The notes under the pieces are model-generated. The model saw only the letters and a list, made by a program, of their open reading frames with translations, did not search any database and had not been told where the DNA came from. 34,082 bases of DNA from Fidelibacterota bacterium (GTDB lineage: Bacteria > Fidelibacterota > Marinisomatia > SCGC-AAA003-L08 > D37C17), in the NCBI GenBank assembly GCA_018671635.1, contig JABHHG010000152.1:1-34082 (forward strand), written 5' to 3'. Below are positions 1-34,082 of this stretch, piece after piece. Numbering within the stretch: the stretch's first letter is position 1; every line of letters begins with the position of its first letter. The translations under genes were made by a program, and so were the position numbers.

Positions 1-180
1 ATCCAATTATGGGCGGATTTGCACTAAAACCATTATAGAATGAAAAGGGAGCCAGATTGTGATTCCCCTTTTTGTCTTGTGTGGTCACAAAGGCGATGGG
101 ACGGGGAACAATTCCCGATATCAATAAATGATAATTGGTTTTAATGTCAAGCGTACTGGGATCAAATGTTTTGTACAATA

Positions 181-549
181 CTATCCTCGAGAATGGAGAG
201 ATGCAATATTACCTTCAGTATCCATAAAATCAGCACAATGACCGATTTCCTTAGTTATCACCGCTTTAGGCTTGAGGACTTTCCCACCTGCAAATTCAAC
301 ACGATTAAGGAATACCCCTAAACCTGAGTCACCATCAAAGTATAGGCGAACCCCATCTTTACTGGGAGCAAAATCATCCGCTTGAAATAAAGCACCACCT
401 ATGGTACCCTCGCCAGATGGAAAAATAAACATACGATCATTATCAGCATTCATCCCTTGCATCTCCATTTGAAAGATGGATTCATAAAATTTTTTTGACC
501 GAATCAAATCTGTGGCAGGAATCTCAAACCAACATGCCGATATACTCAT
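181..549 (-). CDS. VOC (glyoxalase/bleomycin-resistance/dioxygenase) family protein
   Basis: 122-aa ORF. The N-terminus (WFEIPATDL..SKKFYESIF) and the size fit a single-domain VOC fold. AGGGAGGA Shine-Dalgarno site upstream. Last gene of the hppD-hmgA operon. Confidence 0.7.
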   Translation of the reverse strand: MSISACWFEIPATDLIRSKKFYESIFQMEMQGMNADNDRMFIFPSGEGTIGGALFQADDFAPSKDGVRLYFDGDSGLGVFLNRVEFAGGKVLKPKAVITKEIGHCADFMDTEGNIASLHSRG

Positions 550-603
550 ATCATCCTCCCTATCTAGTTAAAGTATTACTTTATATATATCTGTCAAGTA
601 TTT

Positions 604-1749
604 CTATATCCATGACTTCGGGTAATCAACATCATCAATCTCTATAACTGCATCTACCACATCTAGTGGCTTAAAAGTGTCAATCATTACGGCTAATTCT
701 TTCGTTTTTTTCTTACCAATTGACGCTTCATATTTACCCGGTTGCGGGCCATGCGGCAGCCCCATTGGATGATGGGTTATGGACTCTAAATCGATTCCCT
801 TTCGACTCATAAATTCACCTTGTGAATAGAATAGAATTTCATCTGAATCTACATTAGAGTGGGGATATGGTGCCGGAATAGCATCTGGATGAAAATCAAA
901 TAAGCGTGATACAAAATTGCATACCACAAAGCCTTCACTCTGTAGTACTTGATGCACCGGTGGTGGTTGATGAAGACTACCTACAATAGGCTCAAAATCA
1001 TCAATGTTGAATATCCATGGAAAGAAATATCCATCCCACCCCACAACATCACAGGGATGATGGCCGTAAACCATATCCTGAATCCCATCATTTACCCGTA
1101 CTTTTACTAAAAACTCACCTTCTTTGTCAACAGGGTCTGTCAATTCAGGGGTTCGTATATCTCGTTCACAAAAAGGAGAATGCTCTAACAATTGTCCAAA
1201 TTTATTACGATAGCGAGACGGCGTTTCAATGGGTCGGTTTGATTCCACCACTAAAATTCGACATTCATCATCCACATCCATTTGCCAAATGACGCCTCGA
1301 GGGATTACAATATAATCACCGAATCCAAATTTTAACGTTCCCAAATTAGACTTGAGCGTACCACCCCCACTTTGAATATACAGCAATTCATCAAAATGAC
1401 CATTTCGGTTATGGAAATCCATTGAATCATTTACATGGGCTTTCGAAATAACTACATCCGAATTAAAAAATAATGGTCGACGAGCATCAATTGCATTTCC
1501 AGAGCTGTTAATATTTGCCGTACGAATATGTCGAGCCCGATGAGATTTATCACCACGCTTCAATTCAATGGGATGAAAGTCCCCCATTTCTAACACCCGA
1601 GTTGGCATGCGTAAATGATAGAGATTAGTGTACATATGGGAAAAACCCTCACGGCTTACTAATTCTTCATAGTATAAACTGCCATCAGCCTTTTTAAAGG
1701 CCGTATGTCGCTTGGGTGGAATCATACCTTTTGATTGATAAAATGGCAT
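604..1749 (-). CDS. hmgA: homogentisate 1,2-dioxygenase (short bacterial form)
   Basis: 381-aa cupin-type protein. N-terminus (YQSKG.IPPKRHT...YYEEL.S.EGF) and length match the ~380-aa HGD family. AAGGAG SD upstream. Lies directly downstream of hppD. Confidence 0.85.
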   Translation of the reverse strand: MPFYQSKGMIPPKRHTAFKKADGSLYYEELVSREGFSHMYTNLYHLRMPTRVLEMGDFHPIELKRGDKSHRARHIRTANINSSGNAIDARRPLFFNSDVVISKAHVNDSMDFHNRNGHFDELLYIQSGGGTLKSNLGTLKFGFGDYIVIPRGVIWQMDVDDECRILVVESNRPIETPSRYRNKFGQLLEHSPFCERDIRTPELTDPVDKEGEFLVKVRVNDGIQDMVYGHHPCDVVGWDGYFFPWIFNIDDFEPIVGSLHQPPPVHQVLQSEGFVVCNFVSRLFDFHPDAIPAPYPHSNVDSDEILFYSQGEFMSRKGIDLESITHHPMGLPHGPQPGKYEASIGKKKTKELAVMIDTFKPLDVVDAVIEIDDVDYPKSWI

Positions 1750-1758
1750 CTTTTCTCC

Positions 1759-2880
1759 TTAAAGATTTCCGCGTTTCTCTTGCTCTAATTCTATGGATTC
1801 AAATAAAGCCTGAAAATTACCCTGACCGAATCCGCGAGAGCCTTTTCTCTGAATAATCTCAATAAATAATGTAGGGCGGTCTTCTAAGGGTTTAGTAAAG
1901 AGTTGCAATAAATATCCTTCTTCATCTCGGTCAACCAAAATTTTCAATTCTTTTAATTTTTCAAGATCTTCATCAATTATTCCCACACGTTCTGAAAGTG
2001 ATTCATAATAAGTGTCTGGAACTTCTAAAAAATCTACTCCATTGGCTCGTAATGCTGAAATCGTTTTAACAATATCCCCTGTTTGGATTGCAATATGTTG
2101 CGCGCCTGGACCTTCATTGAAATCTAAATATTCTTCAATTTGTGACTTTTTCTTTCCTTTGGCAGGTTCATTAATGGGCATCATCACTTTCCAGTTTTTA
2201 GACCGTACCACAATACTTTTTAATGCTGAATATTGAGTTGAAATATCAGTGTCATCAAATCGAACAAAAGTAGTGAATCCAAATACTCGCTCATAGAATT
2301 CACTCCACACATCCATCTTATCCCATTCCACATTACCTACAATATGGTCGGTACGAATGAGCCCTGGGTCTTCTGAGGGTACATCAGGTAAGCTTAAAGG
2401 TCCAAATCCAGGTGCCCACAAACCCTTATATTCTTCACGCCAAATAAAAGAATGTATGGTATCGCCATAGGTTTGGATAGATGACTTTCCAAATTTTCCA
2501 CTTTCATCTTCAGTAACAGTTGGTGGCATCACACTCACCGCACCGCGTGACACACATGAATCATGTGCTTCTACATCACATTCAACTTGAATTGCAATAT
2601 CACAAACGCCATCACCATGTTTTGAAAGCCATTCTGTTGCAGGATGAGCAGAAGATAATGGGGTGGTAAATACGAAGAAAAGATTATTTTGTTTTAGCAC
2701 ATAAGAAACATGATCGCGAACACCCGTTTCAGGACCACAATAAGCATGAGGCTGAAATCCAAATGCCGATCGATAGAAGTGTACAACTTGCTTAGCATTA
2801 CCCACATAAAACTCTACATGATCAAAATCTTTAACTTTAAAATGTTCAGTTCCGGTCCATTCATTGGTCATAAAAGCCAT
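1759..2880 (-). CDS. hppD: 4-hydroxyphenylpyruvate dioxygenase
   Basis: 373 aa. FDHVEFYVGNAKQ, GAQHIAIQTGDI and C-terminal GNFQALFESIELEQ are typical HPPD motifs. Its ATG overlaps the upstream stop (TAATG). Confidence 0.95.
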   Translation of the reverse strand: MAFMTNEWTGTEHFKVKDFDHVEFYVGNAKQVVHFYRSAFGFQPHAYCGPETGVRDHVSYVLKQNNLFFVFTTPLSSAHPATEWLSKHGDGVCDIAIQVECDVEAHDSCVSRGAVSVMPPTVTEDESGKFGKSSIQTYGDTIHSFIWREEYKGLWAPGFGPLSLPDVPSEDPGLIRTDHIVGNVEWDKMDVWSEFYERVFGFTTFVRFDDTDISTQYSALKSIVVRSKNWKVMMPINEPAKGKKKSQIEEYLDFNEGPGAQHIAIQTGDIVKTISALRANGVDFLEVPDTYYESLSERVGIIDEDLEKLKELKILVDRDEEGYLLQLFTKPLEDRPTLFIEIIQRKGSRGFGQGNFQALFESIELEQEKRGNL

Positions 2881-3977
2881 TAAACTGTTTTCTCCATAAT
2901 TTTGTTTAATTTATCAATAAAAAATTCATTTTCATCAGTAGTACCAATAGTAACTCGTACACATTCAGGAAGTCCAAAGCCTATCAAATGGCGAAGTATC
3001 ACTCCATTCTCCAACATGGTTTGGGTAAAATCTTTGGCTTGAACTCCATCATTAAAAAGCAATGTTACAAAATTTGTGACGGACGGAATATACCTGAGTT
3101 CAAACTCATCAAATGTGGTCGTAATCTGATCCATTCCATCCATATTGACTGTGAGTGCACTCAATAGATATGCATCATCGTCTAAAGCTGCAATCGCTGC
3201 TGATTGAGCCGGTATTGCAGGTTCAAATGGGAGTTTAACTTTGAGAAGATTGCCAATTAAATCGGCATGACCAAAACCATAACCTACTCTAAATCCAGCT
3301 AAACCATAGGCTTTAGAGAATGTTCTCAGCGTAATCACATTATCATACCGATAGTGCATTGAATCGGGGAAATTAGCTGCATTTTGTGCATATTCGAAAT
3401 AGGCCTCATCCAACAACACTAATACGCGCTCCGGAACTCTTGACATAAATCTATCAAATTCATCCACCGTAAAATAGGTTCCCGTTGGATTATCAGGATT
3501 TGCCAAGTAAATAATTTTAGTATAATCATTAATAGCATCAGCCATGGATGATAAATCGTAATGATAATCTTTCATGGGAATCCAATTGGTATGATTACCA
3601 CTGGCATTTGCCAATACCCTGAAACCAATAAATGAATTGAGAGCCGCCACAATCTCATCGCCCGGTTTCAAGAAAGTTCGCATAATGGTGGACATAACTC
3701 CCTCACTACCGCCACCTAAAACTACATTTTCCATTTTCAGATCGAAGCGAGTAGCCAACTTATCACGTAGCTCAAATGCTGCCGCATCGGGGTACCGATG
3801 ACATTCCATTAATGAATCTTGAGCTGCCCTAATAGACGACTTAGGTGGACCTAATGGATTCTCGTTAGATGCTAATTTTACAATTTCCTCAAGTCCCAAC
3901 TCACGTTGAACTTCAGATATGGGCTTCCCCGCCTTATAAGGAGAAAGCTCTTTTATGTGTTTTGGTACTAATGCCAT
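2880..3977 (-). CDS. HisC-family (class II) aminotransferase, likely acting as tyrosine/aromatic aminotransferase in this operon
   Basis: Histidinol-phosphate aminotransferase-like sequence (LASNENPLGP, TFSKAYGLAGFRVGY). I place the start at ATG 3977 (MALVPKHIKELSPYKAG). The 49-aa extension in the ORF track is low-complexity and overlaps the divergent gene. Confidence 0.85.
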   Translation of the reverse strand: MALVPKHIKELSPYKAGKPISEVQRELGLEEIVKLASNENPLGPPKSSIRAAQDSLMECHRYPDAAAFELRDKLATRFDLKMENVVLGGGSEGVMSTIMRTFLKPGDEIVAALNSFIGFRVLANASGNHTNWIPMKDYHYDLSSMADAINDYTKIIYLANPDNPTGTYFTVDEFDRFMSRVPERVLVLLDEAYFEYAQNAANFPDSMHYRYDNVITLRTFSKAYGLAGFRVGYGFGHADLIGNLLKVKLPFEPAIPAQSAAIAALDDDAYLLSALTVNMDGMDQITTTFDEFELRYIPSVTNFVTLLFNDGVQAKDFTQTMLENGVILRHLIGFGLPECVRVTIGTTDENEFFIDKLNKIMEKTV

Positions 3978-4060
3978 AAGATGTAGATTTGCCTTTAATA
4001 AAACCTCCGAATTTAGGTTAATTCTCAGTGAAAAAAATATGATTTTGAAAGATATAACAA

Positions 4061-5641
4061 ATGGATAAAAGTACAGCAACACAATTGCGTGGAAATCTTT
4101 TCCGCCATTTAGACGGAATTGCAATCACATCTACAATGGCAGCCCTCCATAATCAGGGAATTATCAAATTCATATTGGATAAAAAATCATTTACCTTAGA
4201 AGATATATTTGAAAGTTTCCCATCAAACCATGGTTACATGAATGTGGCACTCCGTTTATTGAGCGCACAAGGATGGCTTGAAAGAGAAATTCATAGCCCT
4301 AATCAACAGATTTATTTTTCCATAACCGAAAGAGGAAAGGGCATTTTTGCCTGTTCCCATATATATACTGAGGTAGCCACTCTACTGAAAGATGTGCCGC
4401 TATATCGCCATAAACTATTTTCAGCACATCAAACATATTCACAGAATTATAATAATTTCATCACTGCTATTCACGAAATGAGTGATGACATCCCAGCACA
4501 AATTAAGTTACAAATTCAAGGAATTCTGATTGGCCCTGCATTGGTTGCATTAGGAATGAATGAAAAAATTGAGGAATATTTAAATGTCAATCAATTCAGG
4601 CAGAATGATATAAATGACTTTCCCCTCATAAATTCATTTGCCAATTATTTTGTCCATATTGGTTTTTTAAATGCTGATTATTCCTTCACAGAAGTTGGTG
4701 AATTTTTCTTTAAACGTGCGGCTGCATATGGCGTAACCGTTTCATACCTCCCCATGTTTTCAAATCAAGAGGAAATATTTTTTGGCGACCCTCACCATAT
4801 TTGGAAGCGAGATAAAACAGGCTCTGAAACCCATGTGGATCGAACCATGAATGTATGGGGAAGCGGTGGTGCCCACTCTACTTATTTCAAAAAAATTGAC
4901 GAAATTGTCATCAATATTTTTAATCGACCATTAAATGAGCAACCTATAGGAATTGCAGATATGGGCTGCGGTGATGGCACATTATTGAAACATCTATATG
5001 AATTGGTGAAATATAATACCCTTCGAGGAGAAAACTTAGACCAATACCCACTTTTAATTGTGGGGGCTGATTTTAATCAAGCTGCACGGATTGCCTCTGC
5101 CAAGACTCTAACCGATTCTCGAATTAAGCATCATATACTTCACGCAGATATTAGCCATCCCAACAAATATGCGGCGGAGCTAAAAGCAAAATTTGATATT
5201 GAATTAGGTGATTTACTGAATGTGCGATCATTTTTGGATCATAATAGAATTTATTCATCCCCAAAAATATCTTATTCCAATCGAATCAGTAAATCCTCAG
5301 GTGCATATGCATATCGGGGGAGGTTGATTCCCAACTTCGAACTAAAGCAAAATTTAGTTGAGCACCTCCATGCGTGGTGCCCCTATGTGAAGAAATTTGG
5401 ACTTTTGGTACTGGAGCTCCATTGCCTAGCCCCCAATTTAACGGCAGAAAATATCGGTTCAACTACATCGACAGCGTATGAAAGTACTCATGGATATTCT
5501 GATCAATATATTGTAGAAATCAGCACTTTTCTTAATGCTGCGGAAGAAGCGGGATTAGTGCCAGAACCTCAAAATATGGCCCGTTTCCCAAATAGTGATT
5601 TGGCCACTATTAGCATTAATTTATTTAAGAGTAAATCCTAA
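4061..5641 (+). CDS. long class I SAM-dependent methyltransferase with an N-terminal O-MT dimerisation/winged-helix-like domain
   Basis: 526 aa. SAM motif I (IADMGCGDGTLLKHL) lies at about residue 300. The N-terminus (LFRHLDGIAITSTMAALHNQGI...LRLLSAQGWLE) resembles O-methyltransferase dimerisation domains. Substrate unknown. Confidence 0.6.
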   Translation: MDKSTATQLRGNLFRHLDGIAITSTMAALHNQGIIKFILDKKSFTLEDIFESFPSNHGYMNVALRLLSAQGWLEREIHSPNQQIYFSITERGKGIFACSHIYTEVATLLKDVPLYRHKLFSAHQTYSQNYNNFITAIHEMSDDIPAQIKLQIQGILIGPALVALGMNEKIEEYLNVNQFRQNDINDFPLINSFANYFVHIGFLNADYSFTEVGEFFFKRAAAYGVTVSYLPMFSNQEEIFFGDPHHIWKRDKTGSETHVDRTMNVWGSGGAHSTYFKKIDEIVINIFNRPLNEQPIGIADMGCGDGTLLKHLYELVKYNTLRGENLDQYPLLIVGADFNQAARIASAKTLTDSRIKHHILHADISHPNKYAAELKAKFDIELGDLLNVRSFLDHNRIYSSPKISYSNRISKSSGAYAYRGRLIPNFELKQNLVEHLHAWCPYVKKFGLLVLELHCLAPNLTAENIGSTTSTAYESTHGYSDQYIVEISTFLNAAEEAGLVPEPQNMARFPNSDLATISINLFKSKS

Positions 5642-5730
5642 ATCATTTCATCGTCCACGAAAATGTAGGCTTAAAAGAATTATTTCTTCTTGATAAGGAT
5701 ATTACATTTTTAAATCACGGATATTTTGGA

Positions 5731-8700
5731 CTAATTCCCCATAATAATATTGACGATAAGTACAATATCAAGGATATCAATAATGGTATCACCATTAACA
5801 TCAGCGGCACACGACTGTGCTGCTGATGGAGTAATATTGCCCATTACAATATTCACAGTTTGGACGATGTCTAGGATGTCAATAATACCATCATCATTTA
5901 AATCAGCAGTAGTGCATGCACCACTCCCACCCACTTCATAATAACCAGTACGTTTATCATTACCACGATAAGTATTCCAGTAACCATCTACAGAACCTTC
6001 TGATTTGATATCCGTAACAATAAGTGTGTTTGTAGAGCCCGTAAATATTTCTAAATCTCCATCACCATCCAAATCCATGATATGTGGTGAACCAGCATAC
6101 GGAAACTCTGTAGTAATTGGGAAATACTGATTCTGTGAACCATCTCCATTGTAAGATAAAAGTTGGCCTGCACCATTAGTAGAGATAATCTCAGGGGTAC
6201 CATCATTATCCATATCAGCGAATGCAATAGAGCCTACAATATTATCATCTGTCTGTTGTGGCCATCCAGGGAGATTATTCCCATTTACATCTACAGCGTA
6301 TATATACCCATCATCAGAACCAAAGAAAATGGCGGTACTGCCATTTAACTCAACTGCTGATGGAGAAGTATAAATATTGTTTCCAGTGGGATAAGAGAAT
6401 TTTAGATCTCCATTTTCAGTAAGACAGTAGAAGCTATCATCCTTAGATCCAGCACATACAAGTATTTCATTACCCGTATTAATAATAGATGGGGCACTCT
6501 GGATTTTATCTCCTGTGGTGTAAGACCAACTTAGTGTTCCATCATCTAAGAGAAGACTGATATTATCACTATCACTACCAAATACAATATCATCTTTTCC
6601 ATTTCCATTAAAATCATATAATGCGACCCCTTTAATCATCTTCTCACCCACATCAATAGGAAATCCAGAAACATCTGTTCCATCAGCATTAATAGCATAA
6701 ATCTTTTTACCTGAAGATGAGTATCCTCCAATAACCACTTCTAAATCTTCATCATCATCTAATTGGCCAATGGCAGGTGATCCCATAAGATAGCTATCTG
6801 CAAAGTATTCTGCTTTAAGACCATATTGGTCGAAGAGGTAGAGATACTTACTCTTAGAGGTAATGGCCATATCAATATTGCCATCATTATCAAGATCAGC
6901 AGCTGAAGGTGAACCCCAGATTTGATTCCCTGTATCATAAGGGAATGTAGCATCGGAAACTTCACTACCATCGCTGTTATATCGGTGTACCAATCCTGCA
7001 TAGTCACCTATGAGTACATCTAATGAACCATCATTGTCAAAATCAACTACAACTGGAGATGGCTTGAGTTGGCTTCCCATACTAATAGGGAAACCTGATT
7101 GGTGGAGAGAAATTTGGAAGTCAATTGATAATGATGTATTGTACGCAATATTATCTTGTCCTAGTCCAGAAATATTCAATTGACATGATTTATTTCCAAC
7201 TTCAATCTCTGATGAAATTGATAATGAAAGTTCACTTGAATTAGAAACGATCGCTCCAGATTCAATATTAGAATAATCAGAATTGTTACTTAAGACTGAA
7301 ATTGATTCATCATCACACACAATAGTTGATTCAAGTGATAATGCAGTTTGCCAACCCGCCTCATTTTGGAGATAAATATCAAGGGATGCAGACTCACCTG
7401 GATTGACTACACCATCAAAATCACCACTCAATTCATTAAATAATAATGTATCAACAGACAGATTGGGAAATGTTAATGATCCAATTGCTTTATGCACATC
7501 TATCATGCCATAACCCAAATTACCAGCATACTCTGGATTATCATTAATTTCATAAATAATAGGATCAGCCGTTTGTTGCATACGTTCCCGTAACTCTTCA
7601 TTTGTCCAATCTGGATAGAAAGCTTTCATTAATCCAAAACAGCTTGCAGCATTAGGTGATGCCATAGATGACCCATCCCATGATTCATAACCTGAGCCAA
7701 TTATCGTACTATAAATTGATTCACCCGGAGCTGAGAACTCAACTGAATTATGATATGTTGCCCAACCACCCCAAGAGCCGCTACAACCTATTGCCGCAAC
7801 TGATATACAATTAGTATATGATGCTGGATAGTGTGAAGCATTCTCATCATCATTTCCTGCTGCCGCTAAAATAATTGCACCATATGTGTTATATGCAGTA
7901 TTAATAGTATTATTTTCAGAGCTACTATATCCTCCGCCACCCCAACTATTATTAATGATAGTAAAGGTACCTGCATAGTAACCCGCTTTTGCTGCGTATA
8001 GAATTCCTGAATACCCATCATTTATTCCAGGGTCTGTACTTTGACTAGAACGAGAGACTTTAACTGACATAATACTTGCATTAAATGCTGTCGATGCCAT
8101 ACCTAAATTGTTATCCGTAGTCGCTGCTAAAACTCCAGCTACATGAGTACCATGAGCCCAACCTCCATTTGAAGAGGCATCCTCTCTTGGATAGGGATCA
8201 TTATCATCTTGACCATATGTGCCTGAAGGGTCCCAACCTATGAAATCATCAGTATATCCATTACCATCATCATCAAAACCATTTACGAATGGTGAGCCAT
8301 CAGATATAAAATCTCGAAGATTAATTTCACCATCATCATTGATATCACCTGTATTCTGGATTAAATAATCAACAACTTCCTCTGGTGTAATTTTTCCATT
8401 ATTATTACTATCTAGATTATTATCCTCTAACATCCAAGAAGGGATTTCACCTTGGTTTATCCAAATATTCTTCCAAAGATCTGGATGAGTATAATCAACC
8501 CCCGTATCAACTGAAGCTAGTATCACTTCTCTATCACCAGGCATTATCCCAGCAGGAATATTCCAATAATCCCATGCCTTATCAGCTCCAACTGCATTGA
8601 TACTACATTGATTATCAAGATTTGTATCATTAGGTATATAAAATGGTTTCCTAATATATTCATTTTCAGAATATTCAATAAATTGAAATTTAGCAATTTT

Positions 8701-9021
8701 TTCTACAATAGTGCTTAGTTCACTGCGATGAGACTCTTCAATATATATTCTGTATATTCTATTTAAATATACATCACCATTATAATCCATTTCAGTTGCA
8801 CCAGGAAGCCATGGTTCAATCATGTTAATACCATTTGTGTCAAAAAAATTGTTGAGCTGTTGGATATCAACACTAACACGCCCATCTTTACTTTCAATTT
8901 GTAATGGAGAGACTTCTTTCTTCAAGCAAAAAAGAAACGTACTTTTTGATGTTTTTGGTGTACCTGCAAAATTCATGCTAATACATAATACTAAAATAAT
9001 ATAAATAAATACTTTTCTCAC
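5731..9021 (-). CDS. secreted subtilisin-like (S8) serine protease with FG-GAP/VCBS-type repeats and a C-terminal double dockerin-like repeat
   Basis: Catalytic triad motifs VDTGVDYTHPDL, HGTHVAGV, GSSMASP. At least six DxDxDG..(D/E) FG-GAP-like repeats. C-terminal DLNDDGIIDILDIV and DVNGDTIIDILDIV repeats. Signal peptide present. Preferred start is GTG 9021, 6 nt after AAGGAAG; the ORF-track start is TTG 9036. Confidence 0.9.
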   Translation of the reverse strand: MRKVFIYIILVLCISMNFAGTPKTSKSTFLFCLKKEVSPLQIESKDGRVSVDIQQLNNFFDTNGINMIEPWLPGATEMDYNGDVYLNRIYRIYIEESHRSELSTIVEKIAKFQFIEYSENEYIRKPFYIPNDTNLDNQCSINAVGADKAWDYWNIPAGIMPGDREVILASVDTGVDYTHPDLWKNIWINQGEIPSWMLEDNNLDSNNNGKITPEEVVDYLIQNTGDINDDGEINLRDFISDGSPFVNGFDDDGNGYTDDFIGWDPSGTYGQDDNDPYPREDASSNGGWAHGTHVAGVLAATTDNNLGMASTAFNASIMSVKVSRSSQSTDPGINDGYSGILYAAKAGYYAGTFTIINNSWGGGGYSSSENNTINTAYNTYGAIILAAAGNDDENASHYPASYTNCISVAAIGCSGSWGGWATYHNSVEFSAPGESIYSTIIGSGYESWDGSSMASPNAASCFGLMKAFYPDWTNEELRERMQQTADPIIYEINDNPEYAGNLGYGMIDVHKAIGSLTFPNLSVDTLLFNELSGDFDGVVNPGESASLDIYLQNEAGWQTALSLESTIVCDDESISVLSNNSDYSNIESGAIVSNSSELSLSISSEIEVGNKSCQLNISGLGQDNIAYNTSLSIDFQISLHQSGFPISMGSQLKPSPVVVDFDNDGSLDVLIGDYAGLVHRYNSDGSEVSDATFPYDTGNQIWGSPSAADLDNDGNIDMAITSKSKYLYLFDQYGLKAEYFADSYLMGSPAIGQLDDDEDLEVVIGGYSSSGKKIYAINADGTDVSGFPIDVGEKMIKGVALYDFNGNGKDDIVFGSDSDNISLLLDDGTLSWSYTTGDKIQSAPSIINTGNEILVCAGSKDDSFYCLTENGDLKFSYPTGNNIYTSPSAVELNGSTAIFFGSDDGYIYAVDVNGNNLPGWPQQTDDNIVGSIAFADMDNDGTPEIISTNGAGQLLSYNGDGSQNQYFPITTEFPYAGSPHIMDLDGDGDLEIFTGSTNTLIVTDIKSEGSVDGYWNTYRGNDKRTGYYEVGGSGACTTADLNDDGIIDILDIVQTVNIVMGNITPSAAQSCAADVNGDTIIDILDIVLIVNIIMGN

Positions 9022-9061
9022 GAAGCTTCCTTTCAATTCAAAGTGCGTTATTTCTATCCAT

Positions 9062-9100
9062 ATAATTTACAATAATTCAGAGGTGGGACTTGTAAATTAT
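9062..9100. promoter_or_regulatory. perfect 11-bp inverted repeat (ATAATTTACAA N17 TTGTAAATTAT) between the 75-aa ORF and the S8 protease gene
   Basis: Read directly: 9062-9072 is the reverse complement of 9090-9100. No U-run follows on the minus strand, so an operator or RNA hairpin is more likely than an intrinsic terminator. Confidence 0.3.
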
Positions 9101-9126
9101 TGAAACATCTTGTAACGCGAATTTTA

Positions 9127-9354
9127 CTATAATTTATGACTAAATAGTTCTTTCTCGTCCTCGTCTAAATCATCTACAATTACACCCCATTCTTTCTTAG
9201 ATTCTAATGCTCTTAATATAGTTATAGCTGTTAGCACTAACACAAATGATATTAATCCCACTTTAACCGCAAAAATATCTCTATCTAAAAAAATTAGTAG
9301 AATAAAAAACAATAACCACAATAGTCTAAATAGTCGCGTGAATAATATATTCAT
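9127..9354 (-). CDS. small membrane protein (two predicted TM helices), hypothetical
   Basis: 75-aa hydrophobic ORF. ATGA start/stop overlap with the upstream gene suggests translational coupling. Confidence 0.45.
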   Translation of the reverse strand: MNILFTRLFRLLWLLFFILLIFLDRDIFAVKVGLISFVLVLTAITILRALESKKEWGVIVDDLDEDEKELFSHKL

Positions 9355-9818
9355 TCAATAATTCCTAAATTTTTAAGCTTTTCATCAAACATCATAATTA
9401 GAGCTTCTTCATCATGACAACTATTAATTTCTTCAACTGTCATAAAAGTAGATTCAGCTTTACCCTTTTTTAACAATGCTATGGGGAGTTTAACCTTCTC
9501 ACCACGTTTCTGATACTGCGTTAATACATCAGCATAAGTAAAATTTACCGATATGGGAAGACTCTCAATATAATTTGCCCATTGTTGATTCCTGTCCCAA
9601 TTATCATACGTAATTAAACACAAATTACAAGAATAGGTTGATGGGGAAATTTGTCGATGCACATAATCTGTTAGAGCATTAAAAAGTCCACTTTTTGCAT
9701 TATATACAAAAAGTACTTCCATTTCGTTATTTTTATTCGTCTTTATATTACTTGTAGCACTTATAATGCCAATGAGTATAAATAGAATTAATCGTCTCTT
9801 ATTGTTTAAAAACTTCAA
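9351..9818 (-). CDS. conserved hypothetical protein with N-terminal TM/signal segment and a CxxC motif (SPSTYSCNLCLITY)
   Basis: 155-aa ORF. The motif pattern resembles a family I recall from Bacteroidota-type genomes. Function unknown. Confidence 0.55.
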   Translation of the reverse strand: MKFLNNKRRLILFILIGIISATSNIKTNKNNEMEVLFVYNAKSGLFNALTDYVHRQISPSTYSCNLCLITYDNWDRNQQWANYIESLPISVNFTYADVLTQYQKRGEKVKLPIALLKKGKAESTFMTVEEINSCHDEEALIMMFDEKLKNLGIIE

Positions 9819-9862
9819 TAATTTCTCCCTTGGAAATTTACTAATTTTCTATATTTCTATTT

Positions 9863-12800
9863 ATGCGAATAAAATTTATAATTTCAATATTAATGTTAAC
9901 GGTTTTACTTCCACGGAAGCTCCCTTCTGAAATTCAGATGGACCATTATGACTATCCTTCTTCTATTTTAGGAAAGATCGGAGACAATCCTCCCCCTGGA
10001 AACCCAATGAATGATCGGGCAAAAGGGTACCTTCTTGATGGAAAAATTAAAAGTTCAATTTTAAACTATGGCAATTTTATTGATTGGACATCCTTCCCTG
10101 CAGGATTATGGGGAGATTATGCATATTTACCCCATATCGGATTTATGGCAGGAGTTCCAGGCCATGTATTTTCAGCAGAATTTAATTGGGAATCCACACA
10201 GATTAATTCAGATGGAATAGATAAGAAATATTGGGTATCGTCTGATGGGTATGAAGAATGGTTTGAAAATGTAGATGGTAAATTTGTGGGGATGGCCTTC
10301 AATATTGAAAATGATAATGGTGAACTCTGTACAAAGACTACAAATATAGATGATGAAATGTTTACTTCATTCAAAGACTGCCTTTACCAAATCAATCATG
10401 AAACTGAAGAAGTATATTTATATTTAGATACGGAATTTAATGACCCCAATTTAACGCTTTCAAAAGCTGGACTCGTTTATCCATGGGGGAAACGCCCCCA
10501 ATTAATTGAGCGACTTAGTGAATTTGACTGGTTTGATTATGGTGATGATCAAGAAGAATGGACCGAAGATGATGAATATGTATTTTATGGATATTCTGTT
10601 TCTGAAAGTTGGTTTTCAGAAGGTTTCCCCACTAATACCGACTGGCAACCCGTTACAAAATCCCGAGAAAATACACATAACTCTCAGCTTTCAGCTGGCG
10701 ATATTTTTGGAAATACAATTTATACAGACGCAAATGACTCCTATCCTATACTTGCCCATAGTAAATACACTGAGTCATGGCCAAAAAAATATAATCCCGA
10801 AAAAGGGAATTATGAACCATTCTGGCCTGGGTGGTACGCAAAAGAATATTATGGAAATCAACCGGAAAAATGGGCTGAAGAAAATATTGAAAACTGTAAT
10901 GGAACCCGAAAAGATAAGGACTGTTGGAAGGAAAGTCCCGGCAGGTTTATTTCTGATAATGATGTTTATTTAGAGTTTGATGACCGATGGGCCCATCGAG
11001 GGAATCTCATTAGTGACAATGAATATCAACAACGTGGGTATCCATTGGGTCTGAAAGTTATGGCTGAAGCCCATTCTTATGGTGTGGCGTATGCTGAAGA
11101 TATCATGTTTGTCACTGTGAATATTCGAAATGAAAGTGGTTCTTGGATCGATGAAGATGGACAATATCACCAAGGAATGGTTATGCCAGATGGAACTCGG
11201 CTTAATGGGGGCAAAGGCTTCGACTACGAAAAGATATTCTTGGGATTCTATTTTGACTCCATAATTGTATGGGCTGATTATTTGCAAAATTATGGTGTGT
11301 GGTCAAACACCGATGATTTCATGGAATACTATTGGGATAAGGTTTATCATGATGGTGACTCCTTATTAATTAGCCTTGCCATGACATATGATTATGATGG
11401 AAATAGTAATGGTGCTACAAATATCGGTATTGCTGCAGCACAACTTTTGGATACGCCGTTGGCCACTGATCCTGTAGATTTAAATAAGGATGGTGTCATT
11501 GATATATACCCAGGTGAGCCTCTAAAAATGACGGATTGGCATTGGTTTGATTGGTATAATCGTCCGGGAGTAGTGGATCGTGAAAGTGGAATGAATTGTT
11601 GTGCGGGATATCCCGGGCGACCGCAAGCTCGTAATAAGGAAGCCATTCACTATAAGATGATGGCGGGAGATACAACTAACCTTTCCGAAGATGAAAAACG
11701 ATGGTTTTTTCATACCGCAAATCCTGCAACCGATTCAGATTTTGAATTGAATCCTCACTTTGATTCTTTAGATGGACTATTAGATGAACCTGTTTTCTCA
11801 CAAGGGCAAGAAGGATTTGATTGTATTTTTATTATGAGTTGTGGACCATTTGATTTGAAAGTAGGTGAAACAGTTCCTTTCTCATTTAGTATTATTTTTG
11901 GCGAAGACAAAGAAGACTTAATTACCAATGCCGAATTTGCTCAGCTCATGTATAACTCAAATTATCAAGGTTTTACACCTCCTAAAACACCCATTGTAAG
12001 CTCATCATTTACCAAAAATAAAATTACACTTACGTGGGATAATTCTTCTTTCTACTCTAAAGATGTATTAACTGGATATTCTGATTTTGAAGGCTACCGA
12101 ATTTACAGAAGTGACGATGGAGGCCAAACGTGGGGTGGAATTGAAGATAAAATTTATGACCTAAATGGCAACTTTTATAGTTGGAGACCCATTGCTCAAT
12201 ATGACCTCTCTGCAAAAGAGGATTCAACTCACTGTTTAAAAGGCTTTACGCATGATGGATGTGTAGATAATTTGTTTAGGGGTGAATCAATTATGGGTGA
12301 AGATCCATATGCACCATGGATAAACTTAGGAAATAATTCTGGACTCCCAAATACAAATGAGTTTAACCAATTCGTATTCATAGATTCAAATGTAGTGAAT
12401 GGTGTTGAATACACCTATTCTGTAACTGCTTATGACATGGGAATTTCACCTCGAAAAGTGAGTTATACTCAAACTGAAAATGGAAATTTTGTGAGTGATA
12501 CTACGTATATTGCAAATCCAGATAAATGGGGACGACCCAACGGTTACAACTCGATCGAATCCCCCAAGGGAACCACCATATATGATTCAAATTTCATCAC
12601 AGTTACGCCTGGGAATCAGCCACAAAGCAACCCCCTAAATGTGAAAGTAGTACCCAATCCATATGTTGCCCATAGTCATTTTAATGAAACGGAATATGTA
12701 CGGAAAATTTATTTCACCAATTTACCTTCAAAATGTAAAATAACTATCTATACAATAAATGCTGAAAAAGTGGCCACCCTTAATCATGATAGCTTAACTT

Positions 12801-12922
12801 CTGGCGATATGGATTGGGATATGCGAACTATGAATAATCAGGAAATCTCACCGGGCTTATACCTATTTTCAGTTGAAACTGATACGGATAAATTTATCGG
12901 TAAATTTGCAGTTATACGTTAA
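9863..12922 (+). CDS. large secreted protein of unknown function with an FN3-like module and a T9SS-type (FlgD-Ig-like) C-terminal sorting domain
   Basis: 1019 aa with a signal peptide. ITLTWDNSS...GYRIYRSDDGGQTW is FN3-like. The C-terminus (VKVVPNPY...ITIYTINAEKVATL...SPGLYLFSVETD..KFAVIR) matches the T9SS CTD pattern. Confidence 0.8.
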   Translation: MRIKFIISILMLTVLLPRKLPSEIQMDHYDYPSSILGKIGDNPPPGNPMNDRAKGYLLDGKIKSSILNYGNFIDWTSFPAGLWGDYAYLPHIGFMAGVPGHVFSAEFNWESTQINSDGIDKKYWVSSDGYEEWFENVDGKFVGMAFNIENDNGELCTKTTNIDDEMFTSFKDCLYQINHETEEVYLYLDTEFNDPNLTLSKAGLVYPWGKRPQLIERLSEFDWFDYGDDQEEWTEDDEYVFYGYSVSESWFSEGFPTNTDWQPVTKSRENTHNSQLSAGDIFGNTIYTDANDSYPILAHSKYTESWPKKYNPEKGNYEPFWPGWYAKEYYGNQPEKWAEENIENCNGTRKDKDCWKESPGRFISDNDVYLEFDDRWAHRGNLISDNEYQQRGYPLGLKVMAEAHSYGVAYAEDIMFVTVNIRNESGSWIDEDGQYHQGMVMPDGTRLNGGKGFDYEKIFLGFYFDSIIVWADYLQNYGVWSNTDDFMEYYWDKVYHDGDSLLISLAMTYDYDGNSNGATNIGIAAAQLLDTPLATDPVDLNKDGVIDIYPGEPLKMTDWHWFDWYNRPGVVDRESGMNCCAGYPGRPQARNKEAIHYKMMAGDTTNLSEDEKRWFFHTANPATDSDFELNPHFDSLDGLLDEPVFSQGQEGFDCIFIMSCGPFDLKVGETVPFSFSIIFGEDKEDLITNAEFAQLMYNSNYQGFTPPKTPIVSSSFTKNKITLTWDNSSFYSKDVLTGYSDFEGYRIYRSDDGGQTWGGIEDKIYDLNGNFYSWRPIAQYDLSAKEDSTHCLKGFTHDGCVDNLFRGESIMGEDPYAPWINLGNNSGLPNTNEFNQFVFIDSNVVNGVEYTYSVTAYDMGISPRKVSYTQTENGNFVSDTTYIANPDKWGRPNGYNSIESPKGTTIYDSNFITVTPGNQPQSNPLNVKVVPNPYVAHSHFNETEYVRKIYFTNLPSKCKITIYTINAEKVATLNHDSLTSGDMDWDMRTMNNQEISPGLYLFSVETDTDKFIGKFAVIR

Positions 12923-13160
12923 TTATACTTGGATTGTTTTCCATGTCCCTTGCTTAACTTTCCAATACATAATCATGGCAAATAGAATTAAGTACAATCC
13001 AAAAAATGTCCACGGACCCCAGAGCCCAAACCCTTTGATAACTCCGAAATAATAACTCCCCGGAAGAAAAAAGAACCAGCATAATATTCCATCCACCATC
13101 CCTGGAAAGGCTGTATTTCCTGCACCAGATAATGCAAACCATAAAGTAATTGCCACTGCA
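12923..13160 (-). pseudogene. C-terminal remnant (~78 aa) of a MATE-family efflux transporter
   Basis: ALSGAGNTAFPGMVDGILCWFFFLPGSYYFG...GLWGPW...KQGTWKTIQV matches the last two TM helices and tail of MATE/NorM proteins. About 370 aa of N-terminus are missing. A stop lies upstream in frame at 13211-13213. Confidence 0.6.
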
Positions 13161-13337
13161 TCCGCAGACCATGCCGTTATGATTAAAATTAGGCCCCCAC
13201 TTCCAATCCTCTAAAATTTCAGGGTCGGCATCATGTACAATATCTCGCAATTTTTTAAAAATAGGTTTTGCATAATCGGGAGAAGTAGAAATGTAATCGT
13301 CAATTTTCTGTGATGCATCAGGATTAATCTTACTTAT
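13161..13337 (-). pseudogene. N-terminal remnant (~58 aa) of a DUF1801 (YdhG-like) protein, with no ATG
   Basis: The frame reads ISKINPDASQKIDDYISTSPDYAKPIFKKLRDIVHDADPEILEDWKWGPNFNHNGMVCG and then turns into nonsense. The codon where a start is expected is ATA, overlapping the amidohydrolase stop (ATAA). Confidence 0.55.
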
Positions 13338-15103
13338 TCTGTATCCAATTTAAATATTGTATTTCCATTTACAATGGTTTCTATAACTTGTATATACTTG
13401 ATTTTATCTTCCAATACCTCCAGCGGATTCTTCTCCAAAATTACAAAATCTGCGTACTTGCCTACTTCTATAGAACCTATTTTATCATCCATTTTAATTT
13501 GCCATGCCGAATAAATGGTCATTGCTTTTAATGCAGATTCTACTGTCACTTTATTATGTGGGCCAATTAACTTGCCATCCCTAGTCTTTCTATTTACTGC
13601 AGTATGAATCAAACTAAGTGGATTGCTTGCAAACATGGGCTGATCAGCATGAAGTGAATATCGTAAAGAATGATCTTCTGCAGTGCCAACAGGTAAAATT
13701 TCGGCGGCTCGTTTTTCACCAATGATATTTTCGGCTAAAGCTTCACCATAATAATAAAGATGGTTAATATGAAAACTGGGATGGATATTCAATTTTTCCA
13801 TTTTTTGAATTGATGACTCTTCAAGGAGTAAACAATGCTCTAAGCGATGACGAGAATCTTTACCCATTTCGAGGTCAGCTTCTTGAAAAATATCTAAAAT
13901 TTCTTGAATAGCCATATCACCTTGGGCGTGTGTTGCAATTTGCCACCCGTGAGAATCATAGCTAGAAATTAATGCAGAAAATTCATCTTTATCCAGTAAA
14001 GCCACACCCGAATGTGAATGGGGAAAATGCAATTTATCAATGGTCAAATCACTCTCTAAATAGGGGTCGTCAATGTACATTGAGCCCGTATATGGAGAAC
14101 CATCATACCAAAACTTTACACCCACAATCTTGAAAAAATCATCTCCATTATTTATGGAGAGTGGGAGTAATTCAGATGCATCATTACGAATAAAAACAAA
14201 ATGTCGTACACTCGGTTTTCGCTTCGGCAACAGTCCAACTTGTGATAACAACTTATTTAAAAATGATGACCGTTCAGATGATAAATGATTATATAATCTG
14301 ATAATATTGGGATCGTCTGTAGTAATTCCCATGGCAGTAATGGTGGTATTCCCATTTTGAGCATAGGCATCTAATACCTTTACACAATTTTCTTTCAGCA
14401 TATCATTCCCCAATGCTAAAATCATGGATTCTTTGAATGGTTTAAATGCTTCTTGTTCAGAAATATAACCGGTGAGATTCCCCTCATAATCCTTTTCATA
14501 AAAACTGGATTCACTGGGGTTGGGTGAATGCTTACTTATTCCTGCAGCTTGAAAGGCCAATGTATTTGCCCAATAAGAATGCATAGGCAATGACGCAATA
14601 AATATAGGATTATTTGGGGCAATAGAATCTAAATAGTTTATATTCGGTGGGTCTAATCCATCTACTAATACTTGATCGAAACCTTTACAGAGAATCCACT
14701 CATTGGGTTTATATTGAGAAATACTTTTTTCTAAATGAGACCATACTGCTTCTTTGGAGTCATGTTTAAATCCACTCAAATCAATCATTCCATATAAAAA
14801 TGCAGATGCTACGGGATGGGTATGTGGATCAATAAATCCAGGCATAAGTGTTTTACCCTTGAGATCAATCGGTGTTGTATTTTGTTTAACTTTCTTTTCA
14901 ATTGTATGTTTATCACCAATAGCCTTGATGATGCCATTCTCAATATAGACTGCTTCTGGAGATTCTACATTATCCTCCATGGTAAGAATGTTACCATTAT
15001 AATATAGCTGTGAACTATTCGGTATAAAATTATCAGAATTATGAATGATAATTATAAAATAACCTACTACCGAAATGCCTAAAAAAATTAAAAGATTACG
15101 CAT
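13334..15103 (-). CDS. metal-dependent amidohydrolase (Amidohydro_3 / YtcJ-like), with N-terminal TM or signal anchor
   Basis: 589 aa. MPGFIDPHTHP, ATHAQGD, RLEHC and GSIEVGKYADFVIL are signature segments of the family. Confidence 0.85.
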   Translation of the reverse strand: MRNLLIFLGISVVGYFIIIIHNSDNFIPNSSQLYYNGNILTMEDNVESPEAVYIENGIIKAIGDKHTIEKKVKQNTTPIDLKGKTLMPGFIDPHTHPVASAFLYGMIDLSGFKHDSKEAVWSHLEKSISQYKPNEWILCKGFDQVLVDGLDPPNINYLDSIAPNNPIFIASLPMHSYWANTLAFQAAGISKHSPNPSESSFYEKDYEGNLTGYISEQEAFKPFKESMILALGNDMLKENCVKVLDAYAQNGNTTITAMGITTDDPNIIRLYNHLSSERSSFLNKLLSQVGLLPKRKPSVRHFVFIRNDASELLPLSINNGDDFFKIVGVKFWYDGSPYTGSMYIDDPYLESDLTIDKLHFPHSHSGVALLDKDEFSALISSYDSHGWQIATHAQGDMAIQEILDIFQEADLEMGKDSRHRLEHCLLLEESSIQKMEKLNIHPSFHINHLYYYGEALAENIIGEKRAAEILPVGTAEDHSLRYSLHADQPMFASNPLSLIHTAVNRKTRDGKLIGPHNKVTVESALKAMTIYSAWQIKMDDKIGSIEVGKYADFVILEKNPLEVLEDKIKYIQVIETIVNGNTIFKLDTE

Positions 15104-15110
15104 ACCTACC

Positions 15111-16127
15111 TTAATCTAAAATGCAATGTTCAAAATGATCTGCAAAAACAGCACCAATTAATAAGTGTTTATTATATACAGCGGACACACTTGATCCCGA
15201 TAGGATTTCACCCGAATCTAGATATATTTCATCCACCTTATGATTAAGCAATGAATCAATAGATACCCGTAATACTTGAGATGGCGATAAATTATTTTTA
15301 CTTTTGGCATGGCGAGTAAAGGCTAACATTTGGGGATGAGAACCAATCCATAAGTTTCCATTTTCATCAAGTTCAATATTATCAACACCCGTATTTATGT
15401 TAACAGATTTACTAAAAGTGAGTGCATTTGAAATTGAGTTTCGTGTATAAAACGATAACCGCTTACCTATGCTTTCTGCCACATAGACAATCTCTTTTGA
15501 AGGAGAAATATTTATGCCATTTGCATATTTAACATCGTCTAGCACCACTGTAAAATTATCCCCATCATAGAATAATACATTTGAGCTGGACAGTTGAAGA
15601 TAATCCTCTACCGTTTTAATAAATTCCGAATGACTCCCATGGTCATTAGTTACATAGAATTGATTCTCATTGATTGCCACGAGATCATTTGGACTCACCA
15701 ATTTTTCATTACTAATAGTCTTATAGTGAACCAAACTATCTTCCGAATACGTAAACATTTCTATGGTATGGGCATCTTGTTTATGATTGACTGCATAAAT
15801 ATAAATTTGATGGGGAGCTTCAAATACAGAAATTCCATGGGGATGAAAATCAAAATTTAAATTGGGCGTTAAGTTAATCAAGGTTGGTTTTTCATCGTTA
15901 AGATTATAGGCATAGATATGACCTTGAATAGGTCTCTCCGCCAACGTGGCCCACCTATTATCTGACGATATGATGGCAATTCCATTACTCAAAATAGTAA
16001 TATCTTCAGCACCATCTACCCCAAATATGGACTGACAATCCCCCTCAAAATGAGCATTTATAGTCTTAAATTCACCTGCATCATATATTGTTTTCACAAT
16101 AAAAATTGACATGGCCACAAACAACAA
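15111..16127 (-). CDS. paraoxonase/arylesterase (PON)-like six-bladed beta-propeller lactonase
   Basis: Collinear hand alignment to mammalian PON1: GAEDITILSNGIAIISS, FHPHGISVF...IYIYAVNH...HTIEMF, YVTNDH, ANGINISP...VYVAE, VDNIELDENGNLWIGSHP, SPSQVLRV, GSSVSAVYNKHLLIGAVF. N-terminal membrane anchor as in PONs. Confidence 0.85.
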   Translation of the reverse strand: MLFVAMSIFIVKTIYDAGEFKTINAHFEGDCQSIFGVDGAEDITILSNGIAIISSDNRWATLAERPIQGHIYAYNLNDEKPTLINLTPNLNFDFHPHGISVFEAPHQIYIYAVNHKQDAHTIEMFTYSEDSLVHYKTISNEKLVSPNDLVAINENQFYVTNDHGSHSEFIKTVEDYLQLSSSNVLFYDGDNFTVVLDDVKYANGINISPSKEIVYVAESIGKRLSFYTRNSISNALTFSKSVNINTGVDNIELDENGNLWIGSHPQMLAFTRHAKSKNNLSPSQVLRVSIDSLLNHKVDEIYLDSGEILSGSSVSAVYNKHLLIGAVFADHFEHCILD

Positions 16128-16174
16128 TAGTAAAATCTTTTTTATGAAATTACCTACCTATACTTTAAATTTAT

Positions 16175-16666
16175 CTAATTATTACCACTATCTATTATTA
16201 GAAGAAGAGGTACTGGCAATACCCCCGAAATACCAAATTGTTTTTGAACTTGGTTATGAAAATATATTTTTTCATAAATCATCAATCCAAAAGCCCCCAA
16301 CCAATACTTAGTTCTTTTAGAAACATTCCCATCTTTATCAATCAACTTTCCTTTTCCTGCTCCTACAACAGACATAAGAGAAATTTGGTAATCATAATAT
16401 TTATACATTTCTGAGAGAGAGTTTTTTTGATAATATGCTCTTATGCCATATGTTCTGCCCAAAAATAAAGGAAAGGTATCTTCAGAATGCTTACCAATCT
16501 TTATTCCAGAGCCAATAGTGACTTGAAAAGATAAAGACAATTTACTATCCTCTGTAATTCCAATTTGTATTCCTGGACTAATATAAGGAGTTAAGAATGA
16601 GTGAGAACCATCATGTCCGAAGGCACATCCAATCATAAATAATAATATAGTTAATCTGTAAACCAT
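16175..16666 (-). CDS. hypothetical secreted/outer-membrane protein
   Basis: 163-aa ORF with a signal peptide (MVYRLTILLFMIGCAFG). Alternating beta-strand-like pattern. Weak N-terminal resemblance to the neighbouring ORF (YIS.G). Confidence 0.4.
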   Translation of the reverse strand: MVYRLTILLFMIGCAFGHDGSHSFLTPYISPGIQIGITEDSKLSLSFQVTIGSGIKIGKHSEDTFPLFLGRTYGIRAYYQKNSLSEMYKYYDYQISLMSVVGAGKGKLIDKDGNVSKRTKYWLGAFGLMIYEKIYFHNQVQKQFGISGVLPVPLLLIIDSGNN

Positions 16667-16684
16667 AAGATGTTTTTAAAAACT

Positions 16685-17155
16685 TTAATCAAATCTAAAG
16701 TTTAAATTTAAAAAAGGAAATCCCCAGAGTTCATAATTATCTTCCTCGCCATCTACCACTCCCACGTACCCTAACTTAATTTGAATCCAATTCGATAAAT
16801 CATATTCTAGGGAAAGTGAAGTAGACACCGTATTTATTTCTCCAGTGCCCGAATGTTGATTGTTTAAAAATAGTCTATTAAATGAAAATACAGAATTAAC
16901 AGAAAATCCATTTTGTTTAAAATAATGATGTTTTAGTCCTCCACCAATTGTGTGAAAAATAATTGATGTGCCTCCACCAAAAAATAAAGAATTCATCTCA
17001 TCCAAATTTAGATTTGAAGTGTAACCTATGAGGCTTAATCCTATTTTATCATCAAACATTCCAATTGATATATATTGCATTGAGGACTTTTCTGTTTTAT
17101 CGTGGAATCCAAAAGAAAGTCCAAACAACAACAATATAGAAAATATATATTTCAT
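16685..17155 (-). CDS. hypothetical small outer-membrane beta-barrel-like protein
   Basis: 156 aa with a signal peptide. Alternating hydrophobic pattern and an aromatic-rich C-terminus (FLNLNFRFD). Confidence 0.45.
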   Translation of the reverse strand: MKYIFSILLLFGLSFGFHDKTEKSSMQYISIGMFDDKIGLSLIGYTSNLNLDEMNSLFFGGGTSIIFHTIGGGLKHHYFKQNGFSVNSVFSFNRLFLNNQHSGTGEINTVSTSLSLEYDLSNWIQIKLGYVGVVDGEEDNYELWGFPFLNLNFRFD

Positions 17156-17261
17156 TATTTCCCTATATACAGTTTCTTATTTTATAATTTATCAATGGAT
17201 TAATAATAATAAATATTAAAGAAACTAATTTTAAGGAGCAGGTGGAGTTGATTAAATTCCA

Positions 17262-18386
17262 TTAATTCTGAGCCATAGCAATTTTTCTTTCGGCTGGAGT
17301 AGCATAGTTTTCATCCCAGTCCACTAATTTTTTATCCATAACCTTTCGATAGGCAAATGGTAGGAAAAATGCTAAATACAACATGCTTAAATACCCCTGT
17401 GGCATCATGGGCGCATCAGGATATGCATCCAGTTCCCAAAATTTCAAATTGGCTTTTTCATGATGAGCAGAATGCCGAGTAACATTATATAAAAGTAAAC
17501 TACTTATAATGTTATTAGAATTCCATGAATGACGTTTGCATACTGGCATATTGGGTTCTCTCACTAAACCATAATGCTCAGTATAATTAATAACCTCTAA
17601 AAACGATTTGGCCAATAATGCACATAATAGATAAAATGTCATCCCCACTATGCCACCGATTAAATATGCTCCAATTGTTATCAACAGACTCCGGGTATAT
17701 CCAATTAGCATTTTATTATGGATACCAAATGAGGTATACCCTCTCTTCTTTAAATGATCAAACTCAATAAGCCAAGCATCATGTTGCTCCTTTATAATTG
17801 CGGACAATATAAAACGGTACAATCCCTCCCCCCGTTTAGCGGTAGCGGGATCAGTAGGTAAACCAACATTTTTATGATGACCATATACATGCTCTAAGGC
17901 AAAGGCACAATCCCAAGAAAATGCCAAAAGCCAATTGCCAAAAAACATATTCAATTTGTCTTTTTTGCGGTGGGTTAACTCATGCCCGGGATTAACTCCA
18001 TTTAGGCCAATAAAAAGTGCTGATAATAGAACTAGCGATATGCCATCAAATATAGTAACTCCATCTTTGATGTGTATAAGATCGATGAATAAAAATCTAT
18101 TGTAAAAATTGACTAATAATAGGGAGCCTTGATTGCCAAATATATAGACAACCATGGTTAGAAAAATTACCAATGGAACTATGTTGATATAAATGGGCAG
18201 ATTTATCAGAAATGGATATGAATATTTTTCAGTGGATACATCCTTCCCCAAGAAAATATCCCCTAAAATTATTATAGAAGAAAAGCAGATGAAATAAATA
18301 GTGGGGGAATTTCCTCCTATTGAGCAAATTATAATTGCTGAAATAAGTAATAAAGTGGAAAGATAATATTTTAAATATTTTAACAT
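17262..18386 (-). CDS. alkB: alkane 1-monooxygenase (AlkB-type integral-membrane di-iron hydroxylase)
   Basis: All four AlkB histidine boxes are present: HELTHRK, EHVYGHHKNV, NYTEHYGL, HSAHHEKA. PTDPATAKRGE also matches. Start placed at ATG 18386, 6 nt after AAAGGTG; the ORF-track start is GTG 18395. Confidence 0.85.
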   Translation of the reverse strand: MLKYLKYYLSTLLLISAIIICSIGGNSPTIYFICFSSIIILGDIFLGKDVSTEKYSYPFLINLPIYINIVPLVIFLTMVVYIFGNQGSLLLVNFYNRFLFIDLIHIKDGVTIFDGISLVLLSALFIGLNGVNPGHELTHRKKDKLNMFFGNWLLAFSWDCAFALEHVYGHHKNVGLPTDPATAKRGEGLYRFILSAIIKEQHDAWLIEFDHLKKRGYTSFGIHNKMLIGYTRSLLITIGAYLIGGIVGMTFYLLCALLAKSFLEVINYTEHYGLVREPNMPVCKRHSWNSNNIISSLLLYNVTRHSAHHEKANLKFWELDAYPDAPMMPQGYLSMLYLAFFLPFAYRKVMDKKLVDWDENYATPAERKIAMAQN

Positions 18387-18422
18387 GCAATACACCTTTT
18401 GAATAATTTAATTTTCATTAAT

Positions 18423-19043
18423 TCATATTAATTGCAATGTTTTATCGAAGGTAATTTTGCCAATTGCGGTTAATTGTGGTTTGATAATTGATAAGGATAA
18501 TACAATACCTTTTTTAATTCGTTCATCATCAAATACCTTTTTTTCGATGGAGGAATAACTGGCCCAATACCACATAATTATCCACTGCTTTTCCAATAAT
18601 TCGTCAACAATTAGAAGGGAATCTTTTTTTAATAATTTTATTTTAACTAAATTGGATAGTAGCTTAAAATAGCTCTCTTCAATGAGTCCTTTCAGTTCAC
18701 TATAACCATTCTGTAATTCTTTATCATGCTTTACTAAGCGGACACCTTCAAAAAATAAAAATTGATACGATTTTTGCACTTTAAAAAAACTGTGAAATAA
18801 GGTAGTAAAGCGTTCACTAAAATCTGAAACATCATCTAATTGAAATTGAAATATGGAGACAAGTTCACTATTGAATTGTCTAGATATTGCTCTAATAATA
18901 TCATTTTTACTGCTAAAATGATAGTATAAATTGCCCGGGCTTATACCCATTGCTTTGGCGATATGATTAGTTGATACCAAATTTGTACCCTGTTTATTGA
19001 AAAGCTTTATTGCAGTATTAATTATTTTATTTTTAGTTTTCAT
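18423..19043 (-). CDS. TetR/AcrR family transcriptional regulator
   Basis: N-terminal HTH (INTAIKLFNKQGTNLVSTNHIAKAMGISPGNLYYHFSSKNDII). Lies directly upstream of alkB on the same strand. Confidence 0.9.
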   Translation of the reverse strand: MKTKNKIINTAIKLFNKQGTNLVSTNHIAKAMGISPGNLYYHFSSKNDIIRAISRQFNSELVSIFQFQLDDVSDFSERFTTLFHSFFKVQKSYQFLFFEGVRLVKHDKELQNGYSELKGLIEESYFKLLSNLVKIKLLKKDSLLIVDELLEKQWIIMWYWASYSSIEKKVFDDERIKKGIVLSLSIIKPQLTAIGKITFDKTLQLI

Positions 19044-19066
19044 AAATACTTTATTTGTAGATTAAT

Positions 19067-19101
19067 TACTCTAATATTTTAGTATAAATACTCTAATATT
19101 T
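19067..19101. promoter_or_regulatory. two perfect 13-bp direct repeats (TACTCTAATATTT) spaced 22 bp apart in the tetR / NAD(P)-binding-gene divergent intergenic region
   Basis: Read directly at 19067-19079 and 19089-19101. Candidate operator or promoter elements. Confidence 0.3.
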
Positions 19102-19171
19102 CAAATATTTTTATTATAAACTTTTTGTTCAATAAATTTATGCGATAAATTGTAAAGGAATTTTAAATATC

Positions 19172-19834
19172 GTGGGAAAAACAGCATTATTGATAGGTAG
19201 TAGTGGCTTAGTTGGCAGCCATTGTCTCGATTATTTGTTAGCTGATGAGTATTATTCCCACGTGGAAATATTGGTGAGACGACCGCTTGCAGTAGAACAT
19301 CCAAAATTAATTCAGCATGAACTAAATTTTGAGCAGTTGAATGAGGAAGTCTCAAAAATTAAAGTAAATGATGTCTATTGTTGTTTGGGTACAACCATCA
19401 AAATAGCTGGCTCCCAAGAAGCGTTTAGAGCCGTTGACTTTACCTATCCTGTCGAAATTGCTAAACTCTGCCGAGCAAATGGGGCAGATCAATTTCTGCT
19501 GGTTACTGCATTGGGGGCAAATTCAAATTCATCCATATTTTATAATCGTGTGAAAGGTGAAGTTGAAGCATCAATCTCCAAACTTGATTTCAAATCAATT
19601 TACATATTCCAACCTTCATTGTTATTGGGTAAAAGGCCTAATAGGCGTTTAGGTGAAGAAATTGGACAAAGTATTTCCAAATGGTTATCTTTTGTATTTA
19701 AAGGTCCCATAAATAAATACAAACCCATTGAAGCAAAAGCCGTGGCATTTGCCATGATACAGAGCGCCAAGACACAACTTCAGGGAACTCAAATTATTGA
19801 ATCCAGTCAAATTCAAGCTATTTATACAACCTAG
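19172..19834 (+). CDS. NAD(P)H-binding atypical SDR (HTATIP2/YraR-like oxidoreductase)
   Basis: GTG start. Rossmann motif LLIGSSGLVGSHCL, with CCLGTT and YNRVKGE segments typical of this family. Confidence 0.75.
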   Translation: MGKTALLIGSSGLVGSHCLDYLLADEYYSHVEILVRRPLAVEHPKLIQHELNFEQLNEEVSKIKVNDVYCCLGTTIKIAGSQEAFRAVDFTYPVEIAKLCRANGADQFLLVTALGANSNSSIFYNRVKGEVEASISKLDFKSIYIFQPSLLLGKRPNRRLGEEIGQSISKWLSFVFKGPINKYKPIEAKAVAFAMIQSAKTQLQGTQIIESSQIQAIYTT

Positions 19835-19879
19835 TAGTTAGCATAGCTCATTCACTAGATCCGTTTAATTACCTCCTAA

Positions 19880-20242
19880 TTAAACTTTTGTATGCCAATA
19901 CGCAATTAGAATGAAAATGACTTGAAATGGTAATCTTCCCCAGGCAATTGCTGAAGATGTATTTAGTGCTTCACCATTCGTCTGAGCTAAATATATATTT
20001 GCAGGAAAAACAGCTATTAATAATAATATTAATCCCCAGCCTGCTATAAACCTTGTCTTGTCAAACAAGAGCAATATGCCTAAAATAATTTCGAATGCGC
20101 CACTTACATAGACGAGTTCTTTGTGTAAGGATAAATAAGGAGGCATAATTTTCATATACCATGCAGGATGTGTAAAATGTTTTATTCCAGCCAAGATATA
20201 AAAGAGGCTCATTACATAAATAGTAATTAGTTTAAATGACAT
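19880..20242 (-). CDS. DoxX-like family membrane protein
   Basis: 120 aa with four TM helices. N-terminal pattern (YILAGIKHFTHP..Y..IMPPYL) is typical of DoxX-like proteins. Confidence 0.65.
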   Translation of the reverse strand: MSFKLITIYVMSLFYILAGIKHFTHPAWYMKIMPPYLSLHKELVYVSGAFEIILGILLLFDKTRFIAGWGLILLLIAVFPANIYLAQTNGEALNTSSAIAWGRLPFQVIFILIAYWHTKV

Positions 20243-20362
20243 AGAAAATGATAATGCCCATTAATTCACCATGAAAGACTTTCCCCAGAGATATTCTTCT
20301 ATAGCCCCTAAATGACTACGTAATAATAGTTTTAAAAAAAATACTATTTATAAGCAAGTTTA

Positions 20363-20776
20363 CTATTGTGGGCTTTCAACTATAGTAAATGAATCAGAAT
20401 AAAATTTATCCTTTTTTATTTTTCCAGAAACATAGGCTACCTTAACAGCACTACACATTCCTTCTTCAGAATGAGGGTCACCATGTTCATGGAGACTACT
20501 TCCTTTAACTGGATATACTGTATCTCCAATCTTTATGGTTAAGCTACATCCTTTACTTCCTTTATACGCAAAATTACACATACCGCATGACGTAATAGCA
20601 AAACCTTCTATTTCCCCAGACTCAGGTATTGTAGTTAATAGCGAATTTGATTTTTTTAAAGTAGAATGTTTTACCTTGACTTGGCAAGATCCACAGCTAG
20701 CAAAAACAAAACTTGTTACAGAAATTAATATCATTAAAGATAATAATATATTTTTGTTATTTAAAGTACCCATCAT
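20363..20776 (-). CDS. secreted Cys-rich small protein (DUF6370-like by recollection), possible metal binding
   Basis: Signal peptide followed by CGSC...SCGMCNF..KGSKGCSL.IKIGD..Y.V.G...HEHGDPH..EGMC. Confidence 0.55.
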   Translation of the reverse strand: MMGTLNNKNILLSLMILISVTSFVFASCGSCQVKVKHSTLKKSNSLLTTIPESGEIEGFAITSCGMCNFAYKGSKGCSLTIKIGDTVYPVKGSSLHEHGDPHSEEGMCSAVKVAYVSGKIKKDKFYSDSFTIVESPQ

Positions 20777-20960
20777 TTAACTCCAATAATTAATTATGCT
20801 AATTTACAAATATAAATTGTCTATTAAAGAGGCTTTCTATTTTATTGTTGAAGAGAGAAAAAAGTAATTATTATTTATAAATTGTTAATTATTTGGTGAA
20901 AACAGGTATTGGGAGTTGGGAATTTGGAATTGTGGGAAAAGAAACAATTGGTTCTATACT

Positions 20961-20987
20961 AAAAAAGGCCCTCAAGATGAGAGCCTT
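20961..20987 (-). terminator. rho-independent terminator downstream of tRNA-Leu
   Basis: The minus strand reads AAGGCTCTCA-TCT-TGAGGGCCTT followed by TTTT: a 10-bp stem (one G-U pair), a 3-nt loop and a T-run. Confidence 0.7.
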
Positions 20988-20993
20988 TCAATG

Positions 20994-21075
20994 TGCCGCA
21001 AGAGGGGGTCGAACCCCCACGCCGTAAAGCACTGGTTCCTAAGACCAGCGTGTCTACCAATTCCACCATTGCGGC
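20994..21075 (-). tRNA. tRNA-Leu (anticodon UAG), type II with long variable arm, CCA not encoded
   Basis: Hand-folded. Acceptor GCCGCAA/TTGCGGC. D-arm GTGGAATTGGTAGACAC. Anticodon stem CTGGT/ACCAG with loop CTTAGGA. T-arm GGGGG-TTCGACC-CCCTC. Discriminator A. Confidence 0.9.
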
Positions 21076-21095
21076 AGGGTGGTAAATTTATATAA

Positions 21096-21809
21096 TTATG
21101 ATGTTTGGGACAAAGCCCGAATATGATTTTTCAACATTAAAGATTGAACAAAAACAGTGGTTGATAATCCCAGTACCGTAATCTTTTGCCATATTACATG
21201 AATCACCAAACCATTCCCCTCTTTTATAGGGGGACCCCAATTCAATAAATAGATATAATAACAGAGAATTGTCATAAAAACTGTATATATCCATACTGAC
21301 TTTTTACTCAATCCCACTTCATTTTTCATGATGGCCACAGAATGAAGTAACATGACCACTAAAAATAGTTGGAATCCAAATCTTACCACAAACATGTGGG
21401 CATCAGGATAATAATTATGAGGCGTAAATCCAACGCCCATAAATGCCAGTCCGCATAAAATACCGGCTAATGAGCCTACTTGTGACAAAATTTTACTTAA
21501 TTTACTTTTGTTTACAATGGCCGGCATGACTAAAAAGTACGCAATGAGCCCAGCACATACTAAGGTAGTTCCCATAACGAATAAGGTGGATGATAAAAAA
21601 TTCTGTGCTCCAGAATAAGTAATGGTTCTACCCAAATCACTAAGAAAATTATGAGTAATGCTATACCCTACTGTAGTATCATCACGATGGGTTGAACCGG
21701 GGTAACAATAGACGGCTAACAATAATACCACAATAAACGCGTAATAGGCAGTCAATGCAATATTGATCAATTGCTTTATGGTTGTGGATGTAAAACTCCA
21801 ACTGAACAT
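21096..21809 (-). CDS. integral membrane protein (about 6-7 TM, DUF998-like)
   Basis: 237-aa hydrophobic ORF with an FLSDLG motif. Last gene of the exoprotein operon. Confidence 0.6.
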   Translation of the reverse strand: MFSWSFTSTTIKQLINIALTAYYAFIVVLLLAVYCYPGSTHRDDTTVGYSITHNFLSDLGRTITYSGAQNFLSSTLFVMGTTLVCAGLIAYFLVMPAIVNKSKLSKILSQVGSLAGILCGLAFMGVGFTPHNYYPDAHMFVVRFGFQLFLVVMLLHSVAIMKNEVGLSKKSVWIYTVFMTILCYYIYLLNWGPPIKEGNGLVIHVIWQKITVLGLSTTVFVQSLMLKNHIRALSQTS

Positions 21810-21834
21810 TTAATTTACCTTCTATAAAATATGA

Positions 21835-23352
21835 TTAATTTTCAGCCAAAATTACATTTAGTAACTGCACCACATCCAGAACATTCAACTGGCCATCACT
21901 ATTTAAATCACCATTGTAAAACTGATTATCATCTGGAAATTGTTGTTGTAATACAAATTGAACCAAGATGACCACATCCAAAACATTGATTTCATCGTCA
22001 TTATTTACATCTCCATTGGGGAGGCTGGACGATTCAAATGTATAGAATGGATTTACCACATTGGGATTCCCTGAATATCCTGAAGTGACCAATAAAAATT
22101 GAGACCCATTTGACGGTGGTGAAATCTGAAAAGAAGTCTCCTCGTTCTCAATTATTAAAGGGATGGATGATTCTAATGTATCTCCAGTAATAGTAAGGAC
22201 GTTAGTGGTGAACACAATCGGATTCGGTGTAAAAATATTCAAAGTGGTATCCACAGATGGTAACTCCAAAATATATGTAGAGCCCCACTCTGTTCGGATG
22301 TTCAAAATTTCGTCTGTGAGGGGTGTGGTGGTAGATGTACAATATTGATTAGCCTCCTCAAAATATCGATTTGGCATGGCTCTCCCCCCTGTAAAATATC
22401 GCCAAATTCCATATTCAGTATAAGCCTCAGAAAGAGTAACATCTACATTTTCTAAACCCTCAACGGCATCACTATATACTCGAAACATATCTACACCTTC
22501 TGTGGTAGCAGTAAGTCCATAATCATCCCACAAGGTTTTTATAATTGATGAATCGCCATAAGCCTCCACCAAAAACTTTAACCAAAGTGCGCCTCGATAT
22601 TGATACAAATCCGCACCTGAATTTAAATCATAATCAGGATAAGTAAGTGGTGTGGTCACATTGCAATTACCCAACATAGTCTGAAGGTGAACGGCGTTGG
22701 GGTACACTACATTTTCAATATATGATGCAGACTCTTCAAAAAACCACGCATTATATGAATATTCCCCAACTGAGCCTGTAGTAGATACGGCATAGGCTAT
22801 TTGAATAGCATGATGCAACTCATGAGCGATGGCATAATATCCCCATGAAGGATAATTCTCATGCATATTCGCCATTGTGGATAAAAATATGTAACTTGTT
22901 CTCCCTGCGGTATAAGGCTCAATATTATGGATTCTATCCGGAATTGCAAATCCGGGACCATGCGGGGTAAGATAAATGTCATAGCGAGAATCCCCTCCAA
23001 AATTTATACAGTGATTTGCATCTAACTCATCCGTAATTGATTCATCGCAATCGGGGGGAGGTAAAGTCCAGCCTCTTTGTTGCAATATGATGGCTGAGTA
23101 TTCAAATTCAATTAGTACCGATTCAGCATAAGTTACATTCGTTTGGGGATTCAACCACTCACCCTGATGATTAATTGAGTCATCTTCAGCAATCGTAAAA
23201 TGGACTCTAAAATGTGTGCTGTCAATAACCTCATGTTGTGAAAATATAACCCGATTATAATCACGAGTATTCTCTAATATACATGATAATGGCAATCTCT
23301 CAGCCTGAATGAACTGTGCTGAAATCAAGATAATTATTGCTATTCTATACAT
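21835..23352 (-). CDS. secreted putative zinc metalloprotease (HExxH) with a C-terminal double dockerin-like repeat
   Basis: Signal peptide present. AIAHELHHAIQ contains HExxH. C-terminal DVNNDDEINVLDVV and DLNSDGQLNVLDVV repeats. ATG 23352 overlaps the upstream TGA stop (TGATG); the ORF-track start is GTG 23355. Confidence 0.8.
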   Translation of the reverse strand: MYRIAIIILISAQFIQAERLPLSCILENTRDYNRVIFSQHEVIDSTHFRVHFTIAEDDSINHQGEWLNPQTNVTYAESVLIEFEYSAIILQQRGWTLPPPDCDESITDELDANHCINFGGDSRYDIYLTPHGPGFAIPDRIHNIEPYTAGRTSYIFLSTMANMHENYPSWGYYAIAHELHHAIQIAYAVSTTGSVGEYSYNAWFFEESASYIENVVYPNAVHLQTMLGNCNVTTPLTYPDYDLNSGADLYQYRGALWLKFLVEAYGDSSIIKTLWDDYGLTATTEGVDMFRVYSDAVEGLENVDVTLSEAYTEYGIWRYFTGGRAMPNRYFEEANQYCTSTTTPLTDEILNIRTEWGSTYILELPSVDTTLNIFTPNPIVFTTNVLTITGDTLESSIPLIIENEETSFQISPPSNGSQFLLVTSGYSGNPNVVNPFYTFESSSLPNGDVNNDDEINVLDVVILVQFVLQQQFPDDNQFYNGDLNSDGQLNVLDVVQLLNVILAEN

Positions 23353-23885
23353 CACGTCCCTAAAATTAAATTTACTAATTGAACAATATCTAACACGTTT
23401 AAAATTTCATCTCCATACAAATCACTGGCATAAAATTCACACTCATCGGGGATGCTACTCCCCAATATATAATTCATTAAATTTACAATATCCAATACAT
23501 TGGTAACCGTGTCGTGGTTCACATCACCTACAGAATAATCCGTACAACTCCCAGATGTCAACTCATCCAAGACAGAATGCATCCACTCTGTATCAATTTC
23601 ATTATTGGCATATTTGAGGATACCCGATTGGTCTACAATAAAATCTCGTGGATAGGGTGAGCCATCATTAGGAAGGTAATAGTCTTGATATGTATCACCA
23701 CCTTGTACTCCACCCGAACTTCCTGGGTCAAATAAAATGGGAAATGTAAGGCTATTCTCCTCTACAAAATCATTAATTTGGTTTTGGTTGGATGTATTAA
23801 TTATGCCTAACACAATCACTTCATCCTGTGGATAAGACTGCCAAATAGTGGTTTCCATGTCCGATAACTCCGGACTACAAACGGG
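23352..23885 (-). CDS. 3' segment of the composite gene: remainder of a TlpA/redoxin-like thioredoxin fold plus a double dockerin-like repeat
   Basis: Same frame as ORF 23886..25106: nine sense codons (PVCSPELSD) link the TGA to the ORF-track Met at 23858. VIVLGII...TFPILFDPG...PRDFIVDQSGILKY is redoxin-like. DVNHDTVTNVLDIV and DLYGDEILNVLDIV are dockerin repeats. Confidence 0.75.
   Translation of the reverse strand, partial: PVCSPELSDMETTIWQSYPQDEVIVLGIINTSNQNQINDFVEENSLTFPILFDPGSSGGVQGGDTYQDYYLPNDGSPYPRDFIVDQSGILKYANNEIDTEWMHSVLDELTSGSCTDYSVGDVNHDTVTNVLDIVNLMNYILGSSIPDECEFYASDLYGDEILNVLDIVQLVNLILGT
23851..23882 (-). promoter_or_regulatory. SECIS-like stem-loop immediately 3' of the in-frame UGA
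   Basis: The mRNA reads UGA CCC GUUU GUA GUCCG GAGUUAU CGGAC AUGG AAAC. Lower stem GUUU/AAAC, internal loop, upper stem GUCCG/CGGAC. The 7-nt apical loop starts with G, 16 nt after the UGA. Confidence 0.45.
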
Positions 23886-23888
23886 TCA
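23886..23888 (-). other. in-frame TGA at the position of the first Cys of the redoxin CxxC motif: candidate selenocysteine codon (alternatively a nonsense mutation)
   Basis: GKIIVIAFFAPN-TGA-PVC aligns with the TlpA-type GKvvvlnFWAtW-C-pPC. Confidence 0.5.
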
Positions 23889-25106
23889 GTTTGGTGCAAA
23901 AAAGGCAATAACGATAATTTTGCCGAGTTCATCAGAAAGGCTGAACGAGCCGGTTCCATTGGCTACATAATCTAATTCAAAGTCAATGGCAAGCTCACCA
24001 ATATTGGCACCATCTATATTGCCGTTAGTCTCACACATAACCAATGGCTCGTCTGCATCATTGGTATAAATTCGATATACCCCCGCAGAATTGAGTGAAC
24101 TTGCATAATAAATAATCTCTACTATTTGACTCTCACCTGGTTGAAGTTGGCTTAGTTCATTTACAATTTCAAAATGGGGGTTGGTCGTATAATCATCCTC
24201 AATAATCAAAATAGAGCCACCATTATTTATAACTTCAAGAGATAATGAATATGAATCCCCATCATTCACAAAGGGATAGTTTAGCTCGAGAGTATTCAGG
24301 TCAATATCTGCACTCGCAATTTCACCAAACTCAAATGCTTGAACCGATGCCCATTCAGCTGAATAAATAAAATTATCTTTGGAGGCAATGGCCATAGTAC
24401 GGTTACCCGTATTTTTGTACCCTACCCAATTCAGATTTGAACCATCCCATTCTAAAACATCCACATTATCCCAATCAGAAACCGCTAATTTACCATCAAA
24501 TGGTGAAATTCGATTGGCCATCGTATTAGTGTCAAAATTATCTAAAAAAATAGGCAATTCAGAATTTGATAAATCATAAATATTCACGCCATCAGAACCA
24601 ATGGCCACATACATGTATGAGTCAATTATGGCAATATCTTTTACAGAATTTGAGGTTTCAACCATATTAAGATAAGTGGGATTTTCAGTATTACTCACAT
24701 CATAAATTTTTATATTTAGGTCATCTGCAATATAGGCATATCCATTTTGGAGGCGAACTCCCCAGGCATTTTCAGAAGGAATAGTAGATAGTAAATCTAG
24801 ATTATTGGGGTTGGAAATATCGAAGAGGAGTACCCCATCTTCATGGGCGGCAACCGCAAGAAAGTTTCCATCAGCATCTAAATTTTCTAGAATAAGTCCG
24901 TTGGTACCATTCACACTCCCCAAATTCTGTGGATTTGAAGGATTAGAAATATTGACCACGTATAGTCCATTTGAAGCGGTGAAGTAAGCATAATCATTGA
25001 TGGCTTCAACACAATTGGCTTTTGTGCCTTGGCCCAATGTGAAATGGTCTAAATGTACAAGTGAGCCATTTCCAGAAATATCATAAAACTCAATACCCTG
25101 AACCAT
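23886..25106 (-). CDS. 5' main segment of the composite gene: LVIVD-repeat beta-propeller plus an Ig-like module, entering a redoxin domain
   Basis: At least four LVIVD-type repeats (e.g. DYAYFTASNGLYVVNISNPSNP, GVLLFDISNPNN, GYAYIADDLNIKIYDVSNTENP, SYMYVAIGSDGVNIYDLSN). This ORF has no signal peptide of its own. Confidence 0.8.
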   Translation of the reverse strand: MVQGIEFYDISGNGSLVHLDHFTLGQGTKANCVEAINDYAYFTASNGLYVVNISNPSNPQNLGSVNGTNGLILENLDADGNFLAVAAHEDGVLLFDISNPNNLDLLSTIPSENAWGVRLQNGYAYIADDLNIKIYDVSNTENPTYLNMVETSNSVKDIAIIDSYMYVAIGSDGVNIYDLSNSELPIFLDNFDTNTMANRISPFDGKLAVSDWDNVDVLEWDGSNLNWVGYKNTGNRTMAIASKDNFIYSAEWASVQAFEFGEIASADIDLNTLELNYPFVNDGDSYSLSLEVINNGGSILIIEDDYTTNPHFEIVNELSQLQPGESQIVEIIYYASSLNSAGVYRIYTNDADEPLVMCETNGNIDGANIGELAIDFELDYVANGTGSFSLSDELGKIIVIAFFAPN

Positions 25107-25112
25107 GGCCGA

Positions 25113-25140
25113 AATGATTAGCGTATAATGATTAGCGTAT
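25113..25140. repeat. perfect 14-bp tandem duplication (AATGATTAGCGTAT x2) causing a frameshift
   Basis: Read directly: 25113-25126 equals 25127-25140. Removing one copy joins the 25264-start ORF in frame to MVQGIEFYD. Confidence 0.9.
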
Positions 25141-25264
25141 TGTCATAAACTTCCGCATCCAAAATATGATTGGCTTGGGGGTCATGGTAATCCGTTAATG
25201 ATAAATTCAGGGAAAAAACAACTGAACCCAACAAACCAACAATATATCCTCTTGATAACTCCAT
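25118..25264 (-). pseudogene. detached N-terminal fragment (signal peptide plus the start of the first propeller repeat) of the LVIVD/redoxin/dockerin gene
   Basis: The ORF reads MELSRGYIVGLLGSVVFSLNLSLTDYHDPQANHILDAEVYDNTLIIIR*, with AAGAGGA SD 9 nt upstream. It ends inside the 14-bp duplication. Confidence 0.6.
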
Positions 25265-25268
25265 CTTC

Positions 25269-25529
25269 TCATCCTCTTACGAACCTGAATTTAACCCTTT
25301 TTTTGCCTAATCCAAAATGATTAGCATATCGGTATTTCAGCATCTTTTTTTCTTTTTTATTGAGAGAGTGATGGTGGTGGATTACAACCAATGCAACATC
25401 ATATTGCCATTGTAAATCGGCCCGAACGGACTTTTCTTTTATAATGATTTCAGAGTTATGACCGTGATGATGGTAATGGACTGCGCATCCTGAAAAAAGA
25501 ATGGCAGTGATTAAAATATATAACTTCAA
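25269..25529 (-). CDS. small His-rich putative lipoprotein
   Basis: 86 aa, TTG start after AAGGAGG. Lipobox-like LFSGC. HYHHHGHN and HHHH tracts. Basic C-terminus. The next gene's ATG lies 5 nt downstream. Confidence 0.5.
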   Translation of the reverse strand: MKLYILITAILFSGCAVHYHHHGHNSEIIIKEKSVRADLQWQYDVALVVIHHHHSLNKKEKKMLKYRYANHFGLGKKRVKFRFVRG

Positions 25530-25532
25530 AAC

Positions 25533-25569
25533 AACCTCCTTATTTTTAGATATGACCTGAATGGAGGTT
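25533..25569 (-). promoter_or_regulatory. 7-bp perfect inverted repeat pairing an anti-SD (AACCTCC) with the SD (GGAGGTT) of the His-rich lipoprotein gene
   Basis: 25533-25539 is the reverse complement of 25563-25569, with a 23-nt loop. On the mRNA the 3' arm is the ribosome-binding site and is followed by GUUUUG. Confidence 0.3.
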
Positions 25570-25582
25570 AAATGTTAACTAT

Positions 25583-26428
25583 TTATTTTAGTCCGATTTC
25601 TTGGAGACGCTCAAAAAGGTAGGTCCCTGCAGTATGTTCCATTGACAAAACCACATCATCCTTAGGATGTAAAAATAGAGGCATGGACATTCGCGCCACA
25701 TTTGATTTGTCACCTTCGGGATTTATCACACGATGGGTTGTAGAGGGAAAATAATTATTGGAGCACATTTGCAACATATCCCCAGTATTCACCGCAATAC
25801 TTCCAGGGTCACATTGAATATCATGCCAGTTTCCATCCACATCTTGGGCCTGCAATCCTGACTCTGTGCCAGCACATAAAACGGTGATAAGATTGATATC
25901 CTCATGAGCGGCCGCCCGAACCGCATTGGGTTTTTCACTCCCAGAAATGGCGGGGTAATTGATAATACGCAATAAATTTTGAGGGCTATCTTCTATCATT
26001 TTTTCTAATGGTATAGAAAAATTTGATGAAATTTCTATGGGGACTTCTTTCTCAATCCATTTTAGTAACTGACAGGCTAAATCAACTAATTGACTATATA
26101 ATTTTCGCGTCTTCGTTTCTAATAATTCTGGGCACCTCCCCCATGGGTAAATATGAAAAAACTCCTTTAAATCTTTCTCATCACTCCCTTTTGCGTTCTC
26201 ACTTTTAAAAGGAAAATATCCATCTTGTTTTACGTTATGAAATAGATAATTATGTTTTTGAGTTGAAATAAAAAAATTACTCCACATTGAATACACCTCA
26301 TTCACAAGATTCATATCAATGGGATGTTCATGTAATACTGCAAACCCCGTTTGTTGGAGGGATTTCACAAAGTGATGAGACGCATCAGATGATTGTAAAT
26401 CTACTGAACGAACATGGAGAGAATCCAT
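25583..26428 (-). CDS. 2-oxoglutarate/Fe(II)-dependent oxygenase (isopenicillin-N-synthase-like family)
   Basis: HxD...H facial triad context (AAAHEDINLITVL ... STTHRV). N-terminal non-haem dioxygenase domain. Confidence 0.85.
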   Translation of the reverse strand: MDSLHVRSVDLQSSDASHHFVKSLQQTGFAVLHEHPIDMNLVNEVYSMWSNFFISTQKHNYLFHNVKQDGYFPFKSENAKGSDEKDLKEFFHIYPWGRCPELLETKTRKLYSQLVDLACQLLKWIEKEVPIEISSNFSIPLEKMIEDSPQNLLRIINYPAISGSEKPNAVRAAAHEDINLITVLCAGTESGLQAQDVDGNWHDIQCDPGSIAVNTGDMLQMCSNNYFPSTTHRVINPEGDKSNVARMSMPLFLHPKDDVVLSMEHTAGTYLFERLQEIGLK

Positions 26429-26434
26429 TATTGC

Positions 26435-26620
26435 TTATGAAAGTTCGTTAGAGAATTTATTATCGTAGATATCTAAAACTTCACGTGATAAATAGGGTGG
26501 ATATTGACCGTTTCGTCGTGCTTTGATTTGATCACAAACTTTGTAAAAGTCAGTTTCTGTCTTGGCTTTATTTAACTTTGTAGTCTCTTCATCAGTTAGT
26601 TTCATTGGTTCTTGTGACAT
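26435..26620 (-). CDS. small hypothetical protein
   Basis: 61-aa hydrophilic ORF, 7 nt upstream of the oxygenase gene. No recognisable motif. Confidence 0.4.
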   Translation of the reverse strand: MSQEPMKLTDEETTKLNKAKTETDFYKVCDQIKARRNGQYPPYLSREVLDIYDNKFSNELS

Positions 26621-26751
26621 GGAATCTATCTCCTAAATTAGCTTATAATTTACACGTCTTTCATATTTGAAAAATAGTGATATGATGTGAAAAGTTATTA
26701 ATTCCACCTCCATGATTGTCTTAAATTATCATACATTTAAAGGATGTAATT

Positions 26752-27066
26752 ATGACATTATCAGAACAAATACAAGACGATATAAAATCAAACTCTGTCA
26801 TTGTGTATATGAAGGGGACTAAGCTCATGCCCATGTGCGGATTTTCATCAACGATGGTGAATATTATGAATATGCATGGCGTTGAATACAAAGATGTAAA
26901 TGTGTTGGAAGACCCTGAAATTAGAGTTCAGCTCTCCGCATTTTCAAATTGGCCTACGATTCCACAGCTTTTCGTAAATGGTGAACTTGTGGGTGGATGC
27001 GATATTGCTATTGAACTTCACAATAGTGGTGAATTAGAAAAAATATTTGCAAACGCAGGAAAGTAG
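26752..27066 (+). CDS. grxD: monothiol glutaredoxin (Grx4/GrxD type)
   Basis: CGFS active site (PMCGFSSTMV), WPTIPQLFVNGELVGGCDI, and AAGGA SD. Confidence 0.92.
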   Translation: MTLSEQIQDDIKSNSVIVYMKGTKLMPMCGFSSTMVNIMNMHGVEYKDVNVLEDPEIRVQLSAFSNWPTIPQLFVNGELVGGCDIAIELHNSGELEKIFANAGK

Positions 27067-27085
27067 AACGGTAAAAAATAGTTGT

Positions 27086-27115
27086 AAAAAAGCCCAGTAA
27101 AACTGGGCTTTTTTA
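27086..27115. terminator. bidirectional rho-independent terminator between grxD and sufS
   Basis: AAAAA-AGCCCAGT-AAA-ACTGGGCT-TTTTTT: an 8-bp GC-rich stem flanked by an A-run and a T-run. Confidence 0.75.
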
Positions 27116-28312
27116 TTTCAAAATCGAAACGGCTTTTTCAATTCCCTGAATCAGAATATCAATTTCTTCGGTGGTATTATACACATAAAAACTGGCTCTG
27201 GCTGAAGAAGTGATTCCAAATTTAGTTAATAGAGGTTGGGCACAATGATGTCCCACCCGAATACAGATATGTTGTTGGTCTAAGAGCTGTGCTAAATCGT
27301 GTGGATGGATACCCTCAATATTAAAACTGAGCACTGGACCTCTATCTTGGGCATGGCCATAAATGGTAACATTATCGATTTGAGATATTCTTTCGAGGGC
27401 ATATTCTTTCAGTAATTCACCATGTTGATAAATAGTATTTAATCCAATTTTATTAATATAATCAATGGCTGAACCCAGGCCAATCACTTGTGCAATATTG
27501 GGTGTTCCCGCTTCAAACTTCCACGGTAGTTCATTAAATGAAACTGCATCCATAGATACATCTTTAATCATTTCACCGCCCCCCAGGAATGGATCCATCT
27601 CATTCAGTACTTCTTGCTTACCGTATAACACACCAACCCCTGTCGGACCCATCATTTTATGACCTGAAAATGTGAAAAAGTCACAGTCCATATCTTGTAC
27701 ATCGATGGGTAAATGAGGTGTACTTTGGGCCCCATCCACCAATACTTTTGCACCCACTTCATGAGCACGGGAAATTATCGTTTCAACCGGATTCAATGTT
27801 CCCAACACATTAGATTGATGAATCACCGCCACCAATTTTGTATTCTTATTGATGTACTGAAGGGGATTTTCTAACTCACCATCTTCATTTACAGGAATAT
27901 ATTTTAAGGTTGCACCTGTAAATTTGGCCACCAATTGCCAAGGTACATTATTGCTGTGGTGCTCCATTTCAGTAATGAGAATTTCATCACCAGACTTTAG
28001 AAATTTTCGGCCCCAACTGTATGCAACCAAATTAATGGATTCCGTGGTGCCTTTTGTGAAAATGATTTCAGTTCTATCTTCAGCATTAATAAATGAGGTT
28101 ACTCTATCACGTACCGCTTCAAACTCTAATGTGGCCTTTTCTGCAATATGATAAATTCCTCGATGGATATTTGCATTATATTCTGAGTAATATTCGGAAA
28201 GTACATCTATAACAACTTGAGGTTTTTGTGTGGTGGCAGCACTATCTAAATAGACTAATGGTTTGCCATCAAATGTTTGATTTATTAGAGGAAAATCTTT
28301 ACGAATATCCAC
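27113..28312 (-). CDS. sufS: cysteine desulfurase, SufS type
   Basis: 399 aa. PLP-lysine context FSGHKMMGPTGVGVLYG and active-site RVGHHCAQP. Last gene of the suf operon. Confidence 0.92.
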   Translation of the reverse strand: MDIRKDFPLINQTFDGKPLVYLDSAATTQKPQVVIDVLSEYYSEYNANIHRGIYHIAEKATLEFEAVRDRVTSFINAEDRTEIIFTKGTTESINLVAYSWGRKFLKSGDEILITEMEHHSNNVPWQLVAKFTGATLKYIPVNEDGELENPLQYINKNTKLVAVIHQSNVLGTLNPVETIISRAHEVGAKVLVDGAQSTPHLPIDVQDMDCDFFTFSGHKMMGPTGVGVLYGKQEVLNEMDPFLGGGEMIKDVSMDAVSFNELPWKFEAGTPNIAQVIGLGSAIDYINKIGLNTIYQHGELLKEYALERISQIDNVTIYGHAQDRGPVLSFNIEGIHPHDLAQLLDQQHICIRVGHHCAQPLLTKFGITSSARASFYVYNTTEEIDILIQGIEKAVSILK

Positions 28313-28317
28313 AGAGG

Positions 28318-28866
28318 TTAAAGCATTCCCATTTGCAAACGGGCTTCATCGGTCATCATGTCACGGTCCCATTGTGGTTCCCAAACAAGGTTCACATTTA
28401 CATCCAAAACACCGGGTACGGTTCGTACTTTATTTTGCGCATCCTGAGCAATCATGGGACCCATTCCACAGCCTGGTGCGGTGAGGGTCATTTTGATATT
28501 TACAAAACTACCCCCCGTTGCCATATGCTCAATATTCATATCGTAAATCAAACCTAAATCCACAATATTCACTGGAATTTCTGGGTCAAAAACAGTCTTT
28601 AATTGATCCCAAACTAAATCCTTTTCTACTGGAATAGATAAGTCAACTTTGGATTCATCAACCTCATAAACAACAGGCTCTAGGCCAATTGCATCGGCAT
28701 CTTGCCCTGAAATTTTAACCAAATTTCCATTTACAAATAAGGTGTAATCACCCCCCAGCGCTTGTGTGATTCTAACTCGTGTACCTTTGATGAGCTTGAT
28801 TTCTTCACCCGCCGGGATTAAAGTTGCATCACAATCTCGAGTTACCGTTATGATTTCATTTTGCAT
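28318..28866 (-). CDS. sufT: Fe-S assembly protein SufT (long DUF59/MIP18 form)
   Basis: N-terminal RDCDATLIPAGEEI...ITQALGG segment plus a DUF59 core (FDPEIPVNIVDLGLIY ... TLTAPGCGMGP). Confidence 0.8.
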   Translation of the reverse strand: MQNEIITVTRDCDATLIPAGEEIKLIKGTRVRITQALGGDYTLFVNGNLVKISGQDADAIGLEPVVYEVDESKVDLSIPVEKDLVWDQLKTVFDPEIPVNIVDLGLIYDMNIEHMATGGSFVNIKMTLTAPGCGMGPMIAQDAQNKVRTVPGVLDVNVNLVWEPQWDRDMMTDEARLQMGML

Positions 28867-29305
28867 TTTCTAATTCCTGAATTTCTTGATGAATTTTATT
28901 AATGGCGGAAATGAATCCGTTTGTTCGTTGACTGGTGATGCTTCGATTTAATCCAATATTTCCCAAAATATCTTTCGCCTCTACAGATAAGACTTCTTCT
29001 GCGGTCCGTCCATCCAATAATTTTTCAAGGATGTTGAGGAGTCCTCGCACTATGAATGCATCTGAATCAGTTCGGACTAAAAAAGTATTATCATTATTTT
29101 GAGTACATTTCACCCATGCTTGTGAAGTACAACCCGTTATTTTTGTATTTTCATTCCTATCAATCTCATCCAATCCCTTTGAACTCTTTCCCACATCGAT
29201 AATTTGAGCGAACTTGTCCATAGGGTCGTCAAAAAATGAGAATAACTCTTTAAATTCTGCTAATTGATCGTCAATTGAGGGCATATTTATTATTAGGCTA
29301 TCCAT
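28856..29305 (-). CDS. sufE: SufE-like sulfur acceptor
   Basis: 149 aa with the conserved ITGCTSQAW persulfide-acceptor motif. Ends with a TGA stop. Confidence 0.85.
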   Translation of the reverse strand: MDSLIINMPSIDDQLAEFKELFSFFDDPMDKFAQIIDVGKSSKGLDEIDRNENTKITGCTSQAWVKCTQNNDNTFLVRTDSDAFIVRGLLNILEKLLDGRTAEEVLSVEAKDILGNIGLNRSITSQRTNGFISAINKIHQEIQELENAK

Positions 29306-30546
29306 GTATTCATTTTTTTATCTATATAATTTTTAATGGGCTCAAATTTAATTTTCTCCATCACCTCAATCACAAATCCTGAAACGAGTAAAACAAAGGC
29401 TTCATTTTTCGGAATCCCCCGAGATTGAAAATAAAATAAGGCATCATCATCTAATTGACCCGTAGTGGAGCCATGACTACATTTTACATCATCCGCATAT
29501 ATTTCTAATTGAGGGTTAGAATTCATTTTAGCTGATTTTGACAGTAGTAAATTTTTATTTGATTGATGAGCTACAATCTTTTGGGCATCCTTTTGAACCA
29601 CCGTACGCCCATTAAATACCCCTGTAGATTTATCAAATAGTACTGATTTTACAATTTGTGAACTATCAGTATGGGGGCAATTATGATTCACAACAATATT
29701 ATTATCAAGATGCTGAGTCCCCCTAGAAAGAGAGAGGCAATTAATTCTACATTCTGAATTTTCGCCATTTAAATCCACATAGATATTGTTTCTTGAAAAT
29801 TTTCCCCCATCCTCATATTGATAAAAATTATATTGACTATCTTCAAATTGTTCTACATGGAGGTTGGCCATATGATGTGTATTTTCAGAACTTGATTGAA
29901 TCCGAATATGCTCAACTTCCGAATTTTTCTCAATTGTAATATACACAGCTTCATTTTGAAATAGTGATGTTGCATTTCCCACATATTCTTCAATAAAAGT
30001 AAGCAAACTACCCGATTCAATATCAATATGTAGTCGAGGATTTACCATAATTGAACTATCTCCATCAGAGATAAATAATATTCTAACGGGAGTTCCTACA
30101 ATAGTATTTTTACCAACAATCAGGCAAACTCCACTATCCATAAATGCTGTATTTAATAAGTCAAATGGTGATTTTTCAGAATGATTTAATTGATTATTTT
30201 TTAGCTCATTATACTCAGAACCAGTTAACAACTGAACACCTTCAGGAACACTTGAAATATCTTGTTGAAAATGACCATTGTAAATCACAATGGTTTGTAG
30301 GTCTTCAATTTTATAATTAGAAATATCAGGAGTTTTCTGGGGCGCATCCTTAACTTCAGAAATTAAATAATGATTCTCTTTTAATGCTGATAAATTAGTA
30401 AAACGCCAATTCTCCCACTTTTGAGTTGGGAATCCTATTGCTTCAAATTTTGAAAATGCATCTTTTCGTACCGGGTGTAATTCTGGTGAAAAATACTTTC
30501 TATCTAATAACTTTTGAAACTCATTTTGGAAATTAGTAAGGCTCAT
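29293..30546 (-). CDS. sufD: Fe-S cluster assembly protein SufD
   Basis: 417 aa. C-terminal SufB/D signature (QLEIYADDVKCSHGSTTGQLD..ALFY..SRGI). Position between sufC and sufE. Confidence 0.88.
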   Translation of the reverse strand: MSLTNFQNEFQKLLDRKYFSPELHPVRKDAFSKFEAIGFPTQKWENWRFTNLSALKENHYLISEVKDAPQKTPDISNYKIEDLQTIVIYNGHFQQDISSVPEGVQLLTGSEYNELKNNQLNHSEKSPFDLLNTAFMDSGVCLIVGKNTIVGTPVRILFISDGDSSIMVNPRLHIDIESGSLLTFIEEYVGNATSLFQNEAVYITIEKNSEVEHIRIQSSSENTHHMANLHVEQFEDSQYNFYQYEDGGKFSRNNIYVDLNGENSECRINCLSLSRGTQHLDNNIVVNHNCPHTDSSQIVKSVLFDKSTGVFNGRTVVQKDAQKIVAHQSNKNLLLSKSAKMNSNPQLEIYADDVKCSHGSTTGQLDDDALFYFQSRGIPKNEAFVLLVSGFVIEVMEKIKFEPIKNYIDKKMNTWIA

Positions 30547-30547
30547 T

Positions 30548-31282
30548 TTAAATCCAACTATAGCCTTTTTCTTCTAATTCATGGGCTAATTCTTTTGGGC
30601 CTGATTTTACAATTTTACCATTCATCAATACGTGAATAAAATCGGGCTTCATATAGTTTAGCATGCGTTGATAATGGGTAATCAAAATGAAAGCTCTATC
30701 GTTATTTCGATAATTATTAATACCTTCTGCGACAATACGTAATGCATCAATATCTAAACCTGAATCAGTTTCATCTAAAATTGCAAGTTTAGGTTCAAGG
30801 GAAATCATTTGCAGGATTTCATTTCGTTTTTTTTCACCGCCAGAAAAACCTTCATTTACAGGTCGATGAATGAAACTATCATCAAGTTCAACTACTTTCA
30901 GTTTTTCACGAATCATTTTTAAAAAGGTCACCGCGTCCAACTCATCATCCCCACGATACTTTCGTACAGCATTTACAGCTGCTTTCAAGAAATACATATT
31001 ATTAACGCCGGGTATGGCAACAGGATATTGAAAGGATAAAAACATTCCCTCACCTGCACGGTTTTCAGGGAGCATATCTACCAATGAGTTTCCACTAAAT
31101 TCCATTTTACCTTGTGTAACTTCAAATTTATCACGACCGGCTAATACATTTGCCAGTGTACTTTTACCGGCACCATTTGGTCCCATAATTACATGGAGCT
31201 CTCCCGGTTTTACCGAAAGGTTTACTCCCTTTAATATTTCTTTGCCCTCAACTTGAGCATGTAAATTTTTAATTTTTAGCAT
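30548..31282 (-). CDS. sufC: Fe-S cluster assembly ATPase SufC
   Basis: Walker A GPNGAGKST, ABC signature FSGGEKKR, Walker B LAILDETDSGLD. Confidence 0.95.
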   Translation of the reverse strand: MLKIKNLHAQVEGKEILKGVNLSVKPGELHVIMGPNGAGKSTLANVLAGRDKFEVTQGKMEFSGNSLVDMLPENRAGEGMFLSFQYPVAIPGVNNMYFLKAAVNAVRKYRGDDELDAVTFLKMIREKLKVVELDDSFIHRPVNEGFSGGEKKRNEILQMISLEPKLAILDETDSGLDIDALRIVAEGINNYRNNDRAFILITHYQRMLNYMKPDFIHVLMNGKIVKSGPKELAHELEEKGYSWI

Positions 31283-32730
31283 TATCCTACACTTCCTTCT
31301 AATGTAACTTCCATCAGTTTTTGAGCCTCAACAGCAAATTCCATGGGCAATTCTTTGAAGACTTCTTTACAAAATCCATTCACAATCATAGAAACTGCAT
31401 TTTCAGTAGAGAGCCCTCGAGAATTACAGTAAAAGAGCTGATCTTCTCCAATATTGGAAGTAGTTGCTTCGTGTTCCATTTGTGCCGTTGAATTTCTAAC
31501 ATCAATATATGGGAATGTATGTGCTCCACATTTATCACCAATTAAGATAGAGTCACATTGCGAAAAATTTCGAGAGTTTTCAGCATTCTTCATAATTTTT
31601 ACTTCACCACGATAGGTTTGCTGACCATGCCCTGCAGAGATTCCTTTTGAGATAATGGTACTTTTGGTATTCTTCCCAATATGAATCATCTTCGTACCCG
31701 TATCTGCTTGTTGATAATTATTTGTAACGGCCACAGAATAAAACTCTCCTATACTGTTTTCACCTTGGAGAATACAACTTGGATACTTCCATGTTACCGC
31801 TGAACCCGTTTCAACTTGGGTCCATGAAATTTTAGAGTTTTCTCCACGACAGGCACCTCGTTTTGTCACAAAATTATAGATTCCACCCTTACCATTTTTA
31901 TCCCCTGGATACCAATTTTGAACTGTAGAATATTTAATTTCAGCATTGTCTAATGTGATTAATTCAACCACTGCCGCATGGAGCTGATTCTCATCTCGCA
32001 TGGGTGCAGTACAGCCTTCTAAATAGCTCACATAAGAGCCTTCTTCAGCCACAATAAGTGTGCGTTCAAACTGACCTGTGTTTGATGCATTTATTCTGAA
32101 ATAAGTGGAGAGTTCCATGGGGCATCGTGTATTTTTGGGGATGTACACAAATGATCCATCGCTAAATACCGCTGCATTTAATGCTGCATAAAAGTTATCG
32201 GTATGCGGTACAACGGAGCCTAAATATTGTTTCACCAATTCAGGGTAATCTTTAACCGCTTCAGAAAAGGAACAAAAAATTACGCCTGCTTTTGCCAAAT
32301 CTTCTCTAAAAGTTGTGGCAATTGAGACCGAATCAAAAACCGCATCTACTGCCACATTTGCTAGCATTTTTTGTTCGTCGAGTGGAATTCCAAGTTTGTT
32401 ATAGGTATCCAATATTTCAGGATCCACTTCATCTAAACTATCTAATTTCTTCTTGGGTTTTGGTGCAGCATAATAACTTATAGATTGGAAATCAATTTCA
32501 GGATAATCCACTAATGCCCATGTGGGTTCAGTTAAAGTTTTCCAATGACTAAAGGCTTTTAGGCGATAATCTAATAGCCATTCTGGTTCGCCCTTTTTTT
32601 CTGAAATGAATCGAACTGTATTCTCATCTAAACCTGGAGGTAATTTTTCTTGTTCAACATCAGTTACAAAACCATACTTATAGTCTTGACTGACAGCATC
32701 ATCTATTATTTTTTGTTCGTCTGTTTTCAA
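31282..32730 (-). CDS. sufB: Fe-S cluster assembly scaffold SufB
   Basis: 482 aa with highly conserved SufB segments ([30 protein letters not shown]). Confidence 0.95.
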
Positions 32731-32734
32731 TTCA

Positions 32735-32759
32735 TAGCTATTCGCGATTAGCTTTTAGC
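32735..32759. repeat. left arm of the inverted repeat flanking the four-helix-bundle gene (TAGCTATTcgcgATTAGCTTTTAGC)
   Basis: ATTAGCTTTTAGC (32747-32759) is the exact reverse complement of GCTAAAAGCTAAT (33149-33161). TAGCTATT (32735-32742) pairs with AATAGCTA (33159-33166). Confidence 0.7.
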
Positions 32760-33119
32760 AATTAGCGAATCCTTAATTTTAGCAATCAATCCATTTAACA
32801 TTTTCTGCCCCTCAGTAAGATTCCAAAAAATTGGTTGCATTTCATTGGCTTTTGCCAAACGAGTATTAACAGTAATCTGAATTAATGTCTCTATTTCAAA
32901 TGCCGATCCCAAGGAAATTTCTAAAAATCTTTTGAAATCTTTTTCACTGGTTCTACTACATCCCTCAGCAATATTAGCAGGAATAGAAACACTTGCTCTT
33001 TGAATTTGACTTATCAACCCAAATCTTTCAGAGAAAGGTAATGTTTTTGTGAAATCATATGTAGAATTAACAATATCCATACCTAACTGCCATACTTTAA
33101 ATTCTTTATATTTTCTCAT
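32748..33119 (-). CDS. four-helix-bundle protein (23S rRNA intervening-sequence protein / Avd-like family)
   Basis: 123 aa. The FKVWQ...Y..T..LP..E+F.L..QI.RA..SI..NIAEG pattern is typical of the TIGR02436-type family. Confidence 0.85.
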
Positions 33120-33148
33120 TCCAGGAACTCCAATTATTTTTTATGAAG

Positions 33149-33166
33149 GCTAAAAGCTAATAGCTA
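33149..33166. repeat. right arm of the inverted repeat flanking the four-helix-bundle gene (GCTAAAAGCTAATAGCTA)
   Basis: See the left arm. The region is built from reiterated GCTAA(A/T) units. Confidence 0.7.
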
Positions 33167-33176
33167 AAGGCTATAT

Positions 33177-33536
33177 TTACACTGAAAAACTAGTTCCACA
33201 CCCACAGGTGCGTTCAGCATTTGGATTATTAATCTGGAATCCACCTGAGAGCATATCATCAGAAAAATCTACTTCAGTACCCTTTAAATACAACCATGAT
33301 TTCAAGTCACAATAAACTTTTATTCCATTTGAATCATAGACTTTATCGAACTCACCTTGCTTATTATCGAAGCTCATATTGTAAGTCATTCCAGAGCATC
33401 CACCGCCTACAACCGAAACACGCAGACCATAGCCCACTTTTCCTTCGCCTTCTAATATTACTTTTACACGATTTGCTGCCTTTATAGAAACCGATATTTC
33501 TTCATTTGTAATTGGTGTTTGAATTGTGTCAGTCAT
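33177..33536 (-). CDS. sufA: A-type Fe-S carrier (SufA/IscA/ErpA, HesB family)
   Basis: GGGCSG and C-terminal CGCGTSFSV cluster-ligand motifs. Confidence 0.9.
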   Translation of the reverse strand: MTDTIQTPITNEEISVSIKAANRVKVILEGEGKVGYGLRVSVVGGGCSGMTYNMSFDNKQGEFDKVYDSNGIKVYCDLKSWLYLKGTEVDFSDDMLSGGFQINNPNAERTCGCGTSFSV

Positions 33537-33545
33537 GGTATACCT

Positions 33546-33944
33546 CTATTGTGTAATTTCACTGAGTGAAATATTGCTAAACATAGTTTTTAAATTTTTA
33601 TTTATGATTTTTATGGGTTGACGGATATTGCAAACATCCATGAGAGAACAATCAGAATCGGTGGTACACTCTACAAGGCCCTGTGGACCTTCCATCTTCT
33701 CAATAAAATCTAAAAAGCTTAGATTGTCTAAAGATTCAATTACTTTATACCCACCATGAGGACCTTGAACTGCATGAACGATTTCTAACTTTGCAAGTTG
33801 CTGTAATGTTTTTGCTAAAATTTCTTGGGGAATAGCAAATTTTACAGCAATCTCTTTTGTCGTGCTGAGTTCATTCTCTTCCTTATGTTGCATATGACTT
33901 AAGGCGATGAGAGAATATTCTAATTTTCGTGTTAATTTTAACAT
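33546..33944 (-). CDS. Rrf2-family transcriptional regulator (IscR/SufR-like, Cx5Cx5C cluster ligands)
   Basis: N-terminus MLKLTRKLEYSLIAL, wHTH, and CTTDSDCSLMDVC with IscR-type spacing. First gene of the suf operon. Confidence 0.88.
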   Translation of the reverse strand: MLKLTRKLEYSLIALSHMQHKEENELSTTKEIAVKFAIPQEILAKTLQQLAKLEIVHAVQGPHGGYKVIESLDNLSFLDFIEKMEGPQGLVECTTDSDCSLMDVCNIRQPIKIINKNLKTMFSNISLSEITQ

Positions 33945-34007
33945 GATATTTTTACTACTTTACAGTTGAGGAAATTTACAGATAGGATATTTATGAGTAC
34001 AAGAACT

Positions 34008-34032
34008 AAATACGACTAAAAATATCGGGTAT
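34008..34032 (-). promoter_or_regulatory. candidate IscR-type operator upstream of the Rrf2 gene
   Basis: The minus strand ATACCCGATATTTTTAGTCGTATTT matches 19 of 25 positions of the E. coli type-1 IscR consensus as I recall it (ATASYYGACTRWWWYAGTCRRSTAT). It lies 64-88 nt upstream of the start codon. Confidence 0.3.
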
Positions 34033-34082
34033 ATCTTTTATAGAAGGGCTAAACCTCTTTTTATGACCGTGCCTAAATCAGA

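Follow-up and report, generated by a model that had tools for sequence, protein, structure and literature searches.

Redoxin-fold selenoproteins with a UxxC motif are a textbook class, and the Marinimicrobia are among the most abundant bacteria of the deep ocean. The closest described relatives of the gene considered here were reported from ocean metagenomes, where reads of the propeller-redoxin family, with U at the position concerned, were listed under '#Prx-like 1' (UxxC) in Dataset S1 (Zhang & Gladyshev 2008; PMC2398784). That GOS work was based on reads of about 1 kb (PMC2398784), and the LVIVD propeller, the swapping of anchor modules and an assignment to the Marinimicrobia were not described in its main text or in the supplements searched. 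As for the lineage itself, SelD was reported in three SAR406 single-cell genomes, which were entered in a table as 'orphan SelD' because neither SelA nor SelB nor any selenoprotein gene had been detected (Peng et al. 2016; PMC5029168). This table was the only item found in the literature on selenoproteins or selenocysteine (Sec) of Marinimicrobia, Marinisomatota or SAR406.

The window, i.e., the whole 34,082-nt stretch of DNA that was analyzed, carries on its minus strand a gene that was compared with these described systems. Three entries of the 2008 dataset were matched, namely, JCVI_READ_1101868 (89% identity over 146 aa), JCVI_READ_1054303 (which includes the dockerin) and JCVI_READ_724215, in agreement with the earlier remark that redoxin-like oxidoreductases are among the selenoproteins of marine metagenomes. 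The gene product has the same Pfam domain and UxxC motif as 'Prx-like 1', and its redoxin core showed no difference. With respect to membership of the Prx-like thiol:disulfide oxidoreductase selenoproteins, a PF00578 match above threshold containing UxxC was found. The peroxidatic motif of true peroxiredoxins (AhpC/Prx), PxxxTxxC or TxxU, was absent, as the site reads FFAPN-U-PVC with no Thr at position -3 from the candidate Sec; TxxU is the published motif of Prx selenoproteins. The finding is thus correct but largely already known, since the family was listed as a selenoprotein in the 2008 survey, while the full architecture, the assignment to the Marinimicrobia and the near-universal misannotation as two ORFs are apparently undescribed.

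Gene layout and domain architecture

Two minus-strand ORFs, 23886..25106 and 23352..23858, lie in the same frame and are joined by a single TGA (23888..23886). Nine sense codons (PVCSPELSD) separate the TGA from the downstream ORF, exactly as stated in the initial annotation. The features of the locus are given below.

23352..25264, minus strand: whole candidate selenoprotein gene, 454 aa + Sec + 177 aa = 632 aa after deletion of one copy of the 14-nt duplication; stop codon TGA at 23354..23352
25193..25264, minus strand: start codon (ATG 25264) and signal-peptide-like N-terminus, MELSRGYIVGLLGSVVFSLNLSLT; out of frame with the gene body in the window contig
25113..25140, minus strand: 14-nt tandem duplication, ATACGCTAATCATT twice; frameshift between ATG 25264 and the gene body
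24350..25106, minus strand: LVIVD-repeat beta-propeller, residues about 47-300 (PF08309 LVIVD, E 4.8e-15; Beta_propel; TIGR04312 choice-of-anchor B)
24057..24323, minus strand: Ig-like beta-sandwich linker (choice-of-anchor D / HYDIN-ASH-like), residues about 310-398; weak NF012200 match
23568..24002, minus strand: redoxin / AhpC-TSA thioredoxin-fold domain, residues about 417-561 (PF00578, E 3e-16; PF08534, E 2.9e-12)
23886..23888, minus strand: in-frame UGA, candidate selenocysteine, residue 455, first position of U-P-V-C
23877..23888, minus strand: UxxC redox motif (U-P-V-C), aligned with the CxxC of StoA and 2LS5 and with FA[ST]WCPxC of the Cys homologues
23859..23875, minus strand: candidate bacterial SECIS core hairpin, 17 nt, proposed from constraint, a compensatory change and the bSECIS criteria
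23361..23528, minus strand: C-terminal type I dockerin, residues 575-630 (PF00404, Dockerin_1, 25.7 bits against a cut-off of 22.9)

The domain order of the read-through product is signal peptide, LVIVD beta-propeller, Ig-like domain, redoxin and dockerin. The unusual fusion of a redoxin to an LVIVD propeller and a dockerin had already been pointed out, and these three domains were recovered by Pfam in the read-through product. AhpC-TSA (PF00578) covered residues 417-547 with 59.9 bits against a cut-off of 26, and both this domain and Redoxin span the TGA. Moreover, the redoxin domain was matched in the PDB by the sequences of StoA, ResA and proteins of the thioredoxin family, and HYDIN_VesB_CFA65-like_Ig, ASH and DUF1573 matches were obtained in the same Ig-like region of distant homologues. 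In orthologues, a T9SS Por_Secre_tail or another domain stands in place of the dockerin. With a signal peptide and either a dockerin or a T9SS tail, display of the protein at the surface is plausible.

Compared with TlpA, ResA and StoA (cd02966; PDB 3ERW, 3C71, 4NMU), the protein is alike in its thioredoxin fold, in having the motif where helix 1 begins and in its probable extracytoplasmic location. However, the first Cys is replaced by the candidate Sec, and Marinimicrobia have N, M, G or L in place of the conserved Trp that precedes the motif. The redoxin is also the third module of a 632-aa propeller-dockerin protein, in contrast to the small membrane-anchored proteins of cytochrome c maturation. 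The NCBIfam scores were far below the cut-offs, with 34 against 170 bits for ResA (NF002854) and 30.6 against 210 bits for StoA (NF041202). The window protein is not a ResA/StoA equivalog; the fold and the motif are common to both.

The LVIVD-propeller-redoxin proteins with Cys, such as P0176 and P0185, resemble the window protein more closely. They are uninterrupted, 570-700 aa long and have the same propeller-Ig-redoxin order, and the alignment is collinear (492 aa, 29% identity, E 4e-55 for P0185). They differ in carrying FA[ST]WCPxC, in the absence of a dockerin and in a composition that, by eye, is of the high-GC type. In relatives with the TGA, the ORF up to this codon is 454 aa. Across 39 genomes, the median length of the pre-TGA ORF was 467 codons, and the post-TGA part had 173-261 codons in almost all. 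Independent decay of the two halves, which had been named as an observation that would speak against a single gene, was examined, and both halves were found to be open and conserved.

The TGA codon and the hairpin downstream of it

The position of the TGA in the active site was determined by sequence alignment to the solved StoA (3ERW, FWTSWCPPCKKEL) and to 2LS5 (FTASWCGVCRKEM), in both of which it corresponds to the N-terminal Cys of CxxC. Cys was also aligned to the TGA in eight full-length homologues (P0176, P0185, P0189, P0199, P0241, P0243, P0250 and P0254). Both lines of comparison agree with the initial annotation, in which the TGA had been placed at the first Cys of a TlpA/redoxin CxxC motif.

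The conservation of the TGA was then evaluated at the DNA level, and TGA was present at the same codon in 134/134 relatives. Of these, 45 are species-representative genomes, for the most part MAGs of Marinimicrobia, 80 are metagenome contigs and 9 are distant loci. At the species level, all 46 sequences (the window and 45 GTDB species representatives with 58-88% aa identity) have TGA, as do 80/80 metagenome contigs and 9/9 loci of distant relatives with 41-71% GC. In the metagenome scan, the first alignment was too diverse for the search pattern and the second gave close relatives only; the distant relatives were reached via a profile search and exact-protein look-ups. The question of whether homologues carry Cys or TGA here, raised with the initial annotation, was answered by TGA throughout the relatives and by Cys in the full-length uninterrupted proteins. 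More than 1,200 homologues are present in the database. Among the 120 listed, nearly all were ORFs beginning just after the TGA codon, and the few listed entries that span the codon have W at this site, derived from code-4 gene calling.

The candidate SECIS hairpin starts 11 nt downstream of the UGA and consists of the 5' arm GUCCG (23875..23871), the loop GAGUUAU (23870..23864) and the 3' arm CGGAC (23863..23859). Counted from the UGA, the G of the loop is nucleotide 16 and GUU occupies +18..+20, so that the geometry originally described was correct. Folding energy alone was no better than chance, as the segment from the UGA to +38 (-11.0 kcal/mol) had a z of -1.0 and 29/200 shuffles were as stable; for single-sequence folds of 71 and 41 nt, z was -0.36 and -1.0, respectively. 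Since single-sequence folding was not significant, the case for the hairpin rests on the comparison with relatives.

In this comparison, the codons AGT, CCG, GAG and TCG had zero entropy across the 46 species, and no synonymous variation was observed in the hairpin. None of the 54 control columns was invariant (minimum 0.35, mean 1.31 bits). In distant lineages, a compensatory change from C-G to U-A was found at pair 4 in three distinct high-GC sequences, with no pair broken, and the closing pair alternates between G-C, G-U and A-U. Paired cells amounted to 96.7%, compared with at most 58% when the partner was slid, and the loop GAGUU was invariant across lineages of 41-71% GC. Accordingly, the co-variation in homologues that had been proposed as a check was found in the form of synonymous constraint and the compensatory change at pair 4. 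The stem is mostly invariant within the Marinimicrobia, and the covariation is carried by few lineages.

The lower stem GUUU/AAAC, which the initial annotation had included, did not hold up. It is present in the minimum-energy fold of the window, yet pair 9-36 is broken in 27/43 distinct sequences. The lower stem and the middle U-G/A-U pairs were rejected as an element, as they are not conserved and the unchanged pairs sit at positions fixed by the amino acids.

The hairpin was also compared with published bSECIS criteria, i.e., a loop of 3-9 nt, an upper stem of 4-16 bp, a G among the first two nucleotides of the loop, a spacing of 16-37 nt and an MFE of at most -7.5 kcal/mol (PMC13188914). 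The loop was GAGUUAU (7 nt) or AGUUA (5 nt) with G at loop position 1 or 2, the stem was 5-6 bp, the spacing was 16 nt and the MFE was -11.0 kcal/mol, all of which are within these limits. No SECIS family of Rfam was matched in the whole window at the gathering threshold or in 23780-23960 at E <= 10; the Rfam matches present were tRNA-Leu and a chance snoRNA match only. Thus, of the SECIS-model check that had been suggested, the part based on published criteria was positive and the part based on Rfam was negative. Similar to the bacterial SECIS consensus (E. coli fdhF paradigm), the window has a stem-loop that follows the UGA immediately and lies within the coding sequence, with G then U early in a small apical loop, a spacing of 16 nt and an MFE below -7.5 kcal/mol. 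Unlike the consensus, the hairpin is very short, with a conserved stem of 5-6 bp and no conserved lower stem, its spacing is the smallest that the model allows and it has no Rfam match. Being compact (17 nt) and invariant in its GAGUU loop, the hairpin is a good candidate from which the SelB specificity of the lineage could be defined.

Decoding of the UGA and rival explanations

On the basis of the sequence comparisons, the two ORFs are considered one gene for a secreted Marinimicrobia (SAR406) selenoprotein in which the UGA is most likely read as Sec, with a probability of approximately 0.88. That the in-frame TGA of this secreted redox enzyme is a genuine codon for selenocysteine is almost certain. 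The core of the initial annotation, a Sec-UGA at the nucleophilic position of UxxC followed by a SECIS hairpin, is supported by the TGA in all relatives, by the Cys homologues and by constraint at the RNA level. In the proposed mechanism, the UGA at 23888..23886 would be decoded as selenocysteine, and the hairpin would serve as a SECIS through which SelB-GTP-Sec-tRNA(Sec) is brought to a ribosome with the UGA in its A site, by analogy with the E. coli paradigm. Sec would replace the nucleophilic N-terminal Cys of a TlpA/redoxin-type thioredoxin fold, so that a thiol/selenol:disulfide oxidoreductase or a peroxidase-like reductase would be expected. The dockerin, or the T9SS tail in other lineages, suggests an extracytoplasmic anchor, most probably on the cell surface, and the propeller is probably a module for binding a substrate or partner.

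The gene callers that split nearly all database entries imply two genes, namely, a propeller protein that ends at the UGA and a truncated redoxin-dockerin protein that starts at ATG 23858, and an ATG is indeed present in the window 9 codons past the TGA. However, such a downstream protein would be without strand beta-1 and the first active-site residue, as the TGA lies 38 residues into the Pfam domain. Conservation in the gene is highest in the nine codons from the TGA to the ATG, while the ATG itself is present in only 29/46 sequences and is replaced by TTT, TTA, ATT or CTN in 17/46 species. As the Cys homologues are also single, uninterrupted proteins, two separate genes are highly improbable. 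If the gene were decaying, the TGA could be a nonsense mutation or a misread TGT or TGC, for which one base change (TGY to TGA) would suffice, and the window contig also has a frameshifting 14-nt duplication near the gene start. This pseudogene reading is effectively refuted by the TGA in 134/134 independent relatives from many samples and assemblers, the open and conserved state of both halves and the confinement of the duplication to one contig. W is given for the codon in some database entries, as would be the case under an alternative code (table 4 or 25) with TGA read as Trp or Gly genome-wide. This has a negligible chance of being correct because TGA serves as a stop in the same window, where it ends 7/35 listed ORFs, including SufE and TetR with complete Pfam domains. 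Furthermore, TGA is the terminal stop in 11/44 orthologues of the propeller-redoxin gene, no other credible gene with an in-frame TGA was found in the 34 kb and the homologues have Cys, neither Trp nor Gly. Codes 4 and 25 had been judged unlikely from the stops of the SufE, TetR and candidate selenoprotein genes, and this judgment was upheld.

Programmed read-through free of selenium, in which Trp or Cys is inserted by near-cognate or suppressor decoding stimulated by the hairpin, and a non-canonical Sec route without SelA/SelB both draw on the report of 'orphan SelD' in SAR406 single-cell genomes without SelA or SelB. They are nevertheless improbable, as the position is that of the catalytic Cys of CxxC, a classic Sec/Cys site, and the hairpin agrees with every bSECIS criterion, including the loop G(U) and the spacing. 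Trp at the nucleophile would inactivate the enzyme, and the hairpin geometry is shared by a second UxxC family of the lineage. The report would contradict canonical Sec decoding if those genomes were complete, but single-cell genomes are incomplete as a rule, and the SelD reported in them speaks for Sec decoding. The machinery was searched for in local neighbourhoods of the gene, with ARAGORN for tRNA-Sec (the window and 50 loci) and with tblastn for E. coli SelA, SelB and SelD (666 kb), and no selA, selB, selD or tRNA-Sec was found in the window or the 666 kb of related loci. If complete genomes were truly without selA, selB and selC, the conserved UGA and GAGUU hairpin would signal non-canonical recoding.

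Lineage context, annotation and the window copy

The family is now assignable to the Marinimicrobia/SAR406, in which it was found with TGA in 45 species representatives. This argues for Sec decoding in the lineage, as opposed to the sole statement found in the literature ('orphan SelD'). The GOS family 'Prx-like 2' was also located on Marinimicrobia contigs, approximately 2 kb upstream of the propeller-redoxin gene in three of them (L029, L030 and L098), with a conserved TGA and with the hairpin GUU likewise at +18..+20 after the UGA. Similar to the window protein, it has a signal peptide, UxxC and a dockerin. It differs in having an unrelated domain with no AhpC/Redoxin Pfam match and a Kazal-like Cys-rich module, and it is absent from the window. 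Tentatively, and at less than even odds, the Marinimicrobia might keep a conserved extracellular, anchor-displayed selenoproteome composed of the propeller-redoxin UxxC enzyme with its lineage-dependent tail and the Prx-like 2/Kazal/dockerin protein.

As a selenoprotein call, the present result adds little, and its value is practical and modestly biological. Practically all public records that were examined either split the gene into two ORFs or give W at the codon. As the family is covered by no NCBIfam model, it continues to escape annotation pipelines. The combination of propeller, Ig-like domain, Sec-redoxin and swappable anchor suggests a selenoenzyme outside the cytoplasm, which, if true, would matter for the demand for selenium and for redox chemistry outside cells in the dark ocean.

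The 14-nt duplication near the gene start was overlooked in the initial annotation. The repeat is single-copy in relatives, and the duplication is private to the window contig; among 10 contigs encoding an identical C-terminal protein, it was present only in L008, which is the window's own contig. The N-terminus upstream of it was judged by eye to have signal-peptide character, with a charged segment preceding a hydrophobic one. Since the private duplication disconnects this signal peptide from the gene body, the window copy is either mis-assembled or inactivated. This N-terminal defect is independent of the UGA.

Gene layout and domains around the in-frame TGA

The candidate selenoprotein gene is located on the minus strand, where, as the initial annotation had described, ORFs 25106..23886 and 23858..23352 share a frame and are separated by a single TGA (23888..23886) plus nine sense codons that encode P-V-C-S-P-E-L-S-D. 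The read-through protein around the TGA is ...GKIIVIAFFAPN-[TGA]-PVCSPELSDMETTIWQ..., and the following domains were matched.

N-terminal of the TGA, minus strand: LVIVD and beta-propeller (Pfam matches)
Spanning the TGA, minus strand: AhpC-TSA domain (Pfam E 3e-16, 59.9 bits vs a cut-off of 26)
Spanning the TGA, minus strand: Redoxin domain (Pfam E 2.9e-12)
C-terminus, minus strand: type I dockerin (Pfam match)

Choice-of-anchor B and D domains were added by NCBIfam, and likeness to ResA and StoA remained below the NCBIfam threshold. The proposal that the TGA replaces the first Cys of a TlpA-type CxxC motif agreed with the alignment to solved StoA 3ERW (FWTSWCPPCKKEL) and 2LS5 (FTASWCGVCRKEM), in which the TGA falls exactly on that Cys. 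As the shared frame, the domains across the TGA, the CxxC alignment and a downstream hairpin were all present, the original observation was confirmed.

In 1.84 billion cluster representatives, searched exhaustively and without a profile, uninterrupted proteins of 570-700 aa were identified (P0176, P0185, P0189, P0199, P0241, P0243, P0250 and P0254), all with the propeller, Ig-like and redoxin order of the window protein and an FA[ST]W-C-PxC motif. P0185 and the read-through protein were collinear along 492 residues (E 4e-55), with the TGA opposite Cys; thus, the two ORFs represent one gene.

The gene truly starts at ATG 25264, and the signal-peptide-like stretch after it (MELSRGYIVGLLGSVVFSLNLSL...) is thrown out of frame with the gene body by a 14-nt tandem duplication (ATACGCTAATCATT x2, 25140..25113, minus strand). 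Neither had been remarked in the initial annotation. The duplication was private to the window's own contig (ERZ27237567 k141_497095), while five other contigs from other samples, encoding an identical C-terminal protein, carried a single 14-mer and an ORF of 454 aa that ends at the TGA. In L001, a more distant relative, the arrangement was the same. Since the duplication is confined to one contig and the relatives have a single 14-mer and the 454-aa ORF, the gene family is not decaying; the window copy either results from mis-assembly or represents a variant deprived of its signal peptide. With the duplication removed, the product is 454 + Sec + 177 = 632 aa, encoded by one multi-domain gene, with an anchor module and an N-terminus resembling a signal peptide.

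Conservation of the TGA and the downstream hairpin

A search of 5.8 billion proteins gave >1,200 homologues, of which 120 were listed. Among the matches listed, nearly all were ORFs of 160-178 aa beginning right after the Sec codon, and the few spanning it read ...FFAPN-W-PVCSPE..., the W being due to the use of code 4 by the gene caller. At the DNA level, TGA was found at the same codon in 134/134 relatives checked. It was kept in the window and 45 species-representative genomes (58-88% aa identity, mostly labelled Candidatus (Neo)Marinimicrobiota), in 80/80 further metagenome contigs, and in 9/9 distant-relative loci (27-55% identity, 41-71% GC) with a dockerin, a T9SS tail or no tail. The UGA is conserved at the active-site position, where the full-length homologues carry Cys. 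One 4.6-kb contig labelled as a Winogradskyella sp. MAG (CAXRJK010000097.1) has a copy that begins with the same 80 translated residues as the copy in Marinimicrobia UBA2986; mis-binning of a Marinimicrobia contig is the probable explanation.

The upper hairpin proposed downstream of the UGA exists as follows.

23875..23871, minus strand: 5' arm GUCCG
23870..23864, minus strand: loop GAGUUAU, its G being the 16th nt after the UGA
23863..23859, minus strand: 3' arm CGGAC

The lower stem GUUU/AAAC, also proposed, was not supported: 27 of 43 distinct sequences break its third pair. Folding energy alone was uninformative (z = -1.0; 29 of 200 shuffles fold equally well), and no Rfam family matched the hairpin. 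The comparative signal was strong. Codon entropy across 46 aligned species was zero at the four degenerate codons of the stem (AGT, CCG, GAG and TCG), while each of the 54 other columns in which a degenerate amino acid is conserved varied (minimum 0.35, mean 1.31 bits). Tolerated variation preserved the structure: the closing pair was G-C, G-U or A-U, the variable TTA/TTG base sits in the loop, and loop GAGUU was invariant in all sequences compared. In high-GC distant lineages, Pro-Glu-Leu-Ser is changed to Leu-Glu-Phe-Pro or Leu-Glu-Phe-Ser, which at the RNA level converts stem pair 4 from C-G to U-A (three distinct sequences, none broken). Moreover, 96.7% of cells were paired across 24 diverse sequences, compared with ≤58% when the 3' partner was slid, and the observed covariation score was reached by 0/500 shuffles. 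The fit to bacterial SECIS (bSECIS) geometry was borne out for every criterion of the model in PMC13188914: a loop of 5-7 nt, a stem of 5-6 bp, G in the first two loop positions, a hairpin spacing of 16 nt and an MFE of -11.0 kcal/mol. Judged from these sequence comparisons, the predicted hairpin is under RNA-level selection at bSECIS spacing.

Reading of the UGA and probable selenocysteine decoding

The reading of the site as a Sec-UGA followed by a bSECIS element carries a probability of approximately 0.88. Genetic code 4 or 25, regarded as unlikely from the start, was excluded: TGA is the stop codon of 7 of the 35 listed window ORFs, among them SufE and TetR, whose domains are complete, as well as of 11 of 44 orthologues of the selenoprotein gene itself, and no other credible in-frame TGA occurs within the 34 kb. 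A pseudogene was excluded by the conservation of the TGA in every relative checked and by the state of both halves, whose independent decay had been considered as a counter-indication; the pre-TGA ORF is intact (median 467 codons) in the 39 genomes whose upstream sequence reaches far enough, and the post-TGA part in almost all of them.

Termination at the UGA with re-initiation downstream is very unlikely, as the downstream ORF would be devoid of both the nucleophile and strand beta-1, conservation within the gene is highest at the nine supposedly intergenic codons, and the ATG is missing in 17 of 46 species. Read-through of the UGA without selenium is compatible with the sequence but disfavoured by the nature of the site, a catalytic Cys position, and by a hairpin of SECIS type. 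Under Sec decoding, the hairpin would direct SelB-dependent Sec insertion at the UGA. The protein would be exported and surface-displayed through its dockerin. It would act as a thiol/selenol:disulfide oxidoreductase or be peroxidase-like, with the propeller serving as a binding module.

The genes selA, selB and selD and tRNA-Sec were absent from the window and 666 kb of related loci, which is uninformative since these are local flanks only and say nothing about the genome. The only relevant literature found on Sec machinery in the lineage placed three single-cell genomes of SAR406 in the class 'orphan SelD', that is, SelD present with SelA, SelB and selenoprotein genes undetected (Peng et al. 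2016, PMC5029168, Table 1). SelD thus occurs in the lineage. The conserved selenoprotein genes in Marinimicrobia MAGs are at odds with this class, and we assume that the missing components reflect incomplete single-cell genomes.

In some Marinimicrobia, a second candidate selenoprotein gene, absent from the window, lies ~2 kb upstream of the propeller-redoxin gene.

L029:770-1726: second candidate gene, TGA 956
L030:793-1713: second candidate gene, TGA 952
L098:252-1091: second candidate gene, TGA 423

Its in-frame TGA is conserved and lies within a VYFGHYN-U-GxC motif (VYFGHYN-U-G[LT]C), and its product of ~300 aa comprises a signal peptide, a dockerin and a Cys-rich module of Kazal-like type. 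In the hairpin of this gene, CCCG-GUU-CGGG, GUU occupies +18..+20 after the UGA, a spacing equal to that of the window gene. This predicted gene, which matches the 'Prx-like 2' family of the 2008 GOS selenoproteome paper (PMC2398784), provides independent support for Sec decoding in these organisms.

Known family, annotation and neighbouring genes

Predicted bacterial selenoproteins have long included a class of UxxC redoxin-fold proteins, and the window's family is already in Dataset S1 of PMC2398784 as '#Prx-like 1'; the central claim was therefore already known. JCVI_READ_1101868 of that family is 89% identical to the window redoxin domain, and JCVI_READ_1054303 includes the dockerin as well, both with U at the Sec position. 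The first-stage call is correct, the recoding site being real and the family already catalogued. No description was found, in the literature searched, of the complete architecture including an LVIVD propeller at the N-terminus, of the lineage-wise interchange of the C-terminal anchor or of the assignment of the family to Marinimicrobia. Among orthologues (L017-L063, L145-L156), the anchor is swapped between lineages around a constant UxxC redoxin core, the variants being a dockerin, a T9SS Por_Secre_tail (...KLILLK), a '...EPGNGYWLRSSG...' domain, a 601-codon tail with a T9SS-type end (L017) and forms of 104-110 aa without a tail. No NCBIfam model covers the selenoprotein family, and public records break the gene into two ORFs or, in a few cases, translate the codon as W; one entry is named by NCBI as a 168-aa 'redoxin domain-containing protein'. 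The analysis is of value mainly for assigning the family to a lineage and laying out its architecture, and for exposing both a tension with the 'orphan SelD' report and a systematic misannotation.

The stop of the selenoprotein gene overlaps by 4 nt (GTGA, 23352-23355) the GTG start of the next gene, which encodes a 506-aa DUF6055/peptidase-MA-like protein with a dockerin at its end. Since both genes end in a dockerin, this overlap suggests co-expression of dockerin proteins. In L001, the two are separated by an inserted 1012-aa Reprolysin/Laminin_G_3 gene (10507-13545). The selenoprotein gene is immediately preceded by an 86-aa ORF (25269-25529, minus strand) with a lipoprotein-like N-terminus, His-rich runs (HYHHHGH, HHHH) and no Pfam match; relatives have a 90-aa ORF at this position. 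In the suf operon, a 123-aa gene lies between sufB and sufC (32748-33119, minus strand), and its 135-aa L001 counterpart matches PF05635 (23S rRNA intervening-sequence protein).
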